Below the pieces are notes generated by a model, which saw nothing but the letters and a program-made list of their open reading frames with translations, was not told the origin of the DNA and did not search any database. A stretch of DNA of 63,282 nucleotides, filler included, from Cercozoa sp. M6MM (lineage: Eukaryota; Protista; Endomyxa: Ascetosporea): assembly GCA_040357565.1 (NCBI GenBank). It is 11 parts of 11 records of this genome, joined end to end, with 100 filler letters (N's around TTAATTAATTAA, not from the genome) between each part and the next. Parts side by side here need not be neighbours in the genome. Positions count along the whole stretch, not along the records: positions 1 to 23,153 come from JBDODJ010000174.1; 10 more parts are not named here. One strand, given 5' to 3'. Below, piece after piece: positions 1-63,282 of this stretch. Both the position numbers and the translations under genes were made by a program. Position 1 is the first letter of the stretch. Each line of letters opens with the position of its first letter.

Positions 1-23
1 CCCTGACCTTCTCGCTTTCACAG

Positions 24-660
24 GTCTGAGGGAACTCGAGGCCAACCTGGCCAGGTGGCAGAAGGAAGTCAAAACGAAGGAAGCTTCCGTCTCCGACTCT
101 ACCGTAATTCTCTCTCGGGGGGGGGGGTAAGGGATAGACTGATGTCTGTGCAGAGCACGGAGGAGTCGTCGCAGGCGTCGTCTCCCTTGGTAAACAGCGA
201 CACCGACGTCGAACTCGACATTGAGATCGACGAGGACGAAGAGAACGAAGAGGAGGAAGCGGACGAGGAAGAGGAAGAGGAGGTGATGGACGAAGTCGGT
301 GTCGAGGACGCCGTCAACAACGCCATCCATGCGCTGGTCGACAGCATCGGCGGCGCCGACAGCAGCACCGTGCGCAGACGACTCAACGTCGACGACACTT
401 CGCACTCATCGACCCCTTGCAAGACGCTCGACTCGCGGGGTGCCCCCCTTGATGCTGACTCACTTGTATGCGAAACTGACTGTTGTGTCTGCACAGACTT
501 GACGTCACTCACGACGCCGCACAAGCTGCCGACCGAAGGCGAAAGGCAAGGACACGACACCGAGGACGACACCGAGGACACGCGGCCATCTCGGCGCATG
601 CGACGCCGATTTGAAACGCTCCGGCAGCGCATCTTTGGCCACCCTGGTACCCTTCTCTGA
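24..660 (+). CDS. 3' exons of an unknown acidic, low-complexity protein (5' end outside window)
   Basis: GT-AG introns at ~104-153 and ~439-497 flank exons with a long D/E tract; stop TGA at 658-660; no domain recognised. Confidence 0.55.
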
Positions 661-922
661 AGGCGTTTCATTCGATGTGTACATTAAATCACGTAGAAGG
701 TGTTTTGGCTAGTTGATGATGATCATGACATTACGCCAAATGGCAAGAACGGAACGGGTTGAATGATCGATCAGATCTGGACGTGCGCTTGATCTCGTTG
801 GCGCTGCAGTCGAATCGTTCCTTCAGTTCCTTTGTTCAATTATTGAGTTTCCGTCAGTGCCATGCCGACGCAAGAGGTGAAGCTGGCTGTTAACGTGAAG
901 CTTGCCACGCGGCAGCGGGCGA

Positions 923-2287
923 TCAGGCACTCGCAGTCTTTACAGCCTTTGGGAGAGACTGAGTGCTTAGAGCCCTTAGGTGGCGTGCTCGAGGAGACAA
1001 GCCACTGATGTTGGCGGCCTTTGTCTTGCACAGTTTGGCCGCCTCTTCCATTCCCGAAGCAAGCTCAAGGAACTCCTCCACGAGTTCCAGGCATCGTTCG
1101 TCAGATTGAAGTCTCCAAGCAGTCATCATTGACTCGTGCCACTCACGCTCAGTGATCAAAAGGTCCCCGTCTTGATCGAGCGAGCGAAACGATTGTGCAG
1201 CGGCGATAACGATGCTATCAAAATCGACATCTTCTTGCGCCGAAGGCGGCGTTGACAGCAACGGGTTTGCCGCCGAAGCACGATGAAAAAGCAAAGTGAG
1301 AGCTTCAATCGATACAATGTCAAGGTAGCCTACAAAAGAGAATATAAAGCTGCACTTTGATACAACATGTGCAATTACTTGAATCAAAAAGAGTGACCTC
1401 GATTGTTCCAGTCAGCAACCTCAAAGCATTTTTGCAGGCCCTCCTTTCGCTTACTGATGGAACTGCGCGACAACGTTGTTTTCCAGGTCGATCTTCTTCG
1501 AACTGAGCAAACATATGAACACGGGTAGCGAAATCTACGAGTGAACACATCAGATCTTTCATTTCAACGCACCTAAGCGCTCAACAAAGCTACGATGCCC
1601 GCGAACCTTGGCTTTCTTCTTTGTTTTGCCCCCAACGATGCTGTGCTTCTGCTGTTGTTGTCTCAACAAGCGGCATGCAACATCGCCGAGTGCGAGTGAG
1701 TCGGCTGTGATACAGGATGGGTTCGACTTTGCGTTGTTTTGTAACATCAAGGCAGCAGCTTTACGTAGTCGCTTTGTCTTGTTCTTTGCCTCTTCTTCTC
1801 TGTGCATCAAACAAGGGTATTCAGCGGATGCCTACTACAAATTATATTGTAGTGTCAACTCACCCAGAAACTATCGTGCTCGAGTGCCGCACAATCTTCT
1901 TTACAGAGGTTTCTTGGTCTTCGCTGACTTCGGTATCATTGTTATACTGTCGTGGCAGCATTGATGGCGACGGATTTCCTGTAACCTGCAGTTGAGGAGA
2001 ACTTGAGCTCGCGGATTGGCGTCCCTTGCCCGTGCGCTTCTTTCGCGATTTCAGCGGCCGAAACATTTCCTGGTCGCTGTTTAGCCGTGGTTCGGGAGCT
2101 ACTTGTTCTTTTCGGAGACTGCTGCCACTAAGAAACTCTTTCAGTCTCAAACGACTCAAAGCAGAAAACAAACGTCAGTTTCTTACACACCCGCAGCAGG
2201 AGGAGAACCGCGAAAAAATGAGCAGCGGGTCGTAGACGCAAGCAGCGTCTGGTCCTTAAAGCGGAGCAACCGTGTGACCAGCTCCAT
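923..2287 (-). CDS. Multi-exon hypothetical protein with one EF-hand-like motif
   Basis: Last exon has FRSLDQDGDLLITEREW (EF-hand loop pattern); upstream exons join through GT-AG introns; probable ATG at 2287. Confidence 0.55.
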
Positions 2288-2397
2288 CACGCGAAATCCA
2301 GGCAGCGTTTCCGCGCTGAACGAAGAAGTGTTATGGTCGGTTGATCACTGATCACTCGATCGAAAGACATGTGTGCTGTACTTTACTGCAGCTTACA

Positions 2398-3000
2398 ATG
2401 GAGCAACCAACCGTAGCGTACAAACTGTGCCCCGTTCAGGACTATGAGCTCGCCCTGCGAGAGGTTCGTTATGTTTTTGTTTTGTTTTTTGGTGTGTTAG
2501 TTTTGCGTCAACAAAAACAGTTGTACATCCTTAAACACTTTCTCACGATGCCATCATTAGGGCAAGTTGCTGCCTGCGCCGGTGGACGAGCGCGACAACT
2601 TCATGCATCTGTCGTGTGCCAAGACTGTATGTTTGTGCACACTCTGAAAATACTGTTGTGTGTTGGTTCAAATGACTTTGAGTCTGCTTAGGCTCGTCGC
2701 ACGTCAGAATTGTACTTTGCCAATGTGGAAGAGCTTGCAATCCTGACGGTTGATTTGGCAAAATTCTCCGAATTTGGCCGAGTTGAGTGGGAGCTCGCTC
2801 CCTCGCGCGGTACTCGTTTCTCTTCGAGAGATGCTTGTATCAATACGCCTGTGTATTTCGGAGCAGGCGTTAAGTTTCCGCACCTGTACTTCCCGGAAGA
2901 AGCCGAAAGTCTCGCTCTTGACATGCGATTCGTCACGCACTGCGACGTTGTGCGCAAGAACGACGATGGCGTGCACTCCATGCCTGACTACATTGAGTAG
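2398..3000 (+). CDS. DUF952 family protein (4 exons)
   Basis: Spliced: MEQPTVAYKLCPVQDYELALRE|GKLLPAPVDERDNFMHLSCAKT|ARRTSELYFANVEELAILTVDLAKFSEFGRVEWELAPSR|GVKFPHLY...; fits DUF952 motifs YK..., D..DGFIH.S, L.W.E....FPHLY. Confidence 0.85.
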
Positions 3001-3353
3001 ACTCGGCAGTCGGGCGGACCGCACTTGGTGAGCTTGGACAGCGATTACGAGAGTTGCCCTCCTCCCCTCTGCCTCCGTAATTAACTCTAGTTTCGACGCA
3101 ACCGCAAGTTATTCTTCACCAGACATCGTACTGTATCCTGTACCTGTCTGGGCTCATCCCTGGGCAGCGAGCCCAAACCTCCTCGCTTGAAGCAGACAAT
3201 CATACTGTACAGTATTTGCTCCGTGGGCGTGCCTAGAGGTGTGTGCCATAGATAGTGCAGCTCATTGCTTTGCAGAGCAACCACTGGGTCGTCCGTTGTT
3301 GCTGATCAGCATATTGGTTTTTTGCTCGTTCCGAGCGGAGCGCTGCGCGTGAC

Positions 3354-6300
3354 ATGGCGTCTCACACTGCCGCTGAACACGTAACATATCGATCGGTTTT
3401 AGCCTCACAGTGCATGTGTTGAGATAAAATTCGGACACAGGCTGTGTCGAAACGCTTGGCTGAGCGGTTGCTGGTGCTGCTCAATGTCGGCAAGGGACTC
3501 AACGTCCGTTTGTACCGAGTGCTTCAAAGCTCACTTCCTGCCGTGCTCGACGAAGGTGTTGACAAGGTAGTCATCGTTGTTAATCGAGCTGTTTTGAGTG
3601 TTTATACGCCCTTTTTTCAAGGTGGTCAAGCATCTGTCGAAACACATGGACGGCCGCGATGTTGAGAAAGTTGCGGGTTTTGAGGTATACTTTGAGTTGG
3701 AACCAATGTGGATCAGTTTGAGACGAGAGTTGTTACAGATTTTCACATCGAAAAGCAGCGATATCTGCGATGCTTTGGTACTTTCCAGTTCCAGTGAGTT
3801 ATTCCCGATCCAGCGAGCAAATGATGCGGCACGCGTAGTTTGAAACGTGGGACACGCTGTGTGCCGTCCTGGATTGGCGTCAGCACGCTCTCGACTTGCT
3901 GTGTACCTAGATATTCAAATAAGGTTTGTTGTGAGAGTATTTCTGTGTTAATCTTAGCCGATGTGAACTCCTGCACCGTGTGGCTTTCGATGGACGAAAA
4001 CGGCGAATTAACGTCGCGAACGCTCACGTTGCTCGCACAGGTGCTGTTTCGTCTTTGTTTCACCTTGTTTGTTTTGCTTTCAACTGTCTCATAACAGGTG
4101 GTTCGCGTCTATCTTCTGCTGGACCGAACGTTGTCACTGTCTGGTATATCCAGTTTGAAGCAGGTTTGCTATATTGGAATGGAGGATCTCCGTGCCCAGT
4201 CACAAGTGCCTCGTGCTACGCGCGTGCACATCGTCTCGTGCACGGCACTGACCCGGCCGAGTACTCTACTCTGTCCGAGTTTCTTACTGCCGTTGATGAC
4301 GGTACTTGAGACGCTTAACCTCTTGTCCTTTCACTTACTGGGGTGTGTACTCATCAGGAGTCGTGCCAAAATTGCAAGAAGACTGCGCTTCCTTTTCCGA
4401 TCGAATTGGCGAGGTAACTTTTCATGTTGCTTTCTATGTGTAGTCAAGTGTGTTTTGGCAGGTGCTCTGCAGTAGCACGGTGGGCGCCTTCTTTAATCAC
4501 GTCGTTGGTTACGGTGCCTTCGGCTGTTGAACTTTTTGTTTTGAAAGTTTTTATTTCTGTTTGGGCAGGTTCCGCACGATACTGCAACTTCGTTCGTCCC
4601 TTAGTACATTTAGCTGTATCCTTTTAGTGGGCTTTTTTGCATGCTGTTCCAGGTGTTGGCCAGGCACCCGCAAGTGGCGCAGTCGCTGCACCGTCCGCCG
4701 GGACATCAGCGACTCATGTTGCTCAACAAACTATGCTACTTGGACCAGATGCAGGAGTGGATTCTTTTTGGTACAGTTGCCTCTCGGCTAACAAGCCAGG
4801 GTATCTTGGATCAAGTTGCTTTCACTTGGTGCTTGTGTGCAGGCTTCCTGGCCTGTCCCAATGTGCTGACTGAACCGGATCCCAATGCCAAAAAGGTACT
4901 CGATTTAGGTTGACCTTTCTCTGTGTGTATTCAATGACATTTGCAGGGTTTCTTTGGTCGCTCAAGCGCACGCAACATCGATTCGACTCAAACTTTCGCT
5001 GCCAATGCTTCGATGTCGTCGCTGAGTGCTGATACGGTCAGTTCTCTTGCTTCTTTTATTGTCAGTAGTATTTGTGAAACTGTGTTCATATAGACAACGA
5101 TGCTCGAGTCGTCGATTCAGACCAGTCAAGCAGCCAATGCTGAAGATGATGGCATGCTCACAGAGGCACTTCCATTGGTGCGTTTGTTCTTCTGTGTGTC
5201 TTTTGTATTGACTGAACAGTGCTCAGGGCGTACGTGCGCGACGTGTGCTCGCTACGACACTCAGGTGCCGGTTATTCAGTTTGAAAGCTTGTGACTTATG
5301 CTAGCTGATGTGTGTAGCGACGTATGGAACCTTCGTTTGTTCCGCGAGGAGCATCTCAACGTACTTCAAGATTTTCGAAAGCATTTTGACAAAAACTGAA
5401 ACTCTTTTGCAGGTGCACCAGATCTACGGCAAGCTCTTTTCGTCGTTTCGAAAGGTAACCATTGCTTTCAGTCAATCTGATCGGAAAGCTCAAAAGTTAA
5501 ACGAAACACAACTCAGGGAAAGGCTCGACTGTCCAAATACAAGGACGAAGTGCTCAAACGTGCCGCTTTGGTGGCTGCCAACGACTCATGGTTTTTTTCG
5601 TTTTGTATATCTTTGGCGTTTCTTGTAATTACTGTTCTTTGACGTGTTTTGACTCAGGGAGAACCACAGTCGAATTCGCGCATGCTTGGTTCGTGTTTTG
5701 TCTGCTTACTCCTGTAACGTTACGCCTCTATACTTTTGGATACAGGCGGACAGTGTCGAGAGTGCACGCATGCTATGTGCCGACTGTCCGGGCGTCGCGG
5801 GTGCCTTTTTGCCTGTCATGCTTTCACTGGTAAGTCGACACGTGTTCTTTTAGTCAAAGTGATCGCGCACATGTTTACTGCAGGTGGCACTGAGTCGCCG
5901 CGAGTTGGACTGGATGTTCCGTCATTTGAACGAGTCGCCGCCACGAAAGCCGCGTCACAAATTTGACACTTCAGTTCGTTTTTTTTTTCAGTTGTTTCTT
6001 GTATTTTGGTATTTTGGTATTCTGGTATTCTCCCAGGTTGAAAGTGTGCTGAACCGCGCGGACGTGGACGACGTGGCAGTGCCGTCGTTCGTGACGAGTG
6101 CCGGTGAGAGCTTTGCGAAGCTGCTGCGCGCGACGTTGCTGCTGCAGGAGGTTCCGCGCGGACTCTGTCGCTCGGTGACCCGTCCCTACATGCGTTCCTT
6201 GGTGGGCAAAGTACTGCGCGATGAGGTACGAACACTTTGTCCATATGTACCTGTCCATATGTACCTGTCCATGCTGATCCAGGTGGAGAAACGCGTGGCG

Positions 6301-9300
6301 CGCCTGCTGTCCGAGGGTCAGGTGGCGCCCTCAATGTCGCTCCTGCTGAAACGACTGGTCGGTGATCTGCGTCGACTCAATCAGGCGGTACCCTTCCGCT
6401 GTCACTTTGCATCCGCGTGGACGATTGTTTGACCCGTGACAGGAGTCCACGGAGCGACCGATGAGTCTGGAGGCACTCCGACTCAACTGGTACCGCACGC
6501 TGGCGGCCTTGTCCTTCTCGACATACACCAACATGGTTCGTTACGCCCCTTTAACCGAGTCTTCCAGGTGCCCAAATGGACCACATGAGTCACATGTTGG
6601 ACCGCTCCAATTTTTGTAGCCAGTGTCTATGCGCGACTTGGTGCGACTGCTGAACCAGGCGATTTTCCACTCGCGTCTGTACGACCGCGCGGACGCCGAG
6701 TTCCGGTATGACACGCGGCCACTGACCACCCTGTCGTTTCTTGACCTACTTAACCTGTATATGTTTATGGTTGTGCAGTCGTCACGCCGACTTGTCCGCA
6801 TGGGCGTTCGAAACAGAGAAAGTCGCGCAAATCGCCAAGGTAACACACTTTCGACTTTTATACCCCCCTTTACCCCCCCCCCCTGTCTGTGTCTATAGTT
6901 TTCGCCGTGGGAGATGCCGCTTTTGCTCACCAAAATTCTTGCCTCGGTCGAGCAGTCACAGGTGCTTTCTTTGTTATACATATGGCTGTATATTCTGTGT
7001 TATATATAATATGTAAATGATGTCTGCAGGTGACACGTGCTGTGCCGCAAGAGGCCGAAGAATTCGCGCTGCGTTTCATGAACTTCGCCAAGGACACTGT
7101 GGCTTTCTTCTCACTCTCTTTTTTCTGTCTGATAATTAATATTGTTCGCAGCTGCTGCCCATGACGGCGGAGGCGATTGTGTCGAAATTCGAAATCGTTG
7201 CGGATTGCGTCGTAAACTTGTTTTTCATGTCGCGTTTGTTGTTATGTTTTCCTTGTCGAGCAGGACAAACTGGAGCACGCTCATTCTCACGAAAGTTTTG
7301 GCGCTACGTTGCTGAAGAAAATGCGCGTATGACACGCTTTTTCTCAATGTTGATTTAAAAGTGATTATTTTGACTTTGGTTAGAACAAGGAGACGAGCGA
7401 AACAGTCGAAGTGTTCGGAGATGAGTCGGTATTTAAGACATCAGTTGTTGCGTCCAGTTGACTGTATTTTGTGGTTTTGCGGCAGGTGTTTGATGCGCGT
7501 CAACGTCCGTTGATTCAACGCATTTCTGCGGTACAGCAGATTTGTTTCTCACACAGCTTTCGCTGATTGAGTGATGGATTGCAGGCGGTCCAAAACATTA
7601 CGACTACGACGCATCTGTGGGTGCGACAGAGGTACCTTTGTGTTCTACTTTCAATACAATCAATGGATGTTTGACTTGCCTTTCAATAGCGATGTCCAAG
7701 TGTTCTACCTGCAAATCAATCTGCCTTCGATGCTCCATGTGCACGTACAGATGCTTTGTTGTTCTCTGTCCATCTGGCACATCAAGGATATCTAGGTCCG
7801 TCAATGGGTGCGCATGCGCTTGCGTCGCATCGGCTCGGCGCTCGATTGCGTCGACACGCAGCGTCGCTTGGAGAACGTAAGCGCTTTTTTAATGTGAACA
7901 AAATTTACTGTGTATTGTTTTTCTCAGCTGTCGCAAGCACTTTTTGCTTTCGGCGACGCCGCTGGCGACTTTGGCGCTCGTGAATTGTGCGTCTTTCCTT
8001 TTGGCTTTTCGGGTTAAGTTGGTCTGTACAGTGCGTTTTTGTGTTCAGGTTGCTTGCGGTGACGCAGAGCGAATTCGCGCAGCGTGGTGAAGACAGTATC
8101 GCTGCTCGTCATGGTGCGTTTCTTTCATCAAATTAAACGTTGACAATTGGACTGAACTGAATTGAACTGGACACGCGCTGTTCTGTGTGCAGTAGCGAAG
8201 CTTGTCGAATTGTGCAGCGAGCCTCTGGCTCAGCACGGTATAGCACGTTCCTTGAAAAATCTGTTTTCCCGATTTGAGTGTCTGCATCGTGTAGGCATCG
8301 TGTTCTCTCGGGCACTGGAGGCCTTTACGTGGCACTCGCTCCTCGGTTCCTTTGCCTGATTTTAACACAAAAGGTACAAATTGTAAAAACTATATGTGCA
8401 GAAGAGAGTGAGTCAAAGGCGAAGATTCTCTCTTCGGCACAAGTCAACAGTTTCGTGACGCTTGGTGCTTTCTTTATTCGCATAAAACTATCAGCTAATT
8501 ATTTTTCTTTTTTCAGGCGGTGTTGATGCCGTCAAGCTGCTGGACGGGTATGTTCTTGAGTATTCGAAACATGTTGATGGAAACGCGAATCGTTGCAGTG
8601 AAATTAAGCCGCAAGTGCTCCGTCGCATCAAGCAGATCGGAGGTAGCACTGACGCAGAGTTGTTTGCACCTTAGTTTTGCCAATACATCGTGCTGTGCAG
8701 ACATCATCCGCGAGAACGCCGGTGTGCTGCGTAGTATGGAGGACGAAGCTTTGTCGCTCGCTTCATCACCAACCACGTCACTCAAGTCTGAGTCTGTCAG
8801 CAGTAACAGCCACATTTTTCTGCTTCGGCGCGGGTACTCAACGTGTATAACTTTCCCGCAGGCTCGTTTGAAACAGAAGAACTGCAGCTGCGCTCTGCCA
8901 TGTCGCAGGCACAGGTACTTACTCTCTGTACTGTAATTAAGGGAGATTACGTCCGTTTGTACCCGCGAGTGTAGTCGCTGCTGCGAATGGACGAGTTGTG
9001 CGAATGTGCCACCGTTTTGGGACAGGTAACACCTTTCGCTTCGTATGTTTCATCTTCTATACAGACGGTACATGCACGTCAACATTTCTTTAGTTGCTCG
9101 CACTGCGCCGTATGGCACACGCTTCACTTGAAAGGCACGTTCAACGCCGTGGTATCTCGTTTCTCCGTTTTTCTTTTTGGTTTCAGTCACCGTCCGCGCG
9201 TATCTGCTCAGGTGCGCCAGAGTTGCTTGCACGTGCTGTTGCGGCTGCTGAGCGTGATGACTGGTGCGTTACAGTGTGTCGTCGAGTTGAACACCCTTGA

Positions 9301-10813
9301 TGTCTTTTGCAGGGGTGCCGGTGCCTCGGTGATTCCACCGCAGCTCGACGATGTGGTAGCGTTGAAAACTCAAACTTAAATTTAGCATTGAACGTTATGT
9401 CTGGTGGAATTCAGGTGCTTCGCGAAGGCTTGCGAAGTCGGTTGCGAAAACTTGCAAATATGCTCGGCAAGGTATATTTTCATTTCACTTTTTGTATTGA
9501 GGGTCAGGATTACTTGTTTTGCCAAAACAGGTGCACAGCGCGTCGGATGTGTGGTTGCGCGAGTGTTTGCGTGAAGCTGGCATCACATCCGACTGGGAAT
9601 ACCTACCGGTACTCATTATGGAAGTACTACGGAACCTAACGCAACTATTTTTCGCAGACACTTTTCGCGGCGAATCCGGCCAGCGCGAGCAAGTTCTGGA
9701 AGAAGGCTCGGTACTTTTTGACTGGTGTTTTTAGTGTTAACGTTGACGTGAGGTTCTGTAGCTACCTCGGCGATGTACGCGCCGTGTCCAACAACGGTAC
9801 AGTTTCTTCTGTGTGCTGGTGTTGTTGGTTACTGCTTTGTTGTGCGTCCAGGTCACTTGCTGGCTGATGCTTTCGTTTCGATTTCGGCCGCACGACATCG
9901 CTGCGTTGTAGTTTGCTGTTTATCTTTTTGTTTAGTGTGCCTTAACTATGATACATGCAGTGTGACGACCTGCTGGAACAACAGAAAACACATCGCGAAT
10001 CTGCGCTCGCACAGGATGGTACATCAACTTTTGAGGTGTGTGCAGCTTTATGCACACTGTGTGCGCACTCTGCAGCTTTCGATCTGAGTCGTCAGCGTGC
10101 GGACGAAGCTGTATGTGCCGATCTGCGTCGTTTTGCAACACAGGTACATTAAACTAGCTGTTTTCTGTGCTTGGACATGCTCGGCTTTGTGTCAGGCGTC
10201 CTACGCGGTGCTGCACGTGATGGCGCAGCAGCGGCGACAAAAGAAGAGTAGACTCACACATGACCGGTGCCTGTGCGTTGTTCACACCGTATGTAATCTT
10301 GATCTCACAGGTGTCTACCGTGGCGTGTCGCCGCTGTGTCTCGCTGTGACATTGGAAGAGTTCTTCCTTGTGGTAGCTTTGCTCGTCCTACCATCGTATA
10401 AAGTTATAAATTTCATGAATGTACCCGACACAGAGTGGTCCCGAGCGCCTGCCTCTTGTGCTCCTGGAACGATGCTTCCCCTACACGGTAGCACTGTGAT
10501 TGAGGTTATGAGTCTACACATCCACTTTAATTTGTGCAGATGCTGCGCGAGGCGTACATCGAGCAGATGGAGCAAAGCGGCGGCGCACGCACGCAAAACA
10601 AAGCCACTGGCGACGACGACGATCAGCAACAGCAACAGCAGACCCAGGGTGCCTTTCTTGTGCTGAACACAGCATGATCCTTTCACCTACCAGACCATTG
10701 CTCTTGTAGACGGGAACGACGAAAATGGTCGCGCGAACGATGCCAACTCAAATTCTCCGAACACAAGCAACACTAGTGCTCCAACAGCGACTGGCGACCA
10801 CATTAGTGTTTAA
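3354..10813 (+). CDS. NCKAP1: Nck-associated protein 1 / NAP1 / Hem family (WAVE regulatory complex subunit), dozens of short introns
   Basis: Exons collinear with NCKAP1: KRLAERLLVLLNVGKGLNVRLYRV, YARAHRLVHGTDPAEY, YLDQMQEWILFG|FLACP, ALSRRELDWMFRH, LEALRLNWYR, LLNQAIFHSRLYD; ATG 3354, TAA 10811-10813. Confidence 0.9.
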
Positions 10814-10877
10814 AGTTGCGAACTAGGGTAGTTTCTCAGCCCCCCTCCCCTCCCCTCCCCACATCTGAACCAACCTT

Positions 10878-11040
10878 GAAGATGTCCTGAGGAACTCCAA
10901 AAGGGGAGTTGGATGGCGCCAATCTAAGCGCAGGGGGGGGGGGGGATAGACTACGGTCATGCACTTGTGACCCACCCCAGGACGAATACAGGGAAACTAC
11001 ATCGCGTTAGTTGATTTCTTCGGAACTCAGTTTACTAAGT
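10878..11040 (+). repeat. Copy of a small degenerate dispersed repeat
   Basis: Shares blocks with inverted copies at ~22922-22994 and ~47575-47632. Confidence 0.6.
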
Positions 11041-11170
11041 TAATATGAATTAATTATTCATATTAATTTAGTACACTAGAAACTTGATTACTACTCGTAA
11101 GTCAACCGAAGTGAAACCGCGGTGACAGTGAGTGCAGGTCAAACTCGACACTGCGCGACAGCCAGGCGGT

Positions 11171-12140
11171 TTACCACGGCGTGACCGGACGCTGCTCGAG
11201 GTAGGCGGCGAGCTTCTCGTTCTGCTTGACCTTGGCGGCAATGGCAATCGCCTTGGCCGGGAAGACCTCATCGGGGAACTTGGCCAGCTGGTCGCGCAGG
11301 TTGAACTGTTGCACAACAAGCATATCCATGATTCAAGTCAAACAGAACAGCCGACAGACATGAAAGAGCAAGGCTTACAATGGCCAGGTCGGCCAGCGAG
11401 ATCGAATCGCCGAACACAAAGTCGGTCTCGACAGTGTCGAGGTACTTTTTCAGGGCGGCCAACGCCTTGGACGTGGCGCCTTCAGTCACCTCGGCCACGG
11501 CCTTCTCCGCTGCATTAAATTTATTTCATAAAATAGCAGACTTCTTCTTTCTTCCGGTCGGAAGGAAACACTTACCACGCTCAGCCTCGGGCGTCGAGAA
11601 CCAGAAGGCGCTGAAGGCGTCAAAAGCCTCGTTCACCTGCAGGAACACCGACGTCGTTCGCGCCTGCTCTTCGAGCGAGTTGCCCAGCAGGTTGAGCGGC
11701 GACTTCTGTGCCAGGTAGACAGCGATGGCAACCGACTGAGCGATCTTGGTGCCGTCCTCGAAGGTGAGAACCGGCAACTACATATGACATTATAGCTTGA
11801 AATTGGATCTCAATGCGTATCGCAGTGGCTCGCATACTAAATTTACTGTACCTGGCCAAACGGCTGCTCCTCCTTCTGGGCAGGCCACGCAGGCACACCG
11901 TCAACGCCTAAGTGTCATGCAGCGGTCACATATTTACATCTTGTGTTGACAACAAACAGGTTGTTTGGCGGGCCTTACCCAGACGCTGGTCAACGTACTC
12001 GACACCGCCCACGGCCAGAATGAGGCGCGACAGCTCGGCACGGCCCTAAAAACACTCGGACTTACTCACAAACCAACTGAATGCTCAGGCTTGCGATGCA
12101 AACACACCTTGCCGTTGAAGTAGGTCAGAGTGAGCGGCAT
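11171..12140 (-). CDS. Glutathione S-transferase (sigma-like)
   Basis: MPLTLTYFNGK|GRAELSRLILAVGGVEYVDQR...PFG|QLPVLTFEDGTKIAQSVAIAVYLA...FVFGDSISLADLAI...YLEQRPVTPW*. Confidence 0.92.
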
Positions 12141-12781
12141 TGTGTGTGGTTGGAGTGGTGTGAGCAAAAGCGATGAAAGCAAGAGTGAAAGAAAGTGAGT
12201 GTGACAGGAAAGAGTGCGACCGCTACTTTTTCTGATTACTTCGGCCGACAGATGGGGGAAGCTTCCAAAGCAATTCAGCGATCATCTCAGCCAACACTGA
12301 GCCGTTTTGTCAGATCAAACTACAGCAAGACCAACGGCCGGGCTGTTCATTAAGTTTAGGTCGGATTGGTTTTGGTCGTTCGGTTCTGATTCGGTCACTG
12401 TATATTTACAACATCATACGATATCAGTAGTACTTGTGTAGTTCAAGTAAGCAAAAGAGGACAGCGACGCAACGCTCGTTTAGTGCTGTACTGAGTCGTG
12501 CTGGGGCACCGTAAAAGGTCATTTGCTCCTTGCTGCACACCAACTTAAAGGGAGGGGAGTCGGGGTCGGGTCGACGTAGAGCATAAAACAGAACATGACA
12601 ATCGACTGTGTTCAGTTGATAGATCGGTATAATTTGCATGAGCATGCAAAAGAACGAAGCAGACAAATGATGCAAGCGTAAGTTTAGTAAAAGCAGCCGA
12701 GCATCAACGAAGCAAACTGCTTCAGTGTCAGTTCGTCTGAAAGCTGCGGTGCCGCATCGCCGAGTCTGCAATGTCATTCAA

Positions 12782-14893
12782 CTACTGTACTTCGGCAGGC
12801 TGCCGCAGCATTTGAAGAATTGTTTCAATTGCGGTCCGAACTTGGGTTGCGCTGGGTCGACTGCTCATTATATTGCATACAAATGCCAAGTACTGCCTAG
12901 CGGATGGGACGACAAAAATTGCAGACTTACAGTTGGGGTAGAATCAGAAGAGTGTCGTGAAGAAGAGCTTCGACGCGAACAGCCACACCAGGCGGCAGCG
13001 TTGTTTTCAACTGTTGTAGCAACGTTTGAGGAGCAGGTGTGACCTGCACAGCAAGTCGACTAACTCTTCCGGCAGTCGGTCGAACTGATTGTCGGTATGT
13101 CCATCTTGTCAGTTTCACTTGGCTGAGTTCGTCCATGAGCGACGTATTCAACGCGTGGAGTCTCAATGCATCGTTGTACTTCGCGTCGAGTCGTTCGAGG
13201 TACTGGGTCTGCTTCATCATTGCTGTTCAAAATGGAAGCAGAATAGCACATGAAAAGCAGAGTCACCACTTTCGCTGACTCCGTGCGTTTGCCTGAAATT
13301 GCATCTGAGACCAGATCCAGCATGCGTTCGGACAGGTGACTTCGAAGCAATGCGTACGCTGTCGCTCCTAAACAAAAAAAAATCATTGAGTTTTAATGCA
13401 AACAGGTGCGATGTCAATGTGCATACCAAATGACCAAATGTCAAGCTTCATAATCTGTTGTGCATCTTTCGAGCATTCCGCCGGCTTTGACAAACCGTGG
13501 AGATAACTAAAAGAAAAGGGACCTTTTATATTGATTGTTGGGGAGAGGAAGGGGGGGCTGTTTATAGTTTGCCAAGTAGACTGTACCAGTGCACTACTTC
13601 CGGAGAAGTGTACGCGAATGTTCCTTGTGGACGAATTTGTTCTGAAATGGACGCAGCAAACTCCAAATCGGCCAAGATCTAAAACAACCAACACAGTTTA
13701 CTGGCAGTGGGAAATGTCATAATAGCAGAAGGGACTGACCGCCGATGTGTTTCCATGCCGTAGCAAAATATTCTCGGGTTTTATGTCATAGTGAACAACA
13801 TCGTTTGCATGCATGTGTTCTGTCGAAAAACTCAGTTGGGTGCGCGCAAGTGAAGGTGGACACACACAGAAAGAGAAACAGAATTAAATTACCCATTCCA
13901 ATCGCTACATGCAGCAACCACGTGAAAATGGTCGACATGTTCAACGGTGTACGTGAGACTACAGATATACTGGGTAACTATAACGCGGGGTATCTGACAC
14001 TTCGAAGGATTCAGACACGTAGAGTACACATTGATCTTTGAAGGAACGATTCAACGTTGTGCGGGTAGTACGGCATCAGCACCGCAGATTGCGTCTGTCA
14101 CAAGCGAGTACGGCAGAAACTGTGCATTGATGTGGCCTCTAATACCGGCATCAAAACGAAGCTGAGTGCAGGAGCAAGATAGGAATGCCACGGAGCTGCC
14201 CAATATATTCTCATTTGTACGTAGTTTATGTAATTTATGAAAACAGAAGTGCAGCGGTCCAGCAATACCCGAGATCCAGCTTTCCTCGTGATTGGCGTTC
14301 AATCCAAAGTGCGCCTTCGTGTTCATGAGGTAACTGCGGTGTGCTGTAGAGTACATGCATCAACATGACATGTCATACAGTACAGTAAGTTTACATTCTA
14401 CAATCCAACATTCCTCAGACCAGAACGCGTTTCTTTTACCAGCAGTTCGTCCAAAAGCCTCTCCATGTGAGACTTTGAAGACAAAGGCAAACTCTGTTGC
14501 AGTAGGGGGGTCGTATCGAATTCTTGAGTGGACATGTGTCTGCAGTTCGCCCGCAAATTTCGAGCAAGCACGCACAGCGATAAGCGTAGAGCGTTGAGTG
14601 GTGGCGAGGAGAGAGACTGAGATATCGTCCCCTTGAACCCGACTTTCATCACAGCAAAACTGCTGCTTGAAAAAGGCAGCGGTGTCCTCAGTTTTAGCCT
14701 GTCGACATTAAAAAGCATTGGAAATTGTATAGTTTAATGTATTAGCTGAAACTGACCGTCGCAGAAGACGTTTCCGGTACCGCAGGCACTGCCCGACACA
14801 AATCGCGCAATTGCGCTTTTTGGTCCCCAGTACTGCTCGATTCAAGTACGCCAAGTATATGTGAGGCAAAAACGAATACTCTGTGGTCGACAT
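12782..14893 (-). CDS. Ser/Thr protein kinase-like protein with atypical motifs
   Basis: Spliced subdomains: AVLMPYYPHNVESFL, WLLHVAIGM|EHMHANDVVHYDIKPENILL, ILADLEFA, GTFAYTSPE, KLDIWSFG, LILPQL|RPSATQV; start uncertain. Confidence 0.85.
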
Positions 14894-15280
14894 CGTTTTG
14901 GGTCTAATTTACAAAGTGCACAAAATACCAGGACACAGCGCGTTTAACAGTAATTCGCCCTACCAAGCAAATCCCCGTGGAGAACAGTGCCAATAGCGTT
15001 AGCGCAACAACCCAACTCATTTTGATCCCTGCTTCGCAACCTCTCTATTGCGCCTGTGAGAGAGAATTTTGGCCGACTATTTTTGTGTTTCGGACATTCA
15101 CACGCACGTGCCAGCGCTCTCATGAACTGTAAACTTATCGCGCGACCAAGAAACCGAATGCACGAAGATTACAGCGAAAGACCAGCCCGACTGACTCTCG
15201 AGAGCATTTATTCAACGAAGGCGTGCAGGTGGCGTGTGCTTGCTCTTCGACCCAACTTGATCATGTGAGAAAGCAGTGGT

Positions 15281-16915
15281 ATGGAGACGTTTAGCCCAAG
15301 GTAGCACACTGGTGCGCAAGATCTGTTGTGGAAGGGCCTCACCTCAATCCCTCAATAAAGCGTGAGTGTCGTGCGAGAGTTTGATGTGTGTCGCTGCTTT
15401 GGTGTTGACGGCGTTATTGTCGTCAGTGTGCGCGACGTCGACACAGGATGCTCGCGTGCGATCTGGAGGTACAATCCTGGCTATAAACTGGCGAAAAACT
15501 CGTAGCTACGTATCGGTTCTCCAGGAAACGTACTATCGCTTCGACACCAACCGTGGTTGCCGACAACTGATCCTTGGCGCGATTCAGTTCGCACTCAGAC
15601 CAGACAGCCGACTCAAGTCAACGGACGACCGTTGCTTCGAGTTAGTTCAGTTGTCACAGCATTGCCAACAACCTCGGCCTCGAATCCGATATCTCCTGAC
15701 TTTCGGCTCAACTCGAGACGACCACCGGTGCAGTTGCAGCGGCAGTTCCACCCCGAACAGCAACTCAGACTCGAGCATCGCCGACATTCTGTTGGCCACT
15801 CGCACCACCCTCACGCTATCCCCAGCTCTTCTTCACAGTCCAATTTCAGCGGCAGTCACGCGTTTCGACTGAGGTCTGCTGTTGACAGTTTTAGCCATCC
15901 AAACTCGAGTTCGATTCGAACTCGAACTATGCCGCTTGTGGAGCCGTTTTCGTCGTCGACCGGAGGCGAAATGCCCACCATCAGACGATGCGATGCAAGT
16001 CACCGCAGCGTCGTCGGGTGCGTGACACAGTGCGTTTCTCTCAAAGACGGCTTTTCGCGCGGATGTTGTGTTTTAACTTGAAACTGTGACTACTGCAGCA
16101 ATGCGTGGAACAACGATCCAGCAGCTGGAGACCGTATTTCGTGCCACATTTTGCCTCGAGACGCAACAGGGAAAGAAACAGAACCGCACCCAGATGATTT
16201 TGTCGTCGAGCTGTCAAATGTTCCTGAAGAGCTCAAGTACCCGAAGATCCAGAGGTGTATGTGTTCCGACTATTCTATTTTCGGAATGCAAATTTAGTTT
16301 GAGATGAAGCATTTGGACTTGGAGTTTTCGCGTAGCGAATGTGACGAACTTGCTCAATTTTGACGTGCCAATGTATCCGCTCGACGTCTCGTTGGGTCAG
16401 ATTGAAATCAATGTATACCTGACTTTCCCACCGGGTGGGCGGAGAAAGCAAATCAGAAAGTCGCCGATGACGGTGAAATTCGACCCGGCAGATTTTGATT
16501 GGTGAATCATACCTCAACCTCGTCTTCTTTCTCGTGTTGGTCGACTGCTGCTGTTATTCCTGCATTTTTCAGTTCGGTGTGCCTGGAGAGAATGACCTCT
16601 GAACCCTTTGTCATTCTTTCGCGGTGTGGACATCGATTCCATCGCCAATGTTTTGCTGGGTGTGTCAATCACAGCGAAGGCGCTGTCAAAAAGGTAGCAC
16701 ATGCTTGTCATCTGTGTCCTCACGATCTTTGGGCCAAAACCCTTTCACTGACACTTTAGTGCCCACTGTGCCGAACGAACATAGCGAGAAATGTTGTTTC
16801 GTTTGACAACCCTCGCATCAGCTACGACTACCGGCACACCAGAGTGTACAACCAAACAACTGTGCTAAGGGGTTTTGTGGCCAACCATTTTCGCTTGTGT
16901 CAGCAGCTCGATTAA
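15281..16915 (+). CDS. Protein with hydrophobic N-terminus, filamin-like Ig repeat and C-terminal RING-H2 finger
   Basis: RING-H2 spliced as C-SV-C-LERMTSEPFVILSR-C-G-H-RF-H-RQ-C...KK|C-PL-C; preceded by DASHRSVVG...AGDRISCHILPRDATGKE...IEINVYL...QIRKSPMTV (filamin-like); N-terminal LMCVAALVLTALLSSVCA. Confidence 0.7.
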
Positions 16916-17117
16916 TTCCGCTGGTGAATTGTCTTTCGAGTGACTACCCGAAAACACGTACGGTATGGCAGTACGGCCTGGAAGTAGTTTTCGCATTTTT
17001 CGCGAAGCGTTTTTCGCAACTAAATGTTTAAATTTACATTCGACGTCTGAGTTCCATCGAAGCCTTAGCAACTACGTCACGTGACCGTACTTTTCGTGGA
17101 ACTGCGAGCAGCATTTG

Positions 17118-20115
17118 ATGCCTCAACAGTCAGATCTGACATCAACTGGTGCCGTTTCACCTAACAGGTACCCGTGACCTGACCGTCAGTTTCAAAACCA
17201 CAAACGCTGGCTTTTCGTGGACAGAGATAGACGAAAGCGCGTCAACTACAGCCGATATACGGTACCGATTGAGAGTTCGCAAGCTTCGACACAGGTGGTG
17301 CAGCAAGAGATAAAACTTGCAGTCGAACGACGCAACAAAGTCGTTATTGCAGCTGTTGTGATCATACTGGCTTGTCTCTGTTTTGTGGTAAGCAACACCA
17401 ACTGAACAATCGTTGCACAGTAAATTTATTGTATGTGAGTATCAAGTACAGAGCACGTTGCTTGCGTTCATCGCGATTGCATCGAAAACGGAGAAGGAGG
17501 CACTGGATCGTGAAGTGAAGCATGCCGCCAGGATGGTGCAGTTTCGAATCGACCAAGCAGTCGACATCACCACAAACCTTGCGAGTGTACAATGAAACCA
17601 ATTGCCAAAATAACTCTCCGGCGGCATTCATTGTTGTACTTTGTTGTGCAGAATGTTGAAACGGATCAGCAGCTTGCGAAACTGCACTATGACAGTCAGG
17701 TCGCGATGTACACTCACATTGTTGACAACCTCAACACCATCGCAGTCGATGTATATCTCCAGTTCAAATACAAAAAAAAAATTCTAGTTGAAACACACTC
17801 ACAGTACTGGGGACAACCGACGAATGTGCCTGTCACTGACGATCTGAGGTACCGCTTACTGGTGTCACCTCCCACCGGACGCATTCGAGAGGACGAAGTG
17901 CTTCTCACGTTTGACGACGGGTATAGTCTCGCTCAGTTGCTTTATATAAATAGAAGCTGTGCTGTCGTTTCTATCAGCCCGTGGACACAAACTACAACGG
18001 ACGTATTGGACATTCTGAAAGCCAACAATGCCAAAGCAACCTTCTTTGTCACTGGCAGCAATGTGTATGTCTGACAAACATACTCCTCAACTTGAAATGG
18101 AATTTCTTTCCTTTAGAAACACGAATCCGTCGCAACTGCGTCGAATCGGTAAAGTGGTTGTCTGAGTATTCACACTGGCTTCAGTGCGCGGATGCTTGCA
18201 GTGTTAGAAGGACACGAAGTTGGTGTGCACACCTACACACACGCAGCAATGACGACACTCTCACGGGTGCAGCAGGACCAAGAGATCCAGCTGACACTCG
18301 ATGCTATCCACAATGCACTCGGTGTAAACCCAGTGACCAATCTGAGTGACTACAATGTGCGGTAAGTTGACCTGGGCAAACAAGCGTACTTCTTGTGCAC
18401 AGAGCAACTTTTCCGATACCGAAAAAATAGATATTGGAGACCACCCTACGGAGACACCAATGACACACTTCGACAGTACGTGTTAGACACTTACGGACTC
18501 GCAGAGGCCCTGTGGTCGATCGACACGAACGATTGGGACGCCAGTAACGATGCCAATTACATTGCTGCTGTGATTCAAAATGCACGCGGCCACAATATTC
18601 TCATGCACGACGCTGTCATCAACAGTGTTGAAACCGTCAAAGGTACAGTAAACTGTACTGCTCCTCTTGAGATTTCTTTCATTGTGCTTCCAACAGCTTT
18701 GAACACGACGTTGCCGACATTGGTGGCCCAAAACACGACCTTCCACACTCTGTCGCAGTTGGATGCACTGCGGAAACAAGAGGCCACAGCAGGCGGTTTC
18801 AGCTTGCCGTATTAGTGCGTTGCCTTTACTCAAGCTTTCATTTGTTGAGGACCTCAATTTGTGCTTTTTGAACAGCAAGAAATACTCAGTGCGAAGCGAC
18901 ACGATGAAGCGAGCCTACGTACCAGGCATGACGTACGCTCTGTCGTGTGGCTACATTCCAACCTCTGAGGCGGCACAGTGGAGTGCAACGACAGGCGCTT
19001 GGATTTGGCCAGCGTCCACTTCACCGACTTACAAGTACATGCCGATCAACGAGGCAGTGGCCATCGTGTCACCTCGCTCGCTTTCCTCACTCGGTAAATT
19101 TAACTTCAATTTCCCAGTTGAGCCGAAACTGTTTTGATTTCTTTTCTTAATACCAGTGTGTTTTTATAACGACTTTAGCTTCAACGGTGGACGATACTGA
19201 AGTGTTGAACGTGAGTTCGGTGCTGCGCGGACACGATGTTGCCTCGGACGGCGATATTTCGAGAGTGTTCGACGAAAGCTCAAGTGTATGTTTACAATGA
19301 GCTGCAGGATAGTATGTTGTATCTGTCTTTCTGAGGTCTAAAACTGCGCAGAAAGTCGTGTATGCACAAGGTGTCGCACTGCCGTTTGCCCAGACACCGT
19401 GGCCGACTTCCGAACAGACCGAAATGCGAGGTGCACTCGTTGCACCCGTTGTGATCAACGATAATGTCGAAGGTAACCGACGTGCATTAAAACTTAAATT
19501 TAAATAAACCTATCTGGCCGAAGTACTGTTCTTGTGTTCCTCAGGCACAGTTGTGACTGGTCTCGACATGTTGCTACTGTTACAGTCAGTCGGAAATACC
19601 ACCGACCTGCAAGTAAGCGCAACAAACGAACTCTGCGACGAAGGCGGTCTTCGAATGAGTTTCGACAAATGTCACACTTCCACACTACAACTACCTGGCA
19701 TTGAGGTACGAAACTAGCGAGAGTACACTCAGCTGCGGTACCCTCTCTCTCACGTATGCGTTTGTACAGCTGCAAGTCACGTGGCGACGTCACATCACTG
19801 TTTCCCCCGTTCGAACTGGTATTGATAACTCAGCTATTAGAGTAAGCTACATAATACAGTCTCGCACTGCTGCTTTCAGTCTTACCAGCCGTGCTCCTGA
19901 CGACGTTTTTTGTGGCATCTCTTCTATCTCTCTCTGCACTCTCGTTGCGGCAGCAGAAGCAGCAGCAGCGATATTATGTCTCAAGCAACCAGCACATCAA
20001 GCTTGTCGTGCCCAAAGACCGTGACAGCAGTGAAGCACGCACGGACAGTCAAGTGGCAGTGAGTCCGAGAAAACAAATCATCAAAAGCGATGTCAGTGCT
20101 ATCGACGCTGTATGA
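17118..20115 (+). CDS. Two-TM membrane protein: CE4/NodB polysaccharide (chitin/peptidoglycan) deacetylase within a CHASE-like extracellular domain
   Basis: All five CE4 motifs present (TFDDG|P, HTYTH, RPPYG, DTNDW, LMHD; ~17890-18770); TM1 VVIAAVVIILACLCFV|STLLAFIAIA; downstream exons CHASE-like; TM2 VLPAVLLTTFFVASLLSLSALSL. CE4 call is strong, CHASE call moderate. Confidence 0.8.
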
Positions 20116-20250
20116 TAGACTCACTATGACCGCCACAGTTTCGTTTACAGTATGTTTCTGTGCAAAAGGTAATGTAAGCTGTAGTAGGCAGTACTGTCAG
20201 GTCAGTCTTAGTAAGTAAGCTTCTGGTGTGAGGTGTGCACGGCATGCGAA

Positions 20251-21353
20251 TCACGCGAACAGCTTGACAAACACGGAGTCGTCGAAGGCGTCGACGGTAG
20301 CATCGAAGGATTCGTCGCCGCCTTGGGCAAGAGCGCCGAGTTTTGCAAGGATCTGACCGCCGGCGATCTTGCCGATTAGGAAGTCAAAGTGCTGCGTGGC
20401 GTAGTTTATTGGCGCGTCCACAGGTGTGGCTAAGTATACATACACATTTTTCTCTTTGGTCACCTGTATCGGAGCGCACTATCAGTATCGAAAATAGCTT
20501 CACGAAACACACCACCAGACGACTGCAGCAACACGAACTTCTTGTCACCGAGCAGACCATGTGGACCGTCTTCTCGGTACTCAAAGGCCACACCTGCCGT
20601 CAGTGCCAGGTCGTACCACAGCTTGAGTGATGCACTGCAGCAACAAACACACTAATCTTGCCCTTTGTGCATCAGGCACGCAATTGTATGAAGTGAGCAA
20701 AGCGTACGGAACGAAGAAGTTATGCACCGGCGACTCAATCACAACGACATCGGCCGCCTTGATCTCGTTCGACAACTCGCTCGACACTGGCATGGCACCA
20801 GCGAATGCGCTATATTTTGAGCGGGTTTTGCGAAGATAGCTAAAATCAACAGACCAAAATCAAAAGTACAAGCCCTTCTCGGCGAATTCTTGGTTCAGGT
20901 GAGGCAGAGGACTCGCAGCCACTGCGACACCAACAACGATATCGCAACCTAAAATAGCAGTGGCTGAAAATGCAATCGGTACGGTCTCGAACGACAGTGA
21001 CGACCTTGACGTTGTGAGTGGCAGCCTTCTTCTCGAGTCGCTCAAAGAAGGCGTTGCCTAACTTGCGCGACAGTGAGCCGTGCCCCTGGTAAGCACGAAG
21101 AGAACATCGTCATCATTGGATCCGTACCGGATATAAAATATATATTGTACGGAAGGGGTACCTCATCACGCGGCGATGTTCGCACGCGGAGCACGTTGAG
21201 GACCCGACGCGCTGGTCCGACAGCCCGCGTATCACGAACTGTGGAGCGAGCGGCTGTTTGAGTACGACCTTGTTGTGGAACTTGTTTTCGTGGTGTGCTT
21301 GAACGCGATTGGTGCGACTCGCTCGCGGCGGCAGTAGAGGATACGCAACCCAT
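20251..21353 (-). CDS. azoR: FMN-dependent NADH-azoreductase (AzoR/AcpD, flavodoxin_2 fold) with N-terminal extension
   Basis: VLRVRTSPRDE|GHGSLSRKLG...VVRD|LAASPLPHLNQE...EIKAADVVVIESPVHNFFVP|ASLKLWYDLALTAGVAFEYREDGPHGLLGDKKFVLLQSSGG. Confidence 0.88.
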
Positions 21354-21778
21354 CAGGACTGCATCCCAAGGTGTTGTGGTTGCCTCCACGTGCAGTGCAG
21401 GAAGAGAGGGTACAGTACCTGTTAAAGGAGGGTAATAACGTGATAAACGTAAACAGAAAATGTGAAAAACACGGCAAAAGCGAAGTGAGTGGATTCAAAA
21501 GCAGAACCTTCTTTCCGCTGCCGGGCGATCAAAAAAATTGCTGATCGATCGGTGGCATACTGGTCATTTCGTGAGGCATACTGCTAAAGCACGCTTATTA
21601 GCGACTAAAGCACTATATTATAATGTATTTAAAGAATACTAAGCGTTAAAAATGATCAAAGCTTTAACAAAAGCCTACAACTAGTATTTAAATTTGACGT
21701 GTCCAGTTCAGTAATATTCTATTAGTACCCTCCTGTATACAGGAGTAATGGGACTGGTTTCAACGAATGTGGGCAAAG

Positions 21779-22370
21779 CTACTCGCGCGCAACGGCAACG
21801 TCGCGATAGGGAGCCTCTTCTGCTTCGGCCTCTTCTGCTTCGACGCCGGGTAGCTTCGGGATGCGCACGGTCAACACACCATTGCGACGTTCTGCCGGGC
21901 AAAACAATCGCCAATAACACCAAAAAAGAGGAACGTGTTTTCTACCATCGGCGTTGGCGTTCTTGGGCAGCGCGAAGCGACGCATGAAGGAGCCACTTTG
22001 GCGCTCAATGCGACTCCACTTTCCGCGCTCCTTGTCCTTGCCCTCACTGCGTTTCTCCTGAACGTGTGTATTATCCGCGCGGATCAGTCAATGTACTCGA
22101 TGTGAAATGTTAATTTACCGACTCGCGCGAGCCGTCAATGATGAGAGCATGATCGCGCGTGTCGACACGCACCTTGAGGTCGTCGTCTGCGGCACCGGGA
22201 ACATCGGCACTCAGTGTGTAGTTTTCGTCGTCCTCGGATACGTCGCAGCGAGGCCACGCAGACATCTCCTTGTCGAGACAGCTGCGCATGCGTGTTAGCA
22301 TGTTGTCAAAGACGTCTTCGTCGCCACCGAACAACGAAGAGAACACGTGCGATGGCCACATCTTTCTCAT
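21779..22370 (-). CDS. Small heat-shock protein (HSP20/alpha-crystallin domain)
   Basis: PRCDVSEDDENYTLSADVPG...|...RIERQSGSFMRRFALPKNANAD|...NGVLTVRIPK. Confidence 0.93.
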
Positions 22371-23104
22371 GTTGGATTTCAGTTGTCAGTTGCTAAATAA
22401 CTTTTTAGAGTTTGAAGCTCGGAATACCAACGGCTCTCGAACGTAGTCGAATAGATCGCGTTTCGGCTCTGCCACCTGCTGCTCCTGTTTTTTAACTTCT
22501 TGACGCTGCGCGTTTGAAGTCGCCAGCAGCAGCACACACAAGAATAACAGCGCTAGCTGTACTCAGTCATCTCGAGTGACAGGAGCCACAAAAACAGTGT
22601 TGCCTTCGCTTGCCTTACCGGTTTACTCATGCTTGCAGTGAGTCGTAGCTTTTCAGTTTGTCGGAGTCGAAATATGAGAATCGAAGAGGGTCCAAACTCA
22701 CACGCGTCATAAGTCACAACTGAAGTCCAGTTGATCACTACACTCAGACAGAATGTCACTTTGGCTTAGTCCGAGACTTGCAAACTAACTAATTTGACTA
22801 TGTCGTTGGGAACATTCCAACATCCAATACGTTAGCTTCAGGTTGACACGTGGGTTCTTGACCATTCAACCAGAGGTCAGCCCCCTGGGAAAATGTAATT
22901 AGTTTAGTCTAGTGAAAACACACCGATGTAGTTCCTGTAAATTTATCAGTCCTGGTTATGGGGTGGGTCTCAAAGCGCATTCAGGACATCTTCCGTTTCA
23001 AAGATGTCAATTTTTAGGTGTGAGGGGGGTAGGAGAGTTGTTCGCCTCACTCTTGTCGTCCGTCTCTTCGTCTCTTCGCCTGTCACTCTCCTACCACACT
23101 GTAC

Positions 23105-23153
<49 letters not shown>

Positions 23154-23253
23154 NNNNNNNNNNNNNNNNNNNNNNNNNNNNNNNNNNNNNNNNNNNNTTA
23201 ATTAATTAANNNNNNNNNNNNNNNNNNNNNNNNNNNNNNNNNNNNNNNNNNNN
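23154..23253. other. Artificial contig-joining spacer (44 N + TTAATTAATTAA + 44 N)
   Basis: The same spacer recurs at 26706, 30810, 42273, 44185, 47633, 52745, 55985, 60646 and 61874; it puts stops in all six frames. Plain 100-N scaffold gaps at 31210, 43472, 62232 and 62828. Confidence 0.98.
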
Positions 23254-24292
23254 TTCTCTTCTTCTCATTGAGTATGGGTTTTCAATGTCTGTACGTGTGC
23301 CTGTATTCAGAGACGGCAGCATGGTGGAAATCAAGACGCGAGTCGACTGGTGCGATCAACAGGGCCGAAAGGATGAGCGCAAAGTTGACGCGTTCTTTCG
23401 ACACGTGGCACCCAAATGTAGCAACGAGGCACACAGTCATTTTCACACATCAAAAATGTTTGTTCGCAGGGTTCGTTCAGTGTTTCACCGTCGGTATTGA
23501 CCGACTTATCGTGGGCTTTCGCGACGAGAGACCTCGGCACCTGCTGTACGTTGCTTGTGCTTGTGCTGCTTTCTCCAGGACAGGTCTAAAGCAGCGTGCC
23601 GTCTCTGTCGATGTGATGTTAGTGCAGCAAAGAGAACGAGTGGTTTGAATCGCGACTCGCTCGTGTCGAGGTCAGTTGTTTCTGTGATCCTGCTGTGTAG
23701 CCATCTCTTTTGCTTTGTGCGCAGAGATGGACAGTGCGCAACATGCATCGCGAAGCCTTGAGTCGGCAGCACTGGCACGGCGAGCGTATCCTCGGTGTGT
23801 TTTTGCCACCTCTAGTGCTGTAGGGGGGTTTGATTCACACCATTGACAGGAGCGGTGGCCCAAGTGCTGACCTTTGTCTCGCGCGAACTGCAGCGCGACC
23901 GCGACGTCGACAGCGGCGGCAAGCACGACAGCATGCACACGGACGATCTGCACTTTGTGGCGCACTATGAGCTGCAGATACACGCCGCTGCCGACAGTAC
24001 CTGCGACGGCGACAGTCACAGCGCCAGCTCCAGCACCAGCAGTCCCCGCGGCAAGAGTCGTGCTTGGTATACATTGTATAAACGTAGATACGTATATGTA
24101 TATAGATATTTATTGATTTATCTCTTTACTGTTGCACTCATTTATCAATATATCTGTTGAAAATGTCTTCCCAGGACACGTCGACGCGACCCAACCCGTC
24201 CGCCATCGCGTCGACTCGTGTTACTGCGCCTGCCACGGCAGCACACCGGCGAAAGCGACCGGCGGCTCGCCTTTCTTTTGCAGCACCCGTGA
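23254..24292 (+). CDS. DXO/RAI1-like decapping exoribonuclease, 3' part
   Basis: MVEIKTR...DAFFRHVAPK...IDRLIVGFRDE resembles DXO VELKT...FYRHKLLK...VPNVVAGFR; later HWHGERAVAQVLTFV and AFLL are collinear. Confidence 0.6.
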
Positions 24293-25129
24293 TGGCCAGC
24301 ACATCTTCCGTTCGGCTGACTCGCTTGCTCGCTCACGTCAATTGTCTCAATCAGGTCGGCGCCGTTGGCGCGGCGCGAACAGTCTTTCTTTCCGTTCGAT
24401 TCCTTCCGTCGTCAAATACATCATGTGGTTGGTTAGAAACCAACTACGTCGTTCCTCAACACCAGCTCGGGCGTAGTCCACTGCCCGCATAGGGTGGGCC
24501 ATCCAACTCCGTCCGTGAAATTATGCTGAGCACAAGACATACCCTTGCACAAAAAGGTCGTCGAAAGCTTCGGGGTTTTATTGGACGACCTGCAGTCAAA
24601 GTGCACGAGTTGTCGAAAGCTTGACCCAAGCTCGGAAGTTAGGTCTAGCAAAACAAAATCCTTCACCATTAACCGCACTCGTTCGTCCGCAGTCCGAAGA
24701 ACTCAAAAAAAAAGGCTAAGATTGCCAAATGAAGCTAAATACGCTGCGTAATTCCGCCGTAATTACGCTGGTTCTCGGGGTGAACTAAACTGTATGTAAA
24801 ACTGTACCTAAGCAGTGGCCCCGCTATAGGACGGTAATTCACGAAAATATCGATAGATTTCGTTTGCTGAAGTTGCTCTACTCAACTCGAAGCGACCGCT
24901 GACGCTAACCTAATGAACATCTAGAAACTGAAACAAACACACTGCGCTGAAATACTTGTAACTTCAGCCTGTAGCGCACGGCAGACTTACATTTAGATGG
25001 AGAGTTGCCGGTGCTTTATCGTATGGTACAATCATCGGCGTTGCCTGGGACAGGACACCGCGTCAGCCTGACTCGACTCTGCTGCGTCTGCGAAAACCTC
25101 AGCAGAGTGCGTGGGTCGGCTCAGTCGAG

Positions 25130-26002
25130 TTACATCAGTCCGGAACTGCGTAGTCTTTTCTGTGTTCAAGCACCATACAGTAAATTTACGGTAGATCTAC
25201 CGTACCATTTTCAAAAGGTTAGTACCAAGACACGCTTCTGCTTTCTCCGTCGTCGTCGCTGCTCTCGCTTGATGTAGAGGTATTGGTAGTACTTGCGCGG
25301 AACCAGTCGCGTGTGAGTTGACCTTCGCCGGCGACCGAAGTCACGTGCCAAGAGCTTGTTCCACAGCGAGTCCTTTCCTGGTGATTTGGGGCATGCATGT
25401 GCACTGAAACTCCGAAATTAGAAAGAGAGCTCACTCAGTTCCTGGTGACAGTATTGACACGTCAACTGCACAAGAACAACTTAGTCTCCCCTTTGAAATC
25501 AGAGAAGCATCGATGCGATTTACCGCGAGAGCAATAACACGGTTGGAAGACAGAAACAGGCACAGGTGGTGCAGCAAGTCTGGCCCAATGTCAAACAGCG
25601 GATAAGCCAGCAGCCGTTTCTCTTTCTTCCATCGGGACAGGGCCTGCGCTGACAATCGTCTCATCAGGGCAAGCCCACCCACCCCAAGCAAGTAGGTCCG
25701 GACATAAATTTAAATTTACCTGCAGACGGGGTGAGAGTCGATTTTTCAATCGACTGCGAAACGACAATCGTCGTTCGGAGGTCGGGCTCGGCGATTCAGT
25801 TAATGGCGGCTGCGAGTACCACAGCACCAACAATAACTCTAGGTGCGAAATATAAAGAAGTGCAGTCGATTTAAGATACAAGTGAGGCAGGAAGATCAAC
25901 CGCCGCCCCGGGCAGCCGCAGGAAAGGAATGCTCGGAGAAGCATGACGCGCCGGTATCTCAGGCGTCCGGCTTGGTGTCTGGGCACCACGAGGGACCGAC
26001 AT
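25130..26002 (-). CDS. Small F-box protein with basic C-terminal tail
   Basis: Spliced LFDIGPDLLHHLCLFLSSNRVIALA|LTCQYCHQEL|RKDSLWNKLLARDFG (F-box consensus), then KREQRRRRRKQKRVL|KRLRSSGLM*. Confidence 0.75.
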
Positions 26003-26372
26003 ACGACAAGAGGCACTCGTCTGGGTCCGGTGACTCTTTGGTCGGTCCCGATCAAAACAAACACACAAAAAGAGGACTTCAAGCGACCACTCCAGCAGCC
26101 ACTAGTATGCTTCACACCAATGTGAATGCGCACAGCTGCTGGCAGGACTTATTGGTCGAGAACTACAATCGTGTCTACAGTAACTTGATCGAGAACTACA
26201 ATCGTTTCATTGATCGTTCCAACCAGCGCACGTGCCTGACCGCGTCGATCACGGCAAACCCAAAGTATCAACTGGACAGTAATGAAGGAACCCTAGCGAT
26301 CCCTACAGTATCTGACGGCTCCAGCAACAGTCGCATCAGTGGGGAGCGCAGCCCGGCAGGAACAAAACGGTA

Positions 26373-26625
26373 CTAGCGTTCCGGCGACTTGGAGGCGCCG
26401 GCGCTGGTCTTGCGTCGCTTCTCGTTGAGCTGCTCGTGTTCCTCCTGGCGTGAGCGGTCCTTTTCTTTCTGTAGCTGCTTCCACCTGCACAACCAACGTA
26501 TGTGTATGGGCAAAGCGACTGCATGCAGAAAACAAACTGGCGTCGCGACATCTTGAGTCGCTCCTTGCGTCGCTCGGCGTCGTGCATGGCGTACACGGCC
26601 TCGCGCAGTCGCTCCAGCGCCGTTC
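26373..26625 (-). CDS. 3' exons of an unknown basic/coiled-coil protein (truncated by contig end)
   Basis: ALERLREAVYAMHDAERRKERLKMSRRQ|WKQLQKEKDRSRQEEHEQLNEKRRKTSAGASKSPER*. Confidence 0.5.
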
Positions 26626-26646
26626 TGCATGTGCAGAATGCATGTC

Positions 26647-26705
<59 letters not shown>

Positions 26706-26805
26706 NNNNNNNNNNNNNNNNNNNNNNNNNNNNNNNNNNNNNNNNNNNNTTAATTAATTAANNNNNNNNNNNNNNNNNNNNNNNNNNNNNNNNNNNNNNN
26801 NNNNN

Positions 26806-26854
<49 letters not shown>

Positions 26855-26864
26855 GACAGGGCAC

Positions 26865-28133
26865 TTGTAGGTCAGGTTGCGCACGCCGAGCTGCTTGGTG
26901 CCTGTGACGCCACCGGCAACGCCCGTCGTCTTGTCCGAGCGCACGACGGCGCTGGCGGCCTTGGCGTAGAGCTGCGACACGTCCGGCACGACGACGAGGC
27001 AGCCCGTGAAGACCGCGTGGTCGCCTGGCTTGGCGTCGTCGACCACGTCGCCGCGCACAATGACGTCGATGGAGCGCGGCATGGCGCCCGATGGCACGTC
27101 GGCCGAGTACTCCTGCACGCGCACGCGCTGCCAGTCAACGAAGCGGCTGCCGTCTGTGGTTCCCACCACGAGGTCCCAGTCTGTTCCCACGAGAGATGAT
27201 GCGAGACAGGAAGGGCAGGGACAGGAGCAGGAGACATGAGGGGGCCGCGGGAGCAAAACTACCGCTGCGATTGTCACACTCGCGATTGCTGCAGCGCACC
27301 GGCTCCGTGAACCTGCCAACCACACACGCGCACGCGTAAACTGTAAGGCGGGGCGCTGCCACGCCAATCAGGCGAGTCTACTTGAACTGTTGCTGCACGC
27401 CGCGCACGATGTCGCCGCAGATCGTGCAGCGGAAGGCGCCGAGGTGCAGCTCGGGACGCACCGCCGACGTGCGGGTCACGGTGCCGACCACGGCCTGCAG
27501 GCGTCCTATGTCGCGACACCGCAGGTCTTGTCTGTCAGCAAGCACACACGGGCACTTATGGCGCGCACACACACACACACAGGCACACGGGCCCCGACAG
27601 GACATCGAGTGAGGTACAGCCGTGAACGCTGCGCCAGACCACGGAAGCTGGCGACAAAATGCTTGTCGTCGTGCACGATCTCTGGCTGCAGCTCACGAGC
27701 GAGTTCGCGCTGCAAAGAGCACATTTCTTTGCCTATCTTTCTCTCGTCTCCTTACCCGCATGGATACCAAGCAATCTCATAAGGGATGTGGAGAAGACCT
27801 ACCAAGGCATCGGCGAGCGCGGGCTGGAATCGGAAGAAGTCGTGCTGCACGTCCTGAGCGCTGTGGCAACAAGTGAGGCGAGGCACTCAGCGCCACATCG
27901 TAAGGGGACACTGGCAGAGGAACAACGTACAGCTCGCTGTCTACCTGCAAGAGGTCCCTCCACTCAACGTCGAGGCTGCTCTTCTCCTGTAACAGCACAA
28001 ATAATAACAACAGCAGGCATCATCAGTGGTGGGACATGGCTCGTACCTCGCGCAGCATTGCCTCTACGCTGCTCCGGTAGCGCTCGTCATTGCGAAGAAA
28101 CTCGGCAAACCGCCGCTGTAGCGTCTGCTGCAT
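26865..28133 (-). CDS. MCM6: DNA replication licensing factor MCM6, N-terminal part
   Basis: GTVTRTSAVRPELHLGAFRCTICG...QQQFK|FTEPVRCSNRECDNR...SRFVDWQRVRVQE...GAMPRSIDVIVRGD...GTKQLGVRNLTYK. Confidence 0.95.
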
Positions 28134-28580
28134 CACCGCGCCTGCGCGTGTGTGGGTGAGTGAGTTACCAAAAAAGTGCCACTTCTACAGTCCCCCGGAT
28201 ACAAAAGGTTCCTCTGACTCACTAACCGATCTGCAGTTTCTATCGTAGTATCACACAGACGCACTGCTCTCCAGCCTCCAAGGACTTCAAACTGTCGAGC
28301 CGAAACGTGGAGCCGATTTGTGCACCGGCTCACACCCTCAGGCACCGGCTCACACCCTCAGGCACTCTGCGGACAAGCACCAGACAGTGCTGTACACTCA
28401 GAGCAGCTAAGAAAAATCGAACAAGTGCGGGTGATAGGTCATTTTTCAAAACTAAATTCGCGTGCGCCCCACAGAGACAACGACTCCATTTTCCGGGTTG
28501 CCACTTCGATAGAGGGGATGGATTAAGTCTACTCCGATTAGATACGCAAAAGCAAGCTTATCGCTGGGGCGTTGGTGCAC

Positions 28581-29037
28581 TTAGTGAAGCATGACACGCA
28601 GCGTGCTGCCGATGGCGTTGGCGGGGAGGTTCGAGCTGAACTTGGCGCGAACAACACCCGAGTTACCTGCGCAAGCCATGCGTGTGCACAATTATTGACA
28701 AAATATTGACAAAACAGGGCACAAAAGACGAGGTACCGTGCTTGCTGACGATCTTGCCAACAATCACCTTGTAGCCCTTCTTCGACGCAACCTTGTACAC
28801 GTAGGCAACGCGCTTGCCCAGGTAGAAGTCAACATCAGCGCGCTCCTTGACGCCCTCGATCTTCACGAGAGCCTGCTGGCAACGCTGCACGTGGTTCGAG
28901 CGGCGGAAGCCCACAAAAACGGCGGGGGAGTAGAGACGAGCCTGCAGCCACAAGAACGAAATTGTGAACACAACAACGACACAGGAAATCAGGAACATTT
29001 CTCGATAACAAGCGCACTCGCGTTTGAACAAAACCAT
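28581..29037 (-). CDS. RPL35A: 60S ribosomal protein L35a (eL33)
   Basis: M|[19 protein letters not shown]...LVKIEGV...[12 protein letters not shown]...GKIVSKHG|[27 protein letters not shown]. Confidence 0.96.
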
Positions 29038-30069
29038 GCCCCAACGCCACAACACAATTGCAACAAAAACGCGAAAAACGCGAAAAACGCCCCAGTTTCG
29101 ACACGCGGTTCCCTGTGCACTCTGCTCTGTTTCGCTAACGCACCATTTTTTTACGCTGTAATCGGGCGACAGAGGAAGTTCGTCGCGGATTTTTGAATTT
29201 TTGGTTGTATCGGCTCAGACCCACCGGCTCGTGCAACATCGGCTCGAACTGTTGTGTACAGTACAAGTACAAAATACAATAGGTGTACTGCTCCGTTTAG
29301 GTCTGTTTGAACAGCAGATGTGTTACGATCGGCAAGAGACCCCCACTCTCGTGGACGCTCGTGCCGGTTTTTGTCTCTTTTTTGTTTTTCTGTTTGGTCT
29401 GTTTTGTGAACAGGTGTGCCAGGGCTGCGAGTATGTGTGTTCAAGTGAGGAACGAAATTAGGCTGGAACATGCTCAATGCAGACCCAACAACGGGCGAGA
29501 CCGACGAAGCCCTTCCTCATGCAGTCAGACTGAACCATCTCATTAATCAACACACAAAGAAGTGAATGGCAATACCCTCAACCCTCAAGATACCATCTGC
29601 GTCCCCACTGGCAAAAGCCTTCCTCAACGGCATGCACATAAAACATCAAAGCGGAGACTAAAATTAAACAAAACCCACATCGGCGACCACTCCGCACAGT
29701 GTTGGTTGCGCTGATCGTGGCTGGCAGAAGGCGCACAAGCGCCTGGTCGGGACGGATTTTGCAGTTGAAGTTCAGCCGGCGATAAGAGCCGTCAACCGGC
29801 AAAAGCAAGGTCTGTGCTACAGTAAACACAGGACGACACAGGGCTGCGACACGATAATTTTGTTCTAATTTGACGAGCACGACAGCCCATCGAGGTCTCC
29901 TTTCACAACCAGTCCAAGTACCAAGGCAATACAAAGCCGCGACGGCGAAACAGCAACGCCATAGGCAGGCCAGAACAGGGCTTCCGCTGAGAGCGCGTTG
30001 TGGCTGTTGGTTTTTGCAGTTCCTTCAATTGTGCATCAACTCATCCATCTCTGTTTTTTAATCCTTTTC

Positions 30070-30420
30070 TTTAGCGAGTTTGATCAACTCTTTCCACATC
30101 GTAAGTTTAGATAGTCGCGTTGGTGGTTTTACCATTTCCAGGTCTTAGTCTTCCATTGACTGGGTTTCCTGATGTCCAGCCGTAGCCAGCTTTGCTTCCG
30201 GCGAGGCTGCCGTCAGTTGTTGTATCTCTGCTCTGTTCGAGAGGTCACGTATTAGTTGGAGCCACTTGTGCTTGTGGTGTTCGGCATTTGTTTTCCGTAT
30301 TGACCATGTCTCGTGTTCTCGGGGTCTGTTCGCTGTCTTGGTAATCCTGCCGGGAGTCTTTCTCCTTCTTCGTGGCATTTCGGGAGTCTTTCTCCTTCTT
30401 CGTGGCATTTCGCTCAGTTC
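30070..30420 (-). mobile_element. Possible degenerate retroelement fragment (RNase H-like motif)
   Basis: After a frameshift from ...HHKHKWLQLIRDLSNRAEI the minus strand reads TTDGSLAGSKAGYGW; stops follow; contains a 30-bp tandem duplication. Confidence 0.3.
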
Positions 30421-30652
30421 AGCGTTTGATCTTGCGATTTGTGGCTGCTTTTCTCCAAGCAGAAATTGGTGTGGTGTCAGTTTGCAGACACAACGTGCTC
30501 TCTTTGGCGTAGTGATTGATTGCGTGATTGATTGCTTCTGCCACTTCTGCTATCTCTACGATTGTTCCGCCAGTAGGCGCGACCATACGCTTGTGACCCA
30601 GGCGCAGGAACTACTTAGGTTTCATACCAGACTCAACAAGCGATCTAAGCGT

Positions 30653-30731
30653 CTACATGTGAATCGGCTTCTCGAAAGCATCCAAAGCCGCCTCCTTCAC
30701 GGCCTCGCTGCACGTCGGATGCGCATGGCAC
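30653..30731 (-). CDS. DLD: Dihydrolipoamide dehydrogenase, last exon
   Basis: CHAHPTCSEAVKEAALDAFEKPIHM* (HPTxSE catalytic motif). Confidence 0.9.
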
Positions 30732-30769
30732 CTGCCGAGAAACATTTCCTCTTCCCTCTACGCCCCCCC

Positions 30770-30809
<40 letters not shown>

Positions 30810-30909
30810 NNNNNNNNNNNNNNNNNNNNNNNNNNNNNNNNNNNNNNNNNNNNTTAATTAATTAANNNNNNNNNNNNNNNNNNNNNNNNNNNNNNNNNNN
30901 NNNNNNNNN

Positions 30910-31309
30910 CCGTCCGACACCTTCTCCAGTTCGCATGGCGAGGTGTCTTACCCCCCTGTTTACCCCCCTCTTTACCCCCCTGTTTACCCCCTCTTTACCC
31001 TCCTGTTTACCCCCCTGTTTACCCCCCCAAGGAGCACGCATTCTCGGCGATCGAGAAGGGCTACTTTGACAGTAGTCACGAGGTGCATGCACTCGACTTT
31101 GGCGACGCCCAAGTGCTGCGCAAGGCCGTAGTTTTACCTCCTGCCTCCTTTTCCTTCTATCCCTCCCCTTTACCCCCCTATCCCTCCCCCTTTACCCCCC
31201 CCCCCCCCCNNNNNNNNNNNNNNNNNNNNNNNNNNNNNNNNNNNNNNNNNNNNNNNNNNNNNNNNNNNNNNNNNNNNNNNNNNNNNNNNNNNNNNNNNNN
31301 NNNNNNNNN

Positions 31310-31342
<33 letters not shown>

Positions 31343-32078
31343 CCCCCTCCCGGGGGGCCCCCCCCCTACCCAGCCCCTCTCCCCCCCCCCCCCCCCCCCA
31401 ACAGGGCGTGCCAGAGAGTCCGTTGAAAGGTGCGAAACGCGACGACGGACAGAACGGCGTGATCTTCCATTATTTCGGTATCTTATCCTTACCCACCCCA
31501 CTCCCTTAACTTGCCTTGACCCCCTTAACTTGCTTTGACCCCCTTAACTTCCCTGGACCCCTTAACTTTCCCTGGACCCCTTAACTTTCCCTGGACCCCC
31601 TTAATTCCCCGTGTAGCCAAGGTGGTGCCAACAGTGGTGCCAGGTGCGTTCGGAGCGCCCGTGAAGACGAATCAGTTCTCAGCGACGCAGTTTCGCACGC
31701 ACGTGCGCGACCAGCCGGGTCGGACACTGCCTGGTACAGTTTCTACAGGGTGTATGGTACATATGGACGGTTCACTGTGGACACTACACATGGACGGCAC
31801 TGTGGACAGGCGTATTTGTGAGCTACGACTTCTCGCCCGTGTCGGTGACGATTGCGTCGGCGCGCTCGTCGTTTCTGCACTACGTGACGCAGCTGTGCGC
31901 CATCCTGGGCGGCACTTTCGCGCTCTTCCAGCTGCTGGACCGCGTCGTGCACGGCCTGCGTCGGCGGCATCACCTGCACCTGCGACACAAGGGTACAGCC
32001 TGACACCCTGACCCTGATCCTGACCTCACATGTCTCCCTCTGTGTTTGGCATTTACAGGAGGCTACTCGCGCCTGTGA
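30910..32078 (+). CDS. ERGIC3/Erv46-family ER-Golgi transport protein, C-terminal part
   Basis: FDSSHEVHALDFG...IFHYF|AKVVPT...VKTNQFSATQF...LPG|VFVSYDFSPVSVTI...SFLHYVTQLCAILGGTFALFQLLD. Confidence 0.9.
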
Positions 32079-32547
32079 TTGCCTTAGTTCTTTGAGCTCT
32101 TTGTCGACGGAGCTGTTTGGCATTTACAGGAGGCTACTCGCGCCTGTGATTGCCTTAGTTCTTTGAGCTCTTTGTCGACGGAGCTGTTTAAAGCAAAGTT
32201 TAAAGCAAAGGAGCCTGAGTTTTCCAGTCAAGATCCGATCGGTCGGTTCGTTCCGCTCGGCTGGCTCGTGCGGTGAAGAGTTAGAGTCGTCGGTGTTCAT
32301 TACTATAGCGCAGTGACTACAGTTCCCAGCTCGAGTTGCAGACTGCAGTCCTCAGCTCGAGTTGCAGCCTGCAGTTTTAACTTGCAGGCACTTACGCTGA
32401 AGTCTCGTCTCCAGGCATGTCAGTCTGGTGTCTGGGGCACGTCATCCTTCCTTCGACGTTGGATCTCGCACGTGCACACCCCTCGATGTGCTGTGCTGTA
32501 CAGCGTTGTCCAAGTTGCGTTCAGCTGTCGGCGTTTACTTCGTTCTG

Positions 32548-35500
32548 ATGGGCTTCAGTTTGATACTCGCAATTGCAACCCTTGTGCATGTCACACTCGT
32601 GGTAGCTGACTCAACCTTGCTGCTGATATCGATTCTACTTGTGCGCCTTACTGGTTTGCAGACCCACGGTGACACGTGTCACGTGCTGCACACCGCTCCC
32701 CGAGAGCAGGCAGAAACTCTCATCCCTCGCTCTCGGTGGGTTTAGCGAACACAATAAATGCAAACGAAGTGACTCATACAGTGCTGTGACTTTAGTTCGA
32801 TTCTAGGACAGCTAAAATCGCTGTTTTCTGTGTCTGCGGCGTCATCCGTAAACTGATCTGAAATAGAATTCAACCGGTGACAATTTGTGTTTGCAGAAAC
32901 AGTTCGTTACGCTCAAGGAACGAAAGCAAGAACTGATACGCCGCAACTTTCGTCCGCTGCGGTCAGTTGCATCCTACTCCAGCTGTGCATGTGCACTGAA
33001 GCTGGACTACTTGTGTAGGGTAGCATACGACACGCGATACTTCAAGTCCCTGCCCGAGGTAAATGGCAGTTACTGTGAAAGCAAAGATGCAAATGGAAGT
33101 TTGGCTGCATAGACACTTCGACAAGCTTTTGCGGCAATTGCACAGTGGCTTCGCAGCTTCGTACGTGTGCGCCATGCAGACGTAAAGTTAGATGTTTCAA
33201 TTCACATTCCATGGTTACAATAATGCCCGGGATGTGTTGCAGAAACTGAAGCTGCCACTGCGATGCAAGTCAGAGTACAGTCAATTCTACACAACTTATA
33301 TTAAAGCACTCCACTGTCAAACCAAACTAAATTTGTGAACTCAGATGGAGGACGCCCGAGAGACAGTGCGTGTCGTATGAGTACCCAGCTGTAGCCAGAA
33401 ATATATTCAATTTTAGCACTGTTCCCATCGTACAATACTGCAGCAAACGGTGTGCACCTGTAGCAATGCTTCGACCTGTCGATACCTCGTGATCATCTGC
33501 GAGAACACGTCCAGTGCACCAACAGTAAGCATCCACTGTTAAAGTTGAACAATTCCTTTTCATATACGAAGTACAAAGTTAAAAATTGGTATACGACAGG
33601 TCTCGATCCCAGCGAATGCACCGTTTTTAACCAAGCCGGTGCAGGAGTGGAAGCCGATTTACTGCTTTACGTCAGCGACGGGTACAGTAGATACAGTACC
33701 GCAGCCTCGTATCAACAGCCTTGCATCAACAGTTCGGAATGTGTTCAGTCGTTCCTCTCACGGGCAAAAGCACTGCACTGGCGATGTATTGGCCACGGGT
33801 ATAACTACCCTCCTGTACAAGGGTTACCTAACGCCTGCACTGCAGCTGGTGCGTGTCTGCGCGACGAACTGGGTCGTCCAATCGCTGGTTCAAGTCGCTT
33901 TCAGTTAGGAAAAATGAATTCTGGAGGATACTAAACTTACGTATGGGTCAATCAGGCGCCGTGTTTGTTTGCCCTCGTCTGTACGACAACTTAGAGAGCA
34001 CGTCGTGGACGCACATCGTCAACACGCTACTGCACGAAACTCTGGTAAAGTACTAAGATAATTTACAGTTTAAATTTACAGTTCATAGAAATAGTAAGTT
34101 GATATAAAAACAATATGATATTTGTGGAATGTATAGCACGCCTTGGTGCTAAACAGCGAAAGCTGGGAGAGTTTCATCGACGTCGACACAGGTCGTTCGG
34201 TGCCTCGGTTAGTCGCGTTTCTCGGACCGACTCTGTACACACATTGTATCACGTGTACTGTACATGTGAAAACGCAGTTCCAGCGTGATTCGCACCGAGA
34301 AGGCAAAGTACTCCGACTCGCCCGACCGGTTCTCTCACGTCTCCGAATGAGGTTCAGTTTAATTTATCGGTGTTGTGTGTCAGTTCATTCGTCATCACTC
34401 CGACAGTCAAGAAGGTACAGTATCTTAATTCACTAGAAGAATTCTCAGTTTGAACTCGAAATGCTAACAAACTGAAAGTATCATGCAGCTACTGGCGGCT
34501 CAGTTCGACAGGGAAGTTGCTGAGCAAGGCTTGCTTTTGGAGGTGAGTTACAGAACAAAGTGCTGCCTTTCTTTGTCTATTTTCGGGAGAGCACATCGGT
34601 AGAACGAGGACGGAGGAAACCACTTGGAGTCACGCGTGTTTTATCACTCGGTAGCTTTCAACTGGATAAACTTCGGTGGTTAATCTAAGTAAGTTGGATT
34701 CTGTGTCTGCAGTTGATGTCGGCCTCGACTTCACCTGCCTACGCTGACGTCATCGACATGTACCCATTCGCTGTCATGCACGACAGTGGACACTACCGGG
34801 TACCACAAGCGCATGAACACTGCCAGATAATGCACATTGTTTCGACAGGTCGATTTGGACCACGTGGCCTCTGGAAATCGCCAGAGTCCATGGGGACGCC
34901 AGCACGGACTCGATTTCTACGTCGGCGACTGCGTTGGGCGCAGTGTTAGTACGCCACACACCAAGGTAAAGTACAGCTAGAACTGTCTGTAAAACCCACA
35001 CTGGAGTAGTTTCCGGGTCACTTTGATGTCATGAGCGACGCGATCGAAATCTCCCGTACCACACTGCCACAACTCAAATGATACTACTGAACTAAACTGA
35101 ACTGAACTGAACTGAACTGAACTGGACAACACTAAACTGAAGTTATTCGATTTACTGTCACTTTAGTGGACGGGAAACTTCTCACGTCTGGTGTAAAATG
35201 GTAAAACTCTACTATTAAATTTACCGTGTCAACTGATCATTTTCATGGATGGTATGTTTGCTCTTTGGAAACAGGGGGCATGTCACGAGCGGGCACTTGC
35301 CTCGTACCAAAATAGTTTCCTGTTTCAGAGAATTCGTACTGACTGAACATTCATCGCTGAATGCACATTGATAGGTGCCTTTCAGTACTGGCTGAGTGAC
35401 ACCACTAAAGTCGGCATGGAGGAGTGTAAACTCTGTACAGTGACTGTGGGGAAGTTGCCTTTAAGACGAGAATGCAGACATGGACGGGTGTCCCGTGTCA

Positions 35501-36035
35501 CCGCCATTGGCTACTTTGCGACTATCACTGGCACAGGTGAGACTCTGTTTCTTAAAAAGTACATGTGTGTGTGAGACTGGTTTACTATTAGCATGACGTT
35601 GGACAGGGCACAGTTGAAAGACAGACGAAGTGCAATGCCGAGTTGACGCGCGACTTTTCTCTGTACTGAGCATCGATGTTGTTACTTCGTGGCACCCTTA
35701 TTTACAGATCCCTCGATATGTCAGACCCCATGAAAGTTATGGACACTCGTCGCGCTGGTTAAAAACGCGCGGCAACCTCAAGCTGCCTCAGACTCAGAGT
35801 CATCGTCGCAGTGGCACCTACAGTATGAACACTGCTTTGTCGAAGGAGATTGTATCGGGACTGTGCATACCAGAGAGCTCCACTTCTTGTACTACGTATT
35901 GAGACTAACTGTAGGTCTGCTGGAGAACCCGCCGCTCTGTCTGAAGACTCAGTGTGTCCGACAAGCCCATCAACTTTGGCATCTGCACCTCGTGCTGGCT
36001 GGTGTACTGCCTACCCTTTATCACCCTTGCACACA

Positions 36036-36086
<51 letters not shown>

Positions 36087-36655
36087 CTCACCTTCCTTGT
36101 CACCAAGCAGAAAGCAGTGTCATGCGACGACACTGTACGACTAGACAGCGATCTTCTCGTGCAGTGTCCGAGTCACTCACAAGCGCAACTCTACGTACCC
36201 CCTACTGTACTCTTTTAGTGTGCCAATTAAGTGTTCTTTGCAAGTGCACAGTGCCACGGACAGTGTGCTGGAGACTTGCGCTGTCACCATGGTGTCTGTT
36301 CGGTAAATAAGATAACATCTATCTATCGCAAGCAGACATCAACATTCCAATGGGCAGAGAGATGAGAGAAGTTGCGTGTGCGACCCCGGGTGGACTGGAC
36401 GCGACTGCAGCACCGAAGCACGGCCGCGCCTGATGCCTGCCGTATGAACAGCCTGACCTTTTCCAACATTTCGTTATGGCACCCCCTCTAAACTAATAGG
36501 CACTCAAAAGCATCATCGTAGACGCCGACGTGGCAGCCGAGCTTGTCGGCACCGATGACGCCAGCACCTCCAGCCGCTCGCTGCTTCACATTGCTTTCTC
36601 CTCATGGGAACTTCCAGCAATCCTCACTGCAGTTGCAGTCAATTTACTTCTGTAG
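32548..36655 (+). CDS. Leishmanolysin/GP63 (peptidase M8) with EGF-like motif and GPI-anchor-like tail
   Basis: ADLLLYV, AGACLRDELGRPIAG, HETL|HAL (HExxH), NHLESR, LMS, MHDSGHYR|VD...WG; CVCDPGWTGRDC; hydrophobic end AILTAVAVNLLL*; start uncertain. Confidence 0.88.
35085..35140. repeat. (ACTGA)n microsatellite within the leishmanolysin gene
   Basis: actgaactaaactgaactgaactgaactgaactgaactgg... Confidence 0.85.
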
Positions 36656-37069
36656 TGGAGTGCGCATGCGATGGTTCGAACTAAATTTAGTGGAGCGAGA
36701 GTAAACTTATCTTAGTTCGCTTCACAGTCAATCGGACATTTGTATAGCGCAGTACATGTGCAACTGTTTGGTTATACGACGTAAACCCGCATTGTTGGTT
36801 TATCCGTCTATATCGTGGACTAACCCGTGTGTAGGGTGCGGCAATTACGTTACTGACTACCGTACATAAAACGTCGGCCATGATGAATCCGATCACCACG
36901 CAAACGAAAGAAACGCAATCGAACATTGCGTTTGGTTGTAGCGCAATAAATCGAATATAATAATAGGAAAGCAACAGACATAACTACAGGAGTGTTTTTG
37001 CGATACTCGATATCGCGTCGCATCGCGCGGCTCGAGCTCCAAACTCGAGTCACCACACGTACAATGAAG

Positions 37070-38149
37070 TCAGCAACAAGAAGAGCTTTGCGACGAGTCG
37101 CGAAGTTTTACCGTGCCATCATCCGCACTGACATATCGTGGAGGACCGGCGCTGCTCAAAAGGGGAAGATCTAAAACTGCTATTGACACCATGATCCAAT
37201 TTGCTTCGGACTGCTTACATTTCCGTCATTCGGTTCACAAGCTCGTCAAAGGCCTGAAGAAGAAAGACAGGCAATCAAGTATTCCGTATGCATTGCTATT
37301 CGTTGGTACCTCATCCACATTGTGATCCGACTTTGCCGACACTTCAACGAACATCATTCCGTGTTGCGTCGCAAATTCGAGTGCCTGTTTCGAACCAAGA
37401 ATGGGATAGCTTCCAGCTTGAGAGCGAGGACAAGATGTAAGAGTGAGCGCACCTGTTCAGTTGAGACCTCTCGTCTCTTGCCAAGGTCGGTTTTGTTTCC
37501 GATCAGCAACAACGGGAGTTTGGAGCCGGGATCACTGTGACGCTTGATCTCGTCCAGCCACATGCCAATGTGAGAGAACGATGTCTGCACAGGTACACAC
37601 CATACCGTACTGCTGTTGAACATCACGCCCCGGAACTTTGTGCACGTGTTACCTCGTCGGCAATGTCGTAGACAAGAATGATGCCATGGGCACCCCTTCT
37701 AAAGTACGACGTTGTCAGCGTGCGAAAACGCTCGTGACCAGCTGTGTCCCACTGCACGACTGACACTAAATCGGCGTCCAAAGACAGGGAATGAAAACGA
37801 GTGTACAATCTGCAACTTGACTGTGTGTTCGCCTTTTGGCATAATACGGAAGCGAAAGTCCACTCCAATCGTACTGACATGCTTCTGCAACAGCATAATA
37901 GGGAAAGTGAAGTGAATGAAGGAAGTCACATTGCATACACAGAAAAGGCACCGTGTTAAACGACTGATCAGCAAACCGGAGCACAAGGCAAGACTTTCCG
38001 ACTCCTGGGTCACCCACAAGAACGACCTAAACTTGCAGCAACGTTTTCGAAAACAAAAATGCATGGTGCAAAAAAGGCGGTTCGATTAATTTGCTGTTCC
38101 GTACCTTGAAAAGGTAATCGTAGGAAGCCGATTTAGATTCTGAGCCCAT
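37070..38149 (-). CDS. Rab GTPase, Rab1-like
   Basis: YDYLFK|[18 protein letters not shown]...STIGVDFRF...[13 protein letters not shown]...GNKTDL...EVSAK...SSCC* (CC prenylation motif). Confidence 0.95.
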
Positions 38150-38342
38150 CCGCACACGACTACACACACGCACGTTCAAAAATGAAAACTGCGTATGCAT
38201 CTACTTTTGATCTTTCAAAGCAGTTGAGCATCAATTGATGTTTATGGCACCAAACCGTTTAGTCCTAAACCGTCGTATTTCAAAGGACCAGCTACCATTA
38301 GGCAGTCGCCAGCTACCATTAGGCAGTCGCTAGTGCTCTACG

Positions 38343-40649
38343 CTAGTTGACTGCATGACAGGCGACGTGCGGCGCCAGCGTGATAACGTCGATGGCAAAG
38401 TCAGCCATGCGAGTGTACCACGTGCGTTTCGGCACAGTCAAAACCGTCAAGTCAGCGTCCGCACCGTCAGTTTCGCTGCTGTCGTCGAAACCGTCCCTGC
38501 GCACACAGAAGCGACGGCGCACAAGGTCGGCGTGATCATCCAAAAGAGCGACAAAGTCGTCGTAGGTCTCGCTGCGTTTCTCCGACACGAGCAGCATAGA
38601 AATATGCGGCTTGCCTGCGCCGGAGACACAGTAAAAGTGAAGCACCAGTGACCAGGCACTGACTAGGAAGCTTACCGTGACGAAGGGCACTAACGGTGGT
38701 GTCGATCAGTGCAGGAAACACCTCGGGCAGATACACAACGTCGGTGGCCACGAGGCAGCTCCATTGACGTCTCTGCATACAAATACATCCCAACACACAT
38801 ACATTTATACATATATCCACCCTTAGCAAAGTGTCTCGCTCGGGATCGGTCCAGTCGAGCACATCGCAGGTGATGCCATCGGCGACACCATTGTCGACGG
38901 CATTCTCACGCGCCAAATCACGCACACTTGCCTCGTAGTCCGTCGTCGTCTGTCCGAGCGGAGTGCAAGAGAGTAAAAACACACAGGCTACAGATAGGTA
39001 CAATATGTCGACGTTGACGCCGACACAGTCGCTGCAACGCACAAGCGGCAAAGCCAACACCACCGCCCTGAGGGTACGGGACTCAAGAGAAAACTGGGAC
39101 GAGGCATGGAACAGTACTAATTCCAAGATGTGCTCCTCATGCACATTGGGATCACTGGACGTCTACACGTGTTTTCTTCATTGTGTTGACAGCAATAACG
39201 TGCAGAGTATACCAAGAGACATTCGGCACTGCGCCCCATGGCTTGACGCAGTTCCTGCAGCTTGCCTTCATTGCTATCACAAAGAATATCAAAGTAGACA
39301 TATACAACATGAAAACACGGGCGAACAAAGGGAAACAACTACAAGGCCAGTGCAATTTCGAGCAGCAGGAAGGCCGACGGCCACAGACGAAAAGCGACGT
39401 CGTTGCCGATGTCGCATCTGGCTCGAATCGAGAGCCTGAGAAACCCAAAGGTACCGAGTGTGCATCAAGACGGTGTCTGCAGTAATTACCTCTCACTGAA
39501 CAGCTTGTGTCGTGTCCTCTGATCCCGACTCAGTTGGATCAGCTCCGCCGCATCCTTACTAAAGAGTGCGCACCCTCATCAGACCCCCCCCCCCCCCAGC
39601 ACAGGAAGTAGCAAAACACACGGCCAGATCGACACAGTCTGCGTCACAAACTCGGGAGTCTCTTGGTGGATGTAGCTGCCACTGTCGTCGCATATACCAA
39701 GAAGGAGGTACATCGAGGGTCAAACCGCAAAGAGCTTTTACGCAGCAGTCTCAGCAACGGCATCGTGCACCTCGGTACCGTGTCGCTCGCAAGCAAGTTG
39801 CAGTTGCTGGCAGGCATGACCTGCACTACTCAAACACAAGAGTGTCACATGGAGATTGACACATGTGACATAGGCATGTTCAATACCACTCCAAGTCAAC
39901 GCCAATGTACTTGACGAACAGATCCTGCACCACGACGTCGTGCACTTCGATCGAACTCAGAGGCACCACATCGCCGCACGGCAGCAACGGACTGCGAAGG
40001 AAGCGCGAAACTTCGTGAAACGGCGCCCTCTGACGCACGAGGGCCGCCTACAGCAAGAGTGTGTCACATGACTTAACAGAGTTAAGATAGGGCATACAAG
40101 CGACATTGCGAAGGCGTGAACGGGTGCCATAAAGTGCTCCCACTCTGTCAAAAATCCGCTCAACTCAACCTAAACAAGAAGAGCAAAGTGACTATTCCCG
40201 TACACACACACATGTATATGTATGGTGTCTATGTAATCACATACACCGGCCTCCAGGAGAGCGGCGAAAAGCAAAGGTTTCTCCGGCAAATAGTCGGAAA
40301 ACTCGGTCCGCGCGGAAGGGTCGACCTTAATTTTCCAGCACTGCAAAATAAAAGCAGCACAAAGTACAAAAAGAATAGAGCACTCCAAAAACAAAAAGCA
40401 AAAAGACAGTGTACGACAAAGTTGTAGAGCAGCTCGCTTTCGTAGTACCACGACGAGACACCATCAATTTCACTCCTACGAATCAGCGAATAGAGCACGG
40501 CGAAATCGCAAAGGAGTATCAACGCACGTGCGCGACTCGAATTCCTGCAACTGAGCGACTGAGGCATCATCGAAACTGGCGATCCGAAACTTTAGTGCCT
40601 CGACGGCACTCGCGTCACTCCATAAAACCTTCAAAGCACTCGCAGCCAT
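38343..40649 (-). CDS. Protein-lysine methyltransferase, Methyltransf_16 family (EEF2KMT/METTL21-like)
   Basis: ILEL|GGGVGFAACAL...TTDY...ENAVDNG...LDWTD...LVATDVVYLPE; membership of the 5' exons (40050-40649) is less certain. Confidence 0.8.
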
Positions 40650-40916
40650 ATGTGCACACACTTGATGATCTAACACGTAGTAATTGATTTGGATCTATCC
40701 GTACTGAACCGGAGAACAACCACAAGTCGGAAGTATCGAAACGGATTTTAAAAAAGGAACGCACTGAGCTTCATTGAACCAGCAAAGGTGCCCATCTGCT
40801 GCAGATACAGTGCAGGCGACGAGTTGCTTTTGGGGTGATCGTTTTGAATGCGTTTCTGGAGAACGGTTGCTTCCTCTCACTGACCTGCGGCACATTGTTG
40901 TTTTTGAAACTGATCA

Positions 40917-42216
40917 ATGGGTTTCTTCGCCGTGGCGACTCATGACTTCAAGGCGCGCAACGCCAAGGAGATTTCCTTGCGCCGAGGCCAGCGTATTGAC
41001 GTAATCGATGCCTCTGGCAAATGGTGGATGGCCAGGAGAGGTCGAGATACTGGTCTTGTTCCGTCTAATTACGGTACTGTTCCGCCTCCTTTTCCTTTGT
41101 TCTTTGGCGAGCTCTGAGGCCTCATCACTGCAGTCTCAACCAAGCTGGTGATCCGACGTGCTGTGTACGCCCACAAGGCGCAAGCGCCGCATGAATTGAC
41201 GTACGAGCGCACTCTCAAAAACACTGACAACATTCTTGTTATTCTTGCCTTTCCCGCCTTTCCTTAGGTTCGCGAGCAAGGACCGCGTGCAGATTCTGCG
41301 CGACATTGACGAGTCCTGGAGTGAGGGTAGGTCTTTCACAGGGTCCTGTTTGTGACTGCACCTTACTCTGTGGTCGCCAGGCGTGCTGCTGAACGGCACG
41401 GCCGGCATCTTTCCGCGACACTATGCGCCCGAAGAGATCGAAGTAATCGGAGGTGAGCGAGAAGACGTCTTGGTATATCCACACACATATATATATACAT
41501 ATATATATATATATATTTAACATTATATGTGTCTGGATGTGTGAGCAGGCCAAGTGGAAATCGGAACAACAGCAACAGAAGCAAGCAAAAGAACAAGAGC
41601 AAGCGCAAGAGCAAGCGCAAGAGCAAGCAGCGCAGGAGCAGGAACACGAGCACGAAAGAGAACAAGAAGAGTCAGAACAGGAAGAACTCCTGCATGAGCC
41701 CACTGTTGGTAGTACTGACGATGCCGCCGCTGACCCAGTGGTTGAAATTGTCGACATCGACGATGTTGGCAACGACGGCGACATCGACACCACGGTCGAG
41801 AACGACCACAGCGCCAGCGACTCGATCGGTCCCGATGAGACCACTCCCAACCAGAGTAGTCCCGAGACGACCAGTCCAGATCCCAAAACGACCAGTCCAG
41901 ATCCCAACACCACCAGTCCAGATCCCAAAACGACCAGTCCGGACACTGCCGACGATGACAGGGACGACACCATTCGGCAATTGCGTCAGCAGGTCGCCCT
42001 GTTGCAGCAAGAACGCGACCAGTGGCGCGACAAGTGCTCGAAACTTCAGGGCCGTCTACTTCAATACGGTAGCTCCCCTTCCCATCAGCATGCCTGTCTT
42101 GGGTCACCCTTCCTCTCTCCGACCATGTACTTGCTCTCCCACAGAAACAGAACAGCGTGCCTATCGTGAGACACTCGGTGAGGCGCCGCTGCCGCAACCG
42201 GCGCCCTCGCTTCCAG
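40917..42216 (+). CDS. Tandem SH3-domain protein with acidic/Q-rich linker and coiled coil (3' truncated)
   Basis: ATHDFKARNAKEISLRRGQRIDVIDASGKWWMARRGRDTGLVPSNY and AVYAHKAQAPHELT|FASKDRVQIL...WSE|G...GIFPRHY. Confidence 0.9.
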
Positions 42217-42224
42217 TACGTTTT

Positions 42225-42272
<48 letters not shown>

Positions 42273-42397
42273 NNNNNNNNNNNNNNNNNNNNNNNNNNNN
42301 NNNNNNNNNNNNNNNNTTAATTAATTAANNNNNNNNNNNNNNNNNNNNNNNNNNNNNNNNNNNNNNNNNNNNGGGGGGGGGGGGTAAAACTTGCTAC

Positions 42398-44024
<1,627 letters not shown>

Positions 44025-44284
44025 CTACACAGGGGGGGGGGGGTAAAGGAGGCAACAGGGGGGAGGTAACAAGGGGGCAGGAAGGGGGTTAGAAAGGGGG
44101 TTAGAAAGGGGAGTAAAAAGAGGGTAACAAGGGAGGTAAAAAGGGGGGTAAGAAGGGGGGTAAAAAGGGGGGTAAATAGGGGGGNNNNNNNNNNNNNNNN
44201 NNNNNNNNNNNNNNNNNNNNNNNNNNNNTTAATTAATTAANNNNNNNNNNNNNNNNNNNNNNNNNNNNNNNNNNNNNNNNNNNN

Positions 44285-44333
<49 letters not shown>

Positions 44334-44360
44334 CTTGTGCAGAGGATAAAGTGATTTTAC

Positions 44361-45302
44361 TCTGAAGCGGCATGCGCAGCTCCTCGCTGTCTTCGACGCG
44401 CACGCGATGCATCGTGTTTCGAAAGATGTATCGGATGTCGAGATGCCGCCGGAAACTGCCTTCCTCCATGATGTTGCGCGCAATCAGCAAGAGACCAGGG
44501 TCACAGAAACCTAAGCATCAATCAACCAGTTTGCCTTGGTGCGAGCAATACAAGAGGACAACACTACCTTCAATGAGCGACTTGCTGTGCCGGGCCGGGT
44601 AGTGCACGTAGCCATCCGGGTCGACCAGGCACTGTACGGCATGCTTGACATCGAGCGACAGCTGATCGCGCACTTCGTCCAACTTGTGCAACTACAACGC
44701 CAAGCAACACGCACACGTGAGTGTTAACAACTTATTTAAAAAGATGAGCGAGCACACCTGCTGTTTCGTCATTTCGTGCTCGGGAAGCGAGTGCAACACG
44801 CCGTACTGTGCTTCGACGACAATTATACCATCGCGCTCGGTCTCCTTGTTTACCACACGTCGGTAGCGCTCTTGCATGTTCTCAACCGCCAACGTGGCCT
44901 AAAACAGCGAACATATCACGCATGGACACAGGCAGTAACCCGAGCTGTCTCACGGCACCTGCTGTAACTGCTCATGGTAGAGTCGCTCGTTCTCGAAGCC
45001 GGACTCCTCAACCAGACCGAGGTCAATATCGTAAAACGTCTTGCGCAGCAGGTCGCTCAACGTGTCGTATGCCTCGCTGATACGCGTCCACTGTGCCTGC
45101 GCCTCACGTCGCTCCTCCTCCGTTTTGCTGACCTGGACACAGCGACACATGGCGAGCCATGTGGGCGAGATAGATGATCTACCTGACGATCGGGATGGTA
45201 CTTTCGAGCACATTTACGGTAGGCACGCTTAATTTCTGACTGCGAGGCCGATGTCGACACGCACAGCACCTCGTAATAGTTCAGTTCGGTGTGAACCGTC
45301 AT
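44361..45302 (-). CDS. DNAJC11: Compact DNAJC11-like co-chaperone: J domain fused directly to DUF3395
   Basis: J domain NYYEVL...YHPDR...[10 protein letters not shown]; then [33 protein letters not shown]...[10 protein letters not shown]...EG|FCDP...[25 protein letters not shown]. Confidence 0.85.
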
Positions 45303-45778
45303 CTACAAAACAATAACACACTCTCTCTGGCGAACCAAAAGCACAAGTATTTCGGTTGATCAGGCAAATACTGTCCAAATGCTGGCCGTTTCAGACGGAT
45401 ATCGTACGATCAAACAAAACGGCAGGACGACACACCCTCACTCGCACACACTCCTTCAGAACTCAGAGAAAAGAAAACTAGACTCGCGCTGCTCTGATCA
45501 GTACGAGTCGTGCTAAATAGCTATACACACGTGAAGGCTTGTGCCGATGCAGAAGCACAATGTTTTAACTGCAAAATTGAGTTTGTTAAGGGACCGAATC
45601 TGTGCTGCCGTTGGAGTCTAGAATTATCATTAGCGCGTTTCCCAGTGCGATCTATTGAAGTGTTTGGACATACAAGCGACGCGGTGTTGCAAGGCCCGGC
45701 GCTGTTTCTCCTGTTCACGGTTGTTTCCAGCACTGCCCAGACGAGTGCCCGTTGTCAGTGAGCAGGGTTTGTCAAAAG

Positions 45779-46778
45779 ATGAGTGTGCAAAACGCGTTAG
45801 GTATGCTGTGTTTGTGTCGACACATTGTTTGGCTTTTTCGCGCTGGCCTGGAAAACCGAGTATGTTTTGTCTCGCCAGACCAGCAAAAGGCGGTCGTTCT
45901 TCAATTAAGGACTCTCGCGAGCGATCCGGAGAATCAAGAATACATCGTGCGCGAGATGGGATGCATGAGTGGCCTGGTGAACTTCCTGGGTAGCGATCAC
46001 GACGAGATTGCACTGCCAGCCATGCAAGCCATCCATTTTTTGGCTTCGCATCCTGGTAACCCCCCCCCCCTTCTTTGTTTTTGTTCTACTCGCACGTACG
46101 TTTATCCAAAGGAAACCGTGACTCGCTGGCGAATTTTGAGGGTCTTCTTGACAAACTTCAGAGACTAACGCAACAGTACCGCATCTTTGGTGCTTGTGTT
46201 TTGGATACGGGATTTACGGCACCAATCCGTGTAGTTCGAACGAGAACGTGGTGCATTTTGCGCGGCAAACAATCGAGAAACTTGATCTTTCCGCTTCCAC
46301 TACTGCCTCCAGCAAGGTAGTCCCTTGTGCCACCGTTGTGTTTTGCCACGCGGATGGGAGTATGTTCTCGTGTGTTCGCAGGCCACACAGAGTTTCACGC
46401 GGAAGTCGCTCATAACGCTCCAGTTTCGCGTGAGCAACCTGTCGACGCCGATACAGCGACAGGTATGTGTTGGTGTTGGTGTAGATTTTTCTGCATCTGT
46501 GTGGGCACGTTCTGTTGCGTCACTCTTATTCACGCATTTGTAGGTCGCAGAGCGAGTGGTTCTGCAGGTCCGAGGCGTTGTCTCGGTCACTGTTGACCTG
46601 TTGTCAAAGAAGCTGACCGTATACACGACGCGCGACACGCCAAGTCACACTGACGAGGTGAGTTTCTCAGTTTCAGGTGCAGTTTTAAGGCATTTAGCCT
46701 CCCCTGCTTAGGTTGTGCGTGCGCTTGACGATGCCTCACTGCAAGCTGTGCCGTTTGACGAAGTTGCTGGTACAGTAT

Positions 46779-46846
<68 letters not shown>

Positions 46847-47327
46847 CGGATGTCTAAATACGACTGGAGCTTAGGTGCTTCAGCCTCCGCGTCGGCGTCA
46901 ACACCAGCCCCGGTGAGTGACAATGTAGCCCCAGCTTATCTCGACGCTGCAGGTGCTGGCCAAGACTCCGGACAGGTATCTATCTGTTGTTTACCGTTGA
47001 CCGAGTGCTGTGAGGTGCTATAAGGTGTACATCTTTCTTATAGGTCGGCCCTGGAGCACTGACACAATACCATCAATCGGCTGAAAGCTGCACGCTCGTA
47101 CGATTTGTCCTTGTGCGTTCGTGCGTGTGTCCGCTGGTTGGATATAGTCGCGTGTGCTTTAGGCCTCGAGGTTGAAGAAGCAGCGACAGAAGAAGGCGGA
47201 ACAAGCCAAGAAGCAGGAGGAAGCCAAGTCATGGTAAACATCTCGAAGCGGTTCTGTTAAAGGATGGAGCAAGGCAAAATTATTGGTGTTTTCTAGGGGC
47301 TCGACGGTCAAGTCATGGTTCTGGTAG
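45779..47327 (+). CDS. ARMC1: Armadillo repeat-containing protein 1 homolog (ARM + HMA-like domain + aromatic C-terminus)
   Basis: VVLQLRTLASDPENQEYIVREMGCMSGLVNFL (cf. [31 protein letters not shown]), VLQVRGVVSVTVD, PAYLD, C-terminal VKSWFW*. Confidence 0.88.
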
Positions 47328-47732
47328 GAGCCCGGGTCGCTTGACCAAGTCGATGGGTAATTTTGCTTTTCGCAGTCGGGTTTCTTTAGAAAAGAACCTT
47401 AAGGAAACAGGCTCCGCTTTAGTTAGTTAGTTTTTGATTGAACTGTCGGGCGTTTTCTTTTGTCTTAGCTGCTCTAAGTGTCTTCAGGTGTATGCTTATG
47501 GTACACCGGCCTCGGCCAGGGTGCACCAAGGGTGGCTTGCCCACACTTTTTGCGCGGGGCCCACATTTGGCTGAGATCGTTAGTTAGTTGAGTCTTCTAA
47601 GAAACCAACTATGTAGTTCCCCTGCACCAGTCNNNNNNNNNNNNNNNNNNNNNNNNNNNNNNNNNNNNNNNNNNNNTTAATTAATTAANNNNNNNNNNNN
47701 NNNNNNNNNNNNNNNNNNNNNNNNNNNNNNNN

Positions 47733-47791
<59 letters not shown>

Positions 47792-47821
47792 AACCAGTCT
47801 ACCGCGTTCAAACCTGTGTAG

Positions 47822-48470
47822 CACCCATCGATTTTCGATGTGTCAGAGTTGTTGGAGCTGGAGTCGGTTCAAGTACCACATCGTTTCTCCCACAGCCAAA
47901 TCAAACTAATCATCTGGTCTGTAGGCACTGAAGGACGACGAACAGGGCCGTCAGACACTCAATGATCTCAAGACTTTGGCACGTGCCAACTACTCCTCAG
48001 AGTACAGCAGACCATAGGAATTAAGCTTGTGTGGCTATCGCTCATGTTTGCTTGTCCAGTCTGAAGCTCAAGGAGGCTGCACTGCGCAAGGTGAAAGTAC
48101 TCACCGTGGCGCGACAAGCGGCCCTGCAGAAACGACTCGACTTTGCGCAGCTGCGCGAGCGACTCGACTGCACCTCGGAGCGGCAAGTGGAACTTTTGGT
48201 GCTCGCGGCACTCGAGCACGACCTCCTGTCCGGCAAGATCGACCACCGCAACAACTGCTTCTGGGTCTCCGAGTCGCGCCTCGCCTGGCAGGACGAAGAA
48301 GGCGACGTCGCCTCCATCCGACGACGTCTGCAGGCCTGGTACACTCGCCTGCCTCTGACTCTGTCCTCCTCTATCCCAGCTATCCCTTCGAGCTCAGGCA
48401 CAAAACCGGCACGGCAGCACTGGCCATGCTCGACACGCAGATGGCGCTGGCCGACGCGCAGCAAGCGTGA
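47822..48470 (+). CDS. PCI-domain protein, COP9 signalosome subunit 7-like (or eIF3m), 3' part
   Basis: IFDVSELLELESVQ|AL...KVKVLTVARQA...VELLVLAALEHDLLSGKIDHRN...LQAW. Confidence 0.8.
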
Positions 48471-48934
48471 ATAAATGAATGTGTTACAGACTGACTCAGA
48501 TTATGCAGTCTCCGCGGGGATAAATCCGACCCAGACAGACCAATTGGTCTCATTGAAGCAAAAGATAAGAAGAGTTAAGAGTTTGTGGCTCTACGGTACT
48601 ACTGCCTATTGAGCTGTGACTGGACCTGTCTGAAAGCCTGTCCTGTTGGCAAAGAGAAAATCTCATCTACTTGGCATCCACCTCCACAAATAAGCAATGG
48701 CTGCTGTAGAGAGAAGTTTTTTTTGTTACAGTAAATCCTCTCACGATTTTCCCGTACGGAAGATTCCGTCTACAACTCCGTCTAGTTTGACGTAAGAACC
48801 CAGTTGGGGTAACTTCACTTCGCTTCTACAAACTGAATCATTGATTCCCTTGCTTCGTCTCATTCGATTGACGACTTACTTTTTTTATTTAGTTCTTTTC
48901 GCTGACGACCGTCAGTAACAAATGAGTTAACTAA

Positions 48935-51900
48935 TCAGTAGCAGGTAGCATCGGCAAGAACCGACACCTGCACTGGCACGTAGCGGCGTGACGTTGGATT
49001 GCGCAGAAGCAGCCAGTAGCATTTGCGTCCATCGAGATCGCTCTGTTCGCACTGCTGCTGGCGGCAGTATGCGGCCAGACGCGGCAGATGCGCATAGCAC
49101 AGGGCAAAGCCGCGTCCGCGCAGCCACGAGAAGTGTCCGAACGACGCGAAGCCGATCACCTGGCGCAGCGGCGCGATGCTTTCAAGTTCGTCCAGTGGCT
49201 TGCGCTCGGTTCGTGCCGAGCTTTCGCTGAGCGAGAAGCGTTCGACACGTTGCAGACTAGCGAGTGCCTCGCTGTGACAACACGCAAGCAATGTTGAGAT
49301 TACGATCAAAAATATACATTAGCGTGTGTACAGTTCATCGACTCCCTCCTGACTCTGCAGAAGTTCCAGTCGCCTTTGACACCGCGAGTGCCACTCATGG
49401 ATCTGTCTCACGTCCTGCTGCGTTGGCAGCGCCAGCATGGCGTGTTCGCCCTTCAAAAAGCACATGCAGTAACAAGTTAGTTCGAGTCATGCACACGAAA
49501 CCGACATACCACATGGCCAAAGGGTGCAACAGCCTGCACGCACACTAAGGCATCCTGCTCGAATTCGCCTTGTGGGAAGCGTTGCAGCACGTCGCTCCGT
49601 CGCTCCACAAAGTACGCCACCTGGACAGCGCAACAGCCACTTTTTCGCGAAGGAAAACAAAAAGCAAATCAAACGAAAGCTATGTCGCAAAAAGGCAAAA
49701 ATAATTGTGGGACAAGGGAACGCGCCAACGACGTGGCTGACGAGCCGTCAGCGAACTTTAAATGCCCTCAAATCATCTCTGTTGAGCCCGAGTACAAGAG
49801 AGGCATTGATAGCCTCAACTCGCATGTAAACGTTGCTGTTGTTTAGGCCCACATTAGTAAGATTATATCTCATTCCCGGAAAACAGCAGATGTCTTGCAT
49901 TGTGCCACAAAATCGAAAATGCCCCATATCATGGGTCAAAATATTTTGGTTTGTGATCGATCGTACCTCATTTGATTCGTTTAGTGCAATCTGCGCGTGC
50001 ACTAACTTGTGCCACTCAGCTCTAAGCAAGTCAAAAATGAAAAAAAAACAAGACGAAAAAAATGAGAAGCACCCAAAAGCAAACGGTGTTCGCAAAGCCG
50101 CAAAGTTTGGTCTCTTCGATTCTGGTCTATCACGGACGGACAAAAGATCAATGACCCCCACACAGCGTGCTCAAATTACTTGCGTTGGAAGTCCATCTGT
50201 TGCACGGCACGCTCGTGAGTGTGGAGCATGCACCCGGCCACCGAGTCAATTGCATCCTCGGGGAAGTGACACCTGGAAAACGCTGTGTGACACAAGACAT
50301 GTGATCCAAGTCGAAACTACCGAGCACGCTCATTGTAGAAAAGTCGCCTGTCTTTACGAGCAATAAATCGTGCACCGGCCAGCTGGAGGGCTCTCCTGCA
50401 AGATAAACTCAAGCAAAATGAAAAACTCGAGAAAATTAAAGAAAGCGAAAATCGAAATACCAAACACGCACGGCATGCCCCTCTGGCACAAGCAACGTGC
50501 ACGCAACATCATCGTGTGGCGTGCCGACAATCGCGACGTGCATACCGTTCTCAATCGGTGCATGTCGGGTCTCGTCGTCGAAAAACGTGCCTTTCACTTG
50601 CACCTGAGGAAGAAACATGCAACAACCCCAGTGACTGTCACTATAAAAGCTACCTCCACTGATGAAACATATTCCGGCTGTGCTGCGAGCTGCTCGAGTT
50701 TGGCACGAATGTGCTTGCCACGAGGCACCTGGAGGCACAGAGTTTGACAGTGGAAACATCATGGTGAAAGTAGCTCGGTGAGAAAGAAAGTGAAAGCACA
50801 CCTTGGGATACAGTTGTTTGGCATGCGCACGGAACAATTGCACAGGGTCATCCTTCTGCGGGTCCTGGACTACGGCAGTGAGCACGGCGTCAAAGTGCGC
50901 GAGGTTGGCGCACACGGCGTCGTACAGGGAGGCATTCTTGCAATCCTCACGCGGTCGCAGCACTGCCTGCAGCACGAACGGCGTCTGGCGACCGCGAAGT
51001 TCGAAACGATTCACGTCAATCTCTCGCAGCTGCAGTTGCGCCGCCGACAGCAAGTGCTTGACACGCGCACACGCTGCCGGGTGCACAAACAACCAAGCCA
51101 GCCGCTCGCTCAATCGAACGCACTGCACGACCGACACAAAGCCGCGCGGAAAGCGCCCAGTCTCGTGCACTGACAACAAGCTCACAGTGCGCGAAAGCTT
51201 CGTTTCATCCGCACCTGTCAGTTGACGCAACTGTTCAGACAGACTGGCACCCGCGGCAGGCGACACCTCCAGGCACTGCCAGAACGACGCGTCAAACACC
51301 GAGCATGCCGACGTGCTGGCACGGTGACACGCGCGTGCACCACGCTGAGCACACCGATCGGCGAGTTTGTAGCCCCACAAGTTTGCCATGTGCGCACGTT
51401 TCGCATGCCAGCTGTCACAACAAATCCAATCAACAGCTTTAAAAGCAGGGCAAAAAACTGTACATGTGAGTTTCGAGCCACTGATGCTTCTGCGAGCGAC
51501 GCGCATACTTATCAAGCGCATTGCCTTTGCGTCGACGGTACTTTCGAGTGCGTCGTTGCGGCTCCTTTCCTGCGTTGGCGCCACGTTTAACCTGGACAAG
51601 CCAAAAAACTAAGTGTGGACGCTCAAGAATGTCGTGAAGAGAAGGGGCACCTCAGCAGCCGCAGCAGCTCGCAGACGACGCGGAATCACGTGCATGTTGT
51701 GCGACGACGCTCTTCGTCGCAAGTGACGCGGCACTTGCTGAAACACGCGAATGTTGCCGCTGTGGGAAAGGCCTCAAGGTTAAATTTTCTCCCGTTTTGA
51801 CTCAGTGAGGTATCAAGTGAAACTACGCTGTTCCCTGACGCAGAAGAGCGCCCATCTCTCGGATACGTGCGGCGATCAGTTCATCTGCGCCCAGGTGGCG

Positions 51901-52014
51901 TGGCAGCGAAGTCGTGGTCTGTCACACAGAGAGTTTCAATCCGTCCGCGCGCACGAAATATTATATTCATTGTCGCGCCCATACCACACGACGTCGCTTA
52001 TCGTGCCACGGCAT
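48935..52014 (-). CDS. POP1: RNase P/MRP subunit POP1
   Basis: VFQQVPRHLRRRASSHN, WHAKRAHMANLWGYKLA, PESKRPNF, C-terminal VIGFASFGHFSWLRGRG...LLRNPTS. Confidence 0.92.
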
Positions 52015-52166
52015 CACTGCAAAACCAACGAGAACTAGCACACACCCAGTCACACCTGCAGACTACGATAGTACAGTCTTGCGCGGAGCGCTGGTGACAA
52101 TAATAAAAAGAAAAGGCCAAGCTCAGAGCTGGACAGGGTCCTCGACCATAAGGTGTGGCAGGACCG

Positions 52167-52648
52167 ATGGCAGTGAGGTGGTGGTTGCCGATCGTTGCGG
52201 CTGCCGGCCTCTCGCTGGTCGTGGCGGCGGACGAAATCGCCACAAGGTGAGATCAGTTGAACTTTTTGACTGGTCGGTATTTCGTGAAAATACGCAGCGA
52301 GCACGTGAAACAAGGAGAAGGAGAGGTCGCTGCTGCTGATGACGCAGCTCCACTCAGTCGTACGTTTAGCGGTGCTTTCGTATCGTCGCTCGCCATGATC
52401 ATTGCTTCGGTAAATAATAGGTCTTTTTACTTTGACTCGGCTATTGGAATATCTTTTTCTGCAGGAGCTGGGCGACAAGACTTTCTTCATTGCCGCCATT
52501 TTGAGCATGAGATTCGATCGTGCCGTCGTCTACGCCGGTGCTATGGTACTTTCACAGCTTGCGTTGTGGAAGCTTGCTAATGCTTGTGGCTGCGCAGGGA
52601 GCTTTGGCCGTGATGCATGTGCTTTCGGCAGTGCTCGGTGCGGCTTCG
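52167..52648 (+). CDS. GDT1/TMEM165 (UPF0016) Ca2+/Mn2+ transporter, 5' part
   Basis: Signal-peptide-like start, then FVSSLAMIIAS|ELGDKTFFIAAILSMR (E-x-G-D-K-T motif). Confidence 0.93.
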
Positions 52649-52859
52649 GTACTATTTACTTCTGCTTTGCAGTGTCTGTTTGTTGTTTTCTTTTGTTGTA
52701 TTCTACTTGTGTCTTCGTATTCAACTGTGTGTGTGTGTGTGTGTNNNNNNNNNNNNNNNNNNNNNNNNNNNNNNNNNNNNNNNNNNNNTTAATTAATTAA
52801 NNNNNNNNNNNNNNNNNNNNNNNNNNNNNNNNNNNNNNNNNNNNGGGGGGGGGGGGTCG

Positions 52860-54005
52860 GGTAAAACTGTACCAGTGGCGGCATTCTCGGTGACAGTGAC
52901 CGTGTTGGGAAAGAGTTGCACCAGATGTGCCACCGTCGTGGCCAGCGACTCGACGATCGCCGAGTCACTCGAGATATCAGTGGGACGCGGACAGCCTGTC
53001 ACACACCACAAGCTTCCGCGCGGAAGTGCACAACTGTGTGTGAGAAATGAATGATACCAGCAGCGACACTATCGAAACAGCCGTGCACCGAGATGCCGAT
53101 GTTGTTGTCGTTCGCACCGCCCGCATGCGAACCACGGATCTGTTAAATCGGGGGGGGGGGGGGTAAAGGGCAAATGAGAGTCAAGAGGCTCAAGGAAGGC
53201 AAGAAAGCGATGCTACAAATCGCGGGAACGGCCAGCCGTAGCGGTTCGACTTGGGTCCCAGGAACTCGCTGGGCCAGTAGTGCTCGCCATCGTCAGGGTC
53301 ATCAAAGAAGGCGCGGCCCTGGTATAGCGTGCCCTCGCCGTCCATCAAGAAGTGGTAGCCCACTATACTAGCATCAAGTAGCACCTCATTCAGTCTCATA
53401 TTTTGTATATTTTTGAGTTATTTTTTCATCTAAGATTGTTAGAACGATACCATCACACCAGTTGTTAGAGTCAAGGTGCAGGTTTTGCGCCCATTGGGTC
53501 AAGCTCACACCTTCTGCGCGGTTGTTGGCGAAATCGTAGGCCGCTAAAGCACATATACACTATGAAAGTACACCGAAGAAACACTTAGCCTACTGTGGTG
53601 GATTGTGATGCTCTCCACTGCCGTGAAAGGCACGATATCTTGGTCTGTGCTGCAATCGCAGCCACTGCGTGTCACTCCGGCATTCTCACTACGCCCAAAT
53701 AAAGCTGTGTTCCAATCAGGCAGATCGACAAACACAAACTGCAAAACAATCACACCGCTTTGGGTCATCGTAGCGACGCGCATTCCATTCGTGACGAGGC
53801 ACAAAGGCCGGCAGACGATCCAGCACTGAAGATTGGCACAGAGCGGGCGACTCAGGGGTCACCGGGTGATCGCGGCACAGACTGCCAGACAATACACGCG
53901 GTTCGAGAACATATTACAATGGGAATATGCCAGTCAAATGCACCTGCCCTGCGCCGATGCCTTCGCCGTCACCAGCGCCAAAACACTGACAGACAATTTC
54001 AGCAT
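52860..54005 (-). CDS. Secreted PGRP / N-acetylmuramoyl-L-alanine amidase (Amidase_2), 3' truncated
   Basis: MLKLSVSVLALVTAKASAQ signal peptide; FVPRHEWNAR; ITIHH|T; HLDSNNWCD|VGYHFLMDGEGTLYQGR; GSHAGGANDNNIGISVHGCFD. Confidence 0.9.
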
Positions 54006-54245
54006 CCCTGTGTACACAATAAAGCACGATCGGGTGATGGCTTCTCGTCAAAATTGCAAGTCTCGCATCCTTAACCTGCGCTGCAGGACCGAACTTTAGC
54101 AAATTAAGTGCTTGAGTGTGCCACCGCTTTGTCCGTTTAGGCCATCCTTTACTGCATGCGATCTTAGAACATGGAGTGATTTTTTGCAACGGTGTGGAAC
54201 GCCGGAAGAGCCGGTAGCAGAGTCTAGTTACTAGAAAGATGCAAT

Positions 54246-55920
54246 TCAGACGGCAGCTCGCTTTGTGCGCGATCGTAACACAAGAAACGCGGCCCCCCAG
54301 AAGCAGAACAGCATCGCTGTCAGTTTCACAACACCCCAACGAAAACTCCGAATTCTAAACCACAAGGATAGTTTGCAGTACCGACAGACACGCCGATGTC
54401 ACGAGCGATGTTGTCGGCAGAAAGTTCGAGTTGCTCCAGCACCTGCTCGCCGCGCGTGATGGGGCACACGCCTTGCACCTGCGCTTAGATACACTGCTTT
54501 TGCTCAGTTGACTTGAGCTTACGAATGCCTGACCAGCTGCTCTTGCTTGCAAGAAAAGCTCGCGCCGTCGAATTCGTTAACAGCGTGTACTTCAAAGATG
54601 TACTTGAACACCGAGATCCACTGTATATGTGCGCATAGTTACTCGTCGAGCGTGCGACGGAAGAACCGACTGTACCTGAATCCACGAGATGACCGGCGAG
54701 ATCGAATCCAAGTTCACCAAATATCCCGCGAACTGCATGAGTGGAATCACTGTAACCGGTGCGATTCCCTGCGGTACAAACACACACGCACACACACAGT
54801 AATTCTGTCCTCTGGGCACCTCTTTCTGACCTCATAGGAACCAGAGGCTTACCGAGGCGACATCGACACTTTGTGCCACGGCACCGATCAGGTACTGGAA
54901 ACAACAAGATCAACAGAGTGCCGATACATCGATACAAGCACAGAAGGCAAAGAGTACGCCTAGACCCATGCCGACAAGGGTCAGTAGACACGACACAGCG
55001 TAGAAAATCACAACCTGTGTCAATAAGTTATGGAAACAGTATCAATTCCTTTTTCTGTTGTACTGCCACACAGTAGAGACGTGAAATATGTTACGCGATA
55101 GAAGGGTCCGCGCAGGCCACACATTGGGTAGATAATGACCGTTTGAATCACCGGCCATAAGAACTGAAATGGCACCTGCACAAATCCTACGTATTAGAAC
55201 ACCACGTTCGCAGTCGGTGTACTTCTTACCCAGCTTTCCGAGAAAGTAGACACTCAGCGAGTACACGCCGTTCGCGTGCTCGCGCAGAAAGAGGGTCTTC
55301 TCCTCAGGAAAAGTCAGTGCTGTCGCCATGAGTGCCTTCGTCATAAACAGACAAAGCGTGTATCCCCGAACAATGTATTATCGAGACAACATGTACGTAT
55401 ACGGAATGCTGATATAAATTTACATCGACACCATGGCAAAAAGAAAATCAAACCCTGCCGGTCGTGCACCCCGACCTACAGCGCACTGAAGAAGAATAAA
55501 AATGTACACTGTGCAAGTACTTGATCGTCGTCCATTTGCCAAAACAGCGCGCCCATCAACAACTGCAAAAAAGCCTCTCAGTATCAAACTACCAAAGCCA
55601 ACTGAAGTTGTTACAGAGAGGAATGTGAGTTGCCCGATGCGCGCTCGGAAGGTTTTCGGCGTACGCGTGAAGTGTCGAAAGTCAGCAGTCGTTACTACCA
55701 GCAATGTAAATACAGTACTAGCCACGAGAACACCAACTTACAACCTGTGTGCCAAAGCCAATTCGATGGCCGTTCTTTTTCAGTGTATCGATGTGTGCCA
55801 CGGCCGGGTCCCTGGGGTCGATTAGCGGATGGTAGTATTTCTCAATAGTCTGAGCAACAACTTACTCGATTGGTTTGATCATCTCACCCTCTTCCTGTAA
55901 ACTGCGTTGCCAGGATTCTG
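54246..55920 (-). CDS. ABCG (White-like) half transporter, membrane domain
   Basis: RARIGQL, DRQGLIFF, TFPEEKTLFLREHANGVYSLSVYFLGK, PLMQFAGYLVNLDSI, CPITRGEQVLEQL. Confidence 0.92.
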
Positions 55921-55925
55921 TTGGG

Positions 55926-55984
<59 letters not shown>

Positions 55985-56281
55985 NNNNNNNNNNNNNNNN
56001 NNNNNNNNNNNNNNNNNNNNNNNNNNNNTTAATTAATTAANNNNNNNNNNNNNNNNNNNNNNNNNNNNNNNNNNNNNNNNNNNNCCTCGCGTCGGATATC
56101 ATCGGTATACGTTCCCATATCTGGACCCATCATCGATCAGAGCGAAATTAAACTAAGTCAGCAACGGCGGCAAAAAAAAACTACGTGCCGACAGGACGTG
56201 ACGGGACTGTGCCAGTGGAACGTGTGTCGTTCAGTTTTGGCGTACGGCAGCCGAGCAGCAGGGTAAGTCGACGGAGTGGGT

Positions 56282-58983
56282 TCATTGCTCCTCTTTTTGG
56301 TCATCATCTTCGTGTTCGGCAGCGGCAACGTCGGCTTCCTGTGCACTGGCATGAGCATCAACGTTGCCCTCGACGGCTACGGCAGCTTCCTGTTGCTGCT
56401 GTTGCTGGGCGTCGTCGGCAGTGACACCGGTGGTGGACTTGGCGTCGATGGCGACGGCTTGACTTAGGTTGCGGCCGGCCATGGCGGGCTCCACGATACC
56501 CTGCATCGCCGTCAGGAACTCCTCCCAGGAGCTGCTCTCGCACAGAGTCGATAGGGATCAACCAAGAGTCATTGTCAGGGAGGGGGCTGGGGGGGGGGGG
56601 GGCACATCTCGCCATTTCCGTCCGAGTCGACCTCGCGCAGCATGTCCTTGAGTTCGTCGAGGTCGGCGTCCTGCGCGAACGCGAAGTGGATCTCGTCGAG
56701 ACTGATGCTACCGCTGTGGTCCTTGTCGAGTCGGTCAAAGAGACGCCGCATCTTGGAGACGTCGCTCTCGAGGGCACGTCGCGCCTTGCTGAGCTTGAAC
56801 TCGTCGAACGTGATCTCGCCGTCGCCGTCGATGTCGACCTCGGCGAAGACCTCGTCGGCGCGCTGGCCGGCCTCGATCTCGCCGAGGCCCACCGACGGCG
56901 ACATCAGCATAGAGATGATCTCGTGTCGCTGCAGCTGCCCGTCGCCGTTCGTATCGACGGCGTCGAATGCCTATCATCCCCCGAGTCAAAACTCAACCAT
57001 AGGGGTAAACACACGGACCCGACAGAAACCGTGGTACCTTTCTCAAGTGCTGCGTCTCCTCCTCGGTCATTTCGACCACCAGCTGCTGCGCGAGCATCTT
57101 CTTGAGCTTGCAGCTGCGCTGGAAGTTGCGCAGCTCGTCCAGCATGTCGGCACCAAGTGCCTACACAAAGGGATATATACATAAATGTATATATAACACA
57201 CACAGGAAGCTTACCTCGGTGGCCTGGGCGTCGCCGGCGATCCACGGGTGCGCCAGCGCCTCCTTGATGCCTGCATCCGTCCCACAGATGATATCAATAT
57301 TTATATACCACATATGCGTGATTAATAGTACTGATTCGCTCCTCCGGGTTCAGCTTGAGCAGCTGTTTGATGAAGTCACGCACGTCGTCACTGCCGACAC
57401 ACACACACACATAAAAATAAAACCGAGAGACAGCAACGAGAGACACAGGTAAATTACCTGAGCTGACGGTCCTTGTTCGGATGGAAGCGCACCTGTCCGG
57501 CCAGAATGCTCTGGAAGATGGCCATGTTGGACTTGCCCCAGAAGGGTGGACGACCCGTCACCATCACCTGTCAGTCCAGTCAGTCCAGTTAGTACAGTAT
57601 GGCCAGTCCGGTCACAGAGATAGAACACAGGGCAGGAGGAATGCTACGTAGCAGATGACGCCAATGCTCCAGAGATCGCTCGCCTTCAGCACGGCGCCGG
57701 AGCGTTTGGAGCGCGCATGCTTGCCGTGCTGTCGGCGCTCCACAAAGTCGCGTGCACTCTCGGGTGCCAGGTAGAAGGGTGTGCCCACCTGGAAACAAGA
57801 AGGGTCAAGTGTGGCTCGTCACAGTCGAAACAGAGAGGCACCAGATCGCCGTAATCCTTGTCGTCGTCGACGACCTTTGCGCAGCCGAAATCAATCAGCA
57901 CGAGCGGTGAGTCCTCCGTCTTTCTGTGTCATAGCAACACATACACACAGACAGCCTTTCTATGTCATAGCAACACACACATAAATGTAGGTCAACGTAC
58001 GACTCGAAAACAAAGTTCTCGGGCTTCAGGTCGCGATGCACTGCAGGCACACAAACACGTATATAGTATATATATATATATATATGTATGGGTATGTGTA
58101 GAGTGCAGGTGTCCTACCGATGCTGCGCGAGTGGCAGTAGTCCAGCGCCTGCAGCATGCTGCGCACGAGCGATGAGGCCATCTTCTCAGAGAAGTGGTGG
58201 CACTCCACGATGCGGTCGAAGAGCTCGCCGCCTCGGCACAGCTCCGTCACCACCTACCAAAAAAAGGGTAATCATTACGAACTGTGCTTTTGTGAGAGCG
58301 TGTTGGATGTACCACAAAGTTGTCTCGATCCTCGAGGTCATCGACGAGCTTGATGATGTTCTTGTGCTGCAGCTGACTCAGGATGCTCACCTACTCACAG
58401 TCAGCACTCGTATTTTATAACACAAGTCCTCCCACGTTTCCTCTAATAAGACAACACAAGCTACCTCGTGCTGGAAGAGTTGCTTGTTGCTCTTTTCGTG
58501 CTTCTTCATCAGCTTGAGCGCGAACTCATCGCCGGACTCGAGCTGCTTCACGAGATTCTGCGGCAACAAGGATGTGCGTGCTTTGCATCGAAAAAGCGAA
58601 GAGAGCAACGTACGACTTCGCAGCTGCCGCCAGTACCGAGCTGTCGCACGAACTCGTATCTGTCCCACACCGACTTGAGCTTCTTCTCGTGCTGCTTGAC
58701 GTCGGCCGTCTTGTTGGCGCCGCTGCTTGCACGCGACTCGCGGTTTGACACACGGTGCGCCTGTTGCTCTCCCTTGGGTTCTGTGCACGTATCTTTTGCT
58801 TTCTCTCCTTCTTATCCATTGAAAACCAAGTGGCAGATACCCTGGCTGCCCTGCGGCTGCGTGTCGTCGCTTTGACGCTGGCTTCTGCGTGGAAGCAGCA
58901 GGCAGGTGGGTGAACAATGACCAGCGCAACACGGATACGCACGGGTTGAATTCACGCCATACAACGTACCCACAGATGCCCAT
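56282..58983 (-). CDS. Calcium-dependent protein kinase (CDPK): kinase + junction + 4 EF-hands
   Basis: MGICG N-terminus; LGTGGSCE, ELCRGGELFDRI, HRDLKPEN, DFG, GTPFYLAPE; EF-hands DTNGDG, DIDGDG, DKDHSG, DSDGNG. Confidence 0.95.
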
Positions 58984-59428
58984 GATTGCACTGCGTCCCT
59001 CAAAGTCGGTTAGCGTGCGTCAAATCGTGTCAGCACAAGTAAGAGCAAGGAGCTTGCAAGGCCAGGCTTTAAAAAACGGCTGCTCGCTGAACAGAGAGAC
59101 GTCAATAAGTCAACTGCTTTGAACCAGCACAAGCCCGCACTCGTTGAAGCACCTGCGTTGGTGATCGTTGGCATCAATGGAGCGCCGGGCACTGCATCTT
59201 CTGTTTTTTGTTTTTCACAAAAAATATTAAGGCTGCACTGAAGCACCAATAGACAGTCGTGCTTTGTTGTCGGCCGTTCCACGTGCGTGCTGTTAGCAAG
59301 TAACACGTGGTATGGGACTTATTTTTGCTAATGGAGCTCTTTTCGATCGACACAAATTTCCCACATGTTCTTTCGAACCTTTTTCTGTTCACACGGCCCA
59401 AGGCACACCGTATTAAGCGCAGATTAAG

Positions 59429-60309
59429 ATGTCAACGGAAGGAATTCTAATTAAGGTGCGAACTACCACTGGTCAGACGCATGGTACGAGCAGACTTTGA
59501 GTGGTTCAATGGGTACACACGAGAGACACACGAGTGAGTTTGCTTGCTGCAGAGATCACGGGCGTCTCACTCGACGAAACCGTCGCGCAGTTTCGTCAGC
59601 GTGTGCAGGAAGCAACTGTATCTTTATTTATGTCTGCTTTCCTATCTTAATGTATGTGCGGTTGGCATGTGTGACAGGACGTGGCGCCCGAGAGTCAGCG
59701 CCTGATTTTCACGGGCAAGCACCTGAGCGACGACAGCAAGACGCTTGCTGATGTAGCTCGCTTTGTTGTGCCACCTGAGTATAGGATGCACAAAGTGCTA
59801 ATGACCTGTGTATGTGCAGTACAAACTCGCGGATGGCAAGACGGTGATCCTCGTGAAGAAACGCAGCGCGCAACCGGCGCCGGCTGCGGCTGCGCAGAGT
59901 GCTCCCAGTGCCACCAGTGCTGCCTCTGCTGCTCCTGCTCAGGTAGACCCTTCATTCCTTCCTTCCTCTGACCCTACCTTGGTCCCACCGTTACTCCACC
60001 CTGCCATGTCGGTACAGCCTGCTCCCTCGCAACCACAGCAACCGCAGCCCCAGGCCCAGGCCCAGCAGGTATGCATACTGTATTGTATCTAATGTACGGC
60101 GTATATATATATATATATATGTGTGTGTGTTGGGGTTCCTTGTAGCCGGCAATGGATCCGCTGGCCGCCCTTCTGATGGGCGCCGTCAACCCACCTGCCG
60201 CCAACGCTGCCGACCCTGCCGCGGCCATGGGCAACATGGGCATGGGCATGGGCATGGGCATGGGTATGGGCGGTCTCGGCGACAATCCGTACATTGTTCC
60301 CTCTGCGCA

Positions 60310-60364
<55 letters not shown>

Positions 60365-60459
60365 GTGCCTAATGTCGCAGTGAGATGCTGCGCGCCATGA
60401 TGCAGAACCCGATGATGCAGCAGATGATGCAGCAGATGTCGCAGAATCCGTTTGTCTAT

Positions 60460-60517
<58 letters not shown>

Positions 60518-60634
60518 GTATACTTATGTGTGCTTAGGCAAATGCTGCGACAGATGTTGCTGACGAATCCTCAATTCTCGGCCATGCTGAACGGCAATCC
60601 TTTCCTGCAGCACATGATCAACGATGACAACATG
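59429..60634 (+). CDS. Ubiquilin/Dsk2-like protein (UBL + STI1 repeats), 3' truncated
   Basis: IKVRTTTG...QRLIFTGKHLSDDSKTLAD|YKLADGKTVILVK; MMQNPMMQQMM, LLTNPQF. Confidence 0.9.
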
Positions 60635-61237
60635 GTGTGTGTGTGNNNNNNNNNNNNNNNNNNNNNNNNNNNNNNNNNNNNNNNNNNNNTTAATTAATTA
60701 ANNNNNNNNNNNNNNNNNNNNNNNNNNNNNNNNNNNNNNNNNNNNCAGTGCTGGGGGCACTTGGCGCGCCAGAAATCGCTCTACAACTCACAAAATCCTC
60801 AAAAAACTGTCACAACGACCAGAACTCGGCCAGACCGAGTTTTCTCGTTTTTCTCGAGGCACAGTGTCGCTGAGAACGTGTGCTGCGGTCCTTAGTTGAG
60901 ATTTAGTTGTCTGCACCGGTTTACCGAACTAGAGGCCGTGACGTGCACCAGACAAGGAGAAATCGCTCAAAATGCCGTTTTGATGGCACACTCGGCAAAC
61001 CGCACACTCTGAGGGTACGTGATGCTGTGACCCGATCACTGATCGGCCACCCAACTTTTTGTCAACAACAACTCTACCAATGGTGAGTTACACCCTTTTA
61101 GCTGGTCCAATGGTGTGCGGTTAGTGTGTGCTTGCTCTGTGTGCCCTCAAAACCTCCTTCAGACTCGTTTAACACTCACACTCGGCGATGTTCTTGTAAA
61201 CTTGTGTTGTCTCTGCGCAGACTGTCATGTCTGACTC

Positions 61238-61835
61238 GTGGACTTTGTCCACCACCCGCATCTGCCCCACTGGGGCCTTCCCAACCTCAACCTCAACCTC
61301 AACCTCAACCTCCGTCTCCGCTTACCGCGCCGCTTTCCTCGCTTCCGCTCACGCTCGGCACGGCGTCTGGCCGCTGCCGAGGAGGAGCTGCGCCGCGCCG
61401 ACAAGCAATTCGCGCGTGTGCACCGCAGCTACAGCGTGCTCGTGTTCGAGCAAGCGGCGGCGGCAGTGCGTCGCGCCGAGCAGGAGCTCGCGCTACAACG
61501 CCAACTCGGCCAGCTGGTGGCCGCCCATGCCGCGCTTGTCGCGACCCGTCTGTGTAATTTAAATTTCACCTTCGTTTCCGCTTTGGCGTTTTTCGCTTTC
61601 TTTCAGTTTCACTTTCGCTTTTTTCACTTCGCTTCAATTCCGCTTTTCCACTTTCCCACTTCCACGAAAGTTTCGTCCTGTCGCCTCCCGTCAGTTTGCA
61701 TTTTGTGTCACTCTGTTTTGTGTGTTTCGTGGTGTAGCGGTGCTCGCCGAGTACCGCACTTGCGCCAGCGAACTGCCGCTTTGCGAAGCCGCGACGCCGA
61801 TCAAGCGGTACCGGTTGCACCTGTGCCCTCTATCG
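61238..61835 (+). CDS. Hypothetical coiled-coil protein (partial)
   Basis: GC-rich open frame RRLAAAEEELRRADKQFARV...ELALQRQLGQL followed by a T-rich intron; no family recognised. Confidence 0.45.
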
Positions 61836-61973
61836 TATCGTAGTATCACTGGTTTAGATGCGTGCGTGTTCCCNNNNNNNNNNNNNNNNNNNNNNNNNNN
61901 NNNNNNNNNNNNNNNNNTTAATTAATTAANNNNNNNNNNNNNNNNNNNNNNNNNNNNNNNNNNNNNNNNNNNN

Positions 61974-63068
61974 CCGTGGCCCAGCTTGAGGTCGGCACCA
62001 CTGGGGGGGGGGGAGGGTTAGGGGGATAAAGCTTAAGGGGGTCACGGTTAAGGGGGTAGGGGTAGGGGCTAGGGTAAAGGACAAACACACCAGCCCCAGG
62101 TGTACAGCAGACCGACATCGGAGATGCAGGCCGAGTGGTCCTTGCCGGCATCGATGGCACAGATGAACATGTCACCCAACGCTTGCACTCGCTTCGGCAA
62201 CCACTTGTCCGACACTAGGAGGGGGGGGGGTNNNNNNNNNNNNNNNNNNNNNNNNNNNNNNNNNNNNNNNNNNNNNNNNNNNNNNNNNNNNNNNNNNNNN
62301 NNNNNNNNNNNNNNNNNNNNNNNNNNNNNNNGGGGGGGGGAAGGTTAAGGGGATAAAGCTTAAGGGGGTAACGGTTAAGGGGGTAAATGTTAAGGGGATA
62401 AAGTTAAGGGGATAAAGGTTAAGGGGGTCAAGGTTAAGGGGGATAAAGGTTAACGGGGTCAAGGTTAAGGGGGTAGGGGTAGGGGCTAGGGTAAAGGACA
62501 AACACACCAGCCCCAGGTGTACAGCAGACCGACATCGGAGATGCAGGCCGAGTGGTCCTTGCCGGCATCGATGGCACAGATGAACATGTCACCCAACGCT
62601 TGCACTCGCTTCGGCAACCACTTGTCCGACACTAGGAGGGGGGGGGGTTACGTGGGGGGGGGGGGGGGGTATAACTCCTGTACTGTCCTCGCCGAGACCC
62701 AGACGACCTTGCGACGCCTCGCCCCACGAGTACACCGATCCTGCGGGGGGAGGGGCAAGAGGGTATATAGGGGGTGTGTAGGGGGTAAACAGGGGGTGTG
62801 TAGGGGATAAATAGGAGGGTATATAGGNNNNNNNNNNNNNNNNNNNNNNNNNNNNNNNNNNNNNNNNNNNNNNNNNNNNNNNNNNNNNNNNNNNNNNNNN
62901 NNNNNNNNNNNNNNNNNNNNNNNNNNNGCACTCGCTTCGGCAACCACTTGTCCGACACTAGGAGGGGGGGGGGTAAGCTGGGGGGGGGGTGGGGGTATAA
63001 CTCCTGTACTGTCCTCGCCGAGACCCAGACGACCTTGCGACGCCTCGCCCCACGAGTACACCGATCCT
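61974..63068 (-). CDS. RCC1-repeat protein, internal fragment (exons duplicated across scaffold gaps)
   Basis: VYSWGEASQGRLGLGED|...LPKRVQALGDMFICAIDAGKDHSACISDVGLLYTWG|...LKLGHG. Confidence 0.88.
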
Positions 63069-63282
63069 GCGGGGGGAGGGGCAAGAGGGTATATAGGGGG
63101 TGTGTAGGGGGTAAACAGGGGGTGTGTAGGGGATAAATAGGAGGGTATATAGGGGGCAAATAGGGAGATATATAGGGTGGTATACAGGGAGATAATGTAT
63201 GGGGGATTAATAGGGTGGTATATAGGGGGGTGAACAGGGGTAAACAGGGGGTATATGGGGGTATATAGGGGATGAATAGGCG

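Follow-up and report, generated by a model that had tools for sequence, protein, structure and literature searches.

A split gene model in Cercozoa sp. M6MM probably encodes one CE4 polysaccharide deacetylase with a membrane anchor at each end

Results

Gene structure and public annotation

The window, ie the whole stretch of DNA that was analysed (63,282 nucleotides, filler included), comes from Cercozoa sp. M6MM, a rhizarian amoeba whose current name is Lemnamoeba sinaloensis. A gene model was built by hand at one locus in it, and the features are collected in Table 1. The model opens with an ATG at 17118, closes with a stop codon at 20113-20115, and has 2112 coding bases with no internal stop. 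All 14 introns are GT-AG and 52-85 nt long, and they have a GC content of 41% compared with 51% for the exons. The predicted protein consists, in order, of a transmembrane segment (TM1), a linker, a complete CE4/NodB domain, a region designated Y, a second transmembrane segment (TM2) and a tail. The next gene downstream is on the opposite strand.

Table 1. Features of the CE4 gene, with positions counted along the whole window.
Feature	Position	Strand	Details
Whole gene	17118..20115	+	Hand-built model, 15 exons, 703 aa
Exons 1-8	17118-17167, 17225-17387, 17452-17586, 17652-17920, 17978-18064, 18117-18148, 18202-18361, 18431-18642	+	
Exons 9-15	18697-18808, 18876-19093, 19179-19285, 19352-19472, 19545-19705, 19770-19818, 19880-20115	+	
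TM1, signal-anchor	17340..17484 (17340-17387 + 17452-17484)	+	27 hydrophobic residues, interrupted by intron 2 (17388-17451)
Linker X	17485..17885	+	~110 aa, between TM1 and CE4; holds intron 3 (17587-17651)
Optional extra intron	17751..17804	+	54 nt, GT-AG, in frame, no stop, A10 run inside; spliced out by NCBI model P0004 (...TIAVD to YWGQ...)
CE4/NodB polysaccharide deacetylase	17886..18782	+	Exons 4-9; PF01522 and solved CE4 structures
CE4 motifs	TFDD(G) 17907-17918; HTYTH 18228-18242; RPPYG 18438-18452; DTNDW 18522-18536; LMHD 18600-18611	+	Exons 4/5, 7, 8
Intron 6	18149..18201	+	53 nt; read through in NCBI annotation, gene split there
Intron 9	18809..18875	+	67 nt, GTATTA...GAACAG; joins CE4 exon in frame to next exon; NCBI P0001 reads ...GGFSLPKKYSV... 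across
Region Y	18876..19818	+	Orphan, predicted extracellular, ~220 aa, exons 10-14, between CE4 and TM2
TM2	19882..19947	+	22 hydrophobic residues, Kyte-Doolittle maximum 2.24; RQQKQQQR next
Cytoplasmic tail (predicted)	19948..20115	+	55 aa and stop codon; no domain

The NCBI models of M6MM were produced by funannotate with transcript reads (PMC11069148). In that annotation the gene is cut at intron 6 into two partial models, P0004 and P0001. The C-terminal end of P0004 (...RRIGKVVV) is read-through of intron 6, and P0001 begins only at a Met within exon 7, which is why the His-His motif is absent from both. The splicing of exons 5, 6 and 8-13 is identical in the hand-built and NCBI models, and nine junctions agree, that of intron 9 among them. 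Removal of the optional intron that P0004 splices out gives 16 exons and 685 aa. A preliminary description of the locus had claimed one splice-consistent gene, which the open model bears out; the peptides it quoted are exons 3, 10, 11, 12 and 13. The intron it stressed, intron 9, is part of the model and joins the two halves in frame as claimed, in P0001 also, but the gene has many more introns (14, or 15). Its further statement, that retention of this intron would stop the frame, was confirmed by an in-frame TAG at 18813-18815, 5 nt into the intron (ORF 18393..18815).

In the model frame, exons 10-15 show the same codon-position bias as exons 1-9 (+10 bits versus -78 and -73). The bias within region Y fits that frame, and exon 15 favours it (+4.8 versus -21 and -20 bits); for exon 10 by itself the bias is not clear. 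TM2 is joined only by way of the 61-nt intron 19819-19879, whose donor, GTATTG, is weaker than a nearby GTAAGC at 19842. Use of the latter with the acceptor at 19879 was considered and rejected; the intron would then be only 38 nt, less than any other in the gene, and the frame would stop at once.

Membrane segments

TM1 and TM2 are the only strongly hydrophobic stretches in the protein on the Kyte-Doolittle scale, in agreement with the two segments described previously. The maximum for TM1, 3.41, is reached over 15 residues in exon 2, and the segment continues into exon 3 for 11 residues. It is preceded by a basic stretch and followed by a helical one. Between TM1 and TM2 there are six N-x-S/T sequons. 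Exons 3 and 4, which encode linker X, gave no Pfam match and no score against the CHASE profile described below. No output domain (kinase or cyclase) follows TM2, as had been noted; only the tail extends from there to the stop codon.

The CE4 domain

Exons were searched one by one, with P0004 and P0001 as stand-ins for exons 3-6 and 7-13, and exons 1-2 and 14-15 taken singly. Against a curated cut-off of 23.1 bits, PF01522 scored 70.3 bits on 17886-18335 with introns read through, 59.7 bits on P0004, and 27.8 and 36 bits on single exons. Solved structures were matched over both halves of the domain (2cc0, E 1.7e-13; PdaC, PgdA, 5jp6 and ArCE4A). Aligned to these solved enzymes, all five motifs of the family (TFDDG, H(S/T)xxH, RxPY, DxxDW and LxH) are intact, in the forms TFDDG, HTYTH, RPPYG, DTNDW and LMHD, and with them the metal triad Asp-His-His and the two catalytic residues, Asp and His. 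The earlier claim of a complete CE4 domain is thus upheld by the Pfam family and the structures alike. The fold is already complete at the end of exon 9, just before intron 9. The nearest characterised relatives include acetylxylan esterases, together with chitin and peptidoglycan deacetylases. Judged from the sequence, the domain is probably catalytically intact, active and outward-facing.

Region Y and the CHASE question

Region Y is an orphan in every collection searched. Single exons and P0001 gave no Pfam family. A phmmer search with exon 10 against 1.84 billion cluster representatives returned two repeat artefacts besides the gene's own model and nothing more, and a word-indexed search with P0001 residues 137-351 against 5.8 billion proteins returned only P0001 itself. 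No relative was seen in metagenome contigs, and a first-pass search of the organism's own genome gave no second copy. BLASTP does find weak similarity (E 0.005) to the same region of a paralogue, C6. The Smith-Waterman score for this pair is 53, compared with 33 +/- 5 for shuffled sequences, and 4 of 1000 shuffles reach 53. AlphaFold2 without an alignment gave pLDDT values of 33.0 for P0001 and 34.2 for the C6 region, and strands in such models mean little. The ESM Atlas model of P0001 has a pLDDT of 0.46. The Atlas gave no usable match for P0001, and for the C6 region only weak C2/beta-sandwich leads at 0.85; that region matched no solved structure.

The preliminary description had read the flanks of the CE4 domain as a CHASE domain into which the enzyme was inserted. 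This received no support from Pfam, from a custom profile or from hhalign. A CHASE domain consists of a long N-terminal helix and two PAS-like subdomains. Pfam CHASE (PF03924, cut-off 25 bits) had no match in the whole genome, in single exons or in P0001 with E up to 10, and there was no Pfam Cache match on the gene. A profile made from 20 bacterial CHASE domains, run by hmmsearch --max with filters off, scored 1.3 bits or less on every exon and on P0001 and P0004. The same profile built without one divergent CHASE domain scored that domain at 28 bits. The best local hhalign match to CHASE covers seven columns, ie the 'G.D.as' motif of the earlier description (conserved G-x-D-l-a-s). Its score of 15.3 compares with 13.5 +/- 2.0 for shuffles, 15 of 100 of which reach 15.3, and the global z-score is -0.63. 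Since the local and global hhalign scores lie in the range of shuffled sequences, the CHASE-like string of motifs is at chance level. CHASE-like strings were also picked out by eye in the C6 paralogue, and there the profile score was negative.

CE4 paralogues

In the C6 paralogue (L074) the parts come in the same sequence: TM, CE4, about 250 aa and TM. From its CE4 end a single open frame continues for 85 aa, and the combination of CE4 with a downstream region is therefore a trait of the family. Paralogues on C64, C32 and C1134 have signal peptides. That on C64 ends in a hydrophobic anchor and that on C32 in a Ser/Thr stalk with a GPI-like end; on C106 there is a possible TM after a Thr/Pro stretch. 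By these sequence features the CE4 paralogues of M6MM form a family of surface-anchored enzymes. The genome also contains chitin-synthase-like GT2 exons with the motifs QRRRW, QRKRW and EDRxL, although PF03142 also matches other GT2 synthases in control genomes.

Discussion

The reading we favour, with a probability of about 0.68, is that the locus is one gene for a cell-surface, two-pass CE4 polysaccharide deacetylase of ~685-703 aa, anchored at both ends. That it is a single gene is probable on the strength of the prediction, the NCBI partial models and the C6 paralogue. Both termini would be cytoplasmic, and the middle of the protein would be exposed at the cell surface or in the lumen of a secretory or phagosomal compartment. 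This part would comprise the linker, the metal-dependent CE4/NodB deacetylase and a lineage-specific juxtamembrane region of ~220 aa. The enzyme would most likely deacetylate a GlcNAc polymer at the membrane, and the leading candidate is the amoeba's own chitin, which would become chitosan. Alternative substrates would be chito-oligomers, peptidoglycan or acetylated xylan from prey. Region Y sits where the sister paralogues have Ser/Thr-rich stalks and C-terminal anchors. With TM2 it could provide a second tether or a spacer and, perhaps, a module for substrate binding.

A locus with two products is unlikely. On that account a type-II anchored CE4 protein would end at 18815, as a separate gene or through retention of intron 9, and an independent gene would begin at the ATG at 18892-18894 (MKRAY...) and end with TM2. 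The completeness of the CE4 fold by the end of exon 9, the TAG directly after that exon and the ATG just past the intron 9 acceptor are all consistent with it, and the locus is one that the NCBI pipeline had already fragmented. The genome is also very compact, with only 6% intergenic DNA (PMC13746701), so that two adjacent genes are possible. Against this, NCBI's own model splices intron 9, whose length and ends are like those of the other 13. A signal peptide would be missing from the downstream protein, which would nevertheless carry sequons and a C-terminal TM with its 55-aa tail, and the C6 paralogue stays open past the end of its CE4 domain and keeps the same overall order. A different proposal, compatible with a single two-pass enzyme and in effect a refinement of it, is that the CE4 substrate is bound by region Y, which would be a carbohydrate-binding or beta-sandwich module specific to the lineage. 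Many bacterial relatives carry CBM6 or ricin-type modules after CE4, the leads for the C6 region are C2-like, if weak, and the low-confidence model is mostly beta strands. Region Y has no family match whatever, however, and strands are of little meaning at a pLDDT of 33-34. Such a module is rated as quite improbable.

Very improbable is the view that the flanks of the CE4 domain are a highly divergent CHASE or other PAS/Cache-like sensor, with the protein ligand-gated or signalling via a partner. The placing of region Y between two TM helices fits it, as does a length of ~220 aa against 189 Pfam CHASE positions, but the bracketing is a generic trait which does not discriminate. The helical stretch behind TM1 and the fall of the best local match on a conserved CHASE motif also point that way. 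Set against these are the empty Pfam searches for CHASE and Cache, the low score of the unfiltered profile beside its 28-bit control, the shuffle-range local and global hhalign scores, the negative C6 region and the absence of an output domain. The ESM Atlas offered no usable match, and the paralogue leads, themselves weak, are C2/beta-sandwich-like. Of the surface enzyme-sensor hybrid first described, the outward-facing and probably active CE4 enzyme, as predicted from sequence, is retained and the CHASE sensor is not. At longer odds still, region Y, perhaps with the helix after TM1, would be an unrecognisably divergent PAS/Cache/CHASE-like module that gates the CE4 enzyme or signals the presence of substrate to a partner in the membrane, for instance a chitin synthase. 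If true, this would be a eukaryotic enzyme-sensor hybrid without an output domain of its own.

The preferred two-pass enzyme can be compared with several known systems. The bacterial CE4 peptidoglycan deacetylases SpPgdA (2c1g) and B. subtilis PdaC (6h8n) likewise have an N-terminal TM, a non-catalytic region and, outside the cytoplasm, a CE4 domain in which the same five motifs occur; structures of this type were matched with E 6e-7 to 1e-8 for the C-terminal half and 2e-8 for the N-terminal half. They have a single TM, with their extra domains before CE4, whereas the M6MM protein has the orphan region and a second TM behind CE4, and its gene has spliceosomal introns. The best-scoring solved structure is SlCE4, an acetylxylan esterase of Streptomyces lividans (2cc0). 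The best-scoring outside homologues are the CE4-CBM6 'xylanase deacetylases' of Paenibacillus, with 34-43% identity over CE4 and also a module after it. These enzymes and SlCE4 are secreted and soluble, however, the module is a recognised CBM6, and similarity to the M6MM protein is confined to CE4.

Fungal chitin deacetylases (ClCDA, 2iw0; AnCDA, 2y8u) also match the M6MM CE4 domain in sequence, and the sister paralogues on C32 and C64 resemble this type. The GPI-anchored members, such as Cda1-3 of Cryptococcus, are CE4 ecto-enzymes of the plasma membrane which convert nascent chitin to chitosan. The fungal enzymes use a signal peptide, a Ser/Thr stalk and GPI, where the M6MM protein has two TM helices and an orphan domain instead. 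CHASE receptors (plant AHK4/CRE1, bacterial kinases and cyclases) share with it an extracellular stretch of similar length between two TMs. Unlike them, it has no detectable sequence or profile similarity to CHASE and no kinase or cyclase output, and it carries a CE4 enzyme in the loop.

Bacteria and fungi have well-known CE4 deacetylases tethered to the membrane, and the enzyme itself is therefore ordinary. In practical terms the analysis yields a corrected gene model; the public version is split inside the catalytic domain and lacks the His-His motif and the two membrane anchors. The new element is modest, ie a small family of intron-bearing CE4 genes in a rhizarian amoeba, two of which, the present gene and the C6 paralogue, have a TM anchor at each end and hold a region of ~220-250 aa without relatives in any collection searched. 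To our knowledge there are almost no functional data for Apofilosa. If the amoeba makes chitin, this CE4 family would offer a first handle on chitosan formation in that group.

Gene structure and public annotation

The gene model was built from a reading of the three forward frames. It runs from an ATG at 17118 to a stop at 20113-20115 and has 15 exons and 14 introns, all of the latter GT-AG, 52-85 nt long and mostly of the form GTA...YAG. The 2112 coding bases give 703 amino acids without an internal stop, and GC content is 51% in the exons and 41% in the introns. With this open model and its GT-AG introns, the preliminary description was right to observe one splice-consistent gene here. Protein-level searches were made with single exons, including exons 1-2 and 14-15 singly, with the public partial protein model P0004 for exons 3-6, and with its partner P0001 for exons 7-13.

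The public annotation, made with funannotate and transcript reads, covers 17452-19714 and divides the gene into these two models. P0001 (MES1911783.1, a hypothetical protein) is the one public protein with an identical match to the exon-10 peptide. For exons 5, 6 and 8-13 the hand-built model and the public models agree letter for letter. Neither public model includes exons 1-2 with the start and TM1, exons 14-15 with TM2 and the tail, or the His-His motif in exon 7. Breaking the gene at intron 6 (18149-18201) is wrong, since the CE4 domain is thereby divided and its His-His motif falls outside both models. We infer from their odd starts and ends that P0004 and P0001 were built on transcript pieces that were incompletely spliced. 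A 54-nt GT-AG intron taken out in P0004 (17751-17804) is in frame, stop-free and contains an A10 run; without it the protein is 685 amino acids and the linker differs by 18 residues, so that the kept and removed versions could be alternative forms of the gene.

Features at and around the CE4 gene (positions in the window) and related loci elsewhere in the genome
Feature	Location	Strand	Description
RING-type zinc-finger exon	16499-16759	+	upstream of CE4 gene; zf-RING_11, E 1.3e-6
CE4 gene	17118-20115	+	TM1, linker, CE4, region Y, TM2, tail
TM1	exon 2 end and exon 3 start	+	27 residues, Kyte-Doolittle 3.41
TM2	exon 15 start	+	22 residues, Kyte-Doolittle 2.24; then RQQKQQQR, 55-aa tail
P0004 (MHM6MM_004158)		+	134 aa; begins with an internal exon-3 Met, end reads into intron 6 (...RRIGKVVV)
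P0001 (MHM6MM_004159)		+	351 aa; starts at internal Met of exon 7, end reads into intron 13
Flavodoxin-like/FMN-reductase exon (weak)	20584-20793	-	downstream, convergent with CE4 gene
L074 (contig C6)	G000:C6:20000-28000, about 1780-4300	+	CE4 paralogue, same plan as the CE4 gene
L070	C64		signal peptide, CE4, short stretch, hydrophobic C-terminus, stop
L072	C32		signal peptide, CE4, Ser/Thr stalk, GPI-like hydrophobic end
L071	C106		N-terminal hydrophobic segment, CE4, Thr/Pro stretch, possible TM
L073	C1134		signal peptide, CE4, then acidic stretch
L075	C249	other	CE4 paralogue
L076, L077, L078	G000:C11:160692-163841, G000:C10:5879-9031, C742		Chitin_synth_2 exons; QRRRW, QRKRW, (A)EDRxL

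CE4 domain and membrane anchors

The assignment to the CE4 polysaccharide deacetylases was borne out. PF01522 matches single exons, with 70.3 bits on genomic 17886-18335 and 59.7 bits on P0004, and solved CE4 enzymes align to both halves of the domain. The acetylxylan esterase of S. lividans (2cc0) matches with an E value of 1.7e-13, ArCE4A matches over the His-His exon, and PdaC, PgdA, 5jp6 and several peptidoglycan and chitin deacetylases are also found. All five motifs (TFDDG, HTYTH, RPPYG, DTNDW and LMHD) are intact. In the alignment to PdaC the fold stops about 8 residues short of the end of exon 9. Outside this genome bacteria supply the nearest relatives, in Paenibacillus (CE4-CBM6 proteins), Actinomycetota and Chloroflexota, with roughly 34-43% identity confined to the CE4 part. 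Judged from these sequences, it is possible that the M6MM CE4 genes came from bacteria by an old transfer and later gained introns and duplicated.

The two transmembrane segments that had been proposed are the only strongly hydrophobic segments on the Kyte-Doolittle scale. Six N-x-S/T sequons lie between them and a basic stretch lies on the N-terminal side of TM1; the natural topology would be N-in/C-in, with the entire middle part outside. The RING exon upstream and the opposite-strand exon downstream bound the gene on both sides. The absence of an output domain also held, as TM2 is followed by the short tail, the next exon is on the opposite strand and no output candidate follows.

Region Y and the proposed CHASE domain

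Region Y, ie the roughly 220 residues of exons 10-14 between CE4 and TM2, looks coding. In the model frame, exons 10-15 show the same codon-position bias as exons 1-9 (+10 bits vs -78 and -73), and exons 11, 12, 13 and 15 each favour that frame, exon 10 singly being uninformative. Single exons and P0001 gave no Pfam match at E up to 10. No relatives were found for exon 10 among 1.84 billion cluster representatives, or for region Y among 5.8 billion proteins or in metagenome contigs, and the ESM Atlas returned nothing usable for it. AlphaFold2 without an alignment gave a pLDDT of 33.0 for P0001 and 34.2 for the corresponding region of the C6 paralogue.

The preliminary description had the CE4 domain inserted in a CHASE sensor domain, for which its flanks gave no support. 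Pfam CHASE (PF03924) has no match anywhere in the M6MM genome (2235 contigs, 23.6 Mb). A custom profile of 20 CHASE domains from Chloroflexota genomes, aligned with their TM flanks and run with all HMMER filters off, gave no hit on P0001 with the E-value limit raised to 1000 and at most 1.3 bits on P0004 and every exon, the top scorers being TM exons. In a control run with its most divergent member left out, the rebuilt profile scored that member 28 bits. The best local hhalign alignment set GHDVASD against the CHASE 'G.Dlas' motif over 7 columns; its score of 15.3, compared with 13.5 +/- 2.0 for shuffles, was reached by 15 of 100 of them, and global mode gave a z of -0.63. The pattern match of GHDVASD is at chance level, and a cryptic sensor fold in this gene is considered very improbable.

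Retention of the 67-nt intron 18809-18875 closes the frame at the TAG 18813-18815, as had been predicted. A rival reading of the locus is two separate products, split at 18815. This is unlikely, as P0001 carries the splice, which keeps the frame between exons 9 and 10 as originally read, and the CE4 end of the C6 paralogue (L074) continues in one open frame through the next 85 amino acids. L074 has an N-terminal TM, about 100 amino acids, CE4, about 250 amino acids, a TM and a short tail; a 200-aa open frame before the second TM is reachable via a 65-nt GT-AG intron. Its post-CE4 region has no match to Pfam, solved structures or the custom CHASE profile, and is weakly and collinearly similar to region Y (TSEAAQWSATTGAWIWP vs TSDSLRWSNSNGDWMLP, BLASTP E 0.005; Smith-Waterman 53 vs 33 +/- 5, reached by 4 of 1000 shuffles). 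L074 is the best independent support for CE4, a further region and a TM as one protein. Most likely the gene encodes an ecto-CE4 deacetylase anchored in the membrane at both ends, with a juxtamembrane region specific to its lineage.

The CE4 family and possible chitin synthesis in M6MM

M6MM is an amphizoic amoeba of the Apofilosa (Rhizaria) from fish gills (PMC11069148). Now named Lemnamoeba sinaloensis, it has a highly compact genome (genes 84%, intergenic DNA 6%) with an unusually high simple-sequence repeat load (PMC13746701). Long TG/CA dinucleotide repeats inside or beside the CE4 paralogues L074 (about 2740-2800) and L070 (about 4690-4800), one of them containing four codons that are masked or could not be read (X in translation), agree with that load. 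CE4 genes are present on at least six further contigs, and the anchors and signal peptides of those on C64, C32, C106 and C1134 indicate a family of surface-tethered CE4 enzymes.

GT2 exons matching Chitin_synth_2, on C11 with QRRRW and on C10 with EDRLL and QRKRW, are consistent with chitin synthesis, though in control genomes PF03142 also hits GT2 enzymes of other kinds. These exons suggest that the amoeba may be able to make chitin or a related polymer, and the probable substrate of the predicted deacetylase is chitin or a similar polymer of GlcNAc.
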